Shown here one piece after another: positions 1 to 59,172 of a DNA stretch of 59,172 nucleotides (position 1 is the first letter of the stretch; every line of letters begins with the position of its first letter). A model generated the notes under the pieces. That model saw nothing but the letters and a program-made list of their open reading frames with translations, was not told the DNA's origin and searched no databases. A program made the position numbers and the translations under genes. Source of the stretch: Patescibacteria group bacterium. GTDB lineage: Bacteria > Patescibacteriota > Minisyncoccia > Minisyncoccales > RBG-13-36-15. Location: NCBI GenBank assembly GCA_018609195.1, contig JAHCSE010000006.1:1-59172 (forward strand). The letters are read 5' to 3'.

Positions 1-2094
1 GAAAGCCCCACAAAGGCGCGGACTCTAAAACAATTTCTTGGTAAAGAGTATCAAATTGAAGCAACTATGGGCCACGTTCGAGACTTACCAAAGGGTGAAT
101 TTGGCGTTGATATTGAGAAAGATTTCGAACCCAAATATGTTATCCCGACAAAGTCAAGAAAAGTAATTCGATATTTAAAAGAAGGGTCTCAAAAAGCAGA
201 AGTTGTTATTTTAGCAACTGATGAAGATAGAGAGGGGGAAGCCATTGCCTGGCATTTAATCCAAGCTTTAGGATTAAAAGAGGCCTCAAGGATTGTTTTC
301 CATGAGATCACTAAAAAAGCGATTACTGATGCACTAAAAAATCCTAGAAAAATTGATATGAAATTAGTTAATGCCCAACAGGCAAGAAGAATACTTGACA
401 GAATCGTTGGCTATAAATTATCTCCCTTTTTGTGGAAAAAAGTGGCAAGGGGTCTATCAGCAGGAAGAGTGCAATCGGTAGCAGTAAGATTTGTGGCAGA
501 AAGAGAAAGAGAGATTGAAAATTTTATTCCTCAAGAATATTGGACCATCACGACTCTCCTGCGAAAACTTTCGGAGTTACGATCTCCGAAAGTTGGAGTT
601 AGGGAATTTGAAGCTCTATTGATTAAAAAAGAGGGGGAAACCATTCCTAAATTAGGAATTAAGACAAAAAAGGAGGCAGAGAAAATTATTAAAGATTTAA
701 AAGGAGCTGAATACAAAGTAATAAATATCGAAAAAAAAGAAATTAAGAGAAATCCTCTTCCCCCTTTCACCACCAGCACCTTACAACAGGAAGCCTGGAA
801 AAGATTCAGGTTTCCAGCTAAATTTACTATGGGGATTGCCCAGAGTCTTTATGAACGGGGATTTATCACTTACCATAGAACAGACTCTTTAAATCTCTCC
901 GATCTATCGCTCTTTGCTGCGAAAAAATTTATTATTAAAAATTATGGAAAAGAATACTGGGCTGGGTTTTTGAGAAGATACAAAGCAAAAGGAAGAGTGC
1001 AAGAAGCTCACGAAGCCATTAGGCCTACATACCCAGATAGCTCTCCTTCCTCCTTCGCTTCCGCCTCCGTTAAATCTTCGGCGGACAAGAAAGCTATGGA
1101 GGGCAAGGAAAAATTAGACCAAAATCAACTTAAACTCTATGACCTTATCTGGCGGAGATTTATTACTTGCCAGATGGCACAAGCTTTTTTTGATTCAACA
1201 ACGATAGATATTGAAGCTAAGAATTTCACGTTTCGAGCTACTGGTCAAATTTTAAAATTTGAGGGCTTTTTAAAGGTTTACCCAATTAAATACGAAGAAA
1301 CCGAACTCCCTTTACTAAAAATAAATGAAACTTTAGAACTTATAAAATTACTACCTTCCCAGCACTTCACCCAGCCTCCTCCAAGATATACGGAAGCTAC
1401 TTTAATTAAAACTTTGGAAGAAAATGGAATTGGCCGACCTTCAACCTATGCCCCCACTATTTCAACAATTCAAGAAAGAAATTATATCGAAAAAAATGAT
1501 CAGAAAAAATTTCGGCCAACCGAAATAGGAATTGTAGTTAATGATCTCTTAGTAAAGCATTTTCCAAAAATTGTTAATATCCAATTTACAGCTGAAATGG
1601 AAGATAATTTAGATAAAATTGCCCAGGGAAAAGAAAAATGGGTGAAAATCTTGAGAGAATTTTATAATCCTTTTGAAGAGAATCTTCAAAAAAAATACGA
1701 AGAAGTTTCAAAAAAAGAAATTACTGATGAGCCAACTGAAAAAACTTGCCCTGAGTGCGGCTCCTCTCTTTTAATTAAACTGGGGAAATTTGGGAGATTT
1801 TATTCCTGCAGTAAATTCCCAAAATGTAAATATACAGAATCTCTTGAAAGAAAAACTTTGGGAATAAAATGCCCAAAATGTGAAAAAGGCGAAATTATTG
1901 AAAAAAGGACGAAAAAGAAAAAAATTTTTTACGCTTGCAATACATACCCAAAATGTGATTTTGCTTTATGGGATAGGCCTACCGGAGAAAAATGCCCAGA
2001 ATGTAACTCACTTTTAGTTGAGACAAAAAGGAAACAAATCAAGTGTTCAAATAAAGAATGTAATGCTGAAATTGACCAGAAAGTCAAAAAATGA
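1..2094 (+). CDS. topA: DNA topoisomerase I, 5'-partial (N-terminus lies off the window)
   Basis: Frame 1 is open from base 1 (ESPTKARTLKQFLGKEYQIEAT precedes the listed Met). TOPRIM motif GHVRDLP, EAHEAIRPT, and four C-terminal CxxC zinc-ribbon pairs are present. Confidence 0.95.
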   Translation, partial: ESPTKARTLKQFLGKEYQIEATMGHVRDLPKGEFGVDIEKDFEPKYVIPTKSRKVIRYLKEGSQKAEVVILATDEDREGEAIAWHLIQALGLKEASRIVFHEITKKAITDALKNPRKIDMKLVNAQQARRILDRIVGYKLSPFLWKKVARGLSAGRVQSVAVRFVAEREREIENFIPQEYWTITTLLRKLSELRSPKVGVREFEALLIKKEGETIPKLGIKTKKEAEKIIKDLKGAEYKVINIEKKEIKRNPLPPFTTSTLQQEAWKRFRFPAKFTMGIAQSLYERGFITYHRTDSLNLSDLSLFAAKKFIIKNYGKEYWAGFLRRYKAKGRVQEAHEAIRPTYPDSSPSSFASASVKSSADKKAMEGKEKLDQNQLKLYDLIWRRFITCQMAQAFFDSTTIDIEAKNFTFRATGQILKFEGFLKVYPIKYEETELPLLKINETLELIKLLPSQHFTQPPPRYTEATLIKTLEENGIGRPSTYAPTISTIQERNYIEKNDQKKFRPTEIGIVVNDLLVKHFPKIVNIQFTAEMEDNLDKIAQGKEKWVKILREFYNPFEENLQKKYEEVSKKEITDEPTEKTCPECGSSLLIKLGKFGRFYSCSKFPKCKYTESLERKTLGIKCPKCEKGEIIEKRTKKKKIFYACNTYPKCDFALWDRPTGEKCPECNSLLVETKRKQIKCSNKECNAEIDQKVKK
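1045..1108. repeat. GC-rich imperfect hairpin patch lying in frame inside topA (encodes SSFASASVKSSADKKAMEGK)
   Basis: Local GC spike in an AT-rich gene. Arms ccttcctcc/ggagggcaagg and ccgcc/ggcgg pair. It contains GGCGGACAAG, which also occurs twice at 13985-14006. Confidence 0.6.
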
Positions 2095-2108
2095 TAAATT
2101 TGAATTGA

Positions 2109-2192
2109 GCCGCGGTGGCGGAATTGGTTTACGCGTACGACTCAAAATCGTATGACCGAAAGGTTGTGTGGGTTCGACTCCCACCCGCGGCA
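2109..2192 (+). tRNA. tRNA-Leu (anticodon CAA), class II with long variable arm, CCA not encoded
   Basis: Acceptor GCCGCGG/CCGCGGC, anticodon stem TACGA/TCGTA with loop CTCAAAA, variable arm GACCGAAAGGTT, T-arm GTGGG-TTCGACT-CCCAC, discriminator A. Confidence 0.93.
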
Positions 2193-2196
2193 TAAA

Positions 2197-2226
2197 ATAA
2201 AAAGCCCTTTTTAGGGCCTTTTTATT
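2197..2226. terminator. Weak bidirectional hairpin between tRNA-Leu and the convergent mscS-like gene
   Basis: aaaaagccc-ttttta-gggccttttt, flanked by an A-run and a T-run. Confidence 0.45.
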
Positions 2227-2247
2227 AAAATTGCTCCAATAGGATTT

Positions 2248-3078
2248 CTATTTCATTGTTATTTCTTCTTTAGTTAATGCTTCTTTAATTCTCTTTCTCA
2301 ATGCTCTGGCAACCTCCCAGTGTTTCCCGGGTTTGGTATCACCTAGAATTCTTAATGATACCTTATCCCCTTCAATATTTTCCACTCCTAAAACTTCTGG
2401 GGGTTTTGTAATAAGGGCGCGAAATTGAGTATCTTGAGCTAAGGCCTTGCCAGTTTTATTTATAATTTCTATTGCCTTATCAAGATTAACTTCATAACCC
2501 AAAGCGATATTCATATCTACTCGAGAAAATCCTTTACTCAAATTAGAAACTTTCTTAATAGTACTGTGGATAATAAAATATTGAACGCCATTCAACCCTC
2601 GAAGGGTGGTTCGCCTGAGATTAATATCTTCTACTTTTCCCTCTGTGCCATCGATATTAACCCAGTCTCCTACTCGATACTGGTCTTCGATTAGAATAAA
2701 GAGGCCAGAAACTATATCTTTGACCAGGCTTTGAGAACCAAAGCCAATTGCCAACCCTAAAACTCCTATTCCAGCCAAAAGTGCTCCAATATTGATTCCA
2801 AATTCTGGAAGAATCATCATGGTAACCACCAATATAATCATTATTTTCCCGGCCATCAAAAAGATTTGAGCTAGGGTTTGAGTTCTTTTCTCTAAAGCCT
2901 TGTTATCTTGGTCAGCGTAAGTTTTCTTAGTTATAACTCCTATTAGGCGTAAGCTAAATTTCTTAAAAATTTTATATACAATAATACCTGCAATAATAAT
3001 TGCGAAAATTTTCAGACCCGGGCTTAAAAACCACTGAAGAATAGATTGCAAAATTGTTTGGAAATCAAAAGTAGGCAT
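2248..3078 (-). CDS. Small-conductance mechanosensitive channel (MscS family)
   Basis: N-terminal TM helices followed by LVKDIVSGLFILIEDQYRVGDWVNIDGTEGKVEDINLRRTTLR, typical of the MscS beta domain. Confidence 0.85.
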   Translation of the reverse strand: MPTFDFQTILQSILQWFLSPGLKIFAIIIAGIIVYKIFKKFSLRLIGVITKKTYADQDNKALEKRTQTLAQIFLMAGKIMIILVVTMMILPEFGINIGALLAGIGVLGLAIGFGSQSLVKDIVSGLFILIEDQYRVGDWVNIDGTEGKVEDINLRRTTLRGLNGVQYFIIHSTIKKVSNLSKGFSRVDMNIALGYEVNLDKAIEIINKTGKALAQDTQFRALITKPPEVLGVENIEGDKVSLRILGDTKPGKHWEVARALRKRIKEALTKEEITMK

Positions 3079-3099
3079 CTTATTCTATTTTATAAAAAA

Positions 3100-3615
3100 T
3101 TATTTAAGAAGACAAGTTTTCTGAAAAATCTTTATTAAAAGATAGGCGGAAAGAATTCCGACTAAAGCCCCAGCCAAAATATCTGAGGGCCAATGAATTC
3201 CAACAAAGACTCTAGCTGAACTAATGAAAAAACTGGCTCCAAAAAACAAGAGGCCAGCCTTTTTGTTATAGAAATAAATAATCGTGGCAATGGCAAAAAA
3301 GAAGGCAGCATGGCCAGAGGGAAAAGCTGATTGATTCACTCGATCCACAAGTAAATTCACATGATTTTCCACAAATGGTCTTGGTCGATCGAAAAGCCAA
3401 CGAATAACACTTACAATAACTAACCTTGCTAAAATGGCTGCAAGAAAAGCTTGAATTATCATTGGCCAGTATTTTTTGAAATTTTTTACCAAGAATAAAA
3501 GCAATAAAAAAACTAAAACATATCCGAAATATTTTGCAAAAAAAATTGCCAAGGTATCTAGCCAAAGCCATCTAAAAACCAATTGATTAATTTGTTGGAA
3601 GATAAATAAATCCAT
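3100..3615 (-). CDS. PAP2-family phosphatase (undecaprenyl-diphosphatase-like membrane protein)
   Basis: PAP2 motifs RPRP, PSGHAA and SRVFVGIHWPSDILAG, with multiple TM segments. Confidence 0.8.
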   Translation of the reverse strand: MDLFIFQQINQLVFRWLWLDTLAIFFAKYFGYVLVFLLLLFLVKNFKKYWPMIIQAFLAAILARLVIVSVIRWLFDRPRPFVENHVNLLVDRVNQSAFPSGHAAFFFAIATIIYFYNKKAGLLFFGASFFISSARVFVGIHWPSDILAGALVGILSAYLLIKIFQKTCLLK

Positions 3616-3622
3616 TTTTGAA

Positions 3623-4444
3623 TCAGATATTTAGTCTAATTAAATTTTCAATTAGGCAAGCTACGGTCAAAGGTCCTATTCCACCTGGAACCGGAGTAAT
3701 ATAACTTGCTTTTTTGGAGACACTTTTAAAATCTACATCTCCTAATAATTTTCCTTTCTTATAACCAGATCCGCAATCAATAACTATTGCTCCTTTTTTT
3801 ATAATTTTTCCTTTAATTAAATTTGGTTTTCCCACCCCGGAAATTAAAATATCAGCTTTTTCAGTAAAAGAAGAAATATCAGGAGTTAATTCATTAACCA
3901 CTGTCAAATTCCCCTTTTCTTTTAAAATCCACAAAGTTAGAGGCAGGCCTACCAATTTTCCTGCTCCAACTAAAACTATATTTTTCCCTTGAATTTTTAT
4001 TTTATAATTCTTCAAAAGATGAGAAACAGCTCCGACAACGGGGGGTGAAATTGGTAGAGTTCCCTGATAAAATTTCCCTAAACTCTCTTTTGATAAAACA
4101 TCAATATCTTTTTGAAAAGGAATAAGATTTAAGATTTCATCAGCGACGATGTGCCTTGGCAAAGGTAATTGGACTATTATTCCAGAATTTTTTGGATTTT
4201 TAACAATTTTCTTCATTTCATCTTTAAGTCTCTTTTGACTAATTTTTCTCTCAAATTTATATAATTTAAAATTGATTCCAACTTGCTCGCAGGCTTTTTT
4301 CTTCTGCTTAATAAAAATTTCAGAAACTGGGTTTTCTCTTACTTGGATAATGGCCAATCCCAATTTTAAATTAGATTTTTTGATTTCTCTTCTCAGATTT
4401 TCTAGAATTTTCTCTGCTATTTTTTTGCCATCTAATATTTTCAC
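3623..4444 (-). CDS. folD: Bifunctional methylenetetrahydrofolate dehydrogenase/cyclohydrolase
   Basis: MKILDGKKIA start, IIVQLPLP, TPVPGGIGPLT. Length 273 aa. Overlaps glyA by 4 nt. Confidence 0.92.
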   Translation of the reverse strand: MKILDGKKIAEKILENLRREIKKSNLKLGLAIIQVRENPVSEIFIKQKKKACEQVGINFKLYKFERKISQKRLKDEMKKIVKNPKNSGIIVQLPLPRHIVADEILNLIPFQKDIDVLSKESLGKFYQGTLPISPPVVGAVSHLLKNYKIKIQGKNIVLVGAGKLVGLPLTLWILKEKGNLTVVNELTPDISSFTEKADILISGVGKPNLIKGKIIKKGAIVIDCGSGYKKGKLLGDVDFKSVSKKASYITPVPGGIGPLTVACLIENLIRLNI

Positions 4445-5676
4445 GATAAAGGAAATTTTTTACAAAGTTTTATAACTTCTTTTTTGATTTTTGAATAAGA
4501 TTTGGGATTGGAAATTACTTCATTTATCCAAGCGGCAATTTTTTTCATCTCTTTTTCTTTCATTCCTCTTGTGGTTAATGCTGGAGTACCTATTCTCATT
4601 CCTGAAGGGTTAAAAGGACTCCTTTTGTCATAGGGAATAGAATTTTTATTCACAATTATCCCGGCTTTTTCTAAATTATCCTGGGCTTCTTTACCAGAAA
4701 TTCCTTTATTCATTAAATCAATTAAAATTAAATGATTATCAGTTCCCCCAGAAATTAAATGAAAATTGTATTTTTTAAGTTCTTTAGCTAAAGTTTTGGC
4801 ATTCTTTATAATTTGAGCTGTATATTTTTTAAATTGAATACTCTGAGCTTCTTTCAAAGCTACTCCAATGGCACAAATTGTATGATTGTGGGGACCGCCT
4901 TGTAATCCAGGAAAAACTTTAGGAAAGATTTTTTGTTTTAGCTCAGTTTTGCAAATAATTATTGCTCCCCTTGGCCCTCTGAGAGTTTTATGTGTAGTAG
5001 TCATTACCACATCAGCAAAAGGGAAGGGACTGGGATGGACTCTGCCTATTATTAAACCAGAAATATGGGCAATGTCAGCTAAGAGATAAGCTTGAACTTT
5101 TTTGGCAATTTGGGCAAATTTTTTGAAATTAATTTTTCTCGGATAGGCACTATAACCTGTGATAATTAATTTTGGCCTCGTTTTTTTTGCTATTTTTTCA
5201 ATTTCTTTGTAGTCTAAAAAGCCCTCTTTACTTAAAAAATAATGAGAAACTTTGAAATCTTGGCCAGATAAAGAAACCTTTGTCCCCTGGCTTAAATGTC
5301 CTCCGTGAGATAAAGGCAAGGTTAAAATTTTATCGCCTGGCTTTAGTAACCCTCTTAAAACTGCATAATTTGCTGGAGAACCAGAATAAGGTTGGACATT
5401 AACTGCCCATTTTTTACTCAAACGAAAAACCTTTCTCACTCTTTCTTCAACTAAACTTTCTAACTTATCAATATTTTCTGTGCCACCGTAATATCTTTTG
5501 AAAGGCCTTCCCTCTGAATATTTAACTACAAAAATTGAACTCAAAGCTTCTCTCACTGCTTTAGAGGGATAATTTTCTGAAGCAATCAAATGGAGAGTCA
5601 GATTGTGCCTCTTTCTTTCTTCCTCAATGAGATTCGCAATTTTTGGATCTTTTTTTCCGATGGATTGATTTTTCAT
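4441..5676 (-). CDS. glyA: Serine hydroxymethyltransferase
   Basis: LIASENY, GYSAYPR and TTTHKTLRGPRG (PLP-lysine motif). Confidence 0.95.
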   Translation of the reverse strand: MKNQSIGKKDPKIANLIEEERKRHNLTLHLIASENYPSKAVREALSSIFVVKYSEGRPFKRYYGGTENIDKLESLVEERVRKVFRLSKKWAVNVQPYSGSPANYAVLRGLLKPGDKILTLPLSHGGHLSQGTKVSLSGQDFKVSHYFLSKEGFLDYKEIEKIAKKTRPKLIITGYSAYPRKINFKKFAQIAKKVQAYLLADIAHISGLIIGRVHPSPFPFADVVMTTTHKTLRGPRGAIIICKTELKQKIFPKVFPGLQGGPHNHTICAIGVALKEAQSIQFKKYTAQIIKNAKTLAKELKKYNFHLISGGTDNHLILIDLMNKGISGKEAQDNLEKAGIIVNKNSIPYDKRSPFNPSGMRIGTPALTTRGMKEKEMKKIAAWINEVISNPKSYSKIKKEVIKLCKKFPLS

Positions 5677-5688
5677 CTTATTTTAAAT

Positions 5689-6282
5689 TTATTTCTGAAG
5701 GGCATTTTTAAGAAATTTAGCTATATTTTTATCATATTCAGCTGTTCTTTGAAAAACTTTTTGAGCTAATTTTAATCGAATTCCTGCCGGAATATCTTTT
5801 TTCTGTTTGAGAATTTTTATGATTCTATTATAATCTTTGGGGTCAATTACCACTGTCACATATTTATAATTTTTAGCTGCTGCCCGAATCATAGTTACCC
5901 CACCAATATCGATATTTTCAATAGCTTTCTTAAAAGTGAAACTTTTTTGAGCAATAACTTTTTCAAAAGGATAAAGGTTACAAACCACCATATCAATTGG
6001 CAGAATGTCAAACTTTTTTGCTTGTTTTAAATGTATTTTGTTTTTTCGATCATATAATAAAGCCCCTGCAATATGAAAAGAAATTGTTTTCAGTCTTCCA
6101 AAGGCTTCGGGGTTCCCCGTAACTTTTTCAACTGGGATTACCGTAATTCCTGCTCCTTTTAAAATTTTTACTGTTCCGCTAGTTGATATTATCTCCCAAT
6201 CTAGTGTAACTAAGCTTTTAGCAAAACCAACTATTCCTGTTTTATCCCAGACACTAATTAAAACTCGCTGTTTTATCTCCAT
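5689..6282 (-). CDS. Stand-alone MGS-like/IMP cyclohydrolase domain (PurH N-terminal domain only)
   Basis: LISVWDKTGIVGFAK, ISTSGTVKIL and GRLKTISFHIAGALL match the PurH IMPCH domain. It is only 197 aa and no AICAR transformylase domain follows. Confidence 0.7.
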   Translation of the reverse strand: MEIKQRVLISVWDKTGIVGFAKSLVTLDWEIISTSGTVKILKGAGITVIPVEKVTGNPEAFGRLKTISFHIAGALLYDRKNKIHLKQAKKFDILPIDMVVCNLYPFEKVIAQKSFTFKKAIENIDIGGVTMIRAAAKNYKYVTVVIDPKDYNRIIKILKQKKDIPAGIRLKLAQKVFQRTAEYDKNIAKFLKNALQK

Positions 6283-7469
6283 CTTAATTTAAATTTAGGC
6301 AAATCTCCTAACAACATAAAACCTAAAGAAAATATTGCTGCTATTAGGAAAGCGAAATTTATTTTTGGAACAAAAAAGAAAAATATTGCCAAAACCAAAA
6401 ATAAAAAGAATCTGGAAATATTTATAATTATTTCTCGATAGATTATGAATTCATCCGCTTCTTCTCCTTTTAAAGCTGCCTTCTCATAAAGGATAGTCTG
6501 GAAAGGAATTCCAGCTGTGGTTCGGCAAATTCTATAAAGGGTGTGGGATAAGAAAGCACCGAAGGGGGTCACCACAAAAAATTTTATTATCCAGGCTGCT
6601 GAGGTTAAAAAGGATCCAATGTTTAAAAGTCTAGGCCGGTTGAGCTTATCAGTAATTTTTCCCATATATAAAGTAAAAATGGCTGAAAATCCCAAAGCAA
6701 AAGAGGTGATTCCACCCATCGCTACAAATTGGATAGCTAGAATAGTCATAAAGAGAGGCCACAAATAAAAATTTATCGCAACTTCCATGCCATTGAAGGC
6801 AAAGGCTAAAGAAGTCCTTCGATTCTCTTTTTTGAAAATTCTGCCCCAGGCTTTCTCATAAGAATCAGTGTAAATTTCATGGATTTCTTTGGAAAGAAAG
6901 AGAGGGATAGCTGAAGCTGAAAGAACGAGCAAAACTGAGGTGAATAAAACTGGATAATTAAAAACAGTTAAGATCCATCCCCCAATAATTGGACCAACAA
7001 CGAGGGGAGCAAACATGGCAATGTTCTTCTTCCCTACCTCCATTCCTCGATGGTCTTTTTCTGAAAAACGGGCGAAATCAGTATGAAATGCTGGCCAAAA
7101 AAGAGTCATTCCGAAGGCCTTCAAAATTATAGCCAAGGGTACTAATAAAAATGATTTGAAAATAAAAAATAAGCTGAGATAATACCCAAAGAAAAAAAAG
7201 TGGCTAAAAAGCATGCTATGTTTTAGTCCAATTTTAGCCATTATTTTGCCTCCATAAACTGCTAAAATCCCGTATAGGCCGTGGATTGTTCCAAAAAATA
7301 AAAGAGTAAAAGGAAGCGATTTATCAAAATAAAGATAAAGATAAATCGGCTCAAATACTAAAATCATTCCCAGTGCTAAGTATCGAATAGCAACGCTGGT
7401 AAAAAACTGAGTGGCCTCTCGTTTTAAGAAATAGTGTAAAAAATAAATTGGAGAATAATGAAGAGGCAT
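6273..7469 (-). CDS. MFS-type transporter (about 12 TM)
   Basis: Hydrophobic 398-aa protein with two 6-TM halves joined by a charged central loop. Confidence 0.6.
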   Translation of the reverse strand: MPLHYSPIYFLHYFLKREATQFFTSVAIRYLALGMILVFEPIYLYLYFDKSLPFTLLFFGTIHGLYGILAVYGGKIMAKIGLKHSMLFSHFFFFGYYLSLFFIFKSFLLVPLAIILKAFGMTLFWPAFHTDFARFSEKDHRGMEVGKKNIAMFAPLVVGPIIGGWILTVFNYPVLFTSVLLVLSASAIPLFLSKEIHEIYTDSYEKAWGRIFKKENRRTSLAFAFNGMEVAINFYLWPLFMTILAIQFVAMGGITSFALGFSAIFTLYMGKITDKLNRPRLLNIGSFLTSAAWIIKFFVVTPFGAFLSHTLYRICRTTAGIPFQTILYEKAALKGEEADEFIIYREIIINISRFFLFLVLAIFFFFVPKINFAFLIAAIFSLGFMLLGDLPKFKLRWR

Positions 7470-7490
7470 GAATTTAGTTGACGAACTATT

Positions 7491-8645
7491 TTAAATTTTA
7501 AGGTTAGCGTTAGCTTCTATTTCTTTCCAGCTTCTTATTTCTCTTTCTAACCAGTGAAAATAGGCAGTAATAGCTATCATTACAGCATTATCCGTACATA
7601 GTGAAAGATCAGGAAAGAGATACTGAGTATCCGGCAATTGATTTTTAATAGCCTTTTCAAGTTGCAATCTTAACTCTTCATTTGCAGCTACCCCACCTCC
7701 AAGGACTATTGTTTTTACTTTAAATTCTTCTGCTGCTTTAATAGTTTTCACAACCAGAACATCAATTACTGCTTGTTGGAAACTCGCACAAATATCATTT
7801 TTATATTGCTGAATTTCTTTTTTATTATGCTGTTTTAAGAAGTAAAGAACAGCTGTTTTAAGTCCTGAGAAACTGAAATCAAAATCTTTAGTATAAATCA
7901 TTGGCCTCGGAAAATTAAAGGCTTGAGGATTACCTTTTTTAGCTAATTTCGAAATTTCAGGCCCACCTGGATAACTCAATCCCAACATTCTCGCTACCTT
8001 ATCAAAACATTCTCCGGCTGTGTCATCGCGCGTCTCTCCTAATAATTTATATCTTCCATAATCTTGCATTAGAATTAGTTGGGTATGACCACCAGACACT
8101 GATAAACAAATGATAGGAAAAATAGTTTTGTCCTGAATTTGAAATTTTTTATTAATAAAATTAGCAAAAATATGTGCTTCAATATGATTTACTGGTATCA
8201 CTGGTAAATCCCAGAAATAGGAAAGCCCCCGGGCAAAATTTACTCCAACCCATAAGGCGGGTTCCAATCCTAGTCCAACGGTCACGGCAATTAAATCAAT
8301 CTCTGGTTTTTTATAATTAACCAAAAAATTTTTTAATTGTTTATAAAGATGTCCTTCCCGTATTAAGATTTCTTTAAGTTTTTCAAATTTTCGATTACGG
8401 GGTGGGGGCTTAGAACTTGGGATTCTCTTCAGTAAATCAGCTTCTTTTAGTGCCTTTTTTAAAACTGGCACTAAATTCTTTTGGTGTTCTCTCTTAGCTA
8501 AACTTGGCACCACCCCTCCCCATTTTCTATGGATTTTAACTTGAGAAGAGATAATATTAGATAAAATTTTAAAACGGGAGTTTTGAACCTTAATGAGGGC
8601 AATAGCCGTCTCATCACAAGAAGTTTCAATAGCAAGAATAATCAT
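7491..8645 (-). CDS. tsaD: tRNA N6-adenosine threonylcarbamoyltransferase
   Basis: ILAIETSCDETA, VSGGHTQL and GGGVAAN. Carries a lineage-specific insert of about 45 aa (RIPSSKPPPRNRKFEKL...). Confidence 0.92.
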   Translation of the reverse strand: MIILAIETSCDETAIALIKVQNSRFKILSNIISSQVKIHRKWGGVVPSLAKREHQKNLVPVLKKALKEADLLKRIPSSKPPPRNRKFEKLKEILIREGHLYKQLKNFLVNYKKPEIDLIAVTVGLGLEPALWVGVNFARGLSYFWDLPVIPVNHIEAHIFANFINKKFQIQDKTIFPIICLSVSGGHTQLILMQDYGRYKLLGETRDDTAGECFDKVARMLGLSYPGGPEISKLAKKGNPQAFNFPRPMIYTKDFDFSFSGLKTAVLYFLKQHNKKEIQQYKNDICASFQQAVIDVLVVKTIKAAEEFKVKTIVLGGGVAANEELRLQLEKAIKNQLPDTQYLFPDLSLCTDNAVMIAITAYFHWLEREIRSWKEIEANANLKI

Positions 8646-8650
8646 TATTT

Positions 8651-9247
8651 TTAGACCCTTTTAATTTTTGGTGGGAAAGTAGTTAAATCTAAGACAATTG
8701 AGGGTTTACTTTTTGGCAAATTTCCAGCATCAATTACTAAATCTGGCAGATATTTTTTACCCTTAAATTGCCGTAAAACTTTTTTCATATTACCAGAAGG
8801 TGGCTTTCCAGAGATATTAGCCGATGTACCGACTAAAGGCTTATTTAGCTTTTTTAATAAAAAGTTCACTGGTTTAAAACTTGGGATCCGAAGAGCAATT
8901 GTATCTTTAGCAACTCCATAAATTACCATTTTTGTTTTTTTTCTTTTTAAAACAACTGTTACTTTTCCTGGCCAGACTGTCTTTAAAAACTTTTCTTGCA
9001 CTTTATCTATTCTAGCTAATTTTCTAGCCGCCTTGATGTCTTTGACAAATAGAGGGAGAGGATTCTTTTGAGAACGTTGTTTGATCTGAAAAACTTTTTT
9101 TACAGCTTTTTTGTTTGTGGCATCAGCTACGGGAATATATACGGTATCAGTAGGAAAAATAATAACCTTGCCTTGTCGCAATAAACTGATTACTAATTTT
9201 AGTTTTAATTTTTCTAACTTTTTATAATTAATTTTTAAAATCCTCAT
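8651..9247 (-). CDS. tsaC: L-threonylcarbamoyladenylate synthase (YrdC/TsaC domain)
   Basis: FPTDTVY, VGTSANISG and 198-aa YrdC-size length, adjacent to tsaD. Confidence 0.85.
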   Translation of the reverse strand: MRILKINYKKLEKLKLKLVISLLRQGKVIIFPTDTVYIPVADATNKKAVKKVFQIKQRSQKNPLPLFVKDIKAARKLARIDKVQEKFLKTVWPGKVTVVLKRKKTKMVIYGVAKDTIALRIPSFKPVNFLLKKLNKPLVGTSANISGKPPSGNMKKVLRQFKGKKYLPDLVIDAGNLPKSKPSIVLDLTTFPPKIKRV

Positions 9248-10185
9248 TTCCTCATCTGTTCTATGGCTAATTTCACTGCTCCAATTACTGGCTCTTTTCT
9301 CAGATGAATAAACTGAGCTTGGGGAGCTATTTTTTTGATTTCTTTTTTAACCTCATCTAAAAAAATTTTTGTTTTAAACATACTGCCAATTAAAACTAAA
9401 GGAAATTTTTCTTTTTGAAAATTAAGCTCGTAAATTACTGTTTTTGCATCTAAGGCCACCTCTTTCGCAGCTTCTACCATTATTTTTTTTGCCATTCTAT
9501 CTCCTCTTTGGCTTGCTTTGTCGCAAATAATTGAGAATTGAGGAATTATCATAGTTGGATTTCTCGAATAAATTTTTTTGAGGAAATCAGTTATCTTTTT
9601 TATTTTAAATTTTTTGAAGACTAATTTAGTAAGAAGAGTTTTGGGTCCTCTTTTATCTAAATCTTTTAAAATCGCCTGAAATACCTTCTGTCCTACCCAA
9701 AAAGCCGATCCTTCACCTGTCAACCAACCCCAGCCACTAGCTTTTGCTTCTTTATTTTTTCTCCAACCGTGGGAAACTGAACCTGTACCTGAAATTAACA
9801 CTATCCCCTCTTTCTCATCTGTTCCTGCTTTAAAAGCTGCTATTTGATCCGAAACGATTTCCACTTTTCCTTGAAAAATTTTAGAAATTTTTTTTTGCAC
9901 TCTGAGGAGTCTTAAAATTTCTCTCTTTTTTCCTTTATATTCTTCTTCAATAGCTGGGAGAGCAATAGTTGTGGAGAAAATTTTCCTTTTTTTATTTTCT
10001 TTCAAAAGGAGAATGATTGCCTCAGTTATATTCAAAATCGCTCTTTTTATTCCAATATTTCTGGGGTTAGACGGTCCGCTTTTACTTTTCACTAAAATTT
10101 TTCCACCAAAATCAGCCAGAGCAGCTATTGTTTTTGTTCCTCCTCCGTCTATTCCAATAACATAGCGAGAATTTTCTTTTTCCAT
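9244..10185 (-). CDS. BadF/BadG/BcrA/BcrD-type ATPase (N-acetylglucosamine kinase-like)
   Basis: YVIGIDGGGTKT and ISGTGS, the ASKHA-fold phosphate motifs. Confidence 0.75.
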   Translation of the reverse strand: MEKENSRYVIGIDGGGTKTIAALADFGGKILVKSKSGPSNPRNIGIKRAILNITEAIILLLKENKKRKIFSTTIALPAIEEEYKGKKREILRLLRVQKKISKIFQGKVEIVSDQIAAFKAGTDEKEGIVLISGTGSVSHGWRKNKEAKASGWGWLTGEGSAFWVGQKVFQAILKDLDKRGPKTLLTKLVFKKFKIKKITDFLKKIYSRNPTMIIPQFSIICDKASQRGDRMAKKIMVEAAKEVALDAKTVIYELNFQKEKFPLVLIGSMFKTKIFLDEVKKEIKKIAPQAQFIHLRKEPVIGAVKLAIEQMRK

Positions 10186-10313
10186 AAATTTTGGCTAAGA
10201 AAAATTTTAAGGCTTCTTTAACTATATCATCTCAACAAATTTAATTGAAGATAAAAACAAAGAGCCTCTACGGGAAGGGGCTTTAGTGTGAAGTAGAAGG
10301 AAAAATTATTTTA

Positions 10314-11267
10314 TTATGAATTCGTAATCCGAAGAGTTGTTTGTGCTAATTTAATTGGGTCGTGGCGAATAAATCCTTTTTTCCTTAAAAAATTTCCTTC
10401 GATTATCTTAAATTTCTCTCGCTGGAAGTCTTTTTTATTATATTTAACAAAGGTTGCGCCCTTTTTTTCATATTTAGCTATTCTGGAAGCTAAAGGTTTT
10501 TTATTGTTGAAAATTACATAATCTAAAAATTTTTTCCCAAAATATTTCTCAATTTCCTTAATAAAATCAGGTCCTGTAAAATTATTTGTCTCTCCAAATT
10601 TGGTCATTAAATTGCACACATAAACTTTTTTGGCTAAGCTTTTCTTTATTGCCTGGGGAATACCTTGAACCAAGAGGTTTGGAATAATACTTGTGTAAAG
10701 GTCACCTGGGCCAATAATAATTACATCAGCCTTTAAAATGGCAGATATTGCCCTTTTGTTGGCTCTCGCCTGAGGTTTTAAATAAACCTTTTTAATATTT
10801 AAATTAGGATCGTGTTTGGGAACATCAATATTTGCCTCCCCTTCAATAATTTGGCCATTTTCCAAGAGAGCATAAAGATTGGTATTCTTTAAAGTTACCG
10901 GAATTACCTCACCTTTAATATTTAAAATCTTTCCTGCTTCCTCAATTGCCTTTTCAAAATCTCCTTTTATTCTTTCCAAAGCGGTAATTAAAAGATTGCC
11001 AAAATTATGGCCAGATAAACCGCCCTCATTAAAACGATAATTAAACAAAGAAGCTAGTAGTTTTTCTGACTGAGCCAAAGCAACTAAGGCCCGTCTAATA
11101 TCGCCAGGGGGTAATATTCCAAATTCTTCTCGCAAAATCCTGGTCGATCCTCCGCTGTCTGCCATTGTCACTATTGCTGAGAGATCAACCGGGTATTTTT
11201 TCAAACCAGAAAGCACTGTAAAAACTCCAGTGCCTCCCCCTATAACAACAATCTTTTTGTTTTCCAT
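10314..11267 (-). CDS. yvcK: YvcK/CofD-family protein (gluconeogenesis factor-like)
   Basis: VVIGGGTG, TMADSGGST, PPGDIRRAL and IIIGPGDLYTSIIPNLLV. Confidence 0.88.
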   Translation of the reverse strand: MENKKIVVIGGGTGVFTVLSGLKKYPVDLSAIVTMADSGGSTRILREEFGILPPGDIRRALVALAQSEKLLASLFNYRFNEGGLSGHNFGNLLITALERIKGDFEKAIEEAGKILNIKGEVIPVTLKNTNLYALLENGQIIEGEANIDVPKHDPNLNIKKVYLKPQARANKRAISAILKADVIIIGPGDLYTSIIPNLLVQGIPQAIKKSLAKKVYVCNLMTKFGETNNFTGPDFIKEIEKYFGKKFLDYVIFNNKKPLASRIAKYEKKGATFVKYNKKDFQREKFKIIEGNFLRKKGFIRHDPIKLAQTTLRITNS

Positions 11268-11292
11268 GTTTCGTTTTTAATTTAGTGCAAAC

Positions 11293-13131
11293 TTATTCAA
11301 CTGTTACAGATTTGGCTAGGTTCCTTGGTTTGTCCACATCGCAACCACGCAACACTCCCATGTGATAGGCAAAAAGCTGCAATGGTATAACACTTAAAAT
11401 TGGGGTTAACATTTCAAGAGTTTTGGGAATATAAATTACATCGTCAGCCAGATCTTGAATTTTTTTATTGCCCTGGGTGGCCACCGCTATAACTGGTCCC
11501 TTCCGAGCCTTTAGTTCTTCTAAATTACTGAGGTTCTTTTCGTAAACACTATCAGAAGGGATTATAAATACTGAAGGGAATTTTGGATCGATCATAGCAA
11601 TAGGGCCATGTTTCATTTCTCCTGCAGCGAATCCCTCTGCATGAAGATAGGATATTTCTTTTAGCTTAATAGCACCTTCAAGGGCGATGGGATAATTGTA
11701 TTTTCTGCCTAGATAAGCAAAATTATTATACTTAGAATATTTCCTCGCAATGTTCTGAATCTTATCATTTGTTTTTAAAATCTCCCTCACTTTCTCTGGA
11801 ATAAGTGCTAATTCTTGAACAATTCGACGACCCGTTACCAAAGACATATCACGTTGTCGGCCAAAAAATAAGGTCAAAAGGGCTAAAACAACTAATTGGG
11901 AAGTAAAAGCTTTTGTTGAGGCTACAGCAATTTCTGGTCCAGCATGATTATATATTCCAGCATCCGCTTCGCGAGCAACCATACTCCCTACTACATTAGT
12001 AATACCTAAAGTAAGAATATTTTTTCGCTTGGCTTCACGTATTACTGCTAAAGTATCAGCTGTTTCTCCAGACTGACTGATGGCTATTACGGCCGTAGAA
12101 GAATCAAAAATAGGTTTTTTATAACGAAATTCTGAGCCATAGTCTGTTTCAACAGGAATTCCAGCATATTCCTCGAACATGTATTCCCCAACTAAAGCGG
12201 CACAGCGAGCAGTTCCACAAGCTCCAATAATAATCCTTTTGATTTCCCGTAATCTATCCTCTGCCAACTCTAAACCGCCCAACTTTGCCAAACCATCCTT
12301 TTTTACTAATCGACCGCGTAACGTATTCTCTATCGATTCTGGCTGTTCCATTATTTCTTTTAGCATAAAATGAGGGAAACCTCCTTTTTGAGCCTCAGTT
12401 AAATCCCAATCAATTTCCTCAATTAGTTTTTCTTTTCTGTTTTGTTTAAAATCGGTGATTGAAAAATTTTCAGGATTTAAAACAGCGATCTCCCCATCCT
12501 CGAGATAAATTACCTTTTTTGTTCTCCCAATAATTGCTGCAGGATCTGAAGCAATAATATATTCTTTATCTCCTAAACCAATTAAAAGAGGTGAAGAATT
12601 CCGAGCAACAACCATTTTCCCTGAATCATCTCTGGAAATAATAGCCAAACCATAAGTTCCTTTCACAAATTTTAAAGCTTTGCTTACGGCATTTTCTAAA
12701 TTGCCGTCAAAAAACTTCTCAATCAAATGAGCTAAAATCTCGGTGTCGGTATCTGATGAAAATTTATGGCCTTCCTTTTTTAACCTCTCTTTGAGAAATC
12801 TATAATTTTCAATAATACCATTGTGAACCAGGTAGATATTTTTCTGACAGTCTGAATGAGGATGGGCATTTTTCTCATTTGGCTCTCCGTGTGTTGCCCA
12901 ACGCGTATGATAAATTGAAGGATTCCCTTGTAAATTAAAATTAGTATTTTGAATTTCTTTTTCTAAAGAATCTATTCTCCCTGCTGTTTTTAAAGAAAAA
13001 ATCTCTTTTTTTTCAGGTAAAAACCAAGCTCCTCCTGCTGAATCGTACCCCCGGTATTCCAAACGCTTTAAGGCCTCAAGACCAATTTGGGGGTTATTGG
13101 ATTTGCCAATGTAACCGACAATACCACACAT
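11293..13131 (-). CDS. glmS: Glutamine--fructose-6-phosphate aminotransferase
   Basis: MCGIVGY N-terminal nucleophile, two SIS domains and C-terminal LAKSVTVE. Confidence 0.96.
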   Translation of the reverse strand: MCGIVGYIGKSNNPQIGLEALKRLEYRGYDSAGGAWFLPEKKEIFSLKTAGRIDSLEKEIQNTNFNLQGNPSIYHTRWATHGEPNEKNAHPHSDCQKNIYLVHNGIIENYRFLKERLKKEGHKFSSDTDTEILAHLIEKFFDGNLENAVSKALKFVKGTYGLAIISRDDSGKMVVARNSSPLLIGLGDKEYIIASDPAAIIGRTKKVIYLEDGEIAVLNPENFSITDFKQNRKEKLIEEIDWDLTEAQKGGFPHFMLKEIMEQPESIENTLRGRLVKKDGLAKLGGLELAEDRLREIKRIIIGACGTARCAALVGEYMFEEYAGIPVETDYGSEFRYKKPIFDSSTAVIAISQSGETADTLAVIREAKRKNILTLGITNVVGSMVAREADAGIYNHAGPEIAVASTKAFTSQLVVLALLTLFFGRQRDMSLVTGRRIVQELALIPEKVREILKTNDKIQNIARKYSKYNNFAYLGRKYNYPIALEGAIKLKEISYLHAEGFAAGEMKHGPIAMIDPKFPSVFIIPSDSVYEKNLSNLEELKARKGPVIAVATQGNKKIQDLADDVIYIPKTLEMLTPILSVIPLQLFAYHMGVLRGCDVDKPRNLAKSVTVE

Positions 13132-13310
13132 AAATCACTTTCCTATTCTACATTTAATTTTAAAAAAAGAAAAGGGGGCAGGTAATTATAAAAAACCTAA
13201 GATTAAAAAAAATGGCTTGGGTGGTAATCCCAGGCCACTTAGGTAAAGAGCTATCTTTGTGACCAATTGGTTTTTCTAAAGACCCGCCCTATTTATTTGC
13301 ACGATAGTTG

Positions 13311-13907
13311 TCAACGCAAATAGTCGCACAGTTCCTCAGCTGTCGCTACATCTCCTTGCTCTTGATACTTAATGATTCTTGCTATCTCCGCAGGAATGCG
13401 ATGATAATTATACTCGAGCGAAACAGGAAGTGTCGGACAAGGAATAAGCACTATCTTTTGATTATTTTTTTGAAGAACTTTAAGAAAAGTGAGAAATACC
13501 CGGGGCAAATGGTAAAGAGCAGATACGACAATCAGGCTTTCAATGGGATGTTCTGCAATCACGGTTGCGGCCCAATTGGCCTGGTCTAACGTATGCCTTG
13601 TTTTCTCTTGCTTGAAAATGTCTGGATGATTTTCCTCGACTTTGCAAAGGTCCGTTATCTCCTTTTTCGTAATTTCACCGAATGATTCTTTCGTCTCTTC
13701 GCTATCGCCAGTAACCAAAAGAAATTTCCCGCTTCCTTTTTTCCAAAGCTCTATCCCATGATGAACTCGCTCTTTTTCTCCCTCTCCGGTAACGATCAAA
13801 ATGCCATCAGCTTTTCTTAGGGGGATGCTAAGAATCATCATGGTCGCTGCTGCAATTTTGCTTGTCTTATCAAACGGAATCTCTCTGGAGAGTGTCCCTC
13901 CTTGCAT
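13311..13907 (-). CDS. DUF218/YdcF-like protein (higher-GC gene)
   Basis: LLVTGDSEE and SALYHLPR resemble the YdcF/ElyC fold. Start moved to the internal ATG at 13907, which has AGGAGG 6 nt upstream. Confidence 0.6.
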   Translation of the reverse strand: MQGGTLSREIPFDKTSKIAAATMMILSIPLRKADGILIVTGEGEKERVHHGIELWKKGSGKFLLVTGDSEETKESFGEITKKEITDLCKVEENHPDIFKQEKTRHTLDQANWAATVIAEHPIESLIVVSALYHLPRVFLTFLKVLQKNNQKIVLIPCPTLPVSLEYNYHRIPAEIARIIKYQEQGDVATAEELCDYLR

Positions 13908-13944
13908 TACCGTCCTCCTTTCGGTAACCAAAATGATCTCTTAT

Positions 13945-13984
13945 ATTTTACAACCTACTTGAAATAAGTCAAGCCCGAGGCAAC
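13945..13984 (-). promoter_or_regulatory. Promoter with shared box GTTGCCTCGGGCTTGACTT (-35 TTGACT, 16-nt spacer, -10 TAAAAT)
   Basis: Read on the minus strand. The same 19-nt box occurs at 14972-14990, 15695-15713 and 22117-22135. Confidence 0.6.
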
Positions 13985-14060
13985 CTTGTCCGCCGACTTG
14001 TCCGCCAAAGCCTTAGCGTCGGCGGGAGCCTCGGCGAAGGCGGGAACTCTCGGGCAGGCT
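13985..14060. repeat. GC-rich mini-hairpin repeat tract upstream of the promoter box
   Basis: Tandem cttgtccgcc at 13985-13994 and 13997-14006, plus a ccgcc...ggcgg hairpin. This tract is the source of the spurious ORFs 13955..14179 and 13986..14237. Confidence 0.7.
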
Positions 14061-14118
14061 CCATATTTTGTATCCTTACATAAATACTCTATTATTGAGA
14101 AGCCCGGTACAAGAGAGA

Positions 14119-14170
14119 TAAAAATAAAAGAGGCCGCCAGTTCAGGAGTTAAATTTCCGAACTGGCGGCC
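14119..14170 (-). terminator. Strong intrinsic terminator of the LPxTG-like gene
   Basis: Perfect 12-bp stem GGCCGCCAGTTC/GAACTGGCGGCC (14132-14143 with 14159-14170), followed on the minus strand by TCTTTTATTTTT. Confidence 0.85.
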
Positions 14171-14190
14171 TTTATGCACTCTTAGATCAG

Positions 14191-14883
14191 TTATGGTAGC
14201 CGGCGACGCCAGACTAAGACTAGGTGCCCTGCGATAATGGTCAATAATAATCCGCCACCTAGGACAGATTTCACCAAGGGAGACGAGCTTTCCTCTTGCC
14301 TGGGCGGCTGACCACCGGTTGGTGGCAGCGCTTTAGGACCCGGTGGAACCGGTGTCGGTGTTGGCGACGGTAGAACCTGCATAGGCGGAACTAATGATAT
14401 CGGCGTTGGTGTCGGTGTTGGTGTCGGCGTAACTCTCACGCACGGAGGAAAGCTTTCGCTTTTCTCTGGATTGAGCACGGGGTCAACGTCCACGTCCACC
14501 TCCACCCTAAGTGCGTTGGCCCGGGAGTCGACGTTGGCCGTCGACAGAGGCCCGTAGTTAAACCCTAGGGTCGCGCCGCCGGGCAAGTTCACCTCGACGA
14601 CCGTAGTCGCGCCAGATACGGGTTGAAACTTAGGGTCACCACCCTGCGACGGTGGGATATGCTCGGTCAGTACGAGCGGGATGCTGTAACTAACCTTGCC
14701 GCTCGTTACGTTCTGGACCGTAATCAGGCCAGACACGTCACCGTCCGCGTCGCAGTTCGCGGCGATTATGGTCACCCGAACCGGGGCCGAGGGCGCCGCA
14801 TCACCCTTACTGATCTGAAAAGTGCTGATTACTGTTAGTAGTAGAACTACCAACAGCGAACCGACAAAAATCCTTCTCCTCAA
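14191..14883 (-). CDS. Secreted Pro/Thr-rich surface protein with a possible C-terminal LPxTG-type anchor
   Basis: TTG start with AAGGAGGTG upstream. Signal peptide MRRRIFVGSLLVVLLLTVIS, TPTPTPTPTP linker, then LPPTGG, a hydrophobic stretch and WRRRLP. GC is far above its neighbours. Confidence 0.65.
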   Translation of the reverse strand: MRRRIFVGSLLVVLLLTVISTFQISKGDAAPSAPVRVTIIAANCDADGDVSGLITVQNVTSGKVSYSIPLVLTEHIPPSQGGDPKFQPVSGATTVVEVNLPGGATLGFNYGPLSTANVDSRANALRVEVDVDVDPVLNPEKSESFPPCVRVTPTPTPTPTPISLVPPMQVLPSPTPTPVPPGPKALPPTGGQPPRQEESSSPLVKSVLGGGLLLTIIAGHLVLVWRRRLP

Positions 14884-14917
14884 AATACACCTCCTTGTGT
14901 TAGAGGAGCTTGCTTAA

Positions 14918-14945
14918 CCGAGTGGCTAGCTTTAATGCCACTCGG
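14918..14945 (-). promoter_or_regulatory. 5'-UTR hairpin of the LPxTG-like gene
   Basis: Perfect 9-bp stem CCGAGTGGC/GCCACTCGG with a 10-nt loop, lying between the -10 element and the SD. Confidence 0.5.
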
Positions 14946-14951
14946 TCGGAT

Positions 14952-14990
14952 ATTATAACACTCCATTAAAAAAGTCAAGCCCGAGGCAAC
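14952..14990 (-). promoter_or_regulatory. Promoter with shared box (-35 TTGACT, extended -10 TGTTATAAT)
   Basis: Minus strand reads GTTGCCTCGGGCTTGACTTTTTTAATGGAGTGTTATAAT. The palindrome CGAGGCA-GGT-TGCCTCG overlaps the upstream edge. Confidence 0.65.
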
Positions 14991-15075
14991 CTGCCTCGCC
15001 GGCCCGCTTCGCCGAAGCTTCAGCCCGCTTCGACAAGTCGAAGACGAGGCGAGCGAGGCGAGCAAGGCGGGCAAC
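14991..15075. repeat. GC-rich mini-hairpin repeat tract
   Basis: gcccgcttcg occurs twice, with palindromes cttcgccgaag and cttcgacaagtcgaag and a gaggcgagc repeat. Source of spurious ORFs 14880..15074 and 14953..15141. Confidence 0.7.
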
Positions 15076-15083
15076 TTCCTTTG

Positions 15084-15120
15084 TAAACAAAAAGGCGGCT
15101 TGACTTGCGTCGCACCGCTT
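15084..15120 (-). terminator. Possible terminator downstream of the 15128 gene
   Basis: 6-bp stem (15093-15098 with 15115-15120) enclosing a mini-hairpin, followed on the minus strand by TTTTTGTTT. Confidence 0.4.
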
Positions 15121-15127
15121 TGGGAAG

Positions 15128-15616
15128 TTAGTCCAATCCACTTATGTCTCGAAGGCTCAGGATTGCTACCTGGAAGACCTCATAAGACATGAAAGTCTGA
15201 CGTGGCGAAAGTAATCTTACTTCTTTCTCCTGAAGTTCAATTCCTATGAAATCTATTTCTTGTCCTGGTATCAAGTAATCTTCTACTTCATCACTGCCCC
15301 TGAGCGGGCGTAGCACTTCAGAAGCGACCCCTCCGAATTGATAAATTATTCGTCCGTAGTTATAGAACCCACCCTTGGGTACTGTAATCCTTGGCATCAG
15401 CTGGTGTTTTCCTATAAATCTTTTTAATACAGACTCATCGGTTGGATTATCTACTTTAGGAAGAATTAAATATAGTATTCCCTTTTCCAGCGAATCAACA
15501 GGACCCTTTTGAGTTGTCTCATCAAGAAATATTTTCGCATCTGACGGCCCTCTATAATAGAGGGTCCAACCCTTTTCTGTAATAGCTTGGAAGATTGCTT
15601 GAGCAGTTTGATTCAC
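15128..15616 (-). CDS. Hypothetical protein (higher-GC)
   Basis: ORF with AGGAGG 8 nt upstream of the in-frame GTG at 15616. The listed start at 15625 lies inside the SD. No family recognised. Confidence 0.55.
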   Translation of the reverse strand: MNQTAQAIFQAITEKGWTLYYRGPSDAKIFLDETTQKGPVDSLEKGILYLILPKVDNPTDESVLKRFIGKHQLMPRITVPKGGFYNYGRIIYQFGGVASEVLRPLRGSDEVEDYLIPGQEIDFIGIELQEKEVRLLSPRQTFMSYEVFQVAILSLRDISGLD

Positions 15617-15673
15617 AACCAGCACCTCCTTTTTTGGCTTCTAGTAAAAGAGCTTTCCCTCCTACTGTAAAAG

Positions 15674-15713
15674 ATTCTAATACCTTTAAATAATAAGTCA
15701 AGCCCGAGGCAAC
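15674..15713 (-). promoter_or_regulatory. Promoter with shared box (-35 TTGACT, 16-nt spacer, -10 TAGAAT)
   Basis: Minus strand reads GTTGCCTCGGGCTTGACTTATTATTTAAAGGTATTAGAAT. The same CGAGGCA-GGT-TGCCTCG palindrome as at 14990 sits upstream. Confidence 0.6.
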
Positions 15714-15787
15714 CTGCCTCGCCGGCAAGGCGGGCAACTTTCGGGCAAGTTAGCTCCGTCTACGAGACGAAGCGAAGCCCCGCTGTG

Positions 15788-15847
15788 CCCCGTAGTGAAC
15801 GTTGTTCTACTACTACTGGGGTATACAGCTTCGCTGTTGTACTGGGG
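15788..15847. repeat. Degenerate CCCCGTAG-type hairpin plus an adjacent hairpin
   Basis: ccccgtagtgaacgttgttctactactactgggg, then ggggtatacagcttcgctgttgtactgggg. The left arm matches the 24805 copy and the right arm is decayed. Confidence 0.4.
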
Positions 15848-15861
15848 TTAGAACCCTGTTT

Positions 15862-15898
15862 TTAAAAACAAAAAGGCCTCTTAGCGTGAGCCAGAGGC
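15862..15898 (-). terminator. Intrinsic terminator of the small membrane-protein gene
   Basis: Stem GCCTCT/AGAGGC (15876-15881 with 15893-15898), followed on the minus strand by CTTTTTGTTTTT. Confidence 0.65.
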
Positions 15899-15930
15899 TA
15901 AAGAGAAAGAACTAAGCTATAAGGAGGTGT

Positions 15931-16152
15931 TTATTTTGCTCGAGGGCGAGAAGCCGTTCTGCGAGTTACCAATAACATAGTTGCAACCAAAACAAGAAAA
16001 ACAGCTATGCCTATTCCAGCTATGACAAATTGTCCAAAAAAAAGTTCAACTAACACTACTCCTATAAGTAGAAGACTGACTTGGGATAGCGCCCATGTAA
16101 AACGCTTTGAGTGGTTATCAATCCATTGCAAGATAGCCTTCAATGGATTCAT
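15931..16152 (-). CDS. Small membrane protein (two predicted TM helices)
   Basis: GGGAGG 6 nt upstream of the ATG, two hydrophobic helices, basic C-terminus, and its own terminator. Confidence 0.5.
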   Translation of the reverse strand: MNPLKAILQWIDNHSKRFTWALSQVSLLLIGVVLVELFFGQFVIAGIGIAVFLVLVATMLLVTRRTASRPRAK

Positions 16153-16330
16153 TTCAACCTCCCTTCGGAAATGAAAGGTGCTATTTGATACTTAACCTTA
16201 TTACATCCTTAGTTTTTTGTCAAACAAAAAACCGCCTTCTTGGCGATTGAGATCAGAAGCCCCCGCCTTACACGAAATTTTGATTTTCTAGCTGTATTCT
16301 AACATCATCAAAACTGGCTAAAGTAAGCAT

Positions 16331-16359
16331 TTGACTTCCTCATACAAGTTTCTTATAAT
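16331..16359 (+). promoter_or_regulatory. Consensus sigma70-type promoter of the toxin-antitoxin operon
   Basis: TTGACT, 17-nt spacer, TATAAT. Confidence 0.75.
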
Positions 16360-16396
16360 AAACCCAGTCTATAAGAAAAAGATATGGAGTTCTAAC

Positions 16397-16642
16397 ATGG
16401 CTCAAAAAACACAAACTAAAACTAAAGCAGGCATGAGCACTGTATCTTCCAAAACACTCAAGGCTATCCTTGAAGAGCTTCGTTTATTGAGAAATGAAGT
16501 TATGCTTCTTTTGCCTCAAGAAGAATTAAAAGAATATGCTCATCCTGATCGTATTCGACGCTCTTACCAAAAAGCGGTTAAAAAACATTCTCCTGTTCAT
16601 TATGGAAATAATCAAAACAAACGATTTCGACCGCGTATTTAA
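16397..16642 (+). CDS. Putative antitoxin of the RelE/ParE-type module
   Basis: Small ORF directly upstream of and overlapping the toxin. Start moved to ATG 16397 (GGAG 7 nt upstream), downstream of the promoter. Confidence 0.55.
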   Translation: MAQKTQTKTKAGMSTVSSKTLKAILEELRLLRNEVMLLLPQEELKEYAHPDRIRRSYQKAVKKHSPVHYGNNQNKRFRPRI

Positions 16643-16859
16643 GAAGTTACCTAAAGAAATCCAGCGTCTTTGTTCTATTCAAGAAAAACGGTTTAGAAAA
16701 AATTGGCGCGATCCCCGGCTCCGCATTAAGAAAGTGCGCACCCTCCTTTATGTCCTCTCGTTTCGTATCACCCGTCGCTATCGGGTATTTTTTTATTTTC
16801 AAAATGCAGAAAGAGCAATTTTCTTTGAAATTGATCACCGTAAAGATATTTATAAATAA
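16602..16859 (+). CDS. RelE/ParE-superfamily toxin
   Basis: 85 aa, MEIIKTNDFDRVFKKLPKEIQ...SFRITRRYRVFFYF...IFFEIDHRKDIYK, the typical RelE/ParE pattern. Confidence 0.75.
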   Translation: MEIIKTNDFDRVFKKLPKEIQRLCSIQEKRFRKNWRDPRLRIKKVRTLLYVLSFRITRRYRVFFYFQNAERAIFFEIDHRKDIYK

Positions 16860-16929
16860 AATTTTCAAGTTTTTTGCCCTCCCAAAACTTCAGCGAAAGA
16901 GGAAACTCTCGGACAAAAAAATAAAAACT

Positions 16930-16954
16930 GCCCAGTGATGGGCTTTTTGTTTTA
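16930..16954. terminator. Bidirectional hairpin terminator between the TA operon and leuS
   Basis: GCCCA-gtga-TGGGC followed by TTTTTGTTTT. An A-rich run on the other side serves the minus strand. Confidence 0.55.
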
Positions 16955-16962
16955 ATTTTTTT

Positions 16963-17011
16963 TAGGGTACACTATGATGTACCCTATAGTGTATTTTATG
17001 GGGTACACTAT
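16963..17011. repeat. Two adjacent hairpins sharing the core TACACTA(T), with alternative pairing possible
   Basis: TAGGGTAC/GTACCCTA (16963-16986) and TAGTGTA/TACACTA (16987-17010). GGGTACACTAT is repeated at 16965 and 17001. Confidence 0.5.
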
Positions 17012-17031
17012 TTTCTCCGCCCGTGGAAATT

Positions 17032-19521
17032 TTAAATCACGAAGTTAATTAATTTTCCTGGGACGAAGATTGTTTTTTTAAGGTTTTTTCTTTCAATCCA
17101 TTTTTTGATGTTTTCTTGGGCTAAAGCTAATTTTTTAAATTCCCTTTTAGAAATGCCTATTTCAGCTTCGATTTTCTCCCGAACTCTGCCATTAACCTGA
17201 ATGATAAAAGTGACGATTCCCTCTTTGACTAATTTTGGGTCATGCTTTGGCCACTTTTGATTATGAATACTGCTCTTGAAACCCAATTGACTCCAGATTT
17301 CTTCTGTTAAATGGGGAGCAAAGGGAGAAAAAATCTTTAAGAAATCTTTAAAATCCTTTTTTCCTAATCCCCCTTCCTTATTTGTCTGCCAAGCATTACA
17401 AAACTCCATCAGCGAACTCAAGGCTGTGTTAAACTTCAAAGATTCAATATCTTCTGAAACTTTTTTCATAGTTTTGTGGAGTAGTTTTTTTAAATAAGAA
17501 GAGCCTTTAGGTTTCTGAGTAACAAGAAATTTTCCAGTTAATTTCCAAACCCTTTCCAAAAACCTCTTAGCTCCCTTCACTCCTTTCGTATCCCAAGAAA
17601 TTGTTTGTTCAAAAGGTCCCATAAACATCTCGTAAACTCTCAGGGTATCTGTGCCGTATTCTTTTATAACCTGATCAGGATTTATCACGTTTCCCCTGGA
17701 TTTTGACATTTTAATTCCCTTCTCTCCCAGAACAGTTCCGTGAGAAGTTCGTTTCTTATAGGGTTCAGGGCCAAGAGACTTGGGTACCGCTTTAATATCC
17801 CACAAAAACTTGTAGATAAAACGAGAATATAACAAATGTAAGGTAGCGTGCTCCATGCCTCCGTTATACCAATTGACTGGCATCCAATATCTGAGTAATT
17901 TTGGGTCTGCTAATCTTTTTTCGTTTTTAGGGTCGCAGTAGCGAAGGTAATACCAATTGGAACCTGCCCAGTTTGGCATAACATCAGTCTCTCTTTTGGC
18001 TAAACTACTGCATTTTGGACATTTTGTGTTGATCCATCTTTCAACGGCTGCCAAGGGGGACTCTCCCGTCTGAGTGGGCTGATATTTTTTAACAGAGGGA
18101 AGCTTAACTGGCAAATCCTTTTCAGGAACAGGCTGCCAGCCGCACCTTTCACATTGAATCATTGGAATTGGTTCTCCCCAATATCTTTGGCGAGAAAAAA
18201 TCCAATCTCTTAACTTATAATTAACAGCCTTTTTGGCCAAACCCTTTTTGGCCAGCCATGCAACAATTCTCTCTTTGGCAATTTCTGATTTCATTCCATT
18301 AAATCTGCCAGAATTAATTAATATTCCTTCTCCCTCATAAGCCCTTCCATACGGAGTCCCGTTATAGAGACTTCCGCGTTGTGAAGCTGACTGCCGAAGG
18401 CGTCCTTCCGCGTTGTTCTGAGGCTTTATAACTTCCAAAATGGGAAGGTTATGCAGCTTGGCAAAATCAAAGTCTCTTTGGTCATGAGCGGGTACTGCCA
18501 TAATGCCGCCTGTTCCGTAGTGAATTAAAACATAATCTGCCACAAATATGGGAATTTCCCGATTATTGACAGGATTGATGGCTTTTATTCCTTTTATCTC
18601 TACCCCCATTTTTTCTTTCATTTCGCTTATTCTTTCTCTCTCTGTTTTCTTTTTGGCTTCCTCAATATATTTTTTCACAAATTTATAATTTGTAATATGG
18701 GGTTTGAAATTTTCAATCTCTGGATGTTCCGGCGCCAAAACTAAATAGGTTGCTCCAAACAGAGTATCAGCTCTCGTGGTAAATACAGGTATTCTAAATT
18801 CTGAGTTCTGGATTCTAAATTCAATTTCTGCTCCTTCTGATTTTCCTATCCAATCTTTCTGTAAAACTTTCACTCTTTCCGGGTAATCAACTCTGTCTAA
18901 ATCTTGAATTAATCTTTCTGCATATTTGGTGATTTTTAGCATCCACTGTTCTTTTTCTTTTTTGGTAACTCTTTCCCCACAACGTTCACAGCTGCCATCA
19001 ACTACCTCTTCGTTGGCCAAACCAATTTTACAGCTCGGGCACCAATTAATTGGCATCTTAGCTTTATAAGCCAAACCTTTTTTGAAAAGCTGCAAGAAAA
19101 TCCATTGGGTCCATTTGTAATAAGCAGGATCCGTGGTGTTAATTTCTCGACTCCAATCGAAAGAAAGCCCTATGTTTTTTTGCTGGCGTTTAAAAAGGGC
19201 AGTGTTTTTCTTGGTGACAATCCTGGGGTGAATCCTTGTCTTGATAGCATAATTTTCAGTTGGAAGCCCGAAAGCATCCCAACCCATTGGAAACAAAACA
19301 TTAAAGCCCTCCATCCTTCTTTTCCGAGCTACAATATCTAAGGCAATATAGGGCCTGCAATGCCCCACATGTAATCCTTCACCTGAAGGATAAGGAAATT
19401 CAACCAAAATATAGCTCTTTGGTTTTTTAGATAAATCTTTCGCTCGATAAACGCCTTGGATTTCCCAAATTCTCTGCCATTTTTTCTCTATTTTTTGAGG
19501 TTTATATGTTTCCATATTCAA
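17032..19521 (-). CDS. leuS: Leucyl-tRNA synthetase
   Basis: PYPSGEGLHVGH (HIGH), KMSKSRGN, CP1 editing domain, 829 aa. Confidence 0.96.
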   Translation of the reverse strand: MNMETYKPQKIEKKWQRIWEIQGVYRAKDLSKKPKSYILVEFPYPSGEGLHVGHCRPYIALDIVARKRRMEGFNVLFPMGWDAFGLPTENYAIKTRIHPRIVTKKNTALFKRQQKNIGLSFDWSREINTTDPAYYKWTQWIFLQLFKKGLAYKAKMPINWCPSCKIGLANEEVVDGSCERCGERVTKKEKEQWMLKITKYAERLIQDLDRVDYPERVKVLQKDWIGKSEGAEIEFRIQNSEFRIPVFTTRADTLFGATYLVLAPEHPEIENFKPHITNYKFVKKYIEEAKKKTERERISEMKEKMGVEIKGIKAINPVNNREIPIFVADYVLIHYGTGGIMAVPAHDQRDFDFAKLHNLPILEVIKPQNNAEGRLRQSASQRGSLYNGTPYGRAYEGEGILINSGRFNGMKSEIAKERIVAWLAKKGLAKKAVNYKLRDWIFSRQRYWGEPIPMIQCERCGWQPVPEKDLPVKLPSVKKYQPTQTGESPLAAVERWINTKCPKCSSLAKRETDVMPNWAGSNWYYLRYCDPKNEKRLADPKLLRYWMPVNWYNGGMEHATLHLLYSRFIYKFLWDIKAVPKSLGPEPYKKRTSHGTVLGEKGIKMSKSRGNVINPDQVIKEYGTDTLRVYEMFMGPFEQTISWDTKGVKGAKRFLERVWKLTGKFLVTQKPKGSSYLKKLLHKTMKKVSEDIESLKFNTALSSLMEFCNAWQTNKEGGLGKKDFKDFLKIFSPFAPHLTEEIWSQLGFKSSIHNQKWPKHDPKLVKEGIVTFIIQVNGRVREKIEAEIGISKREFKKLALAQENIKKWIERKNLKKTIFVPGKLINFVI
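18343..18420. repeat. GC-rich repeat patch in frame inside leuS (encodes QNNAEGRLRQSASQRGSLYNGTPYGR)
   Basis: 12-bp direct repeat cttccgcgttgt at 18371-18382 and 18405-18416, flanking the hairpin gactgcc-gaa-ggcgtc. Local GC spike. Confidence 0.6.
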
Positions 19522-19538
19522 AGTTTGATATTCTTCAA

Positions 19539-20594
19539 TTATAAAATTATTCGTTTGTTTTTATAATGGATAATAATTTTATGAGAATTTGTAACTCTTC
19601 CAATAACTTCTGCCTCTCTCAAAGAGCTTAAAATATTATTGACATCTGCTTTCTTAACAATTACGGCGAATCCCCAACCCATATTAAATGTCTGAAACAT
19701 TTCTTTTACGTCTATATAATTTTCGAAGAGCTTAAAAATCGGTTGAGGTTTAAAGTTATGAAATTCAAAACCAATTGAGTTTCTCATTAATTTTTTAAAT
19801 TTTAAATAAGCATCTCCGGTTATATGAACAGCACCTAAAATCTCAAATTTCTCAGCAATTTTAAAAAATGGTTTAACATATATTTTTGTCGGTTTTAATA
19901 CCTCATACAGTAAGGGTTTAGATAAACCTTTTAGAATCTCAAAGGTATCAAATTTCCCTCCCCATTTCTTGAAAAGGGTTTTTCTTACCAAAGTTATTCC
20001 GTTTGAATGAACTCCCGAGCTACGAAATCCTATTATTATGTCACCAGGCTTTACTTTCTTTCCAGTAATTATATTTTGCTTTACTACTTCACCAATACAG
20101 TCACAATTAATATGATAAGTGGCATTTAAAAGTTCTGGTATATCTGCTATTTCCCCTCCTACTAATGGGCAACCTGCCTCCTTTACTCCCTTAATCAATC
20201 CTTTTTGGATTTCTCTTAATAATTCAGGTGTTGAGTTTCTCATATCAATCATATCGGTAATTGCTATTGGTTTTGCCCCACATCGGATACAATCATTAAC
20301 AACCATAGCTACAGCATCAATTCCTATTGTGTCGTGTTCATCTATAAGTTGAGATAGTAGAACTTTTGTTCCCACCCCATCACAGGTTTTAACCTGATAT
20401 TTATTATTACCAATTGGATAAAGGAGATTAAAAGGCGTTTTTATTACTTTCCCATATTTGCTCAATTTATAAGTAGATTGAAAATTTTTCAAATGCCTTT
20501 TTGCTTTCTCTCTCAATTTCCTATTTACTCCAGCTTTCCGATAAGTATATTTTTTCGATTTTAAATACGTTTTTGGTATTTTTGGCATCTGCAA
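19539..20594 (-). CDS. purM: Phosphoribosylformylglycinamidine cyclo-ligase (AIR synthase)-like
   Basis: YRKAGVN, DGVGTKV, NDCIRCGAKP, GGEIA, and the PurM N- and C-domain layout. Confidence 0.8.
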   Translation of the reverse strand: MQMPKIPKTYLKSKKYTYRKAGVNRKLREKAKRHLKNFQSTYKLSKYGKVIKTPFNLLYPIGNNKYQVKTCDGVGTKVLLSQLIDEHDTIGIDAVAMVVNDCIRCGAKPIAITDMIDMRNSTPELLREIQKGLIKGVKEAGCPLVGGEIADIPELLNATYHINCDCIGEVVKQNIITGKKVKPGDIIIGFRSSGVHSNGITLVRKTLFKKWGGKFDTFEILKGLSKPLLYEVLKPTKIYVKPFFKIAEKFEILGAVHITGDAYLKFKKLMRNSIGFEFHNFKPQPIFKLFENYIDVKEMFQTFNMGWGFAVIVKKADVNNILSSLREAEVIGRVTNSHKIIIHYKNKRIIL

Positions 20595-20747
20595 ATTTTT
20601 TGAGATCGTACTCTTTCACCTCTTTAAATTATAGCTTTTTTTACTATTCTCCTCCACCAATAATAATGCATCAATTCACCCATATTTTTCTTAATTTAAA
20701 AAGTATGCTCAAAACAGACTGAAGTTTTTCTGTGGTATAATATCAAT

Positions 20748-21563
20748 ATGACAATTACAGAATTCCGTAAATTTATTCTCTCTTGGTACGGGAAAAATAA
20801 AAGGAGCTTCCCTTGGAGAAAGACTTCAGATCCTTACAGAATCCTTGTTTCTGAAGTAATGCTCCAACAGACTCAAATTTCTCGTGTTGTACCCAAATAT
20901 AAAAAATTTCTTCAGGAATTTCCTACTTTAAAATCGCTCGCTCAAGTATCAACGAGAAAACTTTTAAAAACATGGAAAGGATTGGGATACTGGAAGAGGG
21001 CTCTCTTTTTGAGAGAGAGTGCAAGAAAAATTATAAAAGAATACCTGGGGAAATTTCCTCAAGACTCTCGCAGCCTTGAAACTCTTCCCGGTATTGGGCC
21101 TTACACTGCAAAAGCCATTGCCTGTTTTGCTTTCAGAAAAAAAGAAGCTTTTTTAGATACAAATATCCGCAAGGTATACCTTCATTTTTTCTTTTCCAAA
21201 AGAAAAAAGGTCTCAGACAGAGAAATCCTCGAAATTGCCCAAAGAGCTGTACGGAAAAAGAATCCAAAAGCATGGCACTATGCTCTTTTTGACTACGGAG
21301 CCGCTGTTCTCAAAGGCAAAAGAATAAACAGAAAAAGCCTTCATTATTATCGTCAGAGTCCTTTTCAAGGATCTTTTCGATCCTTTCGTACAAAAGCCGT
21401 AAGGCTTCTCCTTTCTCAAAATAAAACATCTCACAAAACTTTAGAATCTTTTCTTGAAAAAGAAATCAGAAAAACACAAAAATCGTACTCTTCAGAAGAA
21501 ATTCTCTTCTCGCTTTTGAAAGATAAACTTATTAAAAAATCAAAAAAATATTATTTTATTTAA
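20748..21563 (+). CDS. MutY-like HhH-GPD adenine glycosylase lacking the Fe-S cluster cysteines and the NUDIX-like C-domain
   Basis: FPWRKTSDPYRILVSEVMLQQTQ, LPGIGPYTAKAI and FLDTNIRKV. There is only one Cys in the whole protein. Confidence 0.75.
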   Translation: MTITEFRKFILSWYGKNKRSFPWRKTSDPYRILVSEVMLQQTQISRVVPKYKKFLQEFPTLKSLAQVSTRKLLKTWKGLGYWKRALFLRESARKIIKEYLGKFPQDSRSLETLPGIGPYTAKAIACFAFRKKEAFLDTNIRKVYLHFFFSKRKKVSDREILEIAQRAVRKKNPKAWHYALFDYGAAVLKGKRINRKSLHYYRQSPFQGSFRSFRTKAVRLLLSQNKTSHKTLESFLEKEIRKTQKSYSSEEILFSLLKDKLIKKSKKYYFI

Positions 21564-22103
21564 ATGAACAAACTAGAAAAAATCGCCAGAGAAATTAAAA
21601 ATTGCAAAGAGTGCAAAAAGAAAAAATCAGGCAAGCCCGTGCCTGGCGAAGGGAATAAAAAAGCGAAAATTCTATTTGTGGGAGAAGCGCCGGGAAGAGA
21701 AGAGGCAAAAACCGGGAAACCTTTTATGGGAAGATCAGGAAAACTTCTTACTCAACTTTTAAATTCAATAAAATTGGACCGAAAAGATATTTTTATTACT
21801 TCCCCTGTCAAATACTATCCGGGAAAGAGAACACCTACTAATAAAGAAATAGACCACGGGAAAATTCATCTTTTAAAACAAATCGAGGCGATAAAACCTA
21901 AATTAATTGTGCTTCTTGGAGCTGTTGCCCACAAAGCCCTCATTGGAAATGTTAAAATTTCTGAAATCCATGGAAAGAAACTTCAGAAAAATAAAGTGAC
22001 TTATTTCTCCACTTTCCATCCTGCAGCCGCCTTGAGATTTCCTTTTATTAAAGAATTCATGAAAAAAGATTTTAAGAAATTAAAGAGAATAATCTCCTTC
22101 TAA
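21564..22103 (+). CDS. Uracil-DNA glycosylase, family 4
   Basis: CKECKKK, FVGEAPGREE and TFHPAAALR. Confidence 0.88.
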   Translation: MNKLEKIAREIKNCKECKKKKSGKPVPGEGNKKAKILFVGEAPGREEAKTGKPFMGRSGKLLTQLLNSIKLDRKDIFITSPVKYYPGKRTPTNKEIDHGKIHLLKQIEAIKPKLIVLLGAVAHKALIGNVKISEIHGKKLQKNKVTYFSTFHPAAALRFPFIKEFMKKDFKKLKRIISF

Positions 22104-22116
22104 GAAGTTGAGGGTT

Positions 22117-22156
22117 GTTGCCTCAGGTTTGACTTATTTATGGAGATTTTATAAGT
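22117..22156 (+). promoter_or_regulatory. Fourth copy of the shared promoter box (GTTGCCTCAGGTTTGACTT, -10 TATAAGT)
   Basis: -35 TTGACT at 22129-22134. The leader ends GAAAGGAGGACGGAGGTAATG, nearly identical to the DUF218 leader GAAAGGAGGACGGTAATG. Confidence 0.6.
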
Positions 22157-22202
22157 TAGTTGTATAAGCACCTTACCAACTCAAGAAAGGAGGACGGAGG
22201 TA

Positions 22203-23303
22203 ATGTATAAGGAGGTTATCAGCCCAATTCTTGATAAACTTGATTCTGAAACATGGCATAGAAGAGCTCGTGAAGCACTTCACTGGACAGAGATTTCTCC
22301 TTTAAGCCTCAAAATTTTAGAGCAATTTACTTATCGAAGGAAGAGATTTACTGACGAAAGACTGAAAGTCTGCTTAGGCGGGGTTGAATTTGACAATCCA
22401 TTAGTTGTCGGTGGTGGTTGGGATAAAGTAGGTAGAGCCGTAAAAGGACTTTGGCAGCTGGGTTTTGCAGGTGTTGAAGTAGGTTCTATCCTTGTCTATC
22501 CTCAGCCAGGTAATCCCAAACCGCGCCAGTTTATGTTGGGTTCAGGAGTTTCTCTGAACAGACTTGGTTTCAACAGCCCTGGTGTGGAAGTTGTAGCTCG
22601 AAATCTCAGAACATACAGAAATAGCAGCATTCCTATTGGAATTAGTATAGGAAAGAATAAAGATGTAGAAGCAGAAGATGCACCTGAAGCACACGCCATT
22701 GTTGCCAAAAAACTCTATCACGATGCAGCTTATTTTGTTATTAATGTTTCCTCTCCAAATACTCCGGGATTGAGAGAACTTCAAGACAAAGGTCCACTAA
22801 CTGATATTGTTCAAGCAGTAAACCAGGTAATGGGGGAAATGGGAGGTAGAAAACCTCTATTTGTCAAAATTGCACCAGAATTAACCAATGAAGCCGTTAA
22901 CGATGTGATTAAAGTAGTGATGGATAATGGGCTCATAGGAATCATAGCGGCCAACACCACCGTTAGTCCAGAACTGAAGGCAAAGTATGGAGAGCGATGG
23001 AGAGATGAAGCTGGAGGACTCTCTGGCGATGACGAAGATTTTAGGAGAATGACAACTGAGAAAGTTGCTCATATTTACCGAGAAACCAATGGGAAGGTAG
23101 AAATTATAGGTGTTGGAGGAGTCAAAGATACTGCAACTGCTTTAGGAAAAATCAAAGCAGGTGCAAGAATCGTGCAGGCTGTCACTGGAATTCGAGGCGA
23201 AGGAACAACATTACCTGGGCGAATCACGAGAGGTTTAGTGAAACTGATGGAACAAGAAGGTATTAAAAATATCAACGAACTTGTAGGCTCAGAAGCTTCT
23301 TAA
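22203..23303 (+). CDS. pyrD: Dihydroorotate dehydrogenase (class 2-like)
   Basis: GFNSPG, NVSSPNTPGLRELQ, AANTT, GGLSG and GVGGV. Higher GC than the flanking genes. Confidence 0.88.
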   Translation: MYKEVISPILDKLDSETWHRRAREALHWTEISPLSLKILEQFTYRRKRFTDERLKVCLGGVEFDNPLVVGGGWDKVGRAVKGLWQLGFAGVEVGSILVYPQPGNPKPRQFMLGSGVSLNRLGFNSPGVEVVARNLRTYRNSSIPIGISIGKNKDVEAEDAPEAHAIVAKKLYHDAAYFVINVSSPNTPGLRELQDKGPLTDIVQAVNQVMGEMGGRKPLFVKIAPELTNEAVNDVIKVVMDNGLIGIIAANTTVSPELKAKYGERWRDEAGGLSGDDEDFRRMTTEKVAHIYRETNGKVEIIGVGGVKDTATALGKIKAGARIVQAVTGIRGEGTTLPGRITRGLVKLMEQEGIKNINELVGSEAS

Positions 23304-23341
23304 TAATCCCTTCAACGACTTGATATAAGTAAATTGAAAAA

Positions 23342-23377
23342 GCGGTGAGGCAATTAGCCAAACCGCCTTTTTGTTTT
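23342..23377 (+). terminator. Intrinsic terminator after pyrD
   Basis: GCGGT...ACCGC stem followed by CTTTTTGTTTTT. Confidence 0.55.
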
Positions 23378-23404
23378 TCAAGGAACCTTGTTTAGTTGGA
23401 GAAA

Positions 23405-24247
23405 TTAAATCTGAAATAACTCTTTTGCATTTTGGGTAGTAAATTCAGCTATTTTCTTATAACTTTCGCCTTTTATCTCAGCAATTTTTTCAGCTACAAA
23501 ACGAACATTAAGAGGCTCATTTCTCTCCCCTCTCGCTTGAGGAAGGAGGAGGTAAGGAGAATCTGTTTCAAGGAGAATTCGATCAAGAGGGATAGCAGAA
23601 ATAATCTCTTTTGGATCCGGAAGTGCAGGAACTTTTTTGAAAATCAAACCATTAAATGCTAAATAAAAACCGAATTCCAAAAATTTTTGAGCTTGCTCCC
23701 CATTTCCAGTAAAACAGTGAATGACGGCTCTTAGTGTTTGATTGTTCCATTGTCGAATAGTTTGAATGAGATCGTCGTGAGCCATTCGACAATGAAAAAT
23801 GACTGGTAAATCCAAAGCTTTTGCTAATTCAAGTTGTTTGAAAAGAGTCTCTTTTTGTTTTTCTTTAAAAAGCTCTAATTTTCTCTTTGTTTTTGGTTTG
23901 TAATAATAATCCAAACCGATTTCGCCGATGGCTACTACCTTAGGATCCTGAGCTAATTTTTTATAATTTTCATAATCAAATTCCTCAGCCCGAGTTTCAA
24001 ATATTGCTTGGGAATCGACTTCAGAAGCATCAACCTTTCTCGCTTCTAAATGAATAGGGTGTAATCCAACAGCCGCAAAGATCCCTTTCTCATACCTCTT
24101 TGTAATTTCAACCGCTCTTTCACTCGTTGAATATTGAGAACCTACATTTATTACCCACATATCATTTTCTAAGGTTCGTTTAATCACTAAATCTGCATCT
24201 GCTTTGAAGGCATTAAAATTTAAATGGGCATGGGTGTCAATTAACAT
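23405..24247 (-). CDS. tatD: TatD-family metal-dependent hydrolase
   Basis: MLIDTHAHLNF, GEIGLDYY, IFHCR and ETDSPYL. Confidence 0.92.
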   Translation of the reverse strand: MLIDTHAHLNFNAFKADADLVIKRTLENDMWVINVGSQYSTSERAVEITKRYEKGIFAAVGLHPIHLEARKVDASEVDSQAIFETRAEEFDYENYKKLAQDPKVVAIGEIGLDYYYKPKTKRKLELFKEKQKETLFKQLELAKALDLPVIFHCRMAHDDLIQTIRQWNNQTLRAVIHCFTGNGEQAQKFLEFGFYLAFNGLIFKKVPALPDPKEIISAIPLDRILLETDSPYLLLPQARGERNEPLNVRFVAEKIAEIKGESYKKIAEFTTQNAKELFQI

Positions 24248-24302
24248 AATTTAAAAAAATTTTATTTTTCATTCACCTCATCGTAACATTATTTTATCGA
24301 AA

Positions 24303-24327
24303 ACAAAAAAGCAGGTAAGGAACCTGC
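24303..24327. terminator. Hairpin terminator downstream of the 24345 gene
   Basis: GCAGGT-aagga-ACCTGC, flanked by an A-run and a T-run. Confidence 0.6.
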
Positions 24328-24344
24328 TTTTCAACGCCCAGAAA

Positions 24345-24557
24345 TTAACCTTGGGTTTTTACTCCAAGTTCAGCTAGAAGTTCGGCTTGAAGTTCGGGAA
24401 GAAGTCTTTCTTGTAACTTCTTTAAACGAGTGCGCTGTCTTGCCTTTTTCTCTGGCGGAGTGCGATTGTTCCTAAGGTTCTCCGCAAGTGAATCCGCTTC
24501 TATACAATAAGCTCTGTACCTTTGTATTAACTCTTGTTTCGTCATCCCCTGTTCCAT
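24345..24557 (-). CDS. Hypothetical small helical protein (70 aa)
   Basis: AGGAGG 8 nt upstream of the ATG and its own terminator. No family recognised. Confidence 0.45.
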   Translation of the reverse strand: MEQGMTKQELIQRYRAYCIEADSLAENLRNNRTPPEKKARQRTRLKKLQERLLPELQAELLAELGVKTQG

Positions 24558-24647
24558 TTAGCTTGCCTCCTTTCGTAAAAGGGCAGGTTTTTTTCTTTTC
24601 CGCTGTTTGAGTAATTTTGGGCATCCTTTATTCCTCCTGTTAAAGAA

Positions 24648-24676
24648 CTAAAAAATCTGGCCTGTCTGGCCAGATT
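24648..24676 (-). terminator. Intrinsic terminator (likely ends the metG transcript)
   Basis: Perfect 9-bp stem AATCTGGCC/GGCCAGATT, followed on the minus strand by TTTTTTAG. Confidence 0.7.
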
Positions 24677-24804
24677 AGCTTTAATTTTACCACAATCTAA
24701 CCAGACATCCTTAAGGAGTCAGATTTACGAAGAGGATGATTAGATTTGTGGCAAAATGTTTCATACTTCTTAAGTAAATATCATTTTCAAAAACCCTTGT
24801 CAAG

Positions 24805-24884
24805 CCCCGTAGTGAAAATTGGACTGCCGTCGGCTCTTTTTGTATTTTGCTTCGCAAAATACATGTCCAATTTCTTCTACGGGG
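24805..24884. mobile_element. CCCCGTAG-type hairpin element (MITE-like), 80 bp, flanked by CAAG/CAAG
   Basis: Arms CCCCGTAGTGAAAATTGGAC and GTCCAATTTCTTCTACGGGG, inner hairpin gtattttgc-ttc-gcaaaatac, and a 4-bp direct repeat at 24801-24804 and 24885-24888. Confidence 0.65.
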
Positions 24885-24899
24885 CAAGCCCCCACCTAT

Positions 24900-26399
24900 C
24901 TAAATCCGAGGGAAAAGAGATTTTCCCTTCCTTGGTTTAAATTTCCATTTTTCATCAGTTGCTTTAATACCGAGCTGGTGAAATATCCTCTCTGAGGTCT
25001 GGGGTAAAAAAGGTTTCAAGAGAGAGGTGATGTGAGCTAAAGCAAACAATAAATTACTGATTGCCACCTGCCCTCTAAGAAACTTTTTGCTCTTTTTCGG
25101 AATAGGAAGAGTGGTCTTTCTCTCCCAAGGTCTTTCTCTTTCAATATAGCTATCACAAAAACTAATTAAATCCCAGATTGTTTCCAAGGCGCGATTAAAT
25201 CTAAAGTCTTCTAAGGCCTTTTTATAATTTCTCCAGGTTCTATTAATAAAGGGGGTAATTGCAATATGACTATATTCTCTAATTTTTGTCTTCTCAGCCA
25301 TAGTTAAAACTCTTGCTACCAAATTTCCCAATCCACTAGCCAAATCCGCATTATATCTTTGCTCAAATTTCTCATAGGTAAAGTCGCCGTCTTCAGTTGG
25401 CGGAATTTCCCGCAAAAGAAAATATCTAACAGCATCTGTGCTATATTTTTTAACTAACTCAAAAGGATCTACTATATTTCCCAAACTTTTTGACATTTTT
25501 TGACCGGCAACAGTGATGAAGCCGTGGACAAATATTGTCTTAGGTAACGGTAACCCCAGAGATAAAAGCATTCCTGGCCAGATTAGACAGTGGAATTTTT
25601 GAATATCTTTTCCAATGCAATGAACATTAGCTGGCCAGAATTTCTGAAATTTTTTACTATTTTCCGCATAACCGAGGACAGAAATATAATTTGAAAGGGC
25701 ATCTGCCCACACATAAATTGTCTGAGTTTTATCACCTGGTACAGGAATTCCCCATTTTAAATCTTTCCTTGGCCGAGAAAAACTAATATCTTCTAAACCT
25801 TTTTTCAAAAAGCTTACATTTTCATTTCTCCGAGTTTCGGGAATAATCTTAATGATACCTTTTTCGATAACTTTCTCGATTTTTTTTGAATATTTAGAAA
25901 GTCTAAAAAAGTAATTTTCTTCTTCAATTATTTCCGGCTTTTTTTGATGAATAATACACTTTTGATTTTTAAGATCCTTTTTTGTAATAAATGCTTCGCA
26001 ACCAGAACAATAAAACCCTTTATATTTCTTTTTATAAATATCGCCGTTTTCTTTTAATTTGAGCCAAACTTTTTTAACTGTCGGCCAATGCTTTCTTTTA
26101 TCAGTAGTTCGGATAAAATCATCCGTAGATAAATTTAGAATTTTCTTAAAATTTCTAACCTTCCGTGAAATTTCATCAACGAATTCTTTTGGGTTTTTCC
26201 CTTCCCCCTCTGCGGCTCTGGCCACTTTTGCCCCATGTTCATCCGTACCAGTTAAGAAAAAAACCTCCTCGCCTAAAAGCCGCCGATATCGAGCAACGAC
26301 ATCGGCCTGGATAGATTCTAATGCAAAACCTATGTGGGGAGGAGCATTTGTATAAACTATACTAGTAGTAATATAAAATTTTTTATTTTTGCTTGACAT
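24900..26399 (-). CDS. metG: Methionyl-tRNA synthetase (short form)
   Basis: YTNAPPHIGF (HIGH region), KMSKSLGN and a CxxC zinc knuckle. Confidence 0.95.
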   Translation of the reverse strand: MSSKNKKFYITTSIVYTNAPPHIGFALESIQADVVARYRRLLGEEVFFLTGTDEHGAKVARAAEGEGKNPKEFVDEISRKVRNFKKILNLSTDDFIRTTDKRKHWPTVKKVWLKLKENGDIYKKKYKGFYCSGCEAFITKKDLKNQKCIIHQKKPEIIEEENYFFRLSKYSKKIEKVIEKGIIKIIPETRRNENVSFLKKGLEDISFSRPRKDLKWGIPVPGDKTQTIYVWADALSNYISVLGYAENSKKFQKFWPANVHCIGKDIQKFHCLIWPGMLLSLGLPLPKTIFVHGFITVAGQKMSKSLGNIVDPFELVKKYSTDAVRYFLLREIPPTEDGDFTYEKFEQRYNADLASGLGNLVARVLTMAEKTKIREYSHIAITPFINRTWRNYKKALEDFRFNRALETIWDLISFCDSYIERERPWERKTTLPIPKKSKKFLRGQVAISNLLFALAHITSLLKPFLPQTSERIFHQLGIKATDEKWKFKPRKGKSLFPRI

Positions 26400-26449
26400 A
26401 GGTGATGAAAAATCTTATTTTAAGTTTAGCACACAATAAGGAGGGCGAA

Positions 26450-26842
26450 ATGGAAGAAGATTGGCTCGAAAGATTTACTGGGCTAACTCTTGAAGAAAAA
26501 AGATTAGCCAGATTAAATCATGAAGCAGGTTGCTTAATTGCAGAAAGAAGACTTGAGGAATTAACCAGAGAGCATTTCCAGGCAATGGCAGAGGTTATGG
26601 AAAGATTTAGAAAAGATAACAAGTGGATTGATGAACACATGGAGGAACTCCGAGAAAAATATCCTGATAAATATATTGCCGTTTTTCAAGAAAAAGTAGT
26701 GGCTAGTTGTAATCCAGATCCTTTACAATTAAATAGATTAAGGGAAGTGGTAGAAAACCAAGGGATCATTTTTGAGTGGGTGGCTGCAAAATTTATACCA
26801 AGAGAAAAAAGGATACAAATCCTTGCTCTAGTAGGCGCATAA
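26450..26842 (+). CDS. Hypothetical protein (C-terminal part resembles DUF5678-type small domains)
   Basis: Start moved to ATG 26450 (AAGGAGGG upstream). Possible TTGACA promoter at 26393. Contains DKYIAVFQEKVVAS. Confidence 0.5.
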   Translation: MEEDWLERFTGLTLEEKRLARLNHEAGCLIAERRLEELTREHFQAMAEVMERFRKDNKWIDEHMEELREKYPDKYIAVFQEKVVASCNPDPLQLNRLREVVENQGIIFEWVAAKFIPREKRIQILALVGA

Positions 26843-26852
26843 AGCGCCTTTT

Positions 26853-27539
26853 TTATTTTCCAACAATTACCACAAATTCTCCTTTTATCTTATCTCGCTC
26901 AATCGCCTTAATTACTTCCTCAATTTTTCCTCGGTAAATTGTCTCGAATTTTTTTGTTAATTCGCGACAAACAACTATTTGAGTAATTGGTAGTTTGTAG
27001 TTAGTAGTCAGGGTTTGCTTCAGTTCATTTAAAGTTTTTAAGATTCGATAGGGGGATTCGTAAAAAATTACTGGATATTTTGATTTTGCTACCTCAGTAA
27101 AAAATTTCTTTCTTTTTCTTTTAGTTGGAGGAAAGCCTAAAAACAAAAATTTATCCATAGGGAAACCTGAAATTGATGCTGCAGCAGTTACGGCTGAAGG
27201 GCCGGGAATTGGAATAATTTTTACATTGCGAAATTGATTTGCTACTAAATTTATTAATTTTTCCCCGGGATCAGAAACTCCCGGAGTCCCAGAATCTGAA
27301 ACCAAAGCTAAATTTTTACCTTCTTTTAGAAGCTCTAAAATATAATTTACCTTCGTTAATTTGGTATGTTGGTGATAACTAAGAGTAGGCTTTTTTATCT
27401 GATAACGATCCAACAATTTCTTTGTCACTCTCGTGTCTTCACATAAAATTAGATCAACCTCCTTTAAAATTCGGAGAGCCCTTATTGAAATATCTTCTAA
27501 ATTTCCAATAGGGGTTGAAACAATATAGAGGGTTCGCAT
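26853..27539 (-). CDS. rsmI: 16S rRNA 2'-O-methyltransferase RsmI
   Basis: LYIVSTPIGNLEDISIRALRIL, LCEDTR and SDSGTPGVSDPG. Confidence 0.9.
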   Translation of the reverse strand: MRTLYIVSTPIGNLEDISIRALRILKEVDLILCEDTRVTKKLLDRYQIKKPTLSYHQHTKLTKVNYILELLKEGKNLALVSDSGTPGVSDPGEKLINLVANQFRNVKIIPIPGPSAVTAAASISGFPMDKFLFLGFPPTKRKRKKFFTEVAKSKYPVIFYESPYRILKTLNELKQTLTTNYKLPITQIVVCRELTKKFETIYRGKIEEVIKAIERDKIKGEFVVIVGK

Positions 27540-27540
27540 T

Positions 27541-28569
27541 TTACAACACTGTTGATTCTTCCTCTTTTCTTTTCTTTAAAAAATCTCTTAGAAACTCAAA
27601 AAGGATTCCTGCTAAGGGAATAGCCAAAATTGCTCCCAGTAATCCCAAAAGTTTCCCTCCCACTACGATAGAAACCAAAACTAAAACTGGAGGAATACCG
27701 ACAAATCTTTTAGCTAAAATTGGAGTGAGAACGTTATTTTCAATTTGCTGGATTAAAGTGAAGGCAATTAAAACAAAAATCGCTCTCAATGTACTATCTA
27801 AAGAAACTAATATAAAAATTAAAAATCCAGTAGCAATAGGACCTACAATGGGGATGAAATTTAAGACACCTGCCAACAGACCCATTGAAAAAGGATAATT
27901 AGTATTGAAAACCAAAAAAGCAAAATAGGAAGCTCCTCCAACAAACAAGGAGGCCAAAACTCTACTCAGGAACCAACCACTAACTTTTTTTTGAGATCTC
28001 TGCCAAAGATTAAAAGCGAAGGATTCATATTTTTTGGGAAAAAGAAGAGATAATGTTTTCTCCACCCCTTTTTCTTCTAGGGAAAGGAAAACAGCTATAG
28101 TAAGAATAAAAATTGTTGAAAAAATACCACCAAAAATAGCGAAAGCAACAGAAAGGACATTAGCAGTAATTTTCTCCAAGGATTTATTGATAAGTTCAAG
28201 GAAGCTTTCGACATCCGCAAAGGCCTGAATCCCCAATGCTTTTAGAGGGGGAGAAACTTTCTCAAAGTATTCGGGAAGAATTTGAGAAAAGTTTTGAATC
28301 TCGAAAATAAAAAGAGGAGCAATTAAAAAAATTAAAAGACTAATTATCCCGAAAGTTCCAACATAGACGGAAATAACTGAGAGTACCCGGGGAATCTTCC
28401 TTTTGTGTAAAAAATCAATTATCGGATTAAATAAAATGGAAATAATGAGAGCGAAAATAAACCAGATCAAAATATCTCTGACCAAAAAGAGTATATAAAA
28501 AGCGAAAACAGCTATCCCCACTTTTAAAATACTTACCCAGGAAATATCTAAGACTCGATCTTGATTCAT
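27541..28569 (-). CDS. AI-2E family transporter (PerM/UPF0118)
   Basis: About 8 TM helices and the characteristic NFIPIVGP motif. Confidence 0.8.
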   Translation of the reverse strand: MNQDRVLDISWVSILKVGIAVFAFYILFLVRDILIWFIFALIISILFNPIIDFLHKRKIPRVLSVISVYVGTFGIISLLIFLIAPLFIFEIQNFSQILPEYFEKVSPPLKALGIQAFADVESFLELINKSLEKITANVLSVAFAIFGGIFSTIFILTIAVFLSLEEKGVEKTLSLLFPKKYESFAFNLWQRSQKKVSGWFLSRVLASLFVGGASYFAFLVFNTNYPFSMGLLAGVLNFIPIVGPIATGFLIFILVSLDSTLRAIFVLIAFTLIQQIENNVLTPILAKRFVGIPPVLVLVSIVVGGKLLGLLGAILAIPLAGILFEFLRDFLKKRKEEESTVL

Positions 28570-28590
28570 AATTTGTTGGTTAATACCTTT

Positions 28591-29856
28591 TTAAATTTTC
28601 AACAACTTTTCAAAAGGTTTTTTGTCTTTAAATGGACCAATGAGAGCTAAATTAAGTTTTTGTGGCTGAAAGATCTCTCCTGATATTCTCTGGATTTCTT
28701 CTCTTGTCACCTCATCAATTTTTTTAAATTTTTCTTTTGGAGTTAAGATCTGCCCCTCTAATAATTCTTGGCCAGCATAAAAACCAGCTTGCGCATCAGA
28801 AGATTCTAAAGATAAGATTAAGTTTCCTTTGAGGTAGTCTTTCGCTTTTTGAAGTTCCTCCTCATTGACTTTTTTGTTTTTTAAACTTTTGTATTCCTTT
28901 AAAATTAAATTAACGGCTTTTTCTACATTTTGATGATCTACGCCAGCTTGGGTTACGAGGTAACCGGTATCTGTAGTATTCTCAGCTGAAGTATGAATGT
29001 AATAGGCAAGACCTGCTCTCTCGCGAACAGAAATAAAAAGCCTGGAGCTCATATTCCCGCCCAAAATGGTGGTGAGTACCGCTTGGGCATACTTTAATGG
29101 ATGAAATAAATCGTAGGCCCTGACTCCTAAATAAAGATGGGTCTGGTCAGTTTTTTTAAAATGGAGTAGACTTTGAGGTTTCGTTTGTTTTTCAATAACT
29201 TTTGGTTTTGATTTTGGTTTCCTAATTTTTATTCTCTGAAAATATTTTTTAATTTTTCTCTCTGTAGATCTTCCCTTTATATTTCCTGCAACACAAACAA
29301 TAATATTTTTCGCTACATAATGATTTTTCAAGTAATGTAAAATTTGTTCTCTTTTTAATTTTGCTATCGTCTCTTTCTCTCCGATTACCAGCCAACCAGC
29401 TGGCTGATCTCCGTAAAGTAATTTCTCCCATAAATCATGGATATAGCTCATTGGGGTATCTAAATACATATTCATTTCTTCAATCACCACCTTTTTTTCT
29501 CTTTCCATCTCTTTTTCCTCAAATTTTGAGTGTAAAAGGATGTCTGAAACCCAATCTAACGCCAAATCTAAATGTTTCGAATCTACCTTTGCCCAGTATC
29601 CCGTAAATTCTTTTGAGGTAAAAGCATTGTAGATGCCTCCTATCCGATCTAAGGTCTCTGCAATTTTTAAAGTGTTGGGACGTTTCTTTGTCCCCTTAAA
29701 AAACACGTGTTCTAAAAAATGAGAGATGCCATTGATTTCTTTTGTCTCATATTTTGAGCCGGTTCCAACTAAAACCAAAACCGTCACTGCCCGAGTCCCT
29801 TTTTGGGGAATAGTAATAATCCTCAAGCCATTGGGAAGTTGTACTTTTTTGAACAT
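28591..29856 (-). CDS. M16-family zinc peptidase (pitrilysin-like)
   Basis: HFLEHVFFKGT inverted zinc motif (HxxEH), 421 aa. Confidence 0.88.
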   Translation of the reverse strand: MFKKVQLPNGLRIITIPQKGTRAVTVLVLVGTGSKYETKEINGISHFLEHVFFKGTKKRPNTLKIAETLDRIGGIYNAFTSKEFTGYWAKVDSKHLDLALDWVSDILLHSKFEEKEMEREKKVVIEEMNMYLDTPMSYIHDLWEKLLYGDQPAGWLVIGEKETIAKLKREQILHYLKNHYVAKNIIVCVAGNIKGRSTERKIKKYFQRIKIRKPKSKPKVIEKQTKPQSLLHFKKTDQTHLYLGVRAYDLFHPLKYAQAVLTTILGGNMSSRLFISVRERAGLAYYIHTSAENTTDTGYLVTQAGVDHQNVEKAVNLILKEYKSLKNKKVNEEELQKAKDYLKGNLILSLESSDAQAGFYAGQELLEGQILTPKEKFKKIDEVTREEIQRISGEIFQPQKLNLALIGPFKDKKPFEKLLKI

Positions 29857-29860
29857 AACC

Positions 29861-31183
29861 TTATTTTAATTTTTCTTTTAAAAATTCAACTAAATCATCA
29901 ATTTTTACTCTTTCTTGTGCCATTGTATCGCGATCACGGACTGTTAGGTCATCTTTTTTTAGGGTCTCAAAATCAATAGTTGTTGCATAAAGTGTACCAA
30001 TTTCATCTTGTCTTCGATATCTTCTGCCGATCGAACCTAATTCATCGTATTGGCAGGTGAAATGTGGTTTCAAAAGTTGATATACTTCTTTCGCTTTCTT
30101 GACTAATTTTGGTTTGTTTCGAACTAAAGGTAAAATTGCAACTTTTATTGGAGCTAATTTCTTGTCAAGTTTGAGCAAAATTTCAACTTCTTTGGCTGCC
30201 TTAGTAGTCTTTGTTCTTCCGCCTTTTATCTCTTGGTAGGAATTCAGCAAAAAAACAAAAAGAGATCTATCTACTCCGGCTGAAGTCTCAATGATATAGG
30301 GAAAGTATTTTTCATCTCTTTCCTCATCAAAATATTTTAAATCTTTTCCTGAATATTTTGAATGATTTGATAAATCCCAGTCTCCTCGATTGTGAACTCC
30401 TTCAATTTCTCTCCAGCCAAAAGGAAACTTATATTCAATGTCAATTGCTTTTTTGGCATAATGGGGAAGGTCTTTTTTTAAAACCTCTTTGATTCTTAGA
30501 TTCTCTTTTTTCACTCCTAAATTAAAATACCACCTTCGCCTCTCTTTGACCCAGAAATTGAACCATTTTGTAGCCTCTTTTGGATGGCAAAACCACTGCA
30601 TTTCCATTTGCTCAAATTCTCTGGTTCTATAAATGAAATCTTTGGGGGTAATTTCATTTCTAAAAGCTTTTCCAATCTGGCAAACCCCAAAAGGAATTTT
30701 CAATCTCATTGAATTTAAAACATTTTCAAAATTAACATAAATTCCCTGACAGGTTTCAGCTCTTAAGTAGGTCTGTACTGCCTCTTTTTCAACTGGCCCG
30801 ACAAAAGTTTTCATCATCAAATTAAACCTTCGAGGCTGAGTTAAAACTCCCTGACACTCTGGACATTTTGGTGTTTTTAGTTCATCGGCCTTAAATCTTT
30901 TGTGACATTTTTTGCACTCCACTAATTCATCAGCAAAGCCAGCTGTTAAATGGCCAGAAGCCTGCCAGACTTTGGGAGACATTAAAATGGCTGAATCTAA
31001 ACCCACCATATTTTCATGATTTCTTGTCATCTCTTCCCACCAGGCTTTTTTAATATTATTTTTCAATTCCACACCTAAGGGTCCAAAATCATAGCATGAA
31101 CCGAAACCTCCATAAATTTCAGAGGAGGGGAAAGTAAAACCCCGCCGCTTGGCTAAAGAAATAATTTTTGACATTAAATCCAT
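29861..31183 (-). CDS. glyQS: Glycyl-tRNA synthetase (alpha2 type)
   Basis: RGFTFPSSEIYGG, FRNEITP and class II motifs, 440 aa. Confidence 0.93.
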   Translation of the reverse strand: MDLMSKIISLAKRRGFTFPSSEIYGGFGSCYDFGPLGVELKNNIKKAWWEEMTRNHENMVGLDSAILMSPKVWQASGHLTAGFADELVECKKCHKRFKADELKTPKCPECQGVLTQPRRFNLMMKTFVGPVEKEAVQTYLRAETCQGIYVNFENVLNSMRLKIPFGVCQIGKAFRNEITPKDFIYRTREFEQMEMQWFCHPKEATKWFNFWVKERRRWYFNLGVKKENLRIKEVLKKDLPHYAKKAIDIEYKFPFGWREIEGVHNRGDWDLSNHSKYSGKDLKYFDEERDEKYFPYIIETSAGVDRSLFVFLLNSYQEIKGGRTKTTKAAKEVEILLKLDKKLAPIKVAILPLVRNKPKLVKKAKEVYQLLKPHFTCQYDELGSIGRRYRRQDEIGTLYATTIDFETLKKDDLTVRDRDTMAQERVKIDDLVEFLKEKLK

Positions 31184-31192
31184 AATTTATTG

Positions 31193-32854
31193 TTATTGAA
31201 CAACACTCTGTTGTTCAGTAACAGTTGGGTCATCTGGCAAAGTTGTATCTAAGACTTTTGTTGTAGCCTCAATTTCAGTCTCGGTCCAAAGATCTTGTGC
31301 AGTTATTGTAGCTGGCCCCACCAGGGTAGGAGTTTGGCCTTTCTGAGAAAGAGAAGGGGTTAAAGCAATTTGAAAAGCGATGGTTAAAACTTCATTTAAT
31401 ACTCCTTTCCCCATTTCTAAGTCTCCAATTTCCCAGATAATCTCTCTACTTTGAGAATCGAAAGTAAGTTTTGACTTTTTTGGGAAAATCTCTCCGGTTA
31501 ACTGTACCCAGCTTAGTAAGACAGCCTTAACTTTAACATTTCTCAAATTATTATAAAAGTTCTTCACTTGCCACAAAATAGTATAGGTTGTCGTTTGATC
31601 AACCTCTGGAGGAAGGGGGCCAGAGTTTCCGAAAATTTCGTCCTCAAAATATCCTTTCTGTAAAATTACCAATTTTGAATTTACCTTAGTTAAAAATTCT
31701 TTTCTCGCCTGTGAAAGTACAACCTTATTTCTAATTACGGGGTTTTTATCTTCTGAACCAGAGATTTGCCATTCCTTTTTTAGTTCAATCCAAAATTCAA
31801 CTTTCCCTTCTTCCCCGGAATCTAAGAATTGAAGATGCGGGACGTCCCGAGAATCCCAAATGAGAGAATTGTCTCCGAACTCAAATCTTCCTCGGTCTGA
31901 TTTTAAACTCTGAAAATCAAAAGCCTCTCCCTCCAGTCTCGCTACCAAAAATAGGTCTAATTGCGGCTCCTCCCCCAGATTTTTAAAGAAAATTTCATAG
32001 TGGAGAAAATCTCCGGGGCTCGCCACATATTGAGGATTCCCATTGATCTGTTGCGAAATTAGCAAAAATGGCCTAATAATTTCTATTCCCTTAATTGCCT
32101 CTTTTAATAAGACAAATTCCCCTTCCTGCCAGCTTCCAAAATTAGCCCGAAAAATTTTCTCTTCTTTAAATTCACCTGAAATTTCCCCTAAAATTTCAAT
32201 TCTCCCTCCATCTAACTTGTTTAAAAGGCCTATTTCCCACTCATTCTCCCCCAAAGCTTGGGGCCTTGACTCTAAAAAGGAAAATCCTGGAGGATACTCA
32301 ATTTTCACCCTCAAATTAGAGAGAGGAAAATTGGTATTAGAAAAATAATTTAATCTAAATCTAAATTCTTTACCTGTCTCTATTTTTGAAGGAAGATCAA
32401 ATCCAAAAGTAATGGGAACAAATGTAATGACGGCGGTATGAGTGGTAGCTGATTCATAGCGAGCTTTGATATTTTGAGGTCGATAACTCAACCAAGATTT
32501 GGCGGTTTTGGTTTCCCCTTCCTTCCCTAAAAGTCGGGTTTTAAAAGAGATGATTTTTTCTTCTCCAGGATAGATATCCCCCAAGGTTTTTTCAATCCTT
32601 AATTTTTCTCCCTCCACTAAAGAGTGTTTTGGGAATTCAAAAATAAATCTCGCCTCCTCTAGTCTGGCATTCCCAATATTTTTATATTTAACAATATATT
32701 CAATTTCTTCTGCTAGTTCTACCTCATCGGGGGCTAAAATTTCCAATTTCAAAACTCCCTTGGTGAAAATATTTTTTTGGTAATACCAAAACCCAGTTAA
32801 AGCCAAGAGAATGCCTGAAAAAATTAGAAAAATTATCAGCCTTCTAAAAATCAT
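31193..32854 (-). CDS. N-terminally anchored hypothetical protein with repeated beta-sandwich (DUF11/CARDB-like) modules
   Basis: N-terminal TM helix and repeated blocks of the form Y.I...N.G...L. Confidence 0.5.
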   Translation of the reverse strand: MIFRRLIIFLIFSGILLALTGFWYYQKNIFTKGVLKLEILAPDEVELAEEIEYIVKYKNIGNARLEEARFIFEFPKHSLVEGEKLRIEKTLGDIYPGEEKIISFKTRLLGKEGETKTAKSWLSYRPQNIKARYESATTHTAVITFVPITFGFDLPSKIETGKEFRFRLNYFSNTNFPLSNLRVKIEYPPGFSFLESRPQALGENEWEIGLLNKLDGGRIEILGEISGEFKEEKIFRANFGSWQEGEFVLLKEAIKGIEIIRPFLLISQQINGNPQYVASPGDFLHYEIFFKNLGEEPQLDLFLVARLEGEAFDFQSLKSDRGRFEFGDNSLIWDSRDVPHLQFLDSGEEGKVEFWIELKKEWQISGSEDKNPVIRNKVVLSQARKEFLTKVNSKLVILQKGYFEDEIFGNSGPLPPEVDQTTTYTILWQVKNFYNNLRNVKVKAVLLSWVQLTGEIFPKKSKLTFDSQSREIIWEIGDLEMGKGVLNEVLTIAFQIALTPSLSQKGQTPTLVGPATITAQDLWTETEIEATTKVLDTTLPDDPTVTEQQSVVQ

Positions 32855-32855
32855 T

Positions 32856-33593
32856 TTAAAAATCAGAAATCGTAGCTTTAGGAAGAAAATTTATCCAATA
32901 ATCAGAAATTCTTTTTAAAGAGAGAAAATATTTCTCATCGATCTTTAATTGAGAAATAATTCTCCATTCTTTTTCTATAATGAATCTCAGTATTTTTATT
33001 GTTTCTGGAGAAATTTCCTTTCCATTTTTAATTTTCTTAAAACAATTTTGACAAATCACTCCTCCTTCCTGAAAATTAAAATAAAGATTTTGAGGAAATA
33101 ATTCTTTCTGACAGAGAGAACAAATATGAAGTTCTGGTTTGTATCCTAAAAAAGAGAGGAGATTCCAGGTAAAATAGTAAAAAATTAATTGGGAATCGAG
33201 ATTTTGAGGAAAGGGAGTGTTTAATTTTTTTAAGGTCTCAATTAATAATTCCCAAATGCTTTCATCCTTTTCTTCTTTCCTCACTAAATTATCTAAAATC
33301 TCTGAAATTCTATAAGAGAGAGCTAATTTCTTTAAATCTTTCCTTATTTCTGAAAAATTTTCAATTAAAGAAGCATCAGTTAAGGTTTTGTAAGTTTTCC
33401 CTTGAATAAACTCAATCTCTGATAAATTAAAAAGGTTTGATTCTGATCTTAATTTTGATTTAATCTTTCTCATTGCTTTTGCCAAAATCTCAACTTTCCC
33501 AAAATCTTTAGTATAAATTGTCAGTAATTGATCAGCCTCCCCCCGATCTATTTTTTTTAAGACGATACCTTCACTTCGATAGTGAACAGCCAT
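32856..33593 (-). CDS. recO: DNA repair protein RecO
   Basis: GIVLKKIDRGEADQLLTIYTKDFGK (OB fold) and the CSLC...CQNC zinc motif. Confidence 0.85.
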   Translation of the reverse strand: MAVHYRSEGIVLKKIDRGEADQLLTIYTKDFGKVEILAKAMRKIKSKLRSESNLFNLSEIEFIQGKTYKTLTDASLIENFSEIRKDLKKLALSYRISEILDNLVRKEEKDESIWELLIETLKKLNTPFPQNLDSQLIFYYFTWNLLSFLGYKPELHICSLCQKELFPQNLYFNFQEGGVICQNCFKKIKNGKEISPETIKILRFIIEKEWRIISQLKIDEKYFLSLKRISDYWINFLPKATISDF

Positions 33594-33602
33594 ACCTTAC
33601 GC

Positions 33603-33980
33603 TTAGTATTTTCCCTTAAGACCCAGCTCCCTCTCCAAATACTCTCTTTGTCTCTTGAGCTTTGACTTTTCAGCACCGGTTCCGGCTTTATATTCTTCTC
33701 CTCTTAGCTCCCGAAGGCGTCTTTTAGCCTCACTTTCAGAAATATGGCTTTTGAATCTCTCCCATGGAAATACTTCTTCTACCATGGATTCCCGCTGCCT
33801 ACGAGTATATAATCCACCTGCCGTACCTGGGATAGAAGGCGAAGCTGTTCGCAATCTTCTTCTGAATGCACTTCTAGACCACTCGCTTTTTTCTTCAAAA
33901 AAACTCTTCGGTTTAGAAGGTGGTGGAGCTTTTTTAAATCTATCTCTTGAAACTTGTGGTCTTCTTCCAAAAATGCCCAT
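33603..33980 (-). CDS. Hypothetical basic protein (higher-GC), directly downstream of ileS
   Basis: 125-aa ORF beginning 2 nt after the ileS stop. Competing antisense ORFs are less plausible. Confidence 0.4.
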   Translation of the reverse strand: MGIFGRRPQVSRDRFKKAPPPSKPKSFFEEKSEWSRSAFRRRLRTASPSIPGTAGGLYTRRQRESMVEEVFPWERFKSHISESEAKRRLRELRGEEYKAGTGAEKSKLKRQREYLERELGLKGKY

Positions 33981-33982
33981 GT

Positions 33983-36900
33983 TTAAAGCTTTTTAATTCC
34001 TATCCATAATTTTTGTTTATCGACCTTTATTTCTCGTTCTATATCAAAAGTTTGTTTTAACTTTTCTCCCAATAGAAAATTTTTGGCCTTCGTTTCTCTT
34101 ACAATAAAATTTTTGTTTTTGGCAAAAATCTGGTTTAAATTGGGAGATCCAAAATATTGAATTAAAATTCTATCTTTCGGTTTCAAATGAGCCATCCGCC
34201 TCATCTCCTGAATGTTGCGAATAACCTCTCTCATTAATCCTTCTTCTTTCAGCTTAACAGGAATTTCAGTATTCAAAGCAATTTTAAAACCATTAGCACT
34301 TTCAATAATCCAACTTTTTCCTTTTGGTAATTTTGAAACCAATGTAACCTCTTTGATATTTAATTCCTCTGAAATTAAGCCCAGAAGCTCTTTTCCTTTT
34401 GCGGGTTTTACAATTTGTAATTCAGAAAGAGGCTGTCGTACTTTAATTCCTGATCTCATTCTCGCTTTTAACCCGAGAGTAACAATCTGGCGGGTTTCAT
34501 CCATTTTTTTATTTAAATTTTCATCAATTAATTTTCTATTGGCTTTTGGCCAATTTTCCAAATGGACCCCGAAAGAAAGCTTTCGGCTGCCTACGGGACG
34601 GGCACTTTTTGTTAATTGCTGATAAATCTCTTCTGCTAAAAACGGAATTAAGGGAGCAGTTATTTTACTGAGGGTTAAAAGTAAATAATGTAAGACGGAG
34701 GCAGCCTCCATCTTTTCTTTTTTCCTCGAAGGTGACTGAAATCTTCTCCTTGATCTTCTGATGAACCATTGAGAAAGATCTTTAATAACAAAATTTTCAA
34801 TAGTTCTTGCAACTTCTGTAATTTTGTAGCTCTCTAAATTTTTTGTTGTCTCTAAAATTAACTGATTAACTCGAGAAATGATCCATTTATCTAATAAAGC
34901 CTCTGATTTACGCTGATAGTTACGCTGCTCACCCCTGATATTTTTCTGCGTAAATCGGCGTCGATGTCCGCGTTTATCAGCGTATGTGTTGTAAAACACA
35001 TAACAGTTCCAAAAAGTCATAATAAATCTTTTTAGACATTCTGAAACTTCTTTTTCCGAAAAAAATTTTGGATCTCCAGGTTGATTTACTTTAAAGAAAT
35101 ACCAACGGGTGGCATCTGAGCCATATTTTTCTATTATCTGCCAGGGATCTACTACATTTCCTTTTGATTTTGACATTTTCTTCCCTTTCTCATCTAAAAT
35201 ATGCCCCAAAGAAATAACATTTTTGAAAACACGCCCCCTTGAAAGGAGAGTGGAGACAGCTAAAAGAGTATAAAACCAACCCCGGGTTTGATCAACAGCT
35301 TCTGAAATATAGTCTGCGGGAAATTGGATTTTTTTTTCAATAAGGTCTTTATTTTCAAAAGGATAATGGTATTGAGCAAAAGGCATTGAGCCTGAATCAA
35401 ACCAAACATCCACTACTTCTTTAACCCTTTCCATTAGAGTTTTGCATTTTAAGCATTGGAATTTTACATCATCTACATAAGGCCGGTGAAAATCTAACTC
35501 CATTTTTTCATTATACGGGAGTTTTTTAAATCGAATTTTACGAATTTCTCCAGTTCCAATATAATTCTTATGCCTCTCTTTAGAATGCCAAAGTTCCTCA
35601 TTTGTCAAACCCTTCATTGCTCCTTCTAAAAGCCATAAAGGATCACCATGACTCACAATTAAAATTGTTTTATCTTTATATTTCTTATCAATCTCTTTAA
35701 TTACATCTGCTATTCTTTTTTTACAATCTGACCAACTTTCCCCTCCTTGGGGCGCTTTGAAAAATCTTTCTTTCGGATCGGAAAAAGCTTTATAAAATTT
35801 TCTTTTTAATTTTCCGCGATATACTCCCAAATTTATATCTCTCAATTTTTTATCTAAATGTACTGTAAGACCTAATTCTTTTGCTAAGATTTTAGCAGTT
35901 TGTATAGTTCTAAGCATATCTGAAGAATAGATAATATCAATTTTCATTTTTTTAAGCTTTCTTGCTAATCTCTGAATCTCTTCCTCCCCTTTTTTTGTTA
36001 AATAAACTGGGGGGATCCTAGGCCGAGAATAGGTGAAATCTTTCTTTTTCGTCTGATAAATAGTTTCTCCGTGTCTTAAAATATAATATTGATTAGTTGA
36101 AAATTTTTGTTTTAATAAATCTTCTTTTGAACCGATTACTTCTGTATTTTTGCATGATTTGCACTGCCAAATAGGTAAAGGTGTTCCCCAGTATCTTTCC
36201 CGAGAAAAAGTCCAATCTTTGATCTCTCTCAACCACTCCCCAAATCTCCCTTTTTTTAAATGGCCCGGCACCCAATTTATTTCCTCGTTGTTTTTAATAA
36301 GATCCTTTTTGATTTTAGTCATTCTGATAAACCATGACTTTTTTGCGAAATAGAGGAGGGGTGAATCACATCTCCAGCAGAAAGGATAATCGTGCTCATA
36401 CAACTCAGCTCTGAAAAGAAGATTTCTTTTTCTTAAATCTTCAATAATTAAAGGGTCAGCATCTTTAATAAACATTCCTGCCCAATTTTTAACATCTTTT
36501 TTAAATTTCCCTTCCTCATTAACAGTCATTAAAACCGGTAAGTTATTCTTTTTACCAACTACCATATCATCTTCTCCAAATGCAGGGGCAACATGAACCA
36601 AACCAGTCCCCTCTTTTAAAGAGACAAATTCCCCTCTAATGACTTTGTAGCTCGTAGCTAGTAATTGCCGCCTTTGGCGAGCCTCGCCTTTGGCGGGGTA
36701 GTTTGGAGGATAAAGTGGTTCATATTTTAATCCAATTAAATCTCCTCCTTTAACTCTTTGAATAATCCCGCCTTTGATATTACAAGCTTCCATTCTTTCT
36801 TCAGCTAAGATTAAATATTCATCATTAATTTTTATTCTGGCATAAGTAAATTCTGGATTTACCGCTAGTGCCACATTTCCTGGAAGAGTCCAGGGTGTGG

Positions 36901-37597
36901 TCGTCCAAACTAACAGGTATGTATTTGGGAATTTACGATTTTGAATCTTAAATTTAACATATATTGCAGGTTCCCTTATTTTTTCATATCCTTGGGCTAC
37001 CTCATGTGAAGAAAGAGCAGTTCCACACCTTGGACAATAAGGGACAACTTTGTAATCTTTGTATAATAATCCCTTTTGCCAAATTTTTTTTATTATCCAC
37101 CACAAGGTCTCAATATAATCTGTTTCATAAGTAATATACGGATTTTTCATATCTAACCAGAAGCCGATTCTCTCTGTTAATTTCTCCCATTCTTCCTTGT
37201 AGTTCCAAACAGATTCCTTACATTTTCTGTTAAAGCGGGATATCCCATATTTTTCAATATCTTTTTTTCTTTTCAAGCCCAATTTTTTCTCAATTTCCAA
37301 TTCAACTGGTAATCCGTGAGTATCCCAGCCAGCTTTTCTCAAAACCCTAAAACCTTGCATAGTTTTGTAACGACAAATAATATCTTTGTAAACCCTGCTT
37401 AAAACATGGTGGATTCCGGGTTCTGCATTCGCAGTAGGAGGCCCTTCGTAAAAGACAAAATTTTTAGCCCTCTTTCGCTTTTCAATCGATTTTTCAAAAA
37501 TCTTATTTTCCCTCCAAAATTTTAAGATCTTCTTCTCCAATTTCGGGAAATTAACTTCCATATTCTTTAAATTATCATTATTTTTGCTTTTTTTCAA
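33983..37597 (-). CDS. ileS: Isoleucyl-tRNA synthetase (type 2) with an embedded histidine-phosphatase domain
   Basis: EPGIHHVL (HIGH region), KMSKSKGN, WTTTPWT editing motif and CPRCG/CWRC zinc sites. The listed start is TTG. ATG at 37561 (MEVNFPKLEKKIL) is an equally likely start. Confidence 0.93.
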   Translation of the reverse strand: MKKSKNNDNLKNMEVNFPKLEKKILKFWRENKIFEKSIEKRKRAKNFVFYEGPPTANAEPGIHHVLSRVYKDIICRYKTMQGFRVLRKAGWDTHGLPVELEIEKKLGLKRKKDIEKYGISRFNRKCKESVWNYKEEWEKLTERIGFWLDMKNPYITYETDYIETLWWIIKKIWQKGLLYKDYKVVPYCPRCGTALSSHEVAQGYEKIREPAIYVKFKIQNRKFPNTYLLVWTTTPWTLPGNVALAVNPEFTYARIKINDEYLILAEERMEACNIKGGIIQRVKGGDLIGLKYEPLYPPNYPAKGEARQRRQLLATSYKVIRGEFVSLKEGTGLVHVAPAFGEDDMVVGKKNNLPVLMTVNEEGKFKKDVKNWAGMFIKDADPLIIEDLRKRNLLFRAELYEHDYPFCWRCDSPLLYFAKKSWFIRMTKIKKDLIKNNEEINWVPGHLKKGRFGEWLREIKDWTFSRERYWGTPLPIWQCKSCKNTEVIGSKEDLLKQKFSTNQYYILRHGETIYQTKKKDFTYSRPRIPPVYLTKKGEEEIQRLARKLKKMKIDIIYSSDMLRTIQTAKILAKELGLTVHLDKKLRDINLGVYRGKLKRKFYKAFSDPKERFFKAPQGGESWSDCKKRIADVIKEIDKKYKDKTILIVSHGDPLWLLEGAMKGLTNEELWHSKERHKNYIGTGEIRKIRFKKLPYNEKMELDFHRPYVDDVKFQCLKCKTLMERVKEVVDVWFDSGSMPFAQYHYPFENKDLIEKKIQFPADYISEAVDQTRGWFYTLLAVSTLLSRGRVFKNVISLGHILDEKGKKMSKSKGNVVDPWQIIEKYGSDATRWYFFKVNQPGDPKFFSEKEVSECLKRFIMTFWNCYVFYNTYADKRGHRRRFTQKNIRGEQRNYQRKSEALLDKWIISRVNQLILETTKNLESYKITEVARTIENFVIKDLSQWFIRRSRRRFQSPSRKKEKMEAASVLHYLLLTLSKITAPLIPFLAEEIYQQLTKSARPVGSRKLSFGVHLENWPKANRKLIDENLNKKMDETRQIVTLGLKARMRSGIKVRQPLSELQIVKPAKGKELLGLISEELNIKEVTLVSKLPKGKSWIIESANGFKIALNTEIPVKLKEEGLMREVIRNIQEMRRMAHLKPKDRILIQYFGSPNLNQIFAKNKNFIVRETKAKNFLLGEKLKQTFDIEREIKVDKQKLWIGIKKL
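34901..34981. repeat. Repeat patch in frame inside ileS (encodes ADKRGHRRRFTQKNIRGEQRNYQRKSE)
   Basis: Interleaved inverted repeats gatttacgc (34905-13) with gcgtaaatc (34948-56), and tacgctgata (34909-18) with tatcagcgta (34975-84). Confidence 0.6.
35528..36091 (-). other. Histidine phosphatase (PGAM/His_Phos_1-type) domain inserted in IleRS (about aa 503-690)
   Basis: YYILRHGET, SSDMLRTIQTA, LRDINLGVYRG, GGESWSD and ILIVSHGD, all in frame between QCKSCK and FQCLKCK. Confidence 0.85.
36650..36703. repeat. GC-rich mini-hairpin repeat in frame inside ileS (encodes NYPAKGEARQRRQLLATS)
   Basis: cgcctttggcg at 36669-36679 and 36685-36695. The same 11-mer also occurs at 48672-48682. Confidence 0.6.
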
Positions 37598-37631
37598 ATA
37601 AAGAGGGGTAAAAAAACATTTACCCCTTTTT
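37596..37631. terminator. Hairpin terminator between argS and ileS
   Basis: 8-bp stem GGGGTAAA/TTTACCCC with T-rich runs on both sides. Confidence 0.6.
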
Positions 37632-37656
37632 CATCTCAAGATTACTTCTTAAATTT

Positions 37657-39249
37657 TCACATTCTCTCTGGGGCGGAAATCCCCATTACATATAAAGTAT
37701 TTTTTAATACATTTTTAGTTGCTAAAACCAAACCTAAACGAGCCTCGGTTAACTCTTTATCTTCTGATAGCACCTTACAGTCTCGGTAAAATTGATGGAA
37801 AACAGTGGCTAAATCTATGGCATATTGAGGAATTCTCTGAATTTGGTAATCTTTTGCCGTATCTTCAACAACTTCAGGAAAGCGAATCAACTGTTTGATT
37901 AAATTTAGCTCTGGAGGATGACTTAATAAATGGAGGTTTTTGGTTTTTTGTTTTTGATTTTTGGTTTTCCGCAAGATGCTTGCAATTCTAGCATGGGCGT
38001 ATTGAACATAATAAACCGGGCTTTTAGCTGATCTTTCTTTGGCTAACTCAACATCAAATTCCATCTGGGTATTCAATGATTTCATTAAGTAAAAAAACCT
38101 GGCTGCATCCAGTCCCACTTCATCTATTAACCATTCTAAAGTAACAATCTTTCCTCTTCTTTTGGAAATTTTTCCCTTTTTTAATCTTACAATCTGAGAA
38201 ATTAAAATATCAAAATCTCCCCTAAAGCCTAAAATTTTAGCTGCAGCTTTCATTTTGGGAACATGCCCTTGATGATCTGCTCCCCAGATATTTATAATTT
38301 TTGAAAAACCTCTCTCAAATTTATCTTGATGATAAGCAACATCTGACAAAAAATAGGTAGGTTCTCCTGTCTGACGGATAATAACTTCATCTTTTTTAGC
38401 TCCAAATTTTGATATTTTTAGCCATTCTGCTCCTTCTTTTCGATAAACTAATTCTTTTTTTCTTAGCATATCGTAAACTTTCTTAATTTTGCTTTTTCTG
38501 TAAAAATTTTCTTCTGAAATCCACTTGTCAAATTTGATTTTTAATTTTTTCTTAATGAAATCTCTAATATCTTTTTGAATTCCCTGAGATAGTAAAAAAC
38601 CGGCCTCCCCTTCATCAGCTGCCAGTCTTAATTTCGGGCTTAATTTCTTAATTTTTGATTGTAAATCTTTTGTTAAGTAGGTAATTCCTTTCCCCAGAGC
38701 TGTTTTTCCTAATATTTTAATTTGAGAGTTTCCCATGGCATCATTAATGTAATATTCCCGAGTTACTTTATAGCCTGCTTTTTCTATAATATTGGATAGA
38801 CAATCGCCAAAAAAAGCTCCCCGGCCATTACCCAAATGTAAAAACCCCGTGGGATTTGCAGAAATAAATTCAGCATTAACTTTTTGATTTTTACCAATTT
38901 CTAACTTGCCAAATTCCTCTCCTTCCCTGAGAATTCCCTCAACTTCTCTTTGTAAGTACTCCTTGGAAAGAAAAAAATTGATAAAACCTGGTTCAACAAT
39001 TTTAACTTTCTCAAAAAGCTGAGAACCTAAAACCTGCAACCTAGAACCTAAGAGATTGGCTATTTCCATTGGGCTCATTTTCCCAATTCTTGCAATCTTT
39101 AAAGCAGTATTTGTGGCATAATCACCATGAATTTTCTCTTCAGGTTTTTCAACTAAAATCTCAGGAATTTTAAATTTAGTCAGCTTTTTCTCTTGCTGGG
39201 CTTTCTGGATAGCTTTTTGAATTAAATTTTTAATCTTTTCTCGTGTCAT
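37657..39249 (-). CDS. argS: Arginyl-tRNA synthetase
   Basis: SANPTGFLHLGNGRG (HIGH region) and C-terminal DALR anticodon-binding domain ending ...ISAPERM. Confidence 0.94.
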   Translation of the reverse strand: MTREKIKNLIQKAIQKAQQEKKLTKFKIPEILVEKPEEKIHGDYATNTALKIARIGKMSPMEIANLLGSRLQVLGSQLFEKVKIVEPGFINFFLSKEYLQREVEGILREGEEFGKLEIGKNQKVNAEFISANPTGFLHLGNGRGAFFGDCLSNIIEKAGYKVTREYYINDAMGNSQIKILGKTALGKGITYLTKDLQSKIKKLSPKLRLAADEGEAGFLLSQGIQKDIRDFIKKKLKIKFDKWISEENFYRKSKIKKVYDMLRKKELVYRKEGAEWLKISKFGAKKDEVIIRQTGEPTYFLSDVAYHQDKFERGFSKIINIWGADHQGHVPKMKAAAKILGFRGDFDILISQIVRLKKGKISKRRGKIVTLEWLIDEVGLDAARFFYLMKSLNTQMEFDVELAKERSAKSPVYYVQYAHARIASILRKTKNQKQKTKNLHLLSHPPELNLIKQLIRFPEVVEDTAKDYQIQRIPQYAIDLATVFHQFYRDCKVLSEDKELTEARLGLVLATKNVLKNTLYVMGISAPERM

Positions 39250-39310
39250 TAAGTACTTTTAGTTTATCCCATTTTACTTAAAAATTAAAGAAATCAATGC
39301 TAAACTGAAA

Positions 39311-39763
39311 TTGGTGAAAGTCTTAACTGAAAATAAAAAAGCTTATTTTAACTACGAAATCCTGGAAAAATTTGAGGCAGGTTTAGTTTTAATTGGCCAA
39401 GAGGTAAAATCAATTAAATTAGGGAGAATTAATATAGCTGGATCATATGTTGTAATAAAAGAAAATGAAGTTTTCCTAATTGGGTGTCGCATTCCTCCTT
39501 ATCAACCAAAAAACGCTCCTCCAGATTACAACCCTGAAAGACCTCGAAAGCTCCTTTTAAAGAAATTAGAGATTAAATATTTAATTGGTAAATCAAAACA
39601 AAAAGGCTTGACTTTGGTGCCTTTGAGGGTGTATACTAAAAGAGGAAAAATAAAGCTTGAATTTGGAATAGCTAAAGGAAAGAAAAAAGTTGATAAAAGA
39701 GAGTTAATTAAAAAAAGAGATATAGAAAGAGAAATGAAAAGAGAGTTTAAATTAAGGGGGTGA
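39311..39763 (+). CDS. smpB: SsrA-binding protein SmpB
   Basis: NKKAYFNYEILEKFEAGLVLIGQEVKSI and a basic C-terminal tail. TTG or GTG start. Confidence 0.93.
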   Translation: MVKVLTENKKAYFNYEILEKFEAGLVLIGQEVKSIKLGRINIAGSYVVIKENEVFLIGCRIPPYQPKNAPPDYNPERPRKLLLKKLEIKYLIGKSKQKGLTLVPLRVYTKRGKIKLEFGIAKGKKKVDKRELIKKRDIEREMKREFKLRG

Positions 39764-40107
39764 CAAGAATCGACAGAAATTGAACCAAAAATAGGCAAGC
39801 CGAGTGTTCTCAAATCTCGCAAAACATTTGAGAATCGGAAATAAGTGCCAACTTATTCCAAAAACCCGCATTAGCTTACGCTTAATGCCATCTGCTTTAG
39901 TGATTCTCGATAGCTACAAGTCAGGTGTCATACATATCGAGATAGATGGCTCTTTTTAAGGTCTAAAAAAGAACTATTGAATCAAAAATAGACCAAAGAA
40001 GAAAGATTTTGCCCAATTAAAACTTTCTCCTTACTCTCAAATTGGGATAAGCTTGTAGATCTATTTTGGGAAAATTTCTGGACGCGAGCTCGCCCTCGCC
40101 ACCTCCA
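39756..40107 (+). ncRNA. ssrA: tmRNA (ssrA), with tag reading frame 39847-39885 encoding ANLFQKPALAYA
   Basis: 5' GGGGGTG pairs with 3' CACCTCC-A, including the G3:U70 alanine identity pair. T-arm-like GCGAG...CTCGC. The tag ORF GCC AAC ... GCT TAA follows AAUAAGU. It sits immediately after smpB. Confidence 0.85.
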
Positions 40108-40111
40108 CTGA

Positions 40112-40621
40112 ATTCTGTTCAAAAAACCTTTAGTCAACAATCAAATCAGGGCTCCTCGAGTAAGAGTCATAGATGAATCTGGAAAGCAGTTAGGGATTAT
40201 GAATTTACCGGAAGCGCTCCAAATAACCAGGGAGCGCAATTTAGATTTAGTGCAGGTTACTGAAAGAGTAGAACCCCCTGTTTGCAAAATTATTGATTAT
40301 GGAAAATATCTTTACCGAGAGCAGAAAAAGCAAAAAGAGGCAAAAAAACAAACTGGTCAATTAAAACAAATTCGAATCTCTTTTAAGATTTCCGTACATG
40401 ATTTAGAAACTAAAGCTAATTTAGCAGAAAAATTTTTAAAAAAGGGAAATAGGGTGTTAATAGCGATGCCTCTCAGGGGAAGGGAAAAAAGTCTCCGAGG
40501 ATTTGCCAGAGAAAAAATGAATAAATTTTTAGAAATTTTACAAAATCTTACCCCAATAAAGATTGAAAGAGAAATAAAATCAGAGCCAAGGGGATTAACA
40601 ATATTCATCGTTAAAGGCTAA
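40112..40621 (+). CDS. infC: Translation initiation factor IF-3, probably with an ATT start
   Basis: The frame opens at 40112 just after an in-frame TGA. The conserved N-terminal segment VNNQIRAPRVRVIDESGKQLGI lies upstream of the listed ATG (40199). ATT at 40112 is the first plausible start codon. Confidence 0.8.
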   Translation: MLFKKPLVNNQIRAPRVRVIDESGKQLGIMNLPEALQITRERNLDLVQVTERVEPPVCKIIDYGKYLYREQKKQKEAKKQTGQLKQIRISFKISVHDLETKANLAEKFLKKGNRVLIAMPLRGREKSLRGFAREKMNKFLEILQNLTPIKIEREIKSEPRGLTIFIVKG

Positions 40622-40628
40622 GATTATT

Positions 40629-40823
40629 ATGAGAAAGAGAAAGATTAGAAAAGCAATCTTAAAAAGATTTAAATTTACCAAAAGGGGTAAAATTCTCAGA
40701 AGGGCAACTGGCTTGGACCATTATTTAGCTAAAAAATCGGGAAAAAAAAGACGGCAAAAAAGGAAATGGGTTAAATTATCAAAATGGGAGACTAAAAAAA
40801 TAAAAAAACTAGTAGGAGGATAA
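40629..40823 (+). CDS. rpmI: 50S ribosomal protein L35
   Basis: 64-aa basic protein, KRFKFTKRGKILRR, in the infC-rpmI-rplT order. Confidence 0.9.
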   Translation: MRKRKIRKAILKRFKFTKRGKILRRATGLDHYLAKKSGKKRRQKRKWVKLSKWETKKIKKLVGG

Positions 40824-40832
40824 ATATAAATA

Positions 40833-41183
40833 ATGGTAAGAGTTAAAAGAGGAAAAATTGCTCGCAAAAAAAGAAAGCGTTTATTAAAATACACTAAGGG
40901 TTTTCGTTGGGGAAGAAGGATAAAATTCAAAGCTGCAAAAGAAGCTATATTTCATGCCTGGAGATATGCTTATCGAGATAGAAGAACTAAAAAGAGAGAT
41001 TTTAGAAGACTCTGGCAGATTCAAATTTCAGCTGCCTGTCGAAAATTAGGTTTAAATTACAGCCGATTTATTTATAATTTGAAACAAAAGAAGATTGAAT
41101 TAGATCGTAAAATATTAGCAGATTTTGCGAGAAATCATCCGGAAATTTTTGAAAAAATAGTTGAGAAAATAAAACTGAAATAA
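40833..41183 (+). CDS. rplT: 50S ribosomal protein L20
   Basis: MVRVKRG, YAYRDRR.KKRDFRRLWI pattern, 116 aa. Confidence 0.95.
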   Translation: MVRVKRGKIARKKRKRLLKYTKGFRWGRRIKFKAAKEAIFHAWRYAYRDRRTKKRDFRRLWQIQISAACRKLGLNYSRFIYNLKQKKIELDRKILADFARNHPEIFEKIVEKIKLK

Positions 41184-41185
41184 TC

Positions 41186-41214
41186 TTGACAAGGTTTCTT
41201 GGAAACGATAATGT
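41186..41214 (+). promoter_or_regulatory. Promoter-like element directly after the rplT stop
   Basis: TTGACA, 17-nt spacer, TAATGT. Confidence 0.5.
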
Positions 41215-41220
41215 AGATGT

Positions 41221-41434
41221 AAGCTAAGGGCGGCTTTTGCGGATCGACGCACTCTCCCTTTGGGAAGGAGGACATCAACGCACCCCCGCGATGAAATGTA
41301 ACGTACCCGTGAAAGTCACCCTTAGCCCTAGCACTTTTCCTTGTCACTGAGGAGGCAAGCCTAACTTAGTGGCTCTACTCCGTACAATTGTTCTTTATTT
41401 AAGGCCTTTCTTTTAGAGAGGCCTCCTTTATTTT
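41221..41434 (+). ncRNA. Candidate structured ncRNA of unknown class, about 215 nt
   Basis: GC-rich non-coding stretch bounded by the promoter-like element and an intrinsic terminator. Closing helix GCTAAGGG (41223-30) with CCCTTAGC (41319-26) and internal helices. No convincing ORF. Confidence 0.45.
41403..41434 (+). terminator. Intrinsic terminator
   Basis: GGCCTTTC-tttta-GAGAGGCC (8 bp including one G:U pair), followed by TCCTTTATTTT. Confidence 0.75.
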
Positions 41435-41440
41435 CTAATA

Positions 41441-41471
41441 AAAAAATAGACGGCCGAGATACCGGTCGTCT
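41441..41471 (-). terminator. Intrinsic terminator of the NUDIX gene
   Basis: 9-bp stem AGACGACCG/CGGCCGTCT on the minus strand, followed by ATTTTTT. Confidence 0.7.
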
Positions 41472-41504
41472 TATACTTTGCGGAGTGAGAAGCCTTTCGA
41501 GGCT

Positions 41505-41930
41505 TTATTTATTTAACTCTATAAAAAGTCGGCAGCAAAGAGATCCTTTTGAAACTGCCTCTCTTAAATCCTCCGCCTTCCCCCATTTCCATGTTTGGTA
41601 TCGGGTAATACCTGGAATATTTTGAGGAACCTCAGGTGTGCCTGAAACAATCTTAGCTTCAAAAAGTTTCATAAAAAGAATGTAGTCCTCACGCTCTGTG
41701 GTTCCTTTATTTAATTCGTTACCAATCCGAAGTTGAATCCCAAGTTTCTCCCTGCCGGAACGCAAAACGGCATCCTCATCAGACTCACCTGCCCTCACCA
41801 TTCCTGCTGGAAGACCCCAGACATCGGGTAATTCTTCATCATCTGCTGGTCTTTTCACAACCAAAAATTCATTTTTTCCAGGATCTCTGTAAATCACAAA
41901 TGATATTGCGTTCTCTGTTGGTTTTTCCAC
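41505..41930 (-). CDS. NUDIX hydrolase
   Basis: GTG start with AAGGAGGG upstream. NUDIX-box-like GLPAGMVRAGESDEDAVLRSGREKLGI. Confidence 0.7.
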   Translation of the reverse strand: MEKPTENAISFVIYRDPGKNEFLVVKRPADDEELPDVWGLPAGMVRAGESDEDAVLRSGREKLGIQLRIGNELNKGTTEREDYILFMKLFEAKIVSGTPEVPQNIPGITRYQTWKWGKAEDLREAVSKGSLCCRLFIELNK

Positions 41931-42018
41931 AGTTGCTCCCTCCTTTAAAAATCTTTCTTTATTTTAAGCAAGATTTAAATTACTGTAAAGGGTTTTTTGA
42001 AAAGTCTATTTTTCTAAT

Positions 42019-42050
42019 AAAAGGTCGCCTGGCAATCAGGCGACTTTTTT
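42019..42050. terminator. Bidirectional hairpin terminator downstream of purF
   Basis: GTCGCCTG-gcaat-CAGGCGAC, with T6 on the plus strand and CTTTTATT on the minus strand. Confidence 0.65.
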
Positions 42051-42058
42051 GAACAGAA

Positions 42059-43453
42059 TTAGTCGATTGTAACAGGATAGTCTCCAGTAAAGCAACCCAT
42101 ACTAAGATCTTCTCTTTTGAAACCAGAAGCCTCAATCATTCTTTCCTGGCTTAGATGGGCTAACGTATCAGCTTGGATGTGTTTTCTCACTTCTTCAACT
42201 GATAAAGAAGCAGCAATAAGCTCTCCTCTCGTGGCCATGTCAATTCCTAAATGACAAGTAAAGCAAATAGGGGAAGAGCCAACTCTTAAATGGACTTCAA
42301 TAGCCCCCTCTTCTCTGAGCATAGCCACAATTGTTGGTGCAACATTCGCTCGAATAACTGAGTCTTCGATTAATACTACTCTTTTTCCATGAACAACCTT
42401 CCTTAGAGGACGGAATTTAAGCTCCTGAAGTGCAGCGCGATCGGTGTTTCTGGGAGTTAAGAATGTTCTCGTGGCAAAGTACCTATTGCGGAATATCCCC
42501 TCCTCCAAAGGGATTCCCGAAGCTTGAGAAAACCCGAGATCATAGTATCTCCCAGAATCAGGTACCGCAATAACAATAGTATTCTTCTCCTCATCAACTT
42601 CTACAGGATGATCCTCTGCCAGAAATTCTCCGGCTTTTCTTCGATAAAAATAGACCGGTTGACCATCAATGACGCTATCTGGCCTCGCAAAGTAAACGAG
42701 CTCGAAGATACAAAGTTGTAATTTAGGTTTAGGATCACTAGCCCAGATAAAAGGCCGATCTCCAAGCTGACTGTTTATCCCATTTTCGTCAAGGATAATT
42801 ATTTCTCCTGGTTGAATGTCAAAAAGGAGACGACCTTTAATCGTATGGAAAGCACAGCTTTCAGACGCCAAAATAAAACTTGATTCATTGTGGCCCAGGC
42901 AAAGGGGTCGAATACCGAATCTGTCCCGAACTCCGATCACTTTATTCTTGTAAAGAATCACTAAGGAAAAGGCTCCTTTGAGTTTTGGTAAAACATCGAG
43001 TAGAGCTTCTATAAAATCTTTCTTTTTCGAGACAGATAAAAGTCCAACGATTACTTCGGTATCAGAAGTAGTTTTGAACTGATATCCTTTCGATTCTGCT
43101 TCTTTTCTCGATTCTTCAAGGTCAACTAAGTTTCCATTATGGCCAAGCTGAAATGATTCGCCATGAAATTCTCCTTGGAAAGGTTGAATATTAACAAACA
43201 TTTCTTTTTCTGTAAGGTCACCAACTGTTGAATAGCGAGTATAGCCAATACCGAAGTTCCCTTCAGCTTCTTCTATGACTTCATCTGGGAAAACTTGAGT
43301 TACTAATCCCCTTCCTTTATGCACCCAGCAATGTTGGCCATTGGAAATAGCAATTCCGGCTCCTTGTTCTCCTCTATGTTGGAGTCCATAAAGCCCCAGG
43401 CGAATTTCTCTTGCCACGTTTCTGTTGCTTACTGCTCCGAGTATCCCGCACAT
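42059..43453 (-). CDS. purF: Amidophosphoribosyltransferase
   Basis: MCGILG N-terminal nucleophile, RYSTVG and the PRTase motif VVLIEDSVIRAN. AAGGAGGG SD upstream. Confidence 0.92.
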   Translation of the reverse strand: MCGILGAVSNRNVAREIRLGLYGLQHRGEQGAGIAISNGQHCWVHKGRGLVTQVFPDEVIEEAEGNFGIGYTRYSTVGDLTEKEMFVNIQPFQGEFHGESFQLGHNGNLVDLEESRKEAESKGYQFKTTSDTEVIVGLLSVSKKKDFIEALLDVLPKLKGAFSLVILYKNKVIGVRDRFGIRPLCLGHNESSFILASESCAFHTIKGRLLFDIQPGEIIILDENGINSQLGDRPFIWASDPKPKLQLCIFELVYFARPDSVIDGQPVYFYRRKAGEFLAEDHPVEVDEEKNTIVIAVPDSGRYYDLGFSQASGIPLEEGIFRNRYFATRTFLTPRNTDRAALQELKFRPLRKVVHGKRVVLIEDSVIRANVAPTIVAMLREEGAIEVHLRVGSSPICFTCHLGIDMATRGELIAASLSVEEVRKHIQADTLAHLSQERMIEASGFKREDLSMGCFTGDYPVTID

Positions 43454-43511
43454 TCTTTTCCCTCCTTGTTGTTAATGTGCTGACTTTTTTTATTTTATAC
43501 CATTTTCTTAA

Positions 43512-45002
43512 TTATTTTGGAAGAGGTCGAATATCAGCAAATTTCTGGAGTTCATGAATATTTCTAAATCCCTGTTTCTGAAAACTTTGCTTTACCCCAG
43601 CTATTAGCTTTGGTAAAAAATCATGGCCCGACCCCCGATAAGGAACTTTAATTACCTTGCCTTCCGGGACCTTTATCTTTGCTTTCTCGATTCCATACCT
43701 GAAAGCTCCCCTTTTCTCCATTGCCTCGAAAGATCCCATCCCCCGATATTTTTTAACCATTTTATCCTCAGTATAATCAAATTCTTTTTCTCCAGGAGAT
43801 TCCTCCAAACCTGCCAACAAAGAACCCATCATCGCTGTCTGAGCTCCTAAGGCTAAAGCCTTGGTAATGTCTCCAGGTCTTTCAATATCTTCTCTGGCTG
43901 CATCTGGAATCTCAATGCCGCCGTCTGCAATGATTGGGATTTTGCCATATTTGCTCTCTAATTCTTTTGCGGCCTCCGCACACTCCCAGACAGCAGAAGC
44001 CTGAACTCTGCCTGTCCCAAGTTCCTCTTGAGTAATACAAGCCGCTCCAGGCCCTATTCCTACCCTTAATCCATCACAATATTTTGCGCCCTCTTTAATT
44101 ACCCTCTTAACCATTTCAGCTGAATCTAAATTTCCTAAAACTATTTCCAGTTCTGGGAAATTTTCTTTTGCAAATTTCGCAATTTCAATCTGTTCTTTAA
44201 AAACAACTGAAGCATCAATGACAATTCCATCCACTCCTGCATCATAACCTCTTTTAATTCTCTCTTTAGCTAAATTTAATCTTGATTCCACCGCAATAAA
44301 CACTCTTAACTGTTTATTTTCATTTTTCGTTGCTAAGGGATACATTGTATTTTTTCTCATATCACTATCGGTGAGTAAAGCTACCACTTTTCCTTCTTCA
44401 TCGATGATGGGTAAGGTGTCGAGATTGTTTTCCCTTAAAATTTGGTTAGCTCGATGTAAATCGTTCTTATCTACGGTATCTTTTTTCTTGGCAACTATTA
44501 ATCTTTTCTTAGGGGTCATAACCTCTTTTAATTTTGTATCCATGTCTTCTCTGTATCTAACATCTCGACGGGTAACAATCCCTACTAATTTTGAATTTAA
44601 AGTACCATCTTCAGTAATAGGAAAGCTGAGAAAGCCATATCTTTTGGCCTGATTATAAACATCTCCGATAGTGTTTTGAAGAGATAAAACTATAGGCTTA
44701 AAAACAAAACCTGCTTCAAATCTTTTAACCTTTTCAATTTCTTCAATTTGTTCTTCAATTGTTGGGTAATTATAGTGAATGACTCCAATTCCCCCATATA
44801 AAGCCATCAAAATTGCCATTTCTGATCCACAAACAGTATCCATAGGGGAAGCAACAAAGGGGGTTTTGAGCGATGTATTTTTGGTAAAGGAAGTTGTCAA
44901 ATTAACTTCATCTCGCTCAAAACCAGGAAGTCGATTGAGAATTAAAGTAATATCTTTGTAGGAAAACTCTTTATTTATTAGATCTGGATGTAATTTTGCC
45001 AT
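43512..45002 (-). CDS. guaB: IMP dehydrogenase
   Basis: SPMDTV, CBS pair, GIGPGAACITQE (catalytic Cys loop) and GSLLAG. Confidence 0.93.
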   Translation of the reverse strand: MAKLHPDLINKEFSYKDITLILNRLPGFERDEVNLTTSFTKNTSLKTPFVASPMDTVCGSEMAILMALYGGIGVIHYNYPTIEEQIEEIEKVKRFEAGFVFKPIVLSLQNTIGDVYNQAKRYGFLSFPITEDGTLNSKLVGIVTRRDVRYREDMDTKLKEVMTPKKRLIVAKKKDTVDKNDLHRANQILRENNLDTLPIIDEEGKVVALLTDSDMRKNTMYPLATKNENKQLRVFIAVESRLNLAKERIKRGYDAGVDGIVIDASVVFKEQIEIAKFAKENFPELEIVLGNLDSAEMVKRVIKEGAKYCDGLRVGIGPGAACITQEELGTGRVQASAVWECAEAAKELESKYGKIPIIADGGIEIPDAAREDIERPGDITKALALGAQTAMMGSLLAGLEESPGEKEFDYTEDKMVKKYRGMGSFEAMEKRGAFRYGIEKAKIKVPEGKVIKVPYRGSGHDFLPKLIAGVKQSFQKQGFRNIHELQKFADIRPLPK

Positions 45003-45261
45003 GTCTCACAAATTTAATTCCTTCTTTCTTAAGTAAATAATTTTTTCTTTTCATACCTCGATTGTAACTGCCAATTTTCCCGTCTGATTTTATAACCCGG
45101 TGGCAGGGAATTTGAGGATCCCGATTTTTATTTAAAATATTCCCCACTGCGCGCCAGGCTGTGGGATGATTAATCTTCTCTGCTAATTCTTTATAACTCA
45201 TAACTTGTCCTTTTGGGATTTTCCTTACTTCCCGATAAACTTTTTTTTGAAAAGGAGCCAT
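44971..45261 (-). CDS. ogt: Methylated-DNA--protein-cysteine methyltransferase, DNA-binding/active-site domain only
   Basis: IPCHRVI active site, 96 aa. The 3' end overlaps the guaB start by 32 nt. Confidence 0.85.
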   Translation of the reverse strand: MAPFQKKVYREVRKIPKGQVMSYKELAEKINHPTAWRAVGNILNKNRDPQIPCHRVIKSDGKIGSYNRGMKRKNYLLKKEGIKFVRHGKITSRSNK

Positions 45262-45263
45262 AT

Positions 45264-46511
45264 TTAAATTAATTCTTGAAAAAGTTTTAAATAGTCTCGT
45301 AAGAGTCTGGGCATTAAAAATTTTTCTTTCACAGTTTGACGAGCAGCCAGGCCTAATTTTTTAGATAATTGAGGATTTTGCAAAAGTTGAACAATTCTTT
45401 TCGCTGCCTCTTCCGGGCTAGAGACCAAAAAACCATTTTTACCATTTTCAATTTGAATTTTAATTCCCCCAACTTTGCCCCCAATGACTGCTTTTCCCTT
45501 CCACATAGCTTCGGTCACGCTTAATCCAAAACCTTCTTTAGTAGATTTTTGCAAAATAACGTCAGAGCTTACCTGAAGAGCATTGATAAAAACATTAACT
45601 TTTAAACTTCCTAATTCTTGGGGTTGAGCAAAGAGAAAGATATTGGGATCTCCTTCGGCCCACTTTCTGACTTCTTTAAATATTTTCATTGCTTCTGGAT
45701 CATCTAAAGCTAAAAAAAGACCAGCCAAGGCTAATTGTAAATTAGGGATTTTCTTTTTGGCCACATAATAAGCACTAATTACTCCTAATGGGTCTTTCCA
45801 GGGATCAAAGCGGGAAACTTGGGAGATGAGAGGTTTTCTGGGATCAATTCCGAAATTCTCTAAAATTTTTTTAGCCGTCGCTAACCTGAGAGGTTGATTT
45901 TTATTACTGAGAGGATCGATAGCGGGAGGAAAAACAATAACTTTTTTCCGACGAAGAGTTTTCGCAACAAAATCTTTGGAACTAAAGATAATTTTATCGT
46001 ATCTTAAAAGGAAAGGTTCAAAAAAATGCCAGATTTCTTTATTAGGTTGCGAAGTATCAATGTGAATATGAGAAATTGAGGGATGGAAATTTGGTAAATA
46101 ATGGATAATGCCGACTGGTTGAGGATCATGTAAAACCCAAATATCAGATTTCATATCAAGCATTGCTTTAGCTGCTCTTTCCATATGATACTGATAAAGT
46201 CTTCTTGAATGAAAACTTAATGTATATTCTTTTCCTTGAAGAGCGTTGTGAATTTCTTTGGTTAAGCCAAAAAATTTTCGGCCAGGAGGTATTACATGCC
46301 AATGAGCTTCAAGCCCTATTCCTTTCATTAAAGGAACCAAACTTCTTAAAATTTCAGCCACTCCCCCACCTCGAGGAGTGGCATTTATCATAATAACTTT
46401 TAAGCCCTTTAAACTTTTAGCTAAGGTTTTAATTTCCTCTAAAAGCTGGCGGGGAATAATATCTTTATATTCTTCTATTTTTCGAACTGGAGTTCTGACG
46501 TAAGGTAACAT
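45264..46511 (-). CDS. GT4-family glycosyltransferase (trehalose-synthase-like)
   Basis: INATPRGGGVAEIL, QVSRFDPWKDPLGVI and EGFGLSVTEAMWKG. Confidence 0.8.
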   Translation of the reverse strand: MLPYVRTPVRKIEEYKDIIPRQLLEEIKTLAKSLKGLKVIMINATPRGGGVAEILRSLVPLMKGIGLEAHWHVIPPGRKFFGLTKEIHNALQGKEYTLSFHSRRLYQYHMERAAKAMLDMKSDIWVLHDPQPVGIIHYLPNFHPSISHIHIDTSQPNKEIWHFFEPFLLRYDKIIFSSKDFVAKTLRRKKVIVFPPAIDPLSNKNQPLRLATAKKILENFGIDPRKPLISQVSRFDPWKDPLGVISAYYVAKKKIPNLQLALAGLFLALDDPEAMKIFKEVRKWAEGDPNIFLFAQPQELGSLKVNVFINALQVSSDVILQKSTKEGFGLSVTEAMWKGKAVIGGKVGGIKIQIENGKNGFLVSSPEEAAKRIVQLLQNPQLSKKLGLAARQTVKEKFLMPRLLRDYLKLFQELI

Positions 46512-46516
46512 GTTTT

Positions 46517-46951
46517 TTATTTTTTACTTTCCGAAAATTGGTGAGCTTTTATTAAAATATCTTTTGCGTTTTGAAATGTTAATTGCCTCAAGGCTTCTTC
46601 ATAAGGCAGCCATTTATAGTCAATATGTTCAAAGGAAATTTTCACATCTTTTGTTTTAGCTCTTGCTAAATAAAAGGTAACTGTTTTGAAAATGGTTTTT
46701 CCTTTAAATTTAAAAAAATATTTAATATGTTCTTTAAACCCCTCAATAATTTCAATGTCTTCTAATCCGGTTTCTTCTGCCACCTCTCTTTTTACCGTAT
46801 CGATTTCTTTCTCTCCTTTTTCAATGTGACCTTTGGGTAAATCCCAATACTCCTTGGTAGCTTTTGCTCCTGGTGGATAATGCAATAATAAGTATTCTAT
46901 CTTTTGGTTATCATAAAAGATAAGAGCACCAGCTGATTTTTCTAAAGGCAT
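46517..46951 (-). CDS. NUDIX hydrolase
   Basis: Canonical NUDIX box GHIEKGEKEIDTVKREVAEETGL. Confidence 0.88.
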   Translation of the reverse strand: MPLEKSAGALIFYDNQKIEYLLLHYPPGAKATKEYWDLPKGHIEKGEKEIDTVKREVAEETGLEDIEIIEGFKEHIKYFFKFKGKTIFKTVTFYLARAKTKDVKISFEHIDYKWLPYEEALRQLTFQNAKDILIKAHQFSESKK

Positions 46952-46952
46952 A

Positions 46953-47261
46953 CCCCGTAGGAAATAAAGTATTTTCCGTTATTATATTGAACGACCTTTG
47001 AAATAATGTTTTAACCTGTCTTTAATAAATCTTTTCCCAATTCCAGTTTTAAGATATTTTTCCCTTTGTTTGGCATCTTCTTTATGCAAACAAACTTCAA
47101 GATAAATTAATCTAAGCGGTCTTCTTGATTTGGTAGAAAATACTTTACCTAAATTATGTTTTAAGATTCTTTTTCGAAGGTCTTCAGCAAAACCTGTATA
47201 CAATTTACCGTCTTTTAGGCTCTGGAGAATATATACGTAAAACATAATATTTTCTACGGGG
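46953..47261 (-). mobile_element. GIY-YIG cassette bounded by CCCCGTAG-type inverted repeats and flanked by CATA/CATA
   Basis: Left end CCCCGTAGGAAATA (46953-66) and right end TATTTTCTACGGGG (47248-61); arms match at about 20 of 26 positions. 4-bp direct repeat at 46949-52 and 47262-65. Lies between two otherwise abutting genes. Confidence 0.6.
46982..47245 (-). CDS. GIY-YIG nuclease-domain protein (YhbQ/UPF0213-like, 87 aa)
   Basis: MFYVYILQSLKDGKLYTGFAEDLRKRILKHN and REKYLK. Confidence 0.85.
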   Translation of the reverse strand: MFYVYILQSLKDGKLYTGFAEDLRKRILKHNLGKVFSTKSRRPLRLIYLEVCLHKEDAKQREKYLKTGIGKRFIKDRLKHYFKGRSI

Positions 47262-47271
47262 CATAAATATT

Positions 47272-48531
47272 TTAATTTCTAGAAGATCTTTTGATTACTT
47301 TATTTTCTGGAATATTTTTATGTACCATTGTCCCAGGATAAATTATGCTATTTGAACCAACCAGTACACCTGGCATGGTGCCAGATTGTATCCCAATTGA
47401 TACATTATGGCCAATTATTGCACCGAGGCTAGAGTTGCCAGTAGGAATTTTTTCTTTCTTCAAATATACTGAGATCTCGCCTCTATCAAAACGTCTATTA
47501 GCTGTGACAAACCCTGCTCCAATTTTTGTATTCTCGCCTACGATGCTATTACCTACAAAACCAGAATGAAGCGAAGAATTTTTCATAAAAAGCGAGTTTT
47601 TTACTTCACTCATCGATCCGATCTTCACTCCCTCTTCTAAAAAGGTATTCTCACGAATTAGAGTATTGTTGCCAACAAATGCATTTTTCCCTACATAGAC
47701 GGGGCCTTTCAAAACAGCACCTTCTGAAATGTAAGCTCCTTCCTCAAGGGTAACTGGTCCCTGAATAATGGCATGAAGTCTAACTTTAGCTTTAGGAGAA
47801 ATAAAAGATTTCATTCGAGATGCCAAAAATTCTTTCAGACGAAAGAGGTCCCAGGAATATTTCAGGGAGAAAGTTTCTTTTTCAGATATAATTATTCTCA
47901 CGTCGTTATTTTCCAAATAAAGTTGGAGAGTATCTTCAAAATCATAAATGTGTTTTTTTATTTTTTTATAATATTGAAAAAAATCTCTTGGAAGTAAATA
48001 TATTCCTTTTAGTCCTATATTAGACAGTTCTTTTTCTTTTTTAGGTTGTTCAGTAAGTTTTATAACCTTATCTTTAATTTTTTTATCCAGTTCGACAATT
48101 CCATATTTCCAGGGTTTATCAACTTTTCCTCCAAGCAAGATTAATTCTGTTCTCGTCTTTTTTTGTTTTTCTATTATAGGTTTTACAAATTCATTAATAT
48201 CAAAGTGATGAGCATGCATTACAAAAAAATTATCCCGAATCAGATTTTTAACTTGCGACACTGCGTTTCCCATTCCTTTAGGTTTTAGCTGAATTACATA
48301 TTTTATTTTTAAATTTGGGGATTTGTAATTTTTAAGAGTTGCTTCGATATCTTTTTGAGGTCCTTGAATAATTATCAAGTCTTTTATCCCTGCCTGATTT
48401 AAACTCTCTAAAGTATACCAAATCAAAGGTCTCCCCATTATTTTAATGAGACTTTTATGTTTTTGATTGAGTGGCCAGAAACGAGAGGAGTGACCTGCAG
48501 CTAAAATGACAGCTTGAGGTAATTTTTTCAT
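47272..48531 (-). CDS. Sugar-phosphate nucleotidyltransferase with C-terminal left-handed beta-helix domain
   Basis: AVILAAGHSSRFWPL (NTP-transferase G-rich loop) and hexapeptide repeats in the C-terminal third. Confidence 0.82.
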   Translation of the reverse strand: MKKLPQAVILAAGHSSRFWPLNQKHKSLIKIMGRPLIWYTLESLNQAGIKDLIIIQGPQKDIEATLKNYKSPNLKIKYVIQLKPKGMGNAVSQVKNLIRDNFFVMHAHHFDINEFVKPIIEKQKKTRTELILLGGKVDKPWKYGIVELDKKIKDKVIKLTEQPKKEKELSNIGLKGIYLLPRDFFQYYKKIKKHIYDFEDTLQLYLENNDVRIIISEKETFSLKYSWDLFRLKEFLASRMKSFISPKAKVRLHAIIQGPVTLEEGAYISEGAVLKGPVYVGKNAFVGNNTLIRENTFLEEGVKIGSMSEVKNSLFMKNSSLHSGFVGNSIVGENTKIGAGFVTANRRFDRGEISVYLKKEKIPTGNSSLGAIIGHNVSIGIQSGTMPGVLVGSNSIIYPGTMVHKNIPENKVIKRSSRN

Positions 48532-48535
48532 ATTT

Positions 48536-48631
48536 CTATTTAAAAAAATTAAGAAGTTTATCTAATGGTTGAGTATTAACAATATCTTTCTTTTCAGCCC
48601 AGCCCCTTCGTGCTTGGGCAATTCCCTATTC
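48536..48631 (-). pseudogene. Displaced second copy of the last ~31 codons of polX (GIAQARRGWAEKKDIVNTQPLDKLLNFFK*)
   Basis: Matches the real polX C-terminus at about 23 of 29 aa (by eye). Begins with the same GAATA(G/T)GGAATTGCC and ends 4 nt before the next gene's ATG. Confidence 0.7.
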
Positions 48632-48736
48632 GTCGCTTCGCTCTTTAGAAACCCACGGTTTCTAACGTTTTCGCCTTTGGCGAAAGCCTGTTTTCCTACA
48701 CGGGAGGATACCCAATCCTCCCGACCCCTCCTGTGA
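48632..48736. repeat. Three consecutive GC-rich hairpins between the two polX 3'-end copies
   Basis: TTAGAAACC/GGTTTCTAA, TTTCGCC/GGCGAAA (contains cgcctttggcg) and CGGGAGGAT/ATCCTCCCG. Confidence 0.65.
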
Positions 48737-48750
48737 GAATATGGAATTGC

Positions 48751-50469
48751 CTACTTGAAATATTCTAGGAGTTTACCTAAAGGTTGAGTGTTAATTATAT
48801 CTGTTTTTTTGGCCCATCCTCGTCTAGCCTGGGCAATTCCATATTCTAAATACTTGATATGTAAAATGCTATGGGCATCAGAATCAATAGCTAATTTTAC
48901 CCCAGCTTCCACGCATTTTCTAATATGCTCATCTTTTAAGTCAAGTCGGTTGGGATAGGCATTAGCTTCAAGCACCGTTCTAGTTTTTTTAGCAACTTTT
49001 ATAATTTGGTCAATATCCAGGTCATAAGCTTTTCTTTTATTGATTATTCTCCCGGTAGGATGAAAAATAATATCTACATTTGGGTTCTCCATGGCTCTCA
49101 TTACACGTTTGGTCATATCTTCTCGAGATAGATTAAAATGGGAGTGGACTGAAGCCCCAACCACATCAAGTTTTGCCAAAACCTCATCTTTAATATCCAA
49201 ACTTCCATCTTTTAGAATATTGACTTCTGCCCCTTTTAATATTTTAAATTTCTTTTTTTTGAACTTTGGATTCAACTTATCAATGTAGGTCATCTGCCGC
49301 AATAACTTTTTCTCATCGCATCCTCCGGTCATTGCCAAGGACTTGGTATGATCAGTAATGACAATATATTCCAGACCCAGTTTCTGAGCTTCTCTGGCCA
49401 TCTCTTCTATTGAATTCGCTCCGTCAGTCCACTTTGTCTGGATTTGAAGATCACCTCTCAAATCTCCATAATTGATAAGTTTGGGAAGCGCTTTTTTTTG
49501 AGCAGCTGTTATTTCTCCGGAATTAGTTCTCATTTCAGGTGGTATCCAATCCATCCCTAAAACTTTATAAACCTCAGCTTCACTCTTACCCGCGATCTGT
49601 TTTTTCCCCTTAAAAACACCGTATTCATTTAGTTTATATCCTTTCTTTATAGCAATTCGCCGGAGAGCAATATTATGATATTTATTCCCGGTAAAGTACT
49701 GCATAGCAGATCCAAAAGACTTCTCTGGCACTACCCGTAAATCCAAATCCATACCATTTTTAAGCTTTACTGAGGATTTCGTATGACCCTTGCCATAGAT
49801 ATGGATTACTTCAGGAAGGGAAACAAAAAAATCCATAACTTTCTGCGGTTTATCTGAAACAATCTGGATATCACCATCCCCAACGGTCTCTTTCCAACGT
49901 CTTATGGAACCTGCCAAAGCAATTTTTTTGACTTCCTTTAATTTTGAAAGCCTAGCCTCTATTTCTCGAACCAAAGGTAAAATATTCCCTAATAAAAAAC
50001 GGCCCCGGGACAATTTTAAAAACTCAATGCCTTTTAAGATATTCTCTTCAGTCTTTTCTTTAAAACCTTCCAGCTTTCTGATTTTCCCAGCTTTAGCTGC
50101 CTTTTCTAAATCGCTCACATTTTTAATACCCAATTTTTGGTAAAATACCTTGACCATCTTTGGTCCCACGCCCTCAATTGCCGTTAAACTTTCAATATCA
50201 ACTGGCATTTCTTTTCTCAACCTTTCATAATCTTTCACGCGACCTGTTCTTAAATATTCTTCAATCCTCTCTGCAATTCCCTTTCCTATGCCAGGTATTT
50301 CTTCCAAGGCTTTCATCCCTCCTCTCTTATAAATATCATTGATATCTTCTTCTAAGGCTTCCACTGAATGAGCAGCTTTGTCATAAGCCCTTGGTTTAAA
50401 AGGGACATCCTTCATTTCTAAATATTGAGCCACCTCATATAGGATTTTTGCTATTTCCTGATTTTTCAT
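48751..50469 (-). CDS. polX: Family X DNA polymerase with C-terminal PHP domain
   Basis: HhH motifs (IPGIGKGIA, IEGVGPK), GSIRRWKETVGDGDI and PHP motifs ITDHT, HSH, DSDAH. Confidence 0.92.
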   Translation of the reverse strand: MKNQEIAKILYEVAQYLEMKDVPFKPRAYDKAAHSVEALEEDINDIYKRGGMKALEEIPGIGKGIAERIEEYLRTGRVKDYERLRKEMPVDIESLTAIEGVGPKMVKVFYQKLGIKNVSDLEKAAKAGKIRKLEGFKEKTEENILKGIEFLKLSRGRFLLGNILPLVREIEARLSKLKEVKKIALAGSIRRWKETVGDGDIQIVSDKPQKVMDFFVSLPEVIHIYGKGHTKSSVKLKNGMDLDLRVVPEKSFGSAMQYFTGNKYHNIALRRIAIKKGYKLNEYGVFKGKKQIAGKSEAEVYKVLGMDWIPPEMRTNSGEITAAQKKALPKLINYGDLRGDLQIQTKWTDGANSIEEMAREAQKLGLEYIVITDHTKSLAMTGGCDEKKLLRQMTYIDKLNPKFKKKKFKILKGAEVNILKDGSLDIKDEVLAKLDVVGASVHSHFNLSREDMTKRVMRAMENPNVDIIFHPTGRIINKRKAYDLDIDQIIKVAKKTRTVLEANAYPNRLDLKDEHIRKCVEAGVKLAIDSDAHSILHIKYLEYGIAQARRGWAKKTDIINTQPLGKLLEYFK

Positions 50470-50481
50470 CTCTTTAACTCG

Positions 50482-51096
50482 TTAATGGGGTTTTACAACA
50501 GGGAAGATTTTATCTTTAGGAAGTAAATCTTTAGCAATCAATAAAAATAAAAAAGTAGCTGCTATTCCTAAAATACTCACTCCGATAAAAAGAGGGGTGA
50601 AACCAAAATTTTTAGCTACTATCCCGCCAATGATTCCTGCTACTCCTATCCCAATACCTAAAGCAGAGCTTTCAATTCCCCAGGTCATAGCTTCTTTTCC
50701 TTTGTCAATATGCCTGGTGAATATTCCACCCCAAGAAGGGATAGCCATTGCCATTCCCAGAGCATGAATTCCTTGAAGAGCATACATATGCCAGGGCAAA
50801 GTGGCAAAAATAAACCCAATTGGAGTTAAGGAGGCCAGTCCTGTCCCAAAAATTAAAAAATAATAATCATCTTTCTCTCCCGAGGTCTTATCCAAATATC
50901 TGCCGATCGGAATTTGAATTAAAGATTTTAAAATCCAATAAATACCAATAGCGATACCTACCACTCTCACGTCTCCTCCTTGAATTTTATCAACAATAAA
51001 AATGGCTAAGATAGGAATGATCAGGCCCCAGCCAGCCATTAAAACAAAATCAGAAAAAATCAAAATCCTGATCACTTTATTGATTAATGGGAACAT
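50482..51096 (-). CDS. Half-size (6-TM) MFS-like membrane protein
   Basis: Six hydrophobic helices and the loop GRYLDKTSGEKDD, resembling MFS motif A. Only 204 aa. Confidence 0.55.
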   Translation of the reverse strand: MFPLINKVIRILIFSDFVLMAGWGLIIPILAIFIVDKIQGGDVRVVGIAIGIYWILKSLIQIPIGRYLDKTSGEKDDYYFLIFGTGLASLTPIGFIFATLPWHMYALQGIHALGMAMAIPSWGGIFTRHIDKGKEAMTWGIESSALGIGIGVAGIIGGIVAKNFGFTPLFIGVSILGIAATFLFLLIAKDLLPKDKIFPVVKPH

Positions 51097-51504
51097 CTAA
51101 AGAGTTTTAATTATTTTTATTCTAACTTCCCTTTCCCTTGTTCTTGTATCAAAGTCAATTAAAACAATTTGCTGCCAGGTACCTAAAACTAATTTTCCAC
51201 CTTCAATGGGAACTGTTAAAAAAGGTTTGATCAAAGCTGACCTTATATGAGACTGGGCATTTTTTTCTCCCAAAGTTTGGTCATGCCGGTAAGATTTATT
51301 AGAAGGAACAAGCTTTTCCAGAAATTCTTTAAAATCTTCAAGTAAACCAGGTTCATATTCAATGGTAGTTATACCAGTCGTAGATCCTGGGCAGGAAATT
51401 AAACAACTCCCTTCTTTTATTTTTGATTTTTCTACAGCTTGCGAGACTCGATCAGTAATATCAATAATATCATTGAATCCTTGAGTGGAAATTTTGAAGC
51501 GCAT
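51097..51504 (-). CDS. yjbQ: YjbQ/UPF0047 family protein
   Basis: ITDRV, GITTIEYEPGL, HIRSAL and LGTWQQIVLIDFD. Confidence 0.85.
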   Translation of the reverse strand: MRFKISTQGFNDIIDITDRVSQAVEKSKIKEGSCLISCPGSTTGITTIEYEPGLLEDFKEFLEKLVPSNKSYRHDQTLGEKNAQSHIRSALIKPFLTVPIEGGKLVLGTWQQIVLIDFDTRTREREVRIKIIKTL

Positions 51505-51520
51505 ACTATTTCAGTTTACC

Positions 51521-51548
51521 AAAAAATCGCCTGTTTGGCGATTTTTTT
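51521..51548. terminator. Bidirectional hairpin terminator
   Basis: AATCGCC-tgttt-GGCGATT, flanked by A6 and T7. Confidence 0.7.
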
Positions 51549-51586
51549 GGGTTCGATCTATAGCTATTATCTAAGTTGTATGAAAT

Positions 51587-52516
51587 TTAAATCGGCTCCA
51601 TCGATTCGGCAATCTTGATTGCCTCAGACTCAATTACCTGCGAGGCCCCCTTAACTCTATACTGTACTCTTATTTCTGTACCACTATCTACCCAAGTAAC
51701 ATTAGACTCGAATTCACTTGTCTTGACAGCGGCTGGCTTCCCATTTATATCTATTCTCCTAGCTCCATAACTCAACGATTTCTCAAAACGTCCTTTGGGG
51801 ACTGTTTGTGTTATTCTCAGATTCCCACGTCCTTCTCCATAGAAGTAGGATATGGAATATTCGCCTATTATATCATTGACCGCTTCGAAATACTTGTCTA
51901 CTTCTCTATCTGGCAGGTAGCTAGGTTTAAAAATAGTAATGCCAAGTTCCTTTTGAGCTTGAGAAATTCCAGCCTCTGTTTTCTCTGGCAATGTTTTGGC
52001 TAAATAGGAATAAGTTAAAGAAGGTATTGCAATCATTAAGAAAACAAAAATTAGGGTAATTATTCCGATCGCCTTTCGGTTGACCCCATTTAAAATCAGA
52101 TAGAAAAGAGGAGCGTGGACTAATACAGAGCCTAAAATAGCAGCTCCACCCATAATATAGATCCCGTTTGCTATACACCCTAAACCCTCGCACGGGAGAG
52201 TATACCCAGCAATCAAACCAACAACACCTAAAAAAGAAAGAATTCGGTCAATAGGCTTGAAAAATATTCGAGCAAATTTTTCCCACTTTAAACCTAAACC
52301 AACTAAAAGACCATTTATGAGAGCAAATATTATTAAATAACGTAAAGTAAGTCCGCTTATAGACAGATAGGTACGAGCTTCACCTGTTGACTGAGGAATT
52401 ACATTGATAAATCTAAATATTCCTAGAAAATAAAATGCAATAGCTAGTATTAATAGTAACCAAATAGATACTAATAGTAGCGCGCGTTTGTTTGAGAAAA
52501 ATTGATTAGTATCCAT
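51587..52516 (-). CDS. Polytopic membrane protein with extracytoplasmic DUF4367-like C-terminal domain
   Basis: About 6 TM helices, then KPSYLPDREV...INGKPA...WVDSGTEIRV...EAIKIAESM, as seen in anti-sigma-type DUF4367 domains. Confidence 0.55.
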   Translation of the reverse strand: MDTNQFFSNKRALLLVSIWLLLILAIAFYFLGIFRFINVIPQSTGEARTYLSISGLTLRYLIIFALINGLLVGLGLKWEKFARIFFKPIDRILSFLGVVGLIAGYTLPCEGLGCIANGIYIMGGAAILGSVLVHAPLFYLILNGVNRKAIGIITLIFVFLMIAIPSLTYSYLAKTLPEKTEAGISQAQKELGITIFKPSYLPDREVDKYFEAVNDIIGEYSISYFYGEGRGNLRITQTVPKGRFEKSLSYGARRIDINGKPAAVKTSEFESNVTWVDSGTEIRVQYRVKGASQVIESEAIKIAESMEPI

Positions 52517-52721
52517 AACTAATTTAAGTATAACGCTATTTCGTTAACTGCTCAAACCTCAGCCAACTCCCTTCTCCTCTCCCAAATCTTCCTGCTCATC
52601 TCATTCCTTGAAGCTAACTCCTCCCTCGCAAACACCCTGAACCATTCCTGAACACATTGAACCCTTTTGTTGAAATTCTAAACTTCATAAATTCTTATGA
52701 TTATTATACCTTAATTTAATT

Positions 52722-52751
52722 TAAACCAAAATGCCACCCAAAACGGCGGCA
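52722..52751 (-). terminator. Intrinsic terminator of the DUF5667-like gene
   Basis: ATGCCGCC-gttttg-GGTGGCAT on the minus strand (one G:U pair), followed by TTTGGTTT. Confidence 0.55.
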
Positions 52752-52820
52752 TTTTTGGAAATTTTACATGCTAACTTTTATTTAAAGCAGTTCTTTCCCT
52801 ATTACTCCCTCTTCTTGCTC

Positions 52821-53996
52821 TCATTCCTCAGGTTCTTCCTCTTCCTCCTCTTCCATTTGCTCTTTCTGTTTCTCAGCTTCTTCCTCAAGTTGTTCTATAA
52901 CCTTCTCAACATCCTCAAGGGCATCTTCTGCCTGCTCTGCCAATTGCTTGGCTGTTTTATAATTTTCTGCAGCAAAGGCAGCTTTTGCTTGAGAAAGTAA
53001 GCTATTAAAGGTTCCAAATACCTCGGAAGGGACGGTAACACCTTCCTCCTCTGCTTCTGCTTTCACTTCCTCTAATTCTTCTTCTGCTTCTTGGATTACT
53101 TCCTCAGCTTCTTCTTTTAATTCCTTCTGCTTTTCAAGTTCTTCTATAACATCTTCCACTTGCTCAAGTGATTCCTCTGCTTGTTTGGCAAAATTTCTTG
53201 CTTCTTGGAAGTTTCCTGCTTGAAAGGCACTTTGTGCCTGTGAAAAAAGATTGTCAAACTCCGCAAAGGCATTTTCAGGAAGTTCCACCTCCTCTTCGGC
53301 AGCTTCATCTACTACTTCTTGTCTTTCTTCCTCAGCTTCTTTGATAGCTTTCTCGGCTTTGTGTTGGGCTTCCATTTCTTCTTCAATTTTCTCTTCCTCT
53401 GCCTCTAATTCCTTCTCAATATCTTCTTCTCTGAGTTCCAAAAGTTCTAATTGAGCTAAAACCTGACCGAGTTCCGCAGCTATTGCTTCTTCTTTGGCAA
53501 TATCCCCTGCTCGGTGAGCAGCTCTCAGTTGGGCTTTGAGTTCGTCTTCTTTTGCCTCTAAGGTTCTTTCTTGTTCCTTGAAAATTTGGGCAAGAGCAGA
53601 TTTTGGTCCATCAAAACTATTATCCAGTTCTTTGGCAAGACTACTCACATCTTTTCCTTTCGCTTTTTGGTCAATAACAATGGTCGCAGCTTTAGCCAGA
53701 TGTGCTTGAAGCCTTGATTGAGCAACGTCAAGACCTTTTGCTTCAACTCCTTTGGTCTCTAAAACTACCTTAATCTCGGCAATTCGTTCTGCAGCAAAAG
53801 TAATTTGGAGGTGGGCCTTACCTTCGGGATTAAAGGTGAAAAACTCTTGGAGAAATTCTCCCAAGCGGTCAAGGAAGTAAAATAGGTTGTCTGGAGTAAT
53901 ACCAGCTTTGGGTAATTTAAATTGGGCATCTTGAGCAAAAACTCCTACACCAAGAAAAAGTGACAAAACAATTGCGGCAATTATTATTTTTTTCAT
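52821..53996 (-). CDS. Secreted acidic coiled-coil protein with DUF5667-like N-domain and an internal tandem duplication
   Basis: Signal peptide MKKIIIAAIVLSLFLGVGVFA and PDNLFYFLDRLGE. Two units of about 75 aa (aa 217-290 and 300-370) share ...SQAQSAFQAGNFQEA... and ...SQAKAAFAAENYKTA.... Confidence 0.7.
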   Translation of the reverse strand: MKKIIIAAIVLSLFLGVGVFAQDAQFKLPKAGITPDNLFYFLDRLGEFLQEFFTFNPEGKAHLQITFAAERIAEIKVVLETKGVEAKGLDVAQSRLQAHLAKAATIVIDQKAKGKDVSSLAKELDNSFDGPKSALAQIFKEQERTLEAKEDELKAQLRAAHRAGDIAKEEAIAAELGQVLAQLELLELREEDIEKELEAEEEKIEEEMEAQHKAEKAIKEAEEERQEVVDEAAEEEVELPENAFAEFDNLFSQAQSAFQAGNFQEARNFAKQAEESLEQVEDVIEELEKQKELKEEAEEVIQEAEEELEEVKAEAEEEGVTVPSEVFGTFNSLLSQAKAAFAAENYKTAKQLAEQAEDALEDVEKVIEQLEEEAEKQKEQMEEEEEEEPEE

Positions 53997-54082
53997 GATT
54001 GAAATTTTTTATGAGATTTCATACTTCGACCTTTGAGCTATTATTTTATTTTATTTTTAATAAATTATCTTGCCAAATTTTG

Positions 54083-54610
54083 TTAAATCTGGAATAATCC
54101 TTGGAAAAAATCAAAAAGCCTTTGAAATAAATTAAAAGGGCGGCCCTGGCCCAAAGGGGTTTTTTCTATCACTTTCACTATCGTATTTCCTTCAACCCTA
54201 ACAATATCCCCCCTTAATTCTCCCGAAACCGAGACCGAAATAATATAAGTACCGATTTCTTTTCCTCTCACTCCCCAGGAAACCTTTTTCTCTTTTTTAC
54301 CCGGAATTATACCTATTTTTTTGACTGAATCTTTTTGAAGAAGAACTATTTCTAGAGGGAGAAAAATTTCTCCTCTGGCATTTTTAACTTTTTCTTCTCC
54401 CTTATTAACTACTTGAGCTTCTACTTTAAAAACTTTATTGATGTTCACTTCAGCTGGAGCAGAAACATTAACCTCTAAAGGATTAATAGTCACCAGGGCA
54501 GTAATAATACCAGATAGAGAAGCTAAATTCTTCCCCATATAATTCATCCCGAGAAAAAGAAAAATAAATAAAATAAAAATTATAAAAATCGGGAGTAAAA
54601 TTTTTTTCAT
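54083..54610 (-). CDS. N-terminally anchored protein with CARDB/NEW3-like beta-sandwich
   Basis: Start moved to MKKILLPIFIIFILFIFL (54610). Single TM helix followed by a beta-rich domain. Confidence 0.55.
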   Translation of the reverse strand: MKKILLPIFIIFILFIFLFLGMNYMGKNLASLSGIITALVTINPLEVNVSAPAEVNINKVFKVEAQVVNKGEEKVKNARGEIFLPLEIVLLQKDSVKKIGIIPGKKEKKVSWGVRGKEIGTYIISVSVSGELRGDIVRVEGNTIVKVIEKTPLGQGRPFNLFQRLFDFFQGLFQI

Positions 54611-54679
54611 ATACCCTTGTATATAAATAGTATTCGCAATTCGCAGTATTTGCATATCATTGATATATTCGGATTATAC

Positions 54680-55270
54680 TTATTTTCTTCTGATTCCGAC
54701 CTGAAAGGCAAAAAACTTCCGAATGATAACAATAATTATTGCTCCTATCACCATTGCTAAAACAACATAAGTCCAGGGTGCATTTACTTCAAAGAAAGAA
54801 GAAATTCTATGGGTAATGGCCTGCCAGATATTTGCTGGCACAACTGTAAAATAGGTTTTGGTGGCAGCTGCAACTCCAATAGTGGTTCCAGGGCCTGCTT
54901 TAATAATGGGATGAGCTTCTAAGTAGGCAAAATAATCTCCAGGTTTGGTCTTCACTGGCAAAATCAATTTCACTGCAACGCTTTGAGAAGCTCCTGGCTC
55001 TAAATGAAATTGCTGAGGAGTAAAACTAAACCACTCTTGGAGGGGCCTTAATTCTGGCTGATCTTGATGGTAGGTAATTTCAAGTTCATACTCTCCTGGC
55101 TCGTCTCCGGTATTAATTACTCCAATGGACGGAAAATTATAAATTCCTCCTGGTTTTAGAGGTTCGTCAATTTCGATTTTGCCAAGATTTACCCCAACCC
55201 CTACGCTGGCAAAAACCATTAAGGGGAGAATTAAAGAAATTATTAGAGAAAAAATAATAATTTTTTGCAT
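54680..55270 (-). CDS. Secreted beta-sandwich protein with C-terminal TM anchor (DUF916-like architecture)
   Basis: Start moved to MQKIIIFSLIISLILPLMVFA (55270). LEPGASQSVAVKLILPVKTKPGDYFAYLEA, and C-terminal TM helix plus RKFFAFQVGIRRK. Confidence 0.55.
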   Translation of the reverse strand: MQKIIIFSLIISLILPLMVFASVGVGVNLGKIEIDEPLKPGGIYNFPSIGVINTGDEPGEYELEITYHQDQPELRPLQEWFSFTPQQFHLEPGASQSVAVKLILPVKTKPGDYFAYLEAHPIIKAGPGTTIGVAAATKTYFTVVPANIWQAITHRISSFFEVNAPWTYVVLAMVIGAIIIVIIRKFFAFQVGIRRK

Positions 55271-55295
55271 AATTTTAAGTTTATAAATTTTATTT

Positions 55296-57152
55296 TTATG
55301 GTGCAGTAGCCACAATGGTTACGGTCGAGTTATGCTGAGCTGAAGAAGAAGTTTCAGTAGGCATGGTTATGCGTAAATATAAATTTTGAGTAGTCCCTTG
55401 AACAACATTATCTGCCAAATCAGAAAGAGTACCAGGAGTTAAAAAAGTATTCCAGACGCTGGCATCTGCTGAAAACTCCCATTTGACCTGATTTGCCCCG
55501 TTGGCTAAACCTAAAGACCAGCAATTTCCATTATCGCAAAAAACTGTGCTTTTAACGTCCAAGTTGGCAGGTCCTGTGTCTATGCTAACGGTCTCCACCC
55601 CAGAGAGAGTAGTGTCTTCAGTACTTCCTAAGGGTAAAATTCCAAATTCAACTAAGCCATTGGTGGTTAAACTAATGGAAACTGCCGGAACAAGACTTGA
55701 AAGAGCAGCCTGAGCATCAATTATTCCAAATCCAAACTCATCATCTCTCCCACCGGCCCCTTTATCCTCAGCAGTTGACTCAAGAACATTTCTTACTTGA
55801 GACGGAGATAAGTTACCATCAACTGACAAAATCAGTGCCGCCAGCCCAGCAACATGGGGCGAGGCCATCGAGGTACCCTGAAAAAAGAAAAAAGCAAAGT
55901 CTGAAGTATTAGCTCCAAAAGTTTGCTGTAAAACGCCGTCTCCAAATCCATCCTCATTTTGATCAACAGTTACATCACCACCTGGAGCAGCTATATCAAT
56001 GTATAAACCTGTATTGGAGTAGGGCGCACGATTTTCGTCATAGCGGGTTGCAGCTACCGCAATCACATGAGCATCATAGGCCGCTGGGAAATTAGGCAGG
56101 TTTTCACCCTCAAAATCATTACCTCCAGAAGCGACAATTGTGACACCACTATTGAAAGCCGTCTCCACTGCGTCTCTCATTACTTGTGCATCAAAAGTAG
56201 TGCCTAAACTCATATTGATAACATCGGCACCGTTGTTGGCTGCAAGTAAAATGCCCTCTGCAACAACACCGAGAAGCCCGCTGCCGTTGGCGTCTAGAAC
56301 CTTGATCGGCATAATAGTGGTATTAAAAGCAACACCTGCTACTCCTAAACTATTATTAGTACTTTGGGCAACAGTACCTGTAACATGAGTACCGTGACTT
56401 TCATCATCATTGGGATGATCATCACTGTTGACCAAGTCAGACCCCGGCAGTATGGAAAAAGTAGTATTGGCAAGATCCGGAGCCTGAAAATATTCATCAA
56501 TTCTTGGTCCTGGACATTTCTTCAAATTCCCAAATGGGAAACTGTAACAGCCTGCAGGGTTTGGATCGGAAAAATTCTCATAAGCCGCACCAGTATCTAA
56601 TACAGCGACCACAACGGAAACAATGCCGGTAGAAATATCCCAAGCCTCTTCCATCCTGATTCCGCCTCCGTTTGCTCCCCCAAAAGGATTGGAAGTCGCC
56701 TCACCAGGATTGTTTGTGTGGTCGTCATCAAAATGCCATTGGAAGTTATAAAACTCGTCGTTTGGGACAAAATGGGCTTGAATAAAAAAGTTTGGATGTG
56801 CATATTCAACCAAAGGATTTTTGGCAAATATCTCGGCTTTCTTATAGACATTTGAACCTTCCGGAAGGCTCAAAGTGACAAAACCGCCAAATCTGCTGGC
56901 ACGAATCTCAACCGCCCCTTGTTCTGCCTTTAACTGTTCAATCACAGATGGAGGTACATTGGGTTTAAATTTCACGATAATCTGGTCTGCCGCAAAAGCT
57001 GGCAAATCTGGTTTTGGGGTTGGCTGTCTGACTCTAAGAGATAAATCATTTTGAGCAAATCCCTGAAAAATTTGGATAGGCAAAACAAAACCGAAAATTC
57101 CACTGATAACTAAAGCCAAAATTAAAACTTTAGAAATTTTGACCATAAACAT
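55296..57152 (-). CDS. Secreted S8 (subtilisin-like) serine protease with I9-like propeptide and a C-terminal beta domain
   Basis: Catalytic triad VAVLDTGA, HGTHVTGT and GTSMASPHVAG. Propeptide IIVKFKPNV. The probable start ATG 57152 overlaps the hicA stop (TAATG). The listed start is 57167. Confidence 0.9.
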   Translation of the reverse strand: MFMVKISKVLILALVISGIFGFVLPIQIFQGFAQNDLSLRVRQPTPKPDLPAFAADQIIVKFKPNVPPSVIEQLKAEQGAVEIRASRFGGFVTLSLPEGSNVYKKAEIFAKNPLVEYAHPNFFIQAHFVPNDEFYNFQWHFDDDHTNNPGEATSNPFGGANGGGIRMEEAWDISTGIVSVVVAVLDTGAAYENFSDPNPAGCYSFPFGNLKKCPGPRIDEYFQAPDLANTTFSILPGSDLVNSDDHPNDDESHGTHVTGTVAQSTNNSLGVAGVAFNTTIMPIKVLDANGSGLLGVVAEGILLAANNGADVINMSLGTTFDAQVMRDAVETAFNSGVTIVASGGNDFEGENLPNFPAAYDAHVIAVAATRYDENRAPYSNTGLYIDIAAPGGDVTVDQNEDGFGDGVLQQTFGANTSDFAFFFFQGTSMASPHVAGLAALILSVDGNLSPSQVRNVLESTAEDKGAGGRDDEFGFGIIDAQAALSSLVPAVSISLTTNGLVEFGILPLGSTEDTTLSGVETVSIDTGPANLDVKSTVFCDNGNCWSLGLANGANQVKWEFSADASVWNTFLTPGTLSDLADNVVQGTTQNLYLRITMPTETSSSAQHNSTVTIVATAP

Positions 57153-57370
57153 TACAAAATTTCCCAAAATTTCTGTTTAGATATCTTTAAATCTTTTAAG
57201 ATTTGATTAAAGAGGGCGGGGCCAATTTCTTTCCCTTTATGGATAGGTACTGTAATTCTTCTTCCATCTGGGTGCCGCAGAATCAGATGAGAACCTTTTT
57301 GACGAGAAAAATAAAAGCCCAAATTTTGAGCTACTTTAGTAACTTCTTTAGCTTTCGGTAATTTGGGCAT
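57152..57370 (-). CDS. hicA: HicA-family mRNA interferase toxin
   Basis: 72 aa, GSHLILRHPDGRRITVPIHKGKEIGPALFNQILKDL. Confidence 0.85.
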   Translation of the reverse strand: MPKLPKAKEVTKVAQNLGFYFSRQKGSHLILRHPDGRRITVPIHKGKEIGPALFNQILKDLKISKQKFWEIL

Positions 57371-57373
57371 AAA

Positions 57374-57625
57374 TTAAACCTTAACCTTTACCTCAATCGA
57401 AGAAAGACTGATGGGCTTCAAAACTGGGATTTTCTCTTTATGCAAAATTCTATCCTCAATATGAAGTGTAATGACCTCCCGAATATTTCTTAAAGCTTCT
57501 TCTAAACTTCTACCTTGAGTGTAACAACCTGGTAAAGCAGGAACCGAAGCAAAAAAATATCCTTTTTCATCTTTTTCAATAATTGCTGGAAATTGATAAA
57601 TTTTTGTAATTTTTTTCTTTTTCAT
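57374..57625 (-). CDS. hicB: HicB-family antitoxin (UPF0150 domain)
   Basis: YQFPAIIEKDEKGYFFASVPALPGCYTQGRSLEEALRNIREVI. Confidence 0.85.
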   Translation of the reverse strand: MKKKKITKIYQFPAIIEKDEKGYFFASVPALPGCYTQGRSLEEALRNIREVITLHIEDRILHKEKIPVLKPISLSSIEVKVKV

Positions 57626-57633
57626 ACAATTTT

Positions 57634-57661
57634 ATCTTATCTTTTTGAATAAAAATGTCAA
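57634..57661 (-). promoter_or_regulatory. hicBA promoter placing the transcription start at or next to the hicB ATG
   Basis: TTGACA, 16-nt spacer, TAAGAT, with only 8 nt between the -10 element and the ATG and no SD. The palindrome AGCAAAATTTTGCT lies upstream. Confidence 0.5.
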
Positions 57662-57720
57662 CTTTTTATATTCCGCCAATAACGAAAATCAATAGCAAAA
57701 TTTTGCTGATTTTAAGCATA

Positions 57721-57861
57721 CCCCGTAGAAGAATTTTGACCAATTACAATTAATTTGCTGCCCCGCCCCGTAGTAGAATTTTATCTGGAGCGAAGCTCTT
57801 TTACCCATAATGATGAAATTTCACTACGGGGCCCCGCAGCAGTCAAAATTTCTCTACGGGG
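57721..57861. mobile_element. CCCCGTAG-type hairpin element (outer copy, flanked by CATA/CATA) carrying a nested second copy
   Basis: Outer arms CCCCGTAGAAGAATTTTGAC and GTCAAAATTTCTCTACGGGG. Direct repeat at 57717-20 and 57862-65. Confidence 0.65.
57766..57831. mobile_element. Nested inner CCCCGTAG-type element, 66 bp, flanked by CCCCG/CCCCG
   Basis: Arms CCCCGTAGTAGAATTTTATC and GATGAAATTTCACTACGGGG. 5-bp direct repeat at 57761-65 and 57832-36. Confidence 0.6.
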
Positions 57862-57899
57862 CATAACAAAATTTCTTTACTACCAAAAATTCCGCGTTT

Positions 57900-57938
57900 G
57901 CCTCGCAGGAAAGCAAAACCTTCCTGCGAGGCTTTTTT
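57900..57938 (+). terminator. Strong hairpin with T-run oriented for the plus strand, with no plus-strand gene upstream
   Basis: 12-bp stem GCCTCGCAGGAA/TTCCTGCGAGGC followed by TTTTTT. It is followed at 57952-57991 by two smaller hairpins, ccgcc-aga-ggcgg and atcagcc-ttg-ggctgat. Confidence 0.5.
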
Positions 57939-57998
57939 GCGATTGCAGTTTCCGCCAGAGGCGGATCAGCCTTGGGCTGATAAGAATTCTTGAGGTGA

Positions 57999-58496
57999 TT
58001 ACAACGTTGCCTGAACAACCACATTAACTGACTGCTGAGTAAAGTCAGTGGCTGAAGGCGGAGTAGTAATCTTCAAATCAAAGGCCTGTGAGTTACCTGC
58101 GAGCACTCCGCTGGCAAGGACCTGGTTATCGAGAGTCAGCGCCGTACCCAATGTGAAAAAAGCATCCTTGCTGAATTCGTGCTTGTAATTGGTAGCACCA
58201 CTCGCCGTACCTGCCAATGTCCAACTACCCGGGGAAGAGGTTGTACCCCTGATATTGAGGGTCTCGGTTACATTCCCATCATTGGTCGCTGTCTGAGCGT
58301 CAACAGGGCTAAGAGTGTCTTTACTACTCCCCGCAGCTATTGTCCCATATTCAACCGTTCCATCAATTACAGAAACTGAAATATTTTGTACAGTAACTGT
58401 TGCACCAACGGTTGCTGTATCTGCTGCCTGCGTTCCTGCTCCTACTGCTAAACCAGCCAATCCTAAAACTAAAATTGAAGATATTAAACTTTTCAT
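57999..58496 (-). CDS. Secreted beta-rich protein homologous to the C-terminal domain of the S8 protease
   Basis: Signal peptide MKSLISSILVLGLAGLAVGAG. Blocks shared with the protease tail: G.VE.G, SWTL vs CWSL, EFSKDA vs EFSADA, and L.IT.P...V.V.A. Confidence 0.65.
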   Translation of the reverse strand: MKSLISSILVLGLAGLAVGAGTQAADTATVGATVTVQNISVSVIDGTVEYGTIAAGSSKDTLSPVDAQTATNDGNVTETLNIRGTTSSPGSWTLAGTASGATNYKHEFSKDAFFTLGTALTLDNQVLASGVLAGNSQAFDLKITTPPSATDFTQQSVNVVVQATL

Positions 58497-58543
58497 AATT
58501 TACTCTTTACTTTTGTTAATTATTTATCTATGGCTCGACCTTT

Positions 58544-58620
58544 CCCCGTAGTAGAAATTCGACAAGTGTTTTATTTTGTAAAACACTTATGCTGAAAGCA
58601 GTCGAATTTTCACTACGGGG
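58544..58620. mobile_element. CCCCGTAG-type hairpin element, 77 bp
   Basis: Arms CCCCGTAGTAGAAATTCGAC and GTCGAATTTTCACTACGGGG, inner palindrome AAGTGTTTTA-tttt-GTAAAACACTT, and TTT on both flanks. Confidence 0.65.
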
Positions 58621-58621
58621 T

Positions 58622-58906
58622 TTATTTCAACCATGGTTTATCGGGATAATTTTTAAAAATATATTCGTATTTATCAATTCTCTCACCTGTTCTTTCATCA
58701 AAAAGCGGGGTCCCTCCAATATAAACTGTATCTTTAGGATCCCCGTATTGATTTAAATCGTTCTCGAGAATCCAGGTCTCAATGAGTTGTCTTTCCTCAG
58801 GAAAAATCCCACCTCCTTGTTCCTTTCCTTGTTTCAAAATACCGAATCCTATTATTAAAATCAAGATTATCAGCCCAAGAACGATTATTATCTTCCTCGC
58901 TACCAT
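58622..58906 (-). CDS. Small N-terminally anchored protein
   Basis: MVARKIIIVLGLIILILIIGFGIL TM helix. TTGACG, 16-nt spacer, TATAGT promoter-like element just upstream. Confidence 0.5.
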   Translation of the reverse strand: MVARKIIIVLGLIILILIIGFGILKQGKEQGGGIFPEERQLIETWILENDLNQYGDPKDTVYIGGTPLFDERTGERIDKYEYIFKNYPDKPWLK

Positions 58907-58963
58907 ATTCCATACTATACCCCTCCTTACAATTCCGTCAAATCAGGCCTTTAAACTTTCCAA

Positions 58964-58991
58964 TAAAAAAAGCGACAACGAGTGTGCCGCT
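58964..58991 (-). terminator. Intrinsic terminator of the 3'-partial upstream gene
   Basis: AGCGGCA/TGTCGCT stem (one G:U pair), followed on the minus strand by TTTTTT. Confidence 0.6.
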
Positions 58992-59172
58992 TTATACAAG
59001 GCGAAAGTTTTTTCCCTTCCATTCTTCAGATCTTATAAGAAGGCAAAAACCTTTATTTCTCTCTCCGTTTCCGGAATCAAATATCCAGTCAGGACTTCTG
59101 TACTTAGGCTCAATTAATTTAGCTTCCTCTGTTACTTCCTTAAGTTCTTCTTGCGTTGCTAATCGGTAATTC
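58992..59172 (-). CDS. Hypothetical protein, C-terminal 59 codons only (gene continues off the right edge)
   Basis: The minus-strand frame is open from the window edge (NYRLATQEELKEV...NFRLV*) and is followed by a terminator. Confidence 0.45.
   Translation of the reverse strand, partial: NYRLATQEELKEVTEEAKLIEPKYRSPDWIFDSGNGERNKGFCLLIRSEEWKGKNFRLV

What the first reader, a model, noticed from the sequence alone, without database searches (positions are those of the whole stretch)
35528..36091. Complete, catalytically intact histidine-phosphatase domain embedded inside isoleucyl-tRNA synthetase
**What the sequence shows.** The ileS ORF carries about 190 extra residues between the two CxxC halves of its zinc knuckle. 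The flanks read PIWQCKSCKNTEVIGSKEDL and FHRPYVDDVKFQCLKCKTLMERV.

The insert has the hallmark motifs of the PGAM-type histidine phosphatase fold, in the right order:
- YYILRHGET (RHG nucleophile)
- SSDMLRTIQTA (second Arg)
- LRDINLGVYRG
- GGESWSD (acid/base Glu)
- ILIVSHGD (second His)

There is no stop or frameshift, and composition matches the host gene. The synthetase itself looks functional, with its HIGH region, KMSKS, editing motif and anticodon-binding part all present.

**Why it matters.** This would be a housekeeping synthetase permanently tethered to an apparently active phosphatase. I am not aware of such an architecture being described.

**Possible roles (speculative).** Hydrolysis of a phosphorylated nucleotide by-product or alarmone made at or near the synthetase, tRNA 3'-end phosphate repair, or inactivation of a phosphorylated inhibitor.
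Basis: partly seen in the sequence, partly recalled or inferred. Interest (0 to 1): 0.82.

Follow-up and report, generated by a model that had tools for sequence, protein, structure and literature searches.

The report
Phosphatase domain inserted inside isoleucyl-tRNA synthetase
The isoleucyl-tRNA synthetase of this tiny-genome (Patescibacteria) bacterium carries a complete, apparently active histidine phosphatase spliced into one of its surface zinc loops; in related species the same phosphatase is a separate gene sitting directly in front of the synthetase gene, so the two enzymes very probably work together, for a purpose still unknown.

Summary
ORF 33983-37597 (-) is a type-2 IleRS (TIGR00392, 925 bits). 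About 205 residues (aa 496-700) replace a roughly 10-residue loop between the two CxxC pairs of the CP3 zinc knuckle. The insert is a His_Phos_1 domain (PF00300, E 6.5e-38).

**Conservation.** The catalytic set R508/H509/R563/E620/H650 and all four Cys are invariant in 121 homologues.

**Not an assembly artefact.**
- The 120 best database homologues all have the same architecture.
- So do 36 of the 80 retrieved species-representative loci, all from Paceibacteria/Parcubacteria-type MAGs.

**New finding.**
- In 32 further loci the same phosphatase (45-57% identical) is a free-standing ~190-aa gene.
- It lies immediately upstream of an insertion-free ileS; the median gap is -2 nt.
- One such locus (L002) has the window's exact synteny: smpB | argS - [phosphatase] - ileS - x - recO.
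- On the IleRS tree the fused and adjacent states interconvert at least three times.
- Every multi-domain hit is an IleRS.

**Interpretation.** I read it as a dedicated, catalytically active phosphomonoesterase partner of IleRS. The substrate is unknown. The closest relatives are small-molecule phosphatases (PhoE, PspA, CobC, GpgP).

**Novelty.** I found no paper describing it. It is present but unremarked in databases.

The "HIGH" motif is the swapped GIHH variant.

The parts
33983..37597 (-). ileS ORF: type-2 isoleucyl-tRNA synthetase with the inserted domain. It is 1204 aa from the TTG at 37597. The likely true start is the ATG at 37561 (1192 aa), which is the start of the public protein P0001.
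   Evidence: A terminator-like hairpin at 37604-37627 overlaps the TTG.
35498..36112 (-). Inserted segment, aa 496-700: linker, His_Phos_1 domain, linker. It replaces the short CP3 loop of insertion-free IleRS.
   Evidence: Alignment to 1ILE, junction comparison with insertion-free relatives, translation check.
35582..36085 (-). His_Phos_1 (PF00300) domain core, aa 505-672.
   Evidence: E 6.5e-38. AF2 domain model has pLDDT 88.4. Foldseek TM is 0.73-0.77 to PspA, GpgP, CobC and PhoE.
36068..36076 (-). R508-H509-G510: RHG motif with the predicted phospho-accepting histidine.
   Evidence: Invariant in 121/121 (R, H) and 119/121 (G) sequences. Aligns with the RHG of PhoE.
35909..35911 (-). R563, the second phosphate-binding arginine.
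   Evidence: Invariant in 121/121.
35738..35740 (-). E620, the predicted general acid/base.
   Evidence: Invariant in 121/121.
35648..35650 (-). H650, the second active-site histidine.
   Evidence: Invariant in 121/121.
36152..36163 (-). First CxxC of the CP3 zinc knuckle (C479, C482).
   Evidence: Invariant. [quoted passage not shown]
35444..35455 (-). Second CxxC of the CP3 zinc knuckle (C715, C718).
   Evidence: Invariant.
37406..37417 (-). Class I signature motif in its non-canonical swapped form, G61-I-H-H64.
   Evidence: The meaning of GXHH comes from PMC10485003.
35165..35179 (-). KMSKS loop, aa 807-811.
37657..39249 (-). argS, directly upstream. In relatives the free-standing phosphatase gene lies between argS and ileS; in the window that slot is empty.
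   Evidence: for the window. for the relatives.

Best explanation
**Shown.** This is the organism's type-2 IleRS. A complete histidine-phosphatase (PGAM-like, branch 1) domain has been inserted into the zinc-knuckle loop of connective-peptide subdomain CP3. The fold, the catalytic residues and the zinc ligands are all preserved.

**Also shown.** Relatives encode the same phosphatase lineage as a separate ~190-aa gene. It lies immediately upstream of an insertion-free ileS and usually overlaps its start. Fused and separate states are mutually exclusive at a locus and have interconverted several times.

**Inferred.**
- The phosphatase is a dedicated 1:1 partner of IleRS in Paceibacteria. It is either co-translated from the adjacent gene or covalently built into CP3.
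- It is catalytically active by the standard mechanism. H509 attacks a phosphomonoester to form a phospho-histidine. E620 acts as acid/base. R508, R563 and H650 hold the phosphate.
- The domain is held in a fixed pose on CP3. The fusion is always an internal insertion with conserved, gap-free linkers, never the much simpler N-terminal read-through fusion. I take this to mean that its position on the catalytic body matters.

**Speculative.** The substrate is met at the synthetase. The most plausible candidates are a phosphorylated adenosine nucleotide or a phosphorylated tRNA acceptor end that would otherwise block charging.
For: **Domain identity and integrity**
- PF00300 at E 6.5e-38.
- The catalytic set RHREH is invariant in 121 close homologues.
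- It is intact in 36/36 embedded, 35/36 adjacent and 14/14 unlinked copies. It is also intact in 77/84 multi-domain representatives at 50% clustering; 6 of the exceptions are truncated.
- Models are confident: the insert is mostly pLDDT >90 in the full-length model, including both junctions. The domain alone has pLDDT 88.4.
- Foldseek gives TM 0.73-0.77 to solved His_Phos_1 phosphatases.

**Real architecture**
- The 120 best homologues (56-66% identity, many sources) all combine PF00133 and PF00300.
- 36 of the 80 species-representative loci analysed do so as well. 280 stretches matched a single 9-residue pattern in total.

**Linkage to IleRS**
- Free-standing homologues are 45-57% identical to the insert. 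That is as close as the inserts are to each other, whose mean pairwise identity is 51%.
- They sit directly upstream of ileS in 32 loci (36 copies). The median gap is -2 nt, and 29/36 gaps are at most 60 nt.
- L002 shows the identical synteny: IF3 / smpB | argS - phosphatase - ileS - small ORF - recO - DUF7619.
- No embedded locus keeps a free-standing copy within 6 kb.
- Every multi-domain hit among the 150 best representatives is an IleRS or an IleRS fragment with the insert at the same site.
- Adjacent-type ileS genes are nested among embedded-type lineages in 96-100 of 100 NJ bootstraps.

**Fixed geometry**
- The linkers are conserved and almost gap-free (Q497, F499, N502, P694, N696, D702).

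**Charge**
- IleRS-linked copies are basic (+7.9 and +6.2 net charge per 100 aa). Unlinked copies are at -0.2 (Mann-Whitney p = 4e-5).
Against: - No activity, substrate or interaction has been measured.
- The nearest characterised relatives act on small metabolites (PhoE, phosphoserine phosphatase, alpha-ribazole phosphatase, glucosyl-3-phosphoglycerate phosphatase). None is known to act on RNA or to partner a synthetase.
- I could not obtain model coordinates. The distance from H509 to the synthetic site or the tRNA path is therefore unknown.
- A subclade of free-standing copies is not next to ileS. It lies beside NTP-transferase, PD-(D/E)XK or MazG genes, so the family is not obligatorily tied to IleRS.
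- The charge difference is spread along the sequence, not localised at particular positions (surface location could not be examined), and the unlinked copies are mostly one clade.
- The insert evolves faster than the catalytic core: 51% against 73-76% mean pairwise identity.
- Nothing explains why IleRS alone among the synthetases would need this.
Confidence: 0.55

Rival explanations
1. Hitch-hiking metabolic enzyme. The domain is an ordinary broad-specificity or pathway phosphatase (PhoE-, PspA- or CobC-like) whose chemistry has nothing to do with IleRS. In these streamlined genomes it merely shares an operon with ileS. It was captured in a tolerant surface loop, gaining co-expression and stability but no mechanistic coupling.
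For: - The closest sequence and structure relatives are all small-molecule phosphatases.
- JGI names the free-standing form 'broad specificity phosphatase PhoE'.
- CP3 is structurally variable among IleRSs and so is probably tolerant of insertions (PMC7191050).
- NCBIfam has a model for an IleRS that contains an N-acetyltransferase (GNAT) domain, NF040702.
- Some family members are not next to ileS.
- The insert is less conserved than the core.
Against: - Adjacency with overlapping stop and start is kept across three deeply divergent IleRS subtypes.
- Fusions recur and involve only IleRS.
- The trivial N-terminal read-through fusion is never seen. Only internal insertions with conserved linkers occur.
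- Some homologues have added second or third copies inside IleRS.
Confidence: 0.3
2. Protein phosphatase. The domain removes a regulatory or toxin-installed phosphate from IleRS itself or from a nearby translation factor. The parallel is HipA/HipT-type kinases, which inactivate GltX and TrpS, and PGAM-fold protein phosphatases such as SixA, PGAM5 and Sts-1 (from my own knowledge of those systems).
For: Only indirect: it is tethered to, or co-translated with, a single synthetase, and the His_Phos_1 fold is known to include protein phosphatases.
Against: - No kinase gene is seen in the conserved neighbourhood.
- The best structural matches are small-molecule phosphatases with the usual cap region, not SixA-like minimal folds.
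- No phosphosite is known on IleRS.
Confidence: 0.06
3. Non-catalytic module. The domain serves as a structural or tRNA-binding appendage, using its phosphate-binding pocket and basic surface to grip tRNA without turnover.
For: IleRS-linked copies are markedly basic. One homologue, P0166, has lost the nucleophilic His (RAREH).
Against: The full catalytic set, including the acid/base Glu, is retained in essentially all complete copies. That includes free-standing copies and copies whose inserts are only 33-40% identical. Binding alone would not require this.
Confidence: 0.05
4. Artefact or selfish element: a chimeric assembly, a decaying ileS pseudogene, or an intein-like mobile insertion.
For: Some homologues do carry genuine inteins elsewhere in the protein (P0062, P0100).
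Against: - It is one open frame.
- The same junctions occur in hundreds of independent assemblies.
- Synthetase motifs and zinc ligands are invariant.
- The window protein has no Intein_splicing hit and no Cys/Ser...His-Asn splice junctions (sequence).
- The window holds no second ileS.
Confidence: 0.01

Closest known systems
Bacterial type-2 IleRS (IleRS2) with the non-canonical GXHH signature motif (e.g. Deinococcus, Streptomyces; PMC10485003)
   Same: - Whole-length homology to T. thermophilus and P. megaterium IleRS2 (E 1e-261 to 1e-256).
- Type-2 C-terminal domain (DUF5915).
- Zinc motif in CP3.
- Swapped G-I-H-H signature.
   Different: It carries about 205 extra residues, forming a second enzyme, inside the CP3 zinc knuckle. 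The IleRS evolution papers I read do not mention any such insertion or any Patescibacteria sequence.
PhoE/YhfR broad-specificity phosphatase of Geobacillus stearothermophilus (1EBB, 1H2E) and the related PspA, CobC and GpgP phosphatases
   Same: Same fold and the same catalytic Arg-His...Arg...Glu...His set. It is the best PDB sequence match (E 8e-18), with TM 0.68-0.77.
   Different: - Only 22-29% identical.
- It fails every NCBIfam equivalog cutoff: CobC 80.7 against 162.9, PspA 78.8 against 350, dPGM 76.9 against 225.
- The known enzymes are free-standing metabolic proteins. This one is embedded in, or operon-coupled to, a synthetase.
Free-standing His_Phos_1 genes upstream of ileS in Parcubacteria/Nealsonbacteria MAGs (e.g. 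P0340, P0356, P0384; annotated 'putative phosphoglycerate mutase' or 'histidine phosphatase family protein')
   Same: They are 45-57% identical over the whole domain with the same catalytic residues. They occupy the same chromosomal neighbourhood, argS-[phosphatase]-ileS-x-recO.
   Different: They are a separate polypeptide, and the partner IleRS has the ordinary short CP3 loop.
NCBIfam NF040702, 'isoleucine--tRNA ligase, N-acetyltransferase domain-containing'
   Same: It is a precedent for an IleRS that carries an unrelated enzyme domain.
   Different: The domain is different (GNAT). The window protein scores 333 bits against a cutoff of 1999, so it is not a member. I could not determine where the GNAT domain sits.
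Bifunctional RNase H / CobC-like acid phosphatase (Rv2228c type, NCBIfam NF005567)
   Same: A His_Phos_1 domain is fused to an enzyme that acts on nucleic acid. The window insert gives a weak hit (81 bits).
   Different: That protein is an end-to-end fusion, not an internal insertion, and its partner enzyme is different. The hit is below the cutoff of 326.

Membership tests
Isoleucyl-tRNA synthetase (class Ia, type 2) | Full-length match to the ileS equivalog model above its curated cutoff. | tested here: met
   TIGR00392 at 925.4 bits, cutoff 621.4. E 9.5e-261 to T. thermophilus IleRS 1ILE.
Isoleucyl-tRNA synthetase (class Ia, type 2) | Class I signature motifs HXGH and KMSKS. | tested here: met
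   KMSKS is at aa 807-811. The first motif is the non-canonical GIHH at aa 61-64, a variant documented as functional in IleRS2 only (PMC10485003).
Isoleucyl-tRNA synthetase (class Ia, type 2) | CP1 editing domain, anticodon-binding domain and type-2 C-terminal domain. | tested here: met
   The isolated editing-domain structures 1WK8 and 1UE0 match aa 203-405 (E 5e-41). PF08264 covers aa 903-1058 and DUF5915 covers aa 1096-1203.
Isoleucyl-tRNA synthetase (class Ia, type 2) | Charges tRNA-Ile and is the cell's working IleRS. | not testable with these tools
   The 59-kb window has no second ileS. The rest of the genome could not be searched.
Histidine phosphatase superfamily, branch 1 (PF00300) | Profile match above the gathering threshold. 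| tested here: met
   130.8 bits against 21.7, E 6.5e-38, covering profile positions 2-169 of 194.
Histidine phosphatase superfamily, branch 1 (PF00300) | Catalytic core: RHG His nucleophile, two Arg, a second His, and an acid/base Glu. | tested here: met
   R508, H509, R563, E620 and H650 are present, aligned with PhoE, and invariant in 121 sequences.
Histidine phosphatase superfamily, branch 1 (PF00300) | PGAM-like alpha/beta fold. | tested here: met
   AF2 pLDDT 88.4 and pTM 0.85. Foldseek probability 1.00 and TM 0.73-0.77 to 4IJ6, 4PZ9, 6NRU and 1EBB.
Histidine phosphatase superfamily, branch 1 (PF00300) | Phosphomonoesterase activity through a phospho-histidine intermediate. | not testable with these tools
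   Requires an enzyme assay.
Cofactor-dependent phosphoglycerate mutase (dPGM) | Match to the dPGM equivalog models above their cutoffs. | tested here: not met
   NF038349 at 76.9 against 225. PRK01112 at 34.6 against 320. PRK01295 at 32.4 against 316.
Alpha-ribazole phosphatase CobC / phosphoserine phosphatase PspA | Match to the equivalog models above their cutoffs. | tested here: not met
   TIGR03162 at 80.7 against 162.9. NF045917 at 78.8 against 350.
Intein | Splicing-domain profile and Cys/Ser ... His-Asn-Cys/Ser/Thr junction residues. | tested here: not met
   The window protein has no PF14890 hit. The junctions read ...DLLKQKFSTN... and ...NEKMELDFHRPY....
Plasmid-borne mupirocin-resistance IleRS MupA/MupB | Match above the exception-model cutoffs. 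| tested here: not met
   839 and 812 bits against a cutoff of 1900.

The most novel reading that the evidence does not exclude
The phosphatase is a third catalytic site of IleRS, next to synthesis and editing. On this reading it clears a blocking phosphate, or a pyrophosphate remnant, from the 3'-terminal adenosine of tRNA or from an adenosine-nucleotide ligand at the acceptor-binding face. Such damage is produced by ribonuclease toxins or by tRNA-CCA-pyrophosphorylating toxSAS enzymes (from my own knowledge of those systems). This would be an unrecognised 'substrate repair' function built into a synthetase, and it would explain why only an internal CP3 placement, or a co-translated partner, is selected.
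Probability: 0.12. Interest if true: 0.9.

Novelty: new variant of a known kind. Interest (0 to 1): 0.66.

Why it matters
Aminoacyl-tRNA synthetases are among the best-studied enzymes, and their accessory domains usually signal new biology such as editing, signalling or complex formation.

Here a whole second enzyme with an intact active site is nested in the catalytic body of an essential synthetase. It occurs across a large, uncultivated bacterial radiation. An independent genomic signal, the conserved overlapping gene pair phosphatase-ileS with repeated fusion, indicates that the pairing is selected and not accidental.

If the phosphatase acts on tRNA ends or synthetase ligands, it would define a new kind of quality control or repair coupled to tRNA charging. 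If it is a metabolic enzyme, it would be a clear natural example of domain insertion used for co-expression in minimal genomes.

Either way it gives a concrete, testable handle on Patescibacteria physiology. The protein is recombinant-friendly, H509A is an obvious control, and separate-gene orthologues exist for comparison.

Tried and rejected
**Rejected explanations**
- Misassembly or pseudogene. The frame is single and intact, and the same junctions recur in the 120 best homologues and in 36 of the 80 retrieved species-representative loci.
- Intein or mobile insertion. There is no splicing profile and no splice-junction residues.
- Phosphoglycerate mutase, CobC or PspA identity. All equivalog cutoffs are failed.
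- A second His_Phos or a second ileS in the window. None was found.
- Similar insertions in other synthetases. Every multi-domain hit among the 150 best representatives is an IleRS.

**Attempts that were uninformative or failed**
- A neighbour-joining tree of the 200-aa domain, meant to count insertion events, was too poorly resolved to use. I relied on the IleRS-core tree with bootstraps instead. The direction of change (insertion or excision) remains unresolved.
- A broad 25-sequence alignment was too diverse for the pattern scan (error). It was replaced by a 7-sequence alignment.
- Foldseek could not discriminate between substrate classes. All top hits have TM 0.73-0.77.
- I looked for a localised basic patch that distinguishes IleRS-linked from unlinked copies. 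The differences are spread over several helices.
- The tools return no model coordinates, so the position of the active site relative to the tRNA could not be measured.
- Five literature searches for this architecture found nothing relevant.
- Rfam found nothing in the GC-rich stretch downstream of ileS.
Full report

The minus strand carries one uninterrupted ORF, 33983..37597 (1204 aa from a TTG). A terminator-like hairpin at 37604-37627 overlaps that TTG. The public protein P0001 starts at the ATG at 37561. The true product is therefore probably 1192 aa. I use the 1204-aa numbering throughout.

- **Host gene.** Pfam finds tRNA-synt_1, Anticodon_1 and DUF5915, plus His_Phos_1 at aa 505-672 (E 6.5e-38, 130.8 bits against a cutoff of 21.7). 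NCBIfam places the protein in the ileS equivalog TIGR00392 (925 bits, cutoff 621).
- **Coordinates.** The finding's range 35528-36091 translates to aa 503-690 of this ORF.
- **Composition.** GC across the insert (0.30-0.32) lies within the range of the gene and its flanks.

**2. Where exactly is the insertion?**

Against T. thermophilus IleRS (1ILE), aa 14-495 align to Tt 7-477 and aa 701-1051 to Tt 488-821. About 205 residues therefore replace roughly 10.

The flanks are C479xxC482 and C715xxC718. In T. thermophilus this is the zinc-binding motif of connective-peptide subdomain CP3. CP3 differs in topology between solved IleRSs (PMC7191050). Insertion-free relatives read C..C...IGSIxELxxLSGKKIxDLHRPYID..C..C at this point.

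**3. Is the domain intact and under selection?**

- **Close homologues.** I aligned 121 sequences, the window protein plus 120 homologues at 56-66% identity. R508, H509, R563, E620, H650 and all four Cys are invariant. Both linkers are conserved and almost gap-free.
- **Wider sample.** The catalytic pentad is intact in 36/36 embedded, 35/36 adjacent and 14/14 unlinked copies from species-representative genomes. It is intact in 77/84 multi-domain cluster representatives. Six exceptions are N-terminally truncated and one (P0166) has His replaced by Ala.
- **Rate.** Mean pairwise identity is 51% in the insert, 73-76% in the catalytic core and 60% in the C-terminal domains. The insert is constrained, but less so than the core.
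- **Structure.**
  - The full-length AlphaFold2 model has pLDDT 81.8 and pTM 0.76.
  - The insert and both junctions are mostly above 90.
  - The domain alone gives pLDDT 88.4.
  - Foldseek matches it to phosphoserine phosphatase PspA, glucosyl-3-phosphoglycerate phosphatase, CobC and PhoE (TM 0.73-0.77, 22-29% identity).
- **Sequence relatives.** PhoE is the best PDB sequence match, with RHG, Arg, Glu and His aligned.
- **Not a specific known enzyme.** All NCBIfam equivalog cutoffs for dPGM, CobC and PspA are failed. It is a phosphatase-type member of branch 1 with unknown substrate.

**4. Artefact?**

No.

- The 120 best hits in the 5.8-billion-protein collection all combine PF00133 and PF00300. 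They come from JGI, ENA, NCBI and Logan assemblies named Parcubacteria, Nealsonbacteria, Paceibacterales or Patescibacteria.
- A scan of GTDB species representatives with one 9-residue pattern found 280 loci, of which 80 were retrieved.
- The window contains no second ileS and no second His_Phos gene.
- There is no intein signature.

**5. The main new result: the same phosphatase is ileS's upstream neighbour in relatives.**

An exhaustive search of 1.84 billion cluster representatives with the insert alone returned two kinds of close hit:
- IleRSs or IleRS fragments with the insert at the same site;
- free-standing ~190-aa proteins, 45-53% identical to the insert.

No other synthetase or partner protein appeared.

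Context look-ups showed the free-standing gene directly upstream of an insertion-free ileS. In L002 the order is L20-L35-IF3 / smpB | argS - phosphatase - ileS - small ORF - recO - DUF7619. The window has IF3 / tmRNA / smpB | argS - ileS(with insert) - small ORF - recO - DUF7619. The only difference is where the phosphatase sits.

Classification of the 80 species-representative loci:

| Class | Loci |
|---|---|
| Embedded in ileS | 35 (36 with the window) |
| Same-strand gene immediately upstream of ileS | 32 (34 copies; 36 with L001 and L002) |
| No ileS seen nearby | 13 (several cut by contig ends) |

- In the adjacent class the phosphatase stop and the ileS start have a median gap of -2 nt. 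29 of 36 gaps are at most 60 nt, which indicates translational coupling.
- No embedded locus retains a free-standing copy within 6 kb.
- Free-standing copies are as similar to the window's insert (50-57%) as inserts are to one another. They belong to one gene lineage.

**6. Evolutionary pattern.**

The host IleRSs fall into three subtypes:

| Subtype | Signature motif | States present |
|---|---|---|
| Window clade | GIHH | Embedded and adjacent |
| Second clade | HYGH (canonical) | Embedded and adjacent |
| Deep clade | GVHH | Adjacent only |

On an IleRS-core NJ tree (54 loci, 911 columns), adjacent-type genes L066 and L002 are nested among embedded-type lineages. So is the L059/L039/L045 group. 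This holds in 96-100 of 100 bootstraps. The state has therefore changed at least three times. I could not orient these changes.

Some homologues go further:
- tandem copies at the CP3 site (P0257, P0265) or upstream of ileS (L077, L078);
- a second copy just before the anticodon-binding domain (P0202);
- three to four copies (P0159).

No N-terminal fusion was seen, although stop-codon loss in the overlapping gene pair would create one trivially.

**7. Interpretation.**

- **Shown:** the architecture, its integrity, its spread, and the conserved adjacency and fusion with IleRS only.
- **Inferred** (gene-neighbourhood and Rosetta-stone logic): the phosphatase is a dedicated partner of IleRS.
- **Inferred** (superfamily mechanism):
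  - H509 forms a phospho-enzyme.
  - E620 is the acid/base.
  - R508, R563 and H650 bind the phosphate.
- **Inferred** (exclusive internal placement, conserved gap-free linkers, confident junctions): the domain has a fixed pose on CP3 and its position matters.
- **Suggestive only:** IleRS-linked copies are basic (+6 to +8 net charge per 100 aa) while unlinked ones are neutral (p = 4e-5). The difference is diffuse and phylogenetically confounded.
- **Speculative:** the substrate. My leading guess is a phosphorylated adenosine nucleotide or tRNA 3' end encountered at the synthetase.
- **Main rival:** an unrelated metabolic phosphatase that shares the operon and was captured in a tolerant loop.

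**8. Comparison with what is known.**

The host is an IleRS2 with the swapped GXHH signature. That motif was shown to confer mupirocin hyper-resistance in IleRS2 (PMC10485003).

Recent structural and evolutionary surveys of IleRS do not mention a phosphatase insertion or Patescibacteria. Five full-text searches found no description.

NCBIfam does model an IleRS with a GNAT domain (NF040702). Enzyme-in-IleRS therefore has a precedent, but the window protein is not a member. Database records call these proteins 'class I tRNA ligase family protein' or 'isoleucine--tRNA ligase' without comment.

**9. Verdict.**

The finding is real, well supported and widespread, and apparently undescribed in the literature. 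It is a new architectural variant of a known enzyme. There is independent genomic evidence for a functional link and no known function.

Noticed in passing
window 37406-37417 (-), aa 61-64: The class I signature motif is the swapped form GIHH instead of HXGH. In IleRS2 this variant was shown to give mupirocin hyper-resistance (PMC10485003). It is near-invariant in the window's clade. Related Paceibacteria IleRSs use HYGH or GVHH instead.
   Followed up: partly
window 37604-37627 (-), and start codons at 37597 and 37561: A terminator-like hairpin (AGGGGTAAA...TTTACCCCT followed by a T-run) lies between argS and ileS and overlaps the TTG that opens the longest ORF. The ATG at 37561 (MEVNFPK...) is the more likely ileS start and matches the public protein P0001.
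   Followed up: partly
window 33500-33980: A GC-rich stretch (0.42-0.44 against about 0.31 around it) lies just downstream of ileS. It holds a very basic 125-aa ORF (33603-33980, -) and an antisense 113-aa ORF. There is no Pfam hit, no Rfam hit, and no similarity to the 128-aa ORF at the same position in L002.
   Followed up: partly
window 39311-40110 (+): smpB (39311-39763) is followed at once by tmRNA (39756-40110, 121.7 bits), which overlaps its last codons. IF3 follows at 40199-40621. A tRNA lies at 2109-2192.
   Followed up: no
P0062 and P0100 (homologues): Some phosphatase-bearing IleRSs also carry an intein (PF14890). In P0062 it lies in the N-terminal catalytic half (aa 119-677). One essential gene thus hosts both an intein and an enzyme insertion.
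   Followed up: partly
P0202, P0159, P0257, P0265, P0219; loci L053, L077, L078: Extra copies of the same phosphatase domain occur:
- tandem pairs in the CP3 site (P0257, P0265), upstream of ileS (L077, L078), or in the free-standing forms P0219 and L053;
- a second copy inserted just before the anticodon-binding domain (P0202, aa 871-1061);
- a 1161-aa protein with three to four copies and only fragments of IleRS (P0159).
   Followed up: partly
P0166 (cluster representative): One IleRS-embedded copy has the nucleophilic His replaced by Ala (RAREH). It is the only complete copy found with a broken catalytic set.
   Followed up: no
model m26c195d88049, residues ~720-800 and 870-875 (P0001 numbering): In the full-length AlphaFold2 model the second half of the Rossmann fold has pLDDT of only 45-55. 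This region holds the DQTRGWFY segment and the stretch around KMSKS. The inserted domain is above 90. The cause may be a shallow, closely related alignment or genuine mobility.
   Followed up: no
loci L048, L055, L058, L060, L065, L069 (about 5.2-7.4 kb in each): One subclade of free-standing phosphatases is not next to ileS. It is flanked by an NTP-transferase gene upstream and a PD-(D/E)XK nuclease, MazG or DUF5320 gene downstream. These copies are charge-neutral, unlike the basic IleRS-linked ones.
   Followed up: partly
locus L001 7669-7998: In one Parcubacteria genome a pterin-4a-carbinolamine dehydratase-like gene (PF01329) is wedged between argS and the phosphatase-ileS pair.
   Followed up: no

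What the first reader, a model, noticed from the sequence alone, without database searches (positions are those of the whole stretch)
46949..47265. GIY-YIG nuclease gene enclosed by CCCCGTAG inverted repeats and a CATA duplication, inserted between two abutting genes
**What the sequence shows.**
- The 87-aa GIY-YIG ORF sits in a 309-bp cassette. Its ends are CCCCGTAGGAAATA... and ...TATTTTCTACGGGG, and the arms match at about 20 of 26 positions.
- The cassette is flanked by the direct repeat CATA (46949-52 and 47262-65).
- Remove the cassette plus one CATA, and the nucleotidyltransferase stop codon lies 6 nt from the NUDIX ATG. That is the tight spacing typical of the rest of this window.
- The duplicated CATA, read on the coding strand as TATG, supplies the NUDIX start codon.
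- The same terminal sequence defines the gene-less hairpin elements at 24805, 57721, 57766 and 58544.

**Interpretation.** This looks like an autonomous element with MITE-like derivatives, in which the only encoded protein is a minimal GIY-YIG nuclease. No transposase or integrase is present. I do not know of a characterised mobile-element type of this kind.

**Alternative.** The hairpins could be REP-like structural repeats, with the nuclease gene merely lying between two of them.
Basis: partly seen in the sequence, partly recalled or inferred. Interest (0 to 1): 0.8.

Follow-up and report, generated by a model that had tools for sequence, protein, structure and literature searches.

The report
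Tiny nuclease-only mobile DNA cassette
A 309-base cassette carrying only an 87-residue DNA-cutting enzyme gene between inverted-repeat ends belongs to a large, apparently undescribed family of very small mobile elements, with gene-less hairpin relatives, found across many bacterial phyla.

Summary
Window 46953-47261 is a 309-bp cassette with CCCCGTAG/CTACGGGG inverted ends, flanked by a CATA duplication. It lies between a nucleotidyltransferase gene and a NUDIX gene and encodes only an 87-aa GIY-YIG nuclease.

It is not a local accident.
- The closest homologues (84-85% aa) sit in three unrelated gene contexts. DNA homology begins exactly at CCCC and ends at GGGG.
- In 83 homologous elements from many phyla, about 75 genes are bracketed by the same class of terminal inverted repeat (consensus TTYACCCCGTTAGATA). 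Elements are about 0.26-0.32 kb.
- Gene-less hairpin elements with matching termini co-occur with them and show 4-bp target duplications (12 of 33 perfect, 1.8 expected).
- One genome holds two 98.9%-identical cassettes in unrelated flanks.
- Removing one cassette plus one repeat copy restores a full-length integron integrase gene.

The nuclease is under purifying selection (dN/dS about 0.1). It is Slx1/UPF0213-like, meaning related to structure-specific nucleases. No known transposase lies within these ends.

That the nuclease drives mobility is inferred, not shown. The window's copy is fixed in all 6-7 assemblies, and no empty site was found. Literature searches found no description. Best reading: a new kind of ultra-compact mobile element.

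The parts
46953..47261 (-). Complete 309-bp GIY-YIG cassette, from CCCCGTAG to CTACGGGG.
   Evidence: In the DNA alignment with cassettes from three other gene contexts, homology starts at CCCC and ends at GGGG.
46982..47245 (-). GIY-YIG nuclease ORF of 87 aa, of the Slx1/UPF0213 type.
   Evidence: Pfam PF01541, E = 2.8e-15. The PDB profile search hits UPF0213 entries 1zg2 and 1ywl and Slx1. The AlphaFold model has pLDDT 94.5, and the top Foldseek hits are 1zg2 and Slx1. dN/dS is 0.07-0.14.
47236..47261 (-). Terminal inverted repeat on the 5' side of the gene. Read on the coding strand it is CCCCGTAGAAAATATTATGTTTTACG and contains the ORF start codon. In relatives it also carries an AGGA Shine-Dalgarno-like motif.
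46953..46981 (-). 3' untranslated end, including the terminal inverted repeat. On the coding strand it reads (TAA)CGGAAAATACTTTATTTCCTACGGGG. It is nearly invariant among cassettes whose synonymous divergence is 0.6-1.3.
46949..46952 (.). One copy of the CATA target-site duplication. Read as TATG on the coding strand, it holds the NUDIX start codon.
47262..47265 (.). The other copy of the CATA target-site duplication. Its ATG opens a 19-codon out-of-frame upstream ORF that runs over the nuclease start codon.
24805..24884 (.). Gene-less hairpin element of 80 bp, flanked by CAAG at 24801-24804 and 24885-24888. It lies 15 nt after the stop codon of a 499-aa gene.
   Evidence: z = -8.4.
57721..57861 (.). 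Gene-less hairpin element, the outer member of a nested pair. It is flanked by CATA at 57717-57720 and 57862-57865.
   Evidence: z = -10.0.
57766..57831 (.). Gene-less hairpin element of 66 bp, inserted into the apical loop of the outer element. It is flanked by CCCCG at 57761-57765 and 57832-57836.
   Evidence: z = -4.8.
58544..58620 (.). Gene-less hairpin element of 77 bp, flanked by TTT. It lies 1 nt after the stop codon of the ORF at 58622-58906.
   Evidence: z = -10.8.
15788..15821 (.). Solitary CCCCGTAG at the base of a short degenerate hairpin (CCCCGTAGTGAAC...CTACTGGGG). It may be a remnant of an element.
   Evidence: z = -4.1, which is weak.

Best explanation
**What it is.** The cassette is one copy of a widespread family of ultra-compact mobile DNA elements.
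- Elements are about 0.26-0.32 kb long.
- They are bounded by terminal inverted repeats of 12-16 nt.
- The family core is CCC(C/T)GT(T/G/-)A(G/A)A. In this lineage it is CCCCGTAG.
- The only gene is an approximately 85-aa Slx1/UPF0213-type GIY-YIG nuclease.
- The packing is maximal. The left repeat carries the ribosome-binding region and start codon. The right repeat overlaps or directly follows the end of the ORF.

**Shown here.**
- The element occupies unrelated sites in different genomes, and in one case within a single genome.
- It creates short target duplications, usually 4 bp. In the window the duplication is CATA, which regenerates the NUDIX start codon.
- It has gene-less hairpin derivatives that share its termini and also show duplications.

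**Inferred.**
- The nuclease recognises the element ends in folded form, as hairpin, cruciform or panhandle. Each hairpin has a 9-bp basal stem, CCCCGTAGT/ACTACGGGG, followed by a conserved 2x2 internal loop.
- It cuts at the base of that stem, as Slx1 cuts branched DNA.
- It also makes a staggered cut of about 4 nt at the target.
- Host ligation or repair completes the insertion, because a hydrolytic GIY-YIG nuclease cannot carry out strand transfer.
- The gene-less hairpins would be mobilised in trans.

**Status of the window's copy.** It is an old insertion, fixed in this organism, and still under purifying selection.
For: **Same boundaries in unrelated contexts.**
- The best homologues (84-85% aa) lie in three unrelated contexts: VTT/phosphoglycerate mutase, pilin/T2SSF, and peptidase S11/glycosyltransferase.
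- They have identical ends, with flanks TATG/TATG, cATG/tATG and TTA/TTA.
- DNA homology starts at CCCC and stops at GGGG.

**More conserved than the host genome.**
- The neighbouring nucleotidyltransferase has no homologue above 64% identity, against 85% for the nuclease.
- Relatives of the L001 host lack the cassette.

**Family-wide linkage of gene and repeats.**
- About 75 of 83 elements in 80 GTDB species genomes plus closer relatives have the terminal repeats. The phyla include Patescibacteria, Bacteroidota, Desulfobacterota, Planctomycetota and Nitrospirota.
- Both ends give the consensus TTYACCCCGTTAGATA.
- Repeat subtype co-varies with the protein. The nearest protein neighbour has the same subtype in 46 of 70 cases, against 15% expected (0 of 1000 permutations).

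**Evidence of insertion events.**
- Perfect 4-bp direct repeats abut the ends in 12 of 33 gene-less elements (null 1.8) and 7-8 of 61-67 cassettes (null about 1.6). They occur only at offset 0.
- All five hairpins and the cassette of this organism have flanking repeats.
- One hairpin is nested inside another.
- In L053, two copies are 98.9% identical over 275 bp while their flanks are unrelated.
- In L015, removing the element plus one CGCA restores a full-length integron integrase (TIGR02249, 454 bits).

**Functional constraint.**
- dN/dS is 0.07-0.14 at dS 0.6-1.3.
- The 25-nt non-coding 3' end is nearly invariant.
- The residues Y3, Y5, Y16, G18 and E62 are invariant across the alignment.

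**Structure-specific nuclease type.**
- The profile search hits UPF0213 and Slx1.
- Foldseek gives Slx1 a TM-score of 0.63-0.65, against 0.43 for I-TevI.

**No other enzyme found.**
- No other ORF lies inside the repeats.
- No longer element with these repeats encodes a transposase. The one apparent case, L081, is an unrelated IS4 insertion into a cassette.
- No tyrosine recombinase or IS200-like gene was found in 69 kb.
Against: - No experiment or read-level evidence shows excision or insertion.
- The window's cassette is present in all 6-7 assemblies of this organism. Another family member keeps one site across many samples. Activity is therefore low, or in the past.
- An 87-aa hydrolytic nuclease with no separate DNA-binding domain is an unprecedented candidate for a transposase, and it cannot join DNA.
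- About half of the cassettes show inverted TTYA...TRAA next to the core instead of a direct duplication, and no duplication is detectable outside it. The insertion chemistry is therefore unclear.
- The window's hairpins belong to a different terminal-repeat subtype from the window's cassette.
- Only about 77 kb of a roughly 750-kb genome was seen, so a trans-acting transposase elsewhere is not excluded.
Confidence: 0.62

Rival explanations
1. **Passenger model.** The terminal repeats are the substrate of an unidentified trans-acting transposase, for example an HUH/Y1 RAYT-like or DDE enzyme encoded elsewhere. The cassette would then be a MITE that carries a GIY-YIG gene as cargo. That gene could be selfish, as an addiction or homing aid, or useful to the host as a repair nuclease.
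For: - MITEs are normally mobilised in trans.
- Only about 77 kb of a roughly 750-kb genome was inspected.
- The cassette is fixed and single-copy in this organism, as RAYT genes are.
- The hairpin subtype differs from the resident cassette's subtype.
Against: - The same repeat class is tied to this one gene family across at least five phyla, in about 75 of 83 elements.
- Repeat subtype co-varies with the nuclease.
- No longer element bounded by these repeats carries a transposase.
- No tyrosine recombinase or IS200-like gene was found in 69 kb.
- A cargo gene would not be expected to be the only, universal and maximally packed content.
Confidence: 0.2
2. **Free-standing homing endonuclease gene.** The nuclease cuts cassette-less alleles, and the gene spreads by recombinational repair. 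The inverted repeats would be regulatory or mRNA-stabilising structure rather than transposon ends.
For: - GIY-YIG is a classic homing-endonuclease fold.
- Cassettes sit precisely between or inside conserved genes: integron integrases, pilin genes and tRNA 5' ends.
- 17 of 76 cassettes abut a downstream start codon.
Against: - There is no DNA-binding domain.
- The group I intron endonuclease model scores 21 bits against a cutoff of 56.
- The fold is closer to Slx1 than to I-TevI.
- Homing does not produce target duplications, gene-less hairpin copies, nesting, or insertion at unrelated sites.
Confidence: 0.1
3. **The first reader's alternative.** The hairpins are REP-like structural repeats acting as terminators or stabilisers, and the nuclease gene merely lies between two of them.
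For: - The hairpins sit in intergenic spacers close to stop codons.
- The sequence GTAG is also the tag of one REP superfamily (title of PMC3733652, listed).
Against: - The same gene-plus-repeat unit recurs in unrelated contexts and phyla.
- The repeats overlap the ORF start and end.
- Target duplications are present.
Confidence: 0.03
4. **Integron-type gene cassette.** The repeats would be attC-like sites, recombined by a tyrosine recombinase.
For: - Many repeats contain GTTAGAG or GTTAGAT, which resemble the attC core GTTRRRY.
- The cassettes are promoterless single ORFs.
- Several lie in integron integrase genes.
Against: - The polarity is reversed. Here the order is 5'-GTTAGAG...CTCTAAC-3', whereas attC is 5'-RYYYAAC...GTTRRRY-3' (established knowledge of attC).
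- The repeats bracket the ORF instead of forming one 3' palindrome.
- The cassettes are single and dispersed among housekeeping genes, not in arrays.
- They have 4-bp duplications.
- The window's GTAG subtype lacks the GTT core.
- No integrase was found in 69 kb.
Confidence: 0.03

Closest known systems
REP/REPIN-RAYT systems (repetitive extragenic palindromes and their Y1 HUH transposase)
   Same: - A single small nuclease-type gene is bracketed by inverted copies of a palindromic repeat.
- Dispersed gene-less hairpin copies lie in intergenic spacers.
- The gene is mostly single-copy and stably inherited.
- The hairpin has a conserved imperfection in its stem.
   Different: - The enzyme is a GIY-YIG (Slx1-like) nuclease, not an HUH tyrosine transposase.
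- The gene-plus-repeat unit itself sits at different loci in different genomes, and at least once within one genome.
- Short target duplications are present.
- GTAG lies inside the stem rather than as an unpaired 5' tag.
Class II TIR transposons / insertion sequences with MITE derivatives
   Same: - Terminal inverted repeats.
- Short target-site duplications.
- Gene-less miniature derivatives that share the termini.
- Nested insertions.
   Different: - There is no DDE, serine, tyrosine, HUH or Cas1-type transposase.
- The only ORF is an approximately 85-aa hydrolytic nuclease.
- At 0.26-0.32 kb the element is less than half the size of the smallest insertion sequences (IS200 is about 0.7 kb, from my own knowledge).
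- Duplication length is not strictly fixed (3-6 bp), and duplications are undetectable in about half of the cassettes.
Free-standing GIY-YIG homing endonuclease genes (for example the phage T4 seg genes, I-TevI relatives)
   Same: - A GIY-YIG nuclease is the sole product of a selfish insert placed between or inside conserved genes.
- The insert does little harm to its neighbours.
   Different: - There is no DNA-binding domain.
- The nuclease belongs to the Slx1 lineage, not the I-TevI/UvrC lineage.
- It has terminal inverted repeats, target duplications and gene-less hairpin derivatives.
- It inserts at many unrelated sites.
Prokaryotic stand-alone Slx1-like GIY-YIG proteins (UPF0213: E. coli YhbQ, B. 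halodurans BH0048, E. faecalis EF2693)
   Same: - Same minimal single-domain fold and catalytic motifs.
- Similar length.
   Different: - E. coli yhbQ has no such terminal repeats and is annotated as a DNA-damage-response nuclease.
- The lineage was described as vertically inherited and non-selfish (PMC1564403). The subfamily found here behaves as a mobile cassette.
IS200/IS605 family
   Same: - Very small elements.
- Hairpin-forming ends, probably recognised in folded form.
- Non-autonomous palindromic derivatives.
   Different: - IS200/IS605 elements have subterminal hairpins, not terminal inverted repeats.
- They make no target duplication.
- They use a Y1 HUH transposase.

Membership tests
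GIY-YIG nuclease superfamily (Pfam PF01541) | Significant match to the domain model. | tested here: met
   E = 2.8e-15, 56.8 bits against a cutoff of 22.6, covering residues 1-67.
GIY-YIG nuclease superfamily (Pfam PF01541) | Catalytic motif residues: GIY tyrosines, YIG Tyr/Gly, central Arg, C-terminal Glu. | tested here: met
   Y3, Y5, Y16, G18 and E62 are invariant in 33 sequences. R26 and H30 are conserved in at least 90%.
Slx1 / UPF0213 lineage of stand-alone GIY-YIG nucleases | Closest sequence and fold relatives are UPF0213 proteins and the Slx1 nuclease domain, with no auxiliary domain. | tested here: met
   The profile search hits 1zg2 (1.4e-11), 1ywl and Slx1 7cq2. Foldseek gives 1zg2 and Slx1 (TM-score 0.63-0.65, rmsd 1.6 A over 71 residues) ahead of I-TevI (0.43). 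The whole protein is 87 aa.
Slx1 / UPF0213 lineage of stand-alone GIY-YIG nucleases | Structure-specific cleavage of branched or hairpin DNA. | not testable with these tools
   Needs biochemistry.
Homing endonuclease (I-TevI-like GIY-YIG) | Nuclease domain tethered to a sequence-specific DNA-binding domain, with a match to the group I intron endonuclease model. | tested here: not met
   TIGR01453 scores 21.2 bits against a cutoff of 56. There are no residues beyond the catalytic domain.
Homing endonuclease (I-TevI-like GIY-YIG) | Spread into one cognate allele by gene conversion, without terminal repeats or target duplication. | tested here: not met
   The cassettes occupy many unrelated sites and have terminal repeats and duplications.
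TIR DNA transposon / insertion sequence | Terminal inverted repeats that define the ends of the mobile unit. | tested here: met
   Homology boundaries coincide with the repeats. The repeats are present in about 75 of 83 elements.
TIR DNA transposon / insertion sequence | Target-site duplication. | tested here: inconclusive
   Duplications are clear for the window's lineage and for gene-less elements: 12 of 33 perfect 4-mers against 1.8 expected, and the L015 reconstruction. They are absent or undetectable in about half of the cassettes, which show inverted TTYA...TRAA instead.
TIR DNA transposon / insertion sequence | Encodes a transposase of a known class (DDE, HUH, serine, tyrosine, Cas1). 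| tested here: not met
   The only ORF is the GIY-YIG nuclease. No longer element with these repeats carries a transposase.
MITE (the gene-less hairpins) | Short, no ORF, terminal inverted repeats, target duplication, several copies, termini shared with a coding element. | tested here: met
   There are five copies of 66-141 bp in about 77 kb, each with a flanking repeat. Their termini match the L077 and L064 cassette subtype.
REP/REPIN-RAYT | The associated gene is a Y1 HUH (RAYT) transposase. | tested here: not met
   The bracketed gene is GIY-YIG. This is a weak test.
Integron gene cassette | A single 3' attC palindrome with the order 5'-RYYYAAC...GTTRRRY-3', arrays next to intI, and no target duplication. 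| tested here: not met
   The repeats bracket the ORF with reversed polarity. The cassettes are solitary and have a 4-bp duplication. No integrase lies nearby.

The most novel reading that the evidence does not exclude
These cassettes would be a previously unrecognised class of prokaryotic transposable element.
- The sole protein is an approximately 85-aa Slx1-like GIY-YIG nuclease that acts on the folded inverted-repeat ends.
- At 0.26-0.32 kb they would be the smallest autonomous mobile elements known.
- They come with their own hairpin MITEs.
- They are spread across many bacterial phyla: 4,416 protein clusters (50% identity) at E <= 1e-10 and 19,099 at E <= 1e-3.
- A large part of the 'housekeeping' UPF0213/Slx1-like family would then in fact be selfish.
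Probability: 0.5. Interest if true: 0.9.

Novelty: categorically new. Interest (0 to 1): 0.82.

Why it matters
**A possible new transposase class.** If the nuclease mobilises the element, a GIY-YIG/Slx1-type hydrolytic nuclease joins the short list of transposase classes (DDE, HUH, serine, tyrosine, Cas1, RT/endonuclease). It would also set a new lower size limit for an autonomous mobile element.

**A reinterpretation of a common gene annotation.** Thousands of genes annotated 'GIY-YIG nuclease family protein' would need re-reading. They are especially common in streamlined Patescibacteria. The stand-alone Slx1-like lineage has been taken as ancestral, vertically inherited and non-selfish (PMC1564403).

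**An origin for short hairpin repeats.** It would supply a source for short intergenic hairpin repeats in genomes that lack known transposases.

**Ways to insert with little harm in tightly packed genomes.**
- Regenerating the start codon of the downstream gene.
- Sitting in frame between two prepilin-peptidase-like sites.

**A possible tool.** A very small nuclease specific for a structure plus a sequence could be of practical interest.

Tried and rejected
**Empty site for the window's own insertion: not obtainable.**
- The nucleotidyltransferase's nearest homologues are at most 64% identical, and they lack the adjacency with NUDIX.
- All 6-7 assemblies holding the NUDIX protein also hold the cassette.
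- The other assemblies I fetched are 100% identical to the window.

**Multi-copy test with P0052.** This family member occurs on more than 24 contigs. Nine of the ten places shown share one context, RecO-GIY-633 aa, across many samples, and L097 differs upstream. It is not a multi-copy burst.

**Relatives of L001's neighbour.** They lack the cassette but also lack the upstream gene. This shows absence in relatives, not a precise empty site.

**Searches that found nothing.**
- Rfam finds nothing at the cassette or the hairpins.
- PADLOC and PHROGs give no match.
- Plasmid and phage collections give no match at 1e-8.
- IMG/VR has only 2 relatives, and the 3' end has no exact match there. The family is therefore not obviously carried by phages or plasmids.

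**Search for a transposase inside longer repeat pairs.** The only apparent case, L081, proved to be an unrelated IS4-family element. It has its own inverted repeats and a 9-bp duplication, and it is inserted into a cassette ORF.

**Search for a duplication outside the TTYA...TRAA flanks.** None was found.

**Control that failed.** In one search I paired the upstream region of one locus with the downstream region of another. This is not a valid null, because all loci share the repeat. I do not rely on it.

**Eight literature searches**, including searches for the repeat sequences themselves, returned nothing relevant.
Full report
**1. The observation**

All genes in the region lie on the minus strand:

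| Feature | Coordinates |
|---|---|
| Sugar-phosphate nucleotidyltransferase | 47272-48531 |
| 87-aa ORF | 46982-47245 |
| NUDIX hydrolase | 46517-46951 |

- CCCCGTAG lies at 46953-46960 and its reverse complement at 47254-47261. The cassette is therefore 309 bp.
- The two arms form the longest inverted repeat in the surrounding 800 bp: 30 nt, 77% complementary.
- CATA flanks both ends, at 46949-46952 and 47262-47265.
- On the coding strand the 46949-46952 copy reads TATG and provides the NUDIX start codon.
- After removing the cassette plus one CATA, the stop-to-start spacer would be 7 nt.
- CCCCGTAG occurs 11 times in the window against 0.45 expected, and no shuffle out of 100 reached 11.
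- Ten of those occurrences form five convergent pairs: the cassette, and gene-less elements at 24805-24884, 57721-57861, 57766-57831 (nested) and 58544-58620.
- Every one of these has a short direct repeat at its ends: CAAG, CATA, CCCCG and TTT.
- The gene-less elements fold as single-stranded DNA with z-scores from -4.8 to -10.8.
- Each fold has a 9-bp basal stem, CCCCGTAGT/ACTACGGGG, followed by a 2x2 internal loop.
- A fifth hairpin, flanked by CAAAG, lies about 8 kb beyond the window's right end on the same contig.

**2. The protein**

- The ORF matches Pfam GIY-YIG at E = 2.8e-15.
- A profile built from 33 homologues hits the solved UPF0213 proteins BH0048 (1zg2) and EF2693 (1ywl), and the Slx1 nuclease domain.
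- The AlphaFold model is confident, with pLDDT 94.5.
- Its best structural matches are 1zg2 and Slx1 (TM-score 0.63-0.65, rmsd 1.6 A over 71 residues). I-TevI scores only 0.43.
- The catalytic tyrosines, glycine and glutamate are invariant across the alignment, and the central arginine is conserved in at least 90%.
- The protein is only the catalytic domain.
- It matches no defence family in PADLOC and no phage family in PHROGs.
- The group I intron endonuclease model scores far below its cutoff.

**3. The cassette is a unit that occupies unrelated sites**

The three closest homologues (84-85% aa identity) lie in different contexts:
- between a VTT-domain gene and a phosphoglycerate mutase;
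- between pilin genes and T2SSF;
- between an S11 peptidase and a glycosyltransferase.

Each has the same ends:
- The left end is CCCC(G/A)TA(G/A)GAAATA(A)TT followed by the ATG.
- The right end is GGAAAATACTTTATTTC(C/T)TACGGGG.
- The flanks are TATG/TATG, cATG/tATG and TTA/TTA.

Other points:
- In a four-way DNA alignment, similarity begins at CCCC and ends at GGGG(T). The flanks are unrelated apart from the short repeats.
- Synonymous divergence among the four ORFs is 0.6-1.3, with dN/dS of 0.07-0.14.
- Despite that divergence, the 25-nt non-coding 3' end differs at a single position. The ends are therefore under their own constraint.
- The host neighbour gene has no homologue above 64% identity, and its relatives carry neither the cassette nor the NUDIX adjacency.
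- Relatives of the L001 host (76% identical phosphoglycerate mutase) lack the cassette.

**4. The association is family-wide**

A scan of one genome per GTDB species returned at least 576 loci. The 80 best come from Patescibacteria, Bacteroidota, Desulfobacterota, Planctomycetota, Nitrospirota and other phyla.

- An unbiased search for the best inverted repeat around each gene found the same class of terminal repeat in about 75 of 83 elements. Element sizes were about 263-317 bp.
- Both ends give the consensus TTYACCCCGTTAGATA.
- Subtypes exist: GTAG, GTTAGAG, GTTAGAT, GTGAGA, GTGAAA, TGTTAAA and others.
- Subtype tracks the protein. The nearest protein neighbour shares the subtype in 46 of 70 cases against 15% expected, and no permutation out of 1000 reached the observed within-versus-between difference.
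- The 3' repeat often overlaps the ORF end, giving the C-terminus ...SLTG followed by the stop. Some database proteins end in ENTxFPTG, which is a read-through translation of the window-type 3' end.
- The profile finds 19,099 clusters (50% identity) at E <= 1e-3 and 4,416 at E <= 1e-10.
- E. coli yhbQ is a distant UPF0213 member and has no such repeats. The cassette therefore corresponds to a distinct subfamily.

**5. Evidence for insertion events**

- Gene-less repeat pairs of 31-158 bp occur in many of the same loci. They have the same subtype as the resident cassette.
- Perfect 4-bp direct repeats abut their ends in 12 of 33 cases, against 1.8 expected from re-pairing the flanks. For cassettes the figure is 7-8 of 61-67, against about 1.6. 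The excess exists only at offset 0.
- In L053 (Yanofskybacteria), three cassettes lie within about 2.9 kb. Copies 1 and 3 are 98.9% identical over 275 bp, while their 200-bp flanks align at about 40%, which is unrelated.
- In L015 (Gracilimonas), deleting the element plus one CGCA restores a 326-aa ORF. That ORF matches the integron-integrase model end to end (TIGR02249, 454 bits, cutoff 265).
- L042 behaves the same way, with the repeat CA(C/T)A.
- In the window, one hairpin is inserted into the apical loop of another.
- No longer element bounded by these repeats encodes a transposase. The only apparent case, L081, is an IS4-family element inserted into a cassette ORF.

**6. How it most likely works**

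*Shown.* This is a repeat-bounded unit whose only gene is a conserved nuclease. It inserts at unrelated sites with duplications of about 4 bp, and it has gene-less derivatives.

*Inferred.*
- The Slx1-like nuclease recognises the ends in folded form: a hairpin for the short elements, and a panhandle or cruciform for the cassette.
- It cleaves at the stem base and makes a staggered cut at the target.
- Host enzymes ligate and fill in, because a hydrolytic nuclease cannot transfer strands.

*Supporting observations.*
- The conserved internal loop in the stems suggests that the enzyme recognises a structure.
- The variable repeat length (3-6 bp) is compatible with completion by host repair.
- The cassette has no room for a promoter.
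- 44 of 76 cassettes have a same-strand downstream gene within 400 bp.
- In 17 of 76, the start codon of that gene lies within -1 to +5 nt of the right end, as in the window.
- The element therefore appears to be expressed from host operons and tolerated because it regenerates the neighbour's start.

**7. What does not fit**

- About half of the cassettes have inverted TTYA...TRAA next to the core instead of a direct repeat.
- The TRA is the in-frame stop codon of the ORF.
- No duplication is detectable outside these four bases.
- The window's hairpins share only CCCCGTAG plus a few bases with the window's cassette. Their termini match the cassettes of L077 and L064.
- The window's copy is fixed in all assemblies on record, and another family member is stable across many samples.
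- A trans-acting enzyme elsewhere in the genome cannot be excluded. I saw about 77 kb of roughly 750 kb.

**8. Comparison with what is known**

- *REP/REPIN-RAYT systems.* The architecture is most like these: a gene bracketed by inverted palindromic repeats, plus dispersed hairpins. The enzyme is different, the gene unit itself moves, and duplications occur.
- *TIR transposons with MITEs.* The element shares terminal repeats, duplications and miniature derivatives with these, but it lacks any known transposase class.
- *Free-standing GIY-YIG homing endonuclease genes.* It shares the fold and the selfish placement. It lacks a DNA-binding domain and has repeats, duplications and many targets.
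- *Integron cassettes.* These are excluded by repeat polarity, solitary dispersed location and the presence of duplications.
- *Prior view of the lineage.* The phylogenomic survey of the superfamily treats prokaryotic stand-alone Slx1-like proteins as minimal, ancestral and vertically inherited. It derives the selfish members from the other (UvrC) lineage (PMC1564403).
- *Horizontal transfer.* A recent study lists GIY-YIG genes among those transferred horizontally out of Patescibacteria, but it does not describe an element (PMC12455944).
- *Literature.* Eight full-text searches, including searches for the repeat sequences, found no description.

**9. Verdict**

| Claim | My estimate |
|---|---|
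| The cassette is, or derives from, a mobile element bounded by these repeats | about 0.9 |
| The nuclease is the mobilising enzyme | about 0.5-0.6 |

The mechanism is hypothetical. As far as I could establish, the element type is undescribed.

Noticed in passing
L015:1427-1730; also L014, L031, L042, L045, L069: Six of the 80 GTDB loci have the cassette inside a tyrosine recombinase gene, near the conserved box-II coding region (HSFATH, ELLGH). The insertions fall at three or more different positions. L015 reconstructs to a full-length integron integrase (TIGR02249, 454 bits). Whether this reflects target preference or tolerance of insertions in dispensable integrases is unknown.
   Followed up: partly
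L053:373-647, 1131-1405, 2984-3258: Three cassettes lie in frame inside type-IV-pilin-like genes, exactly at the prepilin cleavage motif: ...SGF[TPLETT-nuclease-LPLTGF]TLIEIMIG.... The left repeat TTC ACC CCG TTA GAG reads F-T-P-L-E, which mimics the G|FTLIE site. The nuclease therefore sits between two prepilin-peptidase-like sites. This may allow the pilin to be processed despite the insertion.
   Followed up: partly
L013:~2960-3275 and L018:~2320-2620: These cassettes sit at the 5' end of tRNA genes and are flanked by long direct repeats: ACGGGCTGTAG (11 nt) and TAACGGGCCGTGG (13 nt). The repeats include the first bases of the tRNA and an ACGGG that resembles the element's own end. The insertion regenerates an intact tRNA 5' end. 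This hints that sequences resembling the element end attract insertion about 6 nt downstream.
   Followed up: partly
GTDB loci L009-L088: About 31 of 67 cassettes carry inverted TTYA...TRAA immediately outside CCCC/GGGG, giving a 16-nt repeat, and have no detectable duplication. The GTAG-type cassettes and many gene-less elements have clean 4-bp direct repeats instead. The two patterns are not reconciled by any model I could test.
   Followed up: partly
L081:588-2185: A GIY-YIG cassette whose ORF is split by an IS4-family insertion sequence. The IS has its own inverted repeats (CACTTCTGTCCGGTT...) and a 9-bp duplication (ATTTATGTA).
   Followed up: yes
window 47208-47264 (minus strand): The duplicated host start codon upstream of the cassette opens a 19-codon ORF (ATG CCC CGT AGA ...). 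It is out of frame with the nuclease and overlaps the nuclease start codon. It could couple or throttle nuclease translation from the host gene's ribosome-binding site.
   Followed up: no
window 15630-15930: A G+C-rich, apparently structured intergenic stretch containing the solitary CCCCGTAG hairpin. There is no Rfam match, even at a permissive threshold.
   Followed up: partly
window 57152-57625, and L114:5875-6349: Two HicB/HicA toxin-antitoxin pairs. The nested hairpin elements at 57721-57861 lie about 95 nt upstream of one of them (Pfam calls listed).
   Followed up: no
window 39756-40110 and 2109-2192: A tmRNA gene (Rfam, 121.7 bits) and a tRNA-Leu(CAA) gene. Neither is associated with an element in this window.
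   Followed up: no
one search hit list; L076:2979-5547: Many family members in the protein library begin the match at residue 20-50, or are much longer (up to 655 aa). This is consistent with gene callers reading through the left repeat from host sequence, or with in-frame fusions like those in L053.
   Followed up: no

Follow-up and report, generated by a model that had tools for sequence, protein, structure and literature searches.

Several described bacterial MITEs, among them the Correia elements of Neisseria, RUP, Nezha and Chunjie, are 70-150 bp long, have terminal inverted repeats, duplicate their targets and lie near promoters or gene starts; the elements considered here differ from them in their ends and in the length of the duplication, which for Correia is TA. 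In plants, nested MITEs are classical, with Tourist and Stowaway nests occurring in maize and rice, and Jiang and Wessler are said to have described such nests in 2001. These plant nests resemble the locus that we describe in that small gene-less elements with terminal inverted repeats carry duplications of their own, and nesting is evidence both for successive insertion and for a target preference. They differ from it in several respects: our host is bacterial and its genome tiny; co-variation between the arms makes the whole element a hairpin; the duplication is 4 bp long, with minor classes of 3, 5 and 6 bp; a DDE transposase partner was looked for in about 0.9 Mb of loci and not found; and the inner subfamily was found nowhere but in a single hairpin loop of a single host subfamily.

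Among insertion sequences, those that target REP hairpins are complete and carry a transposase gene of their own. IS1397 and ISKpn1 enter the loops of palindromic units, and ISPpu9 likewise targets REP hairpins (Tobes and Pareja 2006, PMC1525189; PMC12288879); they share with our nest the combination of a mobile element and a small palindromic host repeat that is its preferred or only target, whereas in our nest intruder and host are gene-less hairpins of one and the same family, the intruder measuring 66-72 bp. The REP/REPIN-RAYT and IS200/IS605 systems rely on HUH tyrosine (Y1) transposases, and their insertion leaves no target duplication (PMC3116915, PMC3333891). Points of likeness are the co-varying hairpin arms, the single small gene flanked by repeats, movement that is thought to proceed via folded single-stranded DNA, and subterminal small hairpins that serve as protein recognition sites; in contrast to these systems, duplications are the rule in our family, and a GIY-YIG gene is the sole gene found within such ends.

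In the Ssn system, single-domain GIY-YIG proteins bind hairpin repeats that flank their own genes and cut single-stranded DNA alongside (Chenal et al. 2025, PMC11893778). Its authors remark that the repeat-gene-repeat layout resembles an insertion sequence, find the repeats scattered through genomes as well, and describe a role in limiting transformation; target duplications, empty sites and nests are not reported in that work, Ssn stands without a demonstrated link to transposition, and the main text makes no mention of Patescibacteria or Parcubacteria (PMC11893778). A cassette in our sequence has a comparable layout, with an 87-aa single-domain GIY-YIG protein (Ssn proteins have about 90-100 aa) encoded between CCCCGTAG/CTACGGGG hairpin repeats. 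The published SRM pattern of Ssn repeats, HGTCWYN(0-2)YYVSBRHN(0-5)WNVSBRGN(0-2)RNCYNB, however, matches none of 137 family copies and nothing within 57700-57880; we therefore rejected the identification of the family with the published SRM repeats. What appears unusual about the present locus is that both partners are gene-less members of one family, that the intruder was found only in one loop of one host subfamily, and that a GIY-YIG gene stands in place of a known transposase. We know of no report of a subfamily confined to another element's loop. Nested MITEs and insertion sequences that target REP loops are already known, and what is added to them here is a site-specific nest together with evidence that it has formed repeatedly.

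The locus lies in the window, by which we mean the whole stretch of DNA analysed, 59,172 nucleotides from a Patescibacteria group bacterium (GCA_018609195.1). We interpret positions 57717-57865 as the insertion of one non-coding hairpin MITE into another, the outer element having been 70 bp long beforehand (Table 1). An earlier note on this DNA had described an outer element with 20-nt arms between CATA tetranucleotides and, inside it, a 66-bp element with an arm pair of its own between CCCCG pentanucleotides; on direct reading, every coordinate and every letter that it gave for this stretch proved correct, and a repeat finder reports both pairs of 20-nt arms.

Table 1. Positions of the nested element, its parts and neighbouring features, counted from the first letter of the window.
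Feature	Position	Strand	Remarks
Further family copy, 80 bp	24805-24884		CAAG duplication
309-bp cassette	46953-47261	-	Ends CCCCGTAG/CTACGGGG, CATA duplication; 87-aa GIY-YIG nuclease, PF01541 E = 2.8e-15
hicB promoter-like site	57661-57634	-	TTGACA, 16 nt, TAAGAT; about 60 bp from the element
Relic 17-codon ORF	57666-57719	-	MLKISKILLLIFVIGGI, then stop; original 5' end of the S8 protease gene; ATG in the outer duplication
CATA, left 4-bp target duplication of the outer element	57717-57720		TATG on the minus strand, holding the ATG of the relic ORF
Outer element, whole	57721-57861		141 bp; CATA on either flank
Outer left arm	57721-57740	+	CCCCGTAGAAGAATTTTGAC; pairs with 57842-57861
Outer A+T-rich spacer	57741-57756	+	Most variable portion among outer copies
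GCTG, 5' half of the outer small hairpin stem	57757-57760	+	Outer-type copies keep GCTG-CCNNG-CAGC adjoining the GTCRAA arm
CCCCG, left 5-bp duplication from the inner insertion	57761-57765		Former hairpin loop; un-nested relatives have a single CCCCG
Inner element	57766-57831	+	66 bp; arms CCCCGTAGTAGAATTTTATC / GATGAAATTTCACTACGGGG; mini-hairpin GGAGC-GAA-GCTC
CCCCG, right copy of the 5-bp duplication	57832-57836		
CAGCA, 3' stem half of the small hairpin and one further base	57837-57841	+	
Outer right arm	57842-57861	+	GTCAAAATTTCTCTACGGGG
CATA, right copy of the outer target duplication	57862-57865		
Further family copy, 77 bp	58544-58620		TTT flanks; small hairpin GCTG-AAA-GCAG beside the right arm, un-nested

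Together with the CCCCG that precedes it, the CAGCA of the small hairpin reads CCCCGCAG, which nearly repeats the terminus of the element, CCCCGTAG (repeat family D1); related copies of the CATA class have CCCCGTAGGGG at the position of CCCCGCAG. The window holds 11 copies of the terminus where 0.45 would be expected, and 0 of 100 shuffles had as many as 11. As DNA, the 149-nt stretch folds at -39 kcal/mol, compared with -12.6 +/- 2.8 for shuffles (z = -9.55). Bases of the inner arms co-vary with pairing kept at window positions 57778-57785 / 57812-57819 and in L122 and L038; the triplet pair GAC/GTC, for instance, is ATC/GAT in the window and L126 and AAC/GTT in L122. Because these triplets co-vary in a way that keeps the pairing, the comparison suggests that the hairpin itself, beyond the end sequence alone, is maintained in the inner arms. 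Between the 165-aa gene and the nested element lie three further G+C-rich hairpins (57890-57991), for the strongest of which a T-run is present only on the plus strand; in contigs of X1, X2 and X4 the depth is raised at 57946-57990, such that CCGCC-AGA-GGCGG and its surroundings are themselves a repeat.

The family to which both elements belong is widespread in this group of bacteria. A two-arm pattern scan of a species-representative genome collection gave at least 117 loci; among the 80 matches listed, all are Patescibacteria MAGs or unclassified, with the labels Parcubacteria/Paceibacterota, Nealsonbacteria, Portnoybacteria, Wolfebacteria, Yanofskybacteria and 'Saccharibacteria'. Exact 4-bp duplications flank 84 of the 134 copies with readable flanks, against a mean of 7.1 and a maximum of 18 in 2000 shuffled pairings, and exact 5-bp duplications flank 12 of the 134 (mean 0.82, maximum 5 in 2000 shuffled pairings); 3-bp and 6-bp duplications are rare. 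Since the flank duplications far exceed those of the shuffles, they argue firmly that this hairpin family moves or has moved, and the excess at 5 bp marks a duplication such as CCCCG as a genuine minor class. Terminal inverted repeats, target duplications of characteristic length and empty sites, of the kind by which MITEs are recognised, were all found, the empty sites in L069 and in runs X19, X21 and X22 for the inner element and in L136 for the outer one. The earlier note had held that the family is mobile now or was so recently; the mobility of the family stands on these duplications, whereas recent activity at this locus does not, as an allele lacking the inner copy was found in none of the assemblies and contig sets examined, X1 and X2 included, and the presence/absence polymorphism for which the earlier note had advised a check was likewise not seen there.

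The targets of the family fall into recurrent motifs: (C)TTGACA gives TTGA, TCAA, CAAG or CTTG duplications and GCATAWT gives CATA or TATG duplications, with TCAA/TTGA counted 25 times, CATA 16, CAAG/CTTG 14 and TAAA/TTTA 10. At asymmetric targets, insertion is orientation-specific. The largest target class, (C)TTGACA, is identical to the promoter -35 hexamer (at eight loci noted individually and at many more). These common duplications rule out CCCCG as a general target of the family, a preference that the earlier note had raised; at the present locus CCCCG was duplicated only as the loop of the host's small hairpin. General targeting of hairpin loops was rejected as well, the stems at reconstructed empty sites being no longer than those of shuffled pairings, and since ordinary targets have no excess of stems, loop targeting is special to the nests. 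The ATG within the CATA/TATG duplication opens an ORF of 48 to >500 codons in 18 of 20 copies, which indicates that the CATA class inserts on start codons. Start-codon copies were noted at twelve loci of our collection and at 46949-46952 in the window.

The outer element at our locus is one such case. On the minus strand, its duplication TATG is followed by CTTAAAATCAGC..., which translates to MLKISKILLLIFVIGGI and a stop. In frame, this relic can be aligned with the 5' end that the S8 protease gene now has (...MVKISKVLILALVISGI...), and better still with the start of the ORF that follows a 165-aa gene in the related contig L136 (VLKISKTLILVLVIGGM...); because of these two alignments, we place the outer element on the start codon that the S8 protease gene originally had. 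By the same comparison, a related species has the empty site: L136 reads ...AAATTTCTTTGTG joined directly to CTTAAAATCAGCAAAAC... (also given as AAATTTCTTTGTG joined to CTTAAAATC) and has no insert, and the minus strand of the window has at the same site ...AAATTTTGTTATG, then the 141 bp, then TATGCTTAAAATCAGCAAAAT.... In L135, L137 and L138 the protease gene directly follows the 165-aa gene, with neither hicBA nor a family element present. Downstream of the element in the window lie hicBA and a second, more diverged copy of the protease 5' end.

Within 57100-57719 on the minus strand, hicBA is situated between the relic (57719-57666) and the working copy of the S8 protease 5' end, and the relic is nearer to the L136 ortholog than that working copy is. 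It looks, from this arrangement, as if hicBA, on splitting the gene, brought along a 5' end to replace the old one. The earlier note had set the pair of elements upstream of the hicBA promoter region, and the hicB promoter-like site does lie about 60 bp from the element.

The evidence that the inner element is a true insertion comes from outer-type copies that lack it, for which the earlier note had recommended a search. The closest, a 70-bp copy with CATA flanks at 3384-3453 of L069, matches the outer element of the window at 65 of 70 positions, and the sole gap in the alignment is 71 bp long; because 71 bp is the combined length of the 66-bp inner element and one CCCCG, the inner element is a real insertion. 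A single uninterrupted GCTGCCCCGCAGC stands beside the GTCGAA arm in L020 and L058, and L008 has a variant loop; further un-nested outer-type copies are present in contigs of run X4. Un-nested hosts of the CCCGG and CCAGG variants exist in samples that also hold nested ones. One un-nested host, seen in several contigs, reads ...GCTGCCAGGCAGC... (also given as ...GCTGCCAGGCAGCAGTCGAA...), and contigs of runs X19, X21 and X22 have an exact skip of 76 bp, that is, an inner element of 72 bp plus 4, with 5 ambiguous letters at the joint. Since the un-nested copies carry a single GCTG-CCCCG-CAGC, the pre-insertion site can be reconstructed with one CCCCG as the loop of a 4-bp GCTG/CAGC stem, a loop that the insertion duplicated.

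This nest is not an isolated one. A metagenome scan with a pattern specific to the inner subfamily, independent of its surroundings, returned 10 loci, and in every one of the 10 the inner copy lies inside an outer-type element, with position and relative orientation unchanged from locus to locus; the same is true of all 4 loci in genome records (nests were seen in L038, L076 and L077). After orthologous and duplicate records had been merged, at least 10 distinct loci with differing flanking DNA remained, and no stand-alone copy of the inner subfamily was found among the 10 metagenome matches and the 4 genome-record loci. The inner copies occupy the loop of the GCTG-CCNNG-CAGC hairpin of one outer subfamily, and their flanks follow the host: hosts with CCCCG ends have inner flanks CCCCG/CCCCG (the window, L126 and, with one mismatch, L122), hosts with CCCGG ends have CCCG/CCCG (L038, the same locus as L121 and L125; L123; L118), and hosts with CCAGG ends have CCAG/CCAG (L076, the same locus as L119; L077; L120, the same locus as L124; L127). 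The inner terminus is CCCCG in nearly all nests across these three host variants. The nest can accordingly be read as successive insertions, as had been claimed for it, but not as a chance double event, being recurrent and specific in both site and orientation.

In all three variants the loop 5-mer equals the terminal 5-mer of the host itself (CCCCG, CCCGG or CCAGG), as seen in the window at 57761-57765 against 57721-57725, in L038, L077 and L118-L127 and in runs X8 and X19; L038 and L058, which belong to one MAG, conform to it even though their variants differ. This coupling of loop and terminus could reflect pairing with the right end or a single protein that recognises both sites. As a general interior feature of the family, the 5-mer of an element's own terminus was rejected, occurring in only 9 of 128 CCCCG-type copies.

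Other nests have a comparable geometry. In L042 an unrelated inner element with CCCTG ends is nested in an outer element with a 5-bp duplication, CTGCG, and in L098 two paralogous outer elements about 750 bp apart each hold an unrelated inner element in a CGGC-TTT-GCCG hairpin, one of the two with a 6-bp duplication, CTTTGC; in L042 and L098, too, the insertion lies in a small G+C-rich hairpin directly adjoining the GTCRAA part of one arm. The exception is one insertion in L076/L119 that is located in an arm. That locus (about 4517-4620 in L076, the same as L119) is a triple nest, with a third family element in the right arm flanked by a TTTT duplication. Scans of viral contigs gave only chance matches for the un-nested hairpin, in high-G+C DNA without family ends, and no match for the nested junction.

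How so uniform a set of nests came about can be explained in two ways, and the sequences make it likely that they arose through repeated site-specific insertion and not through the copying of one composite. The alternative is that nesting took place on one or a few occasions in the distant past and that a 141-bp composite of three hairpins has since spread by means of its outer ends, reaching the start codon at our locus already nested. It agrees with the constant position and orientation of the nest, with the inner subfamily not being seen alone, and with the occurrence of composite copies in other contexts in run X4; the inner core is, moreover, single-copy in contigs of the window's own samples, X1 and X2, where no donor is visible, and rare variants can go unseen in contigs. 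Two different loci, L121 and L123, each flanked by a separate CATA duplication, agree almost completely in both parts, and because these are near-identical composites, some spread as a unit probably also occurs.

Against the composite as the general explanation stand the un-nested hosts of all three types and the behaviour of the two short inner flanks, which match each other and change with the type of host end: a fresh duplication of the loop predicts flank pairs that are identical and follow the host variant, whereas relic duplications should have drifted apart. Inner copies are, in addition, far more similar than the spacers of their hosts, even inside one genome. Between the window and L126, 65 of 66 inner positions agree, compared with 13 of 20 in the host spacer (Fisher p = 1e-4); between L076 and L077, two contigs of one MAG, the figures are 67 of 70 and 9 of 20 (p = 1e-6). 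The left part of the window's outer element is nearer to an un-nested copy, L069 (36 of 40), than to L126 (32 of 40), which hosts the most similar inner element. Since un-nested forms of all three variants exist and inner copies are more alike than their hosts, we favour repeated insertion and regard the spread of a single composite as unlikely, though it retains real weight. The lower divergence of the inner copies could in part reflect stronger constraint and not a younger age. For the nest at 57721-57861 itself, either the inner element entered in place or the outer element arrived already carrying it.

Far less probable, to the point that we give it hardly any credence, is that no insertion took place and that the stretch is one structured repeat of three hairpins, its CCCCG repeats having arisen by slippage or local duplication of the terminal CCCCG. 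CCCCG does adjoin CCCCGTAG, such that a tandem CCCCGCCCCG is present, and the entire stretch folds into one very stable structure; however, un-nested copies differ from it by precisely the inner element and one flank copy, and sister nests have CCCG or CCAG flanks beside an unchanged CCCCG terminus, a constancy that rules out slippage of the inner terminus as the source of the flanks. No Rfam family matched, the best score being 22.5 bits against a threshold of 245 bits; the only hits were microRNA-precursor matches far below threshold, as expected of any long hairpin. Both outcomes that the earlier note had named as fatal to a nested insertion, an inner element conserved in every outer-type copy and flanks explained by slippage, were thus looked for, and neither was found. 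A misjoining of repeat copies by an assembler has a negligible chance of being the explanation because, even though Logan contigs of run X2 end within the right arm at 57836-57865 in the manner typical of repeats, four assemblies or sets of contigs, independent of one another, have the identical 141-bp nested sequence (the window, the ENA assembly, the JGI assembly and Logan contigs), 57300-58300 is spanned with zero differences by a 38,987-bp contig of X1, and the same architecture is found in many unrelated assemblies.

To ask what might move these elements, we turn to the genes found between family ends. The GIY-YIG cassette of the window has the same ends and the same CATA flanks as the outer element, as the earlier note had observed of the tetranucleotide, and sits on the ATG of a 144-aa gene. 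A second cassette, in L045, is 305 bp long, has the same ends and also encodes a GIY-YIG nuclease, with CAT visible before the sequence ends. These two are the only gene-bearing family members found, and a search for a larger autonomous partner (200-4000 bp, same ends and a duplication) returned only the 309-bp cassette and one chance pairing. Because the only genes found between family ends encode it, the GIY-YIG nuclease of about 87 aa borne by the 305-309-bp cassettes is our candidate for the mobilising enzyme. The best solved relatives of the 87-aa protein are the UPF0213 proteins 1zg2 (E = 2e-07) and 1ywl. Other small GIY-YIG genes were seen in L125 (1017-1262), L097 (181-414), L106 (301-498) and L056 (4431-4622), 39-59% identical to that of the window; they are adjoined by other inverted-repeat families or apparent tRNA-like sequences and have no CCCCGTAG ends.

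The sequences show an outer subfamily that lands on start codons, duplicating TATG (CATA on the plus strand), and that carries beside its right arm a small hairpin, GCTG-CCCCG-CAGC, whose loop and next bases imitate the terminus (CCCCGCAG against CCCCGTAG). The subfamily of the 66-bp inner element is a specialised one, which enters that loop in one orientation and duplicates it (5 bp here, 4 bp in the sister variants). For the enzymatic steps we propose the following. The GIY-YIG nuclease would act in trans, recognising the terminal stem as well as its imitation in the small hairpin, and would cut both strands of the palindromic stem where they meet the loop, the cuts being staggered by 4-5 nt across the loop. 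Host repair would then fill in the duplication; host ligation and repair must be assumed for the joining, since a hydrolytic nuclease alone does not explain how strands are joined. Put in its strongest form, a tentative proposal that we would not expect to hold in full, the inner subfamily would be an obligate parasite of a parasite, its sole target a terminus-imitating hairpin that would itself be the recognition and cut site of an Ssn-like GIY-YIG nuclease. If this is true, each nest would record the natural cut sites of the enzyme, at both loop edges and 4-5 nt apart, the nests would be the first direct evidence of Ssn-type hairpin repeats as transposons, and the stand-alone GIY-YIG domain of about 87 aa would serve a DNA transposon of about 300 bp as its endonuclease.

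Nested copies with separate duplications, taken together with un-nested and empty sites, are about the strongest proof of a family's movement that sequence alone can give, and here the proof concerns a Patescibacteria-wide hairpin family whose only associated gene encodes a tiny GIY-YIG nuclease. The constancy of the nest in site and orientation implicates one defined DNA structure, in which a 4-bp stem bears a 5-nt loop imitating the end of the element. The host element inserts at start codons, which stay intact, and its own occupation by a second element is a layered parasitism among mobile elements, found here in bacteria whose genomes are among the smallest.
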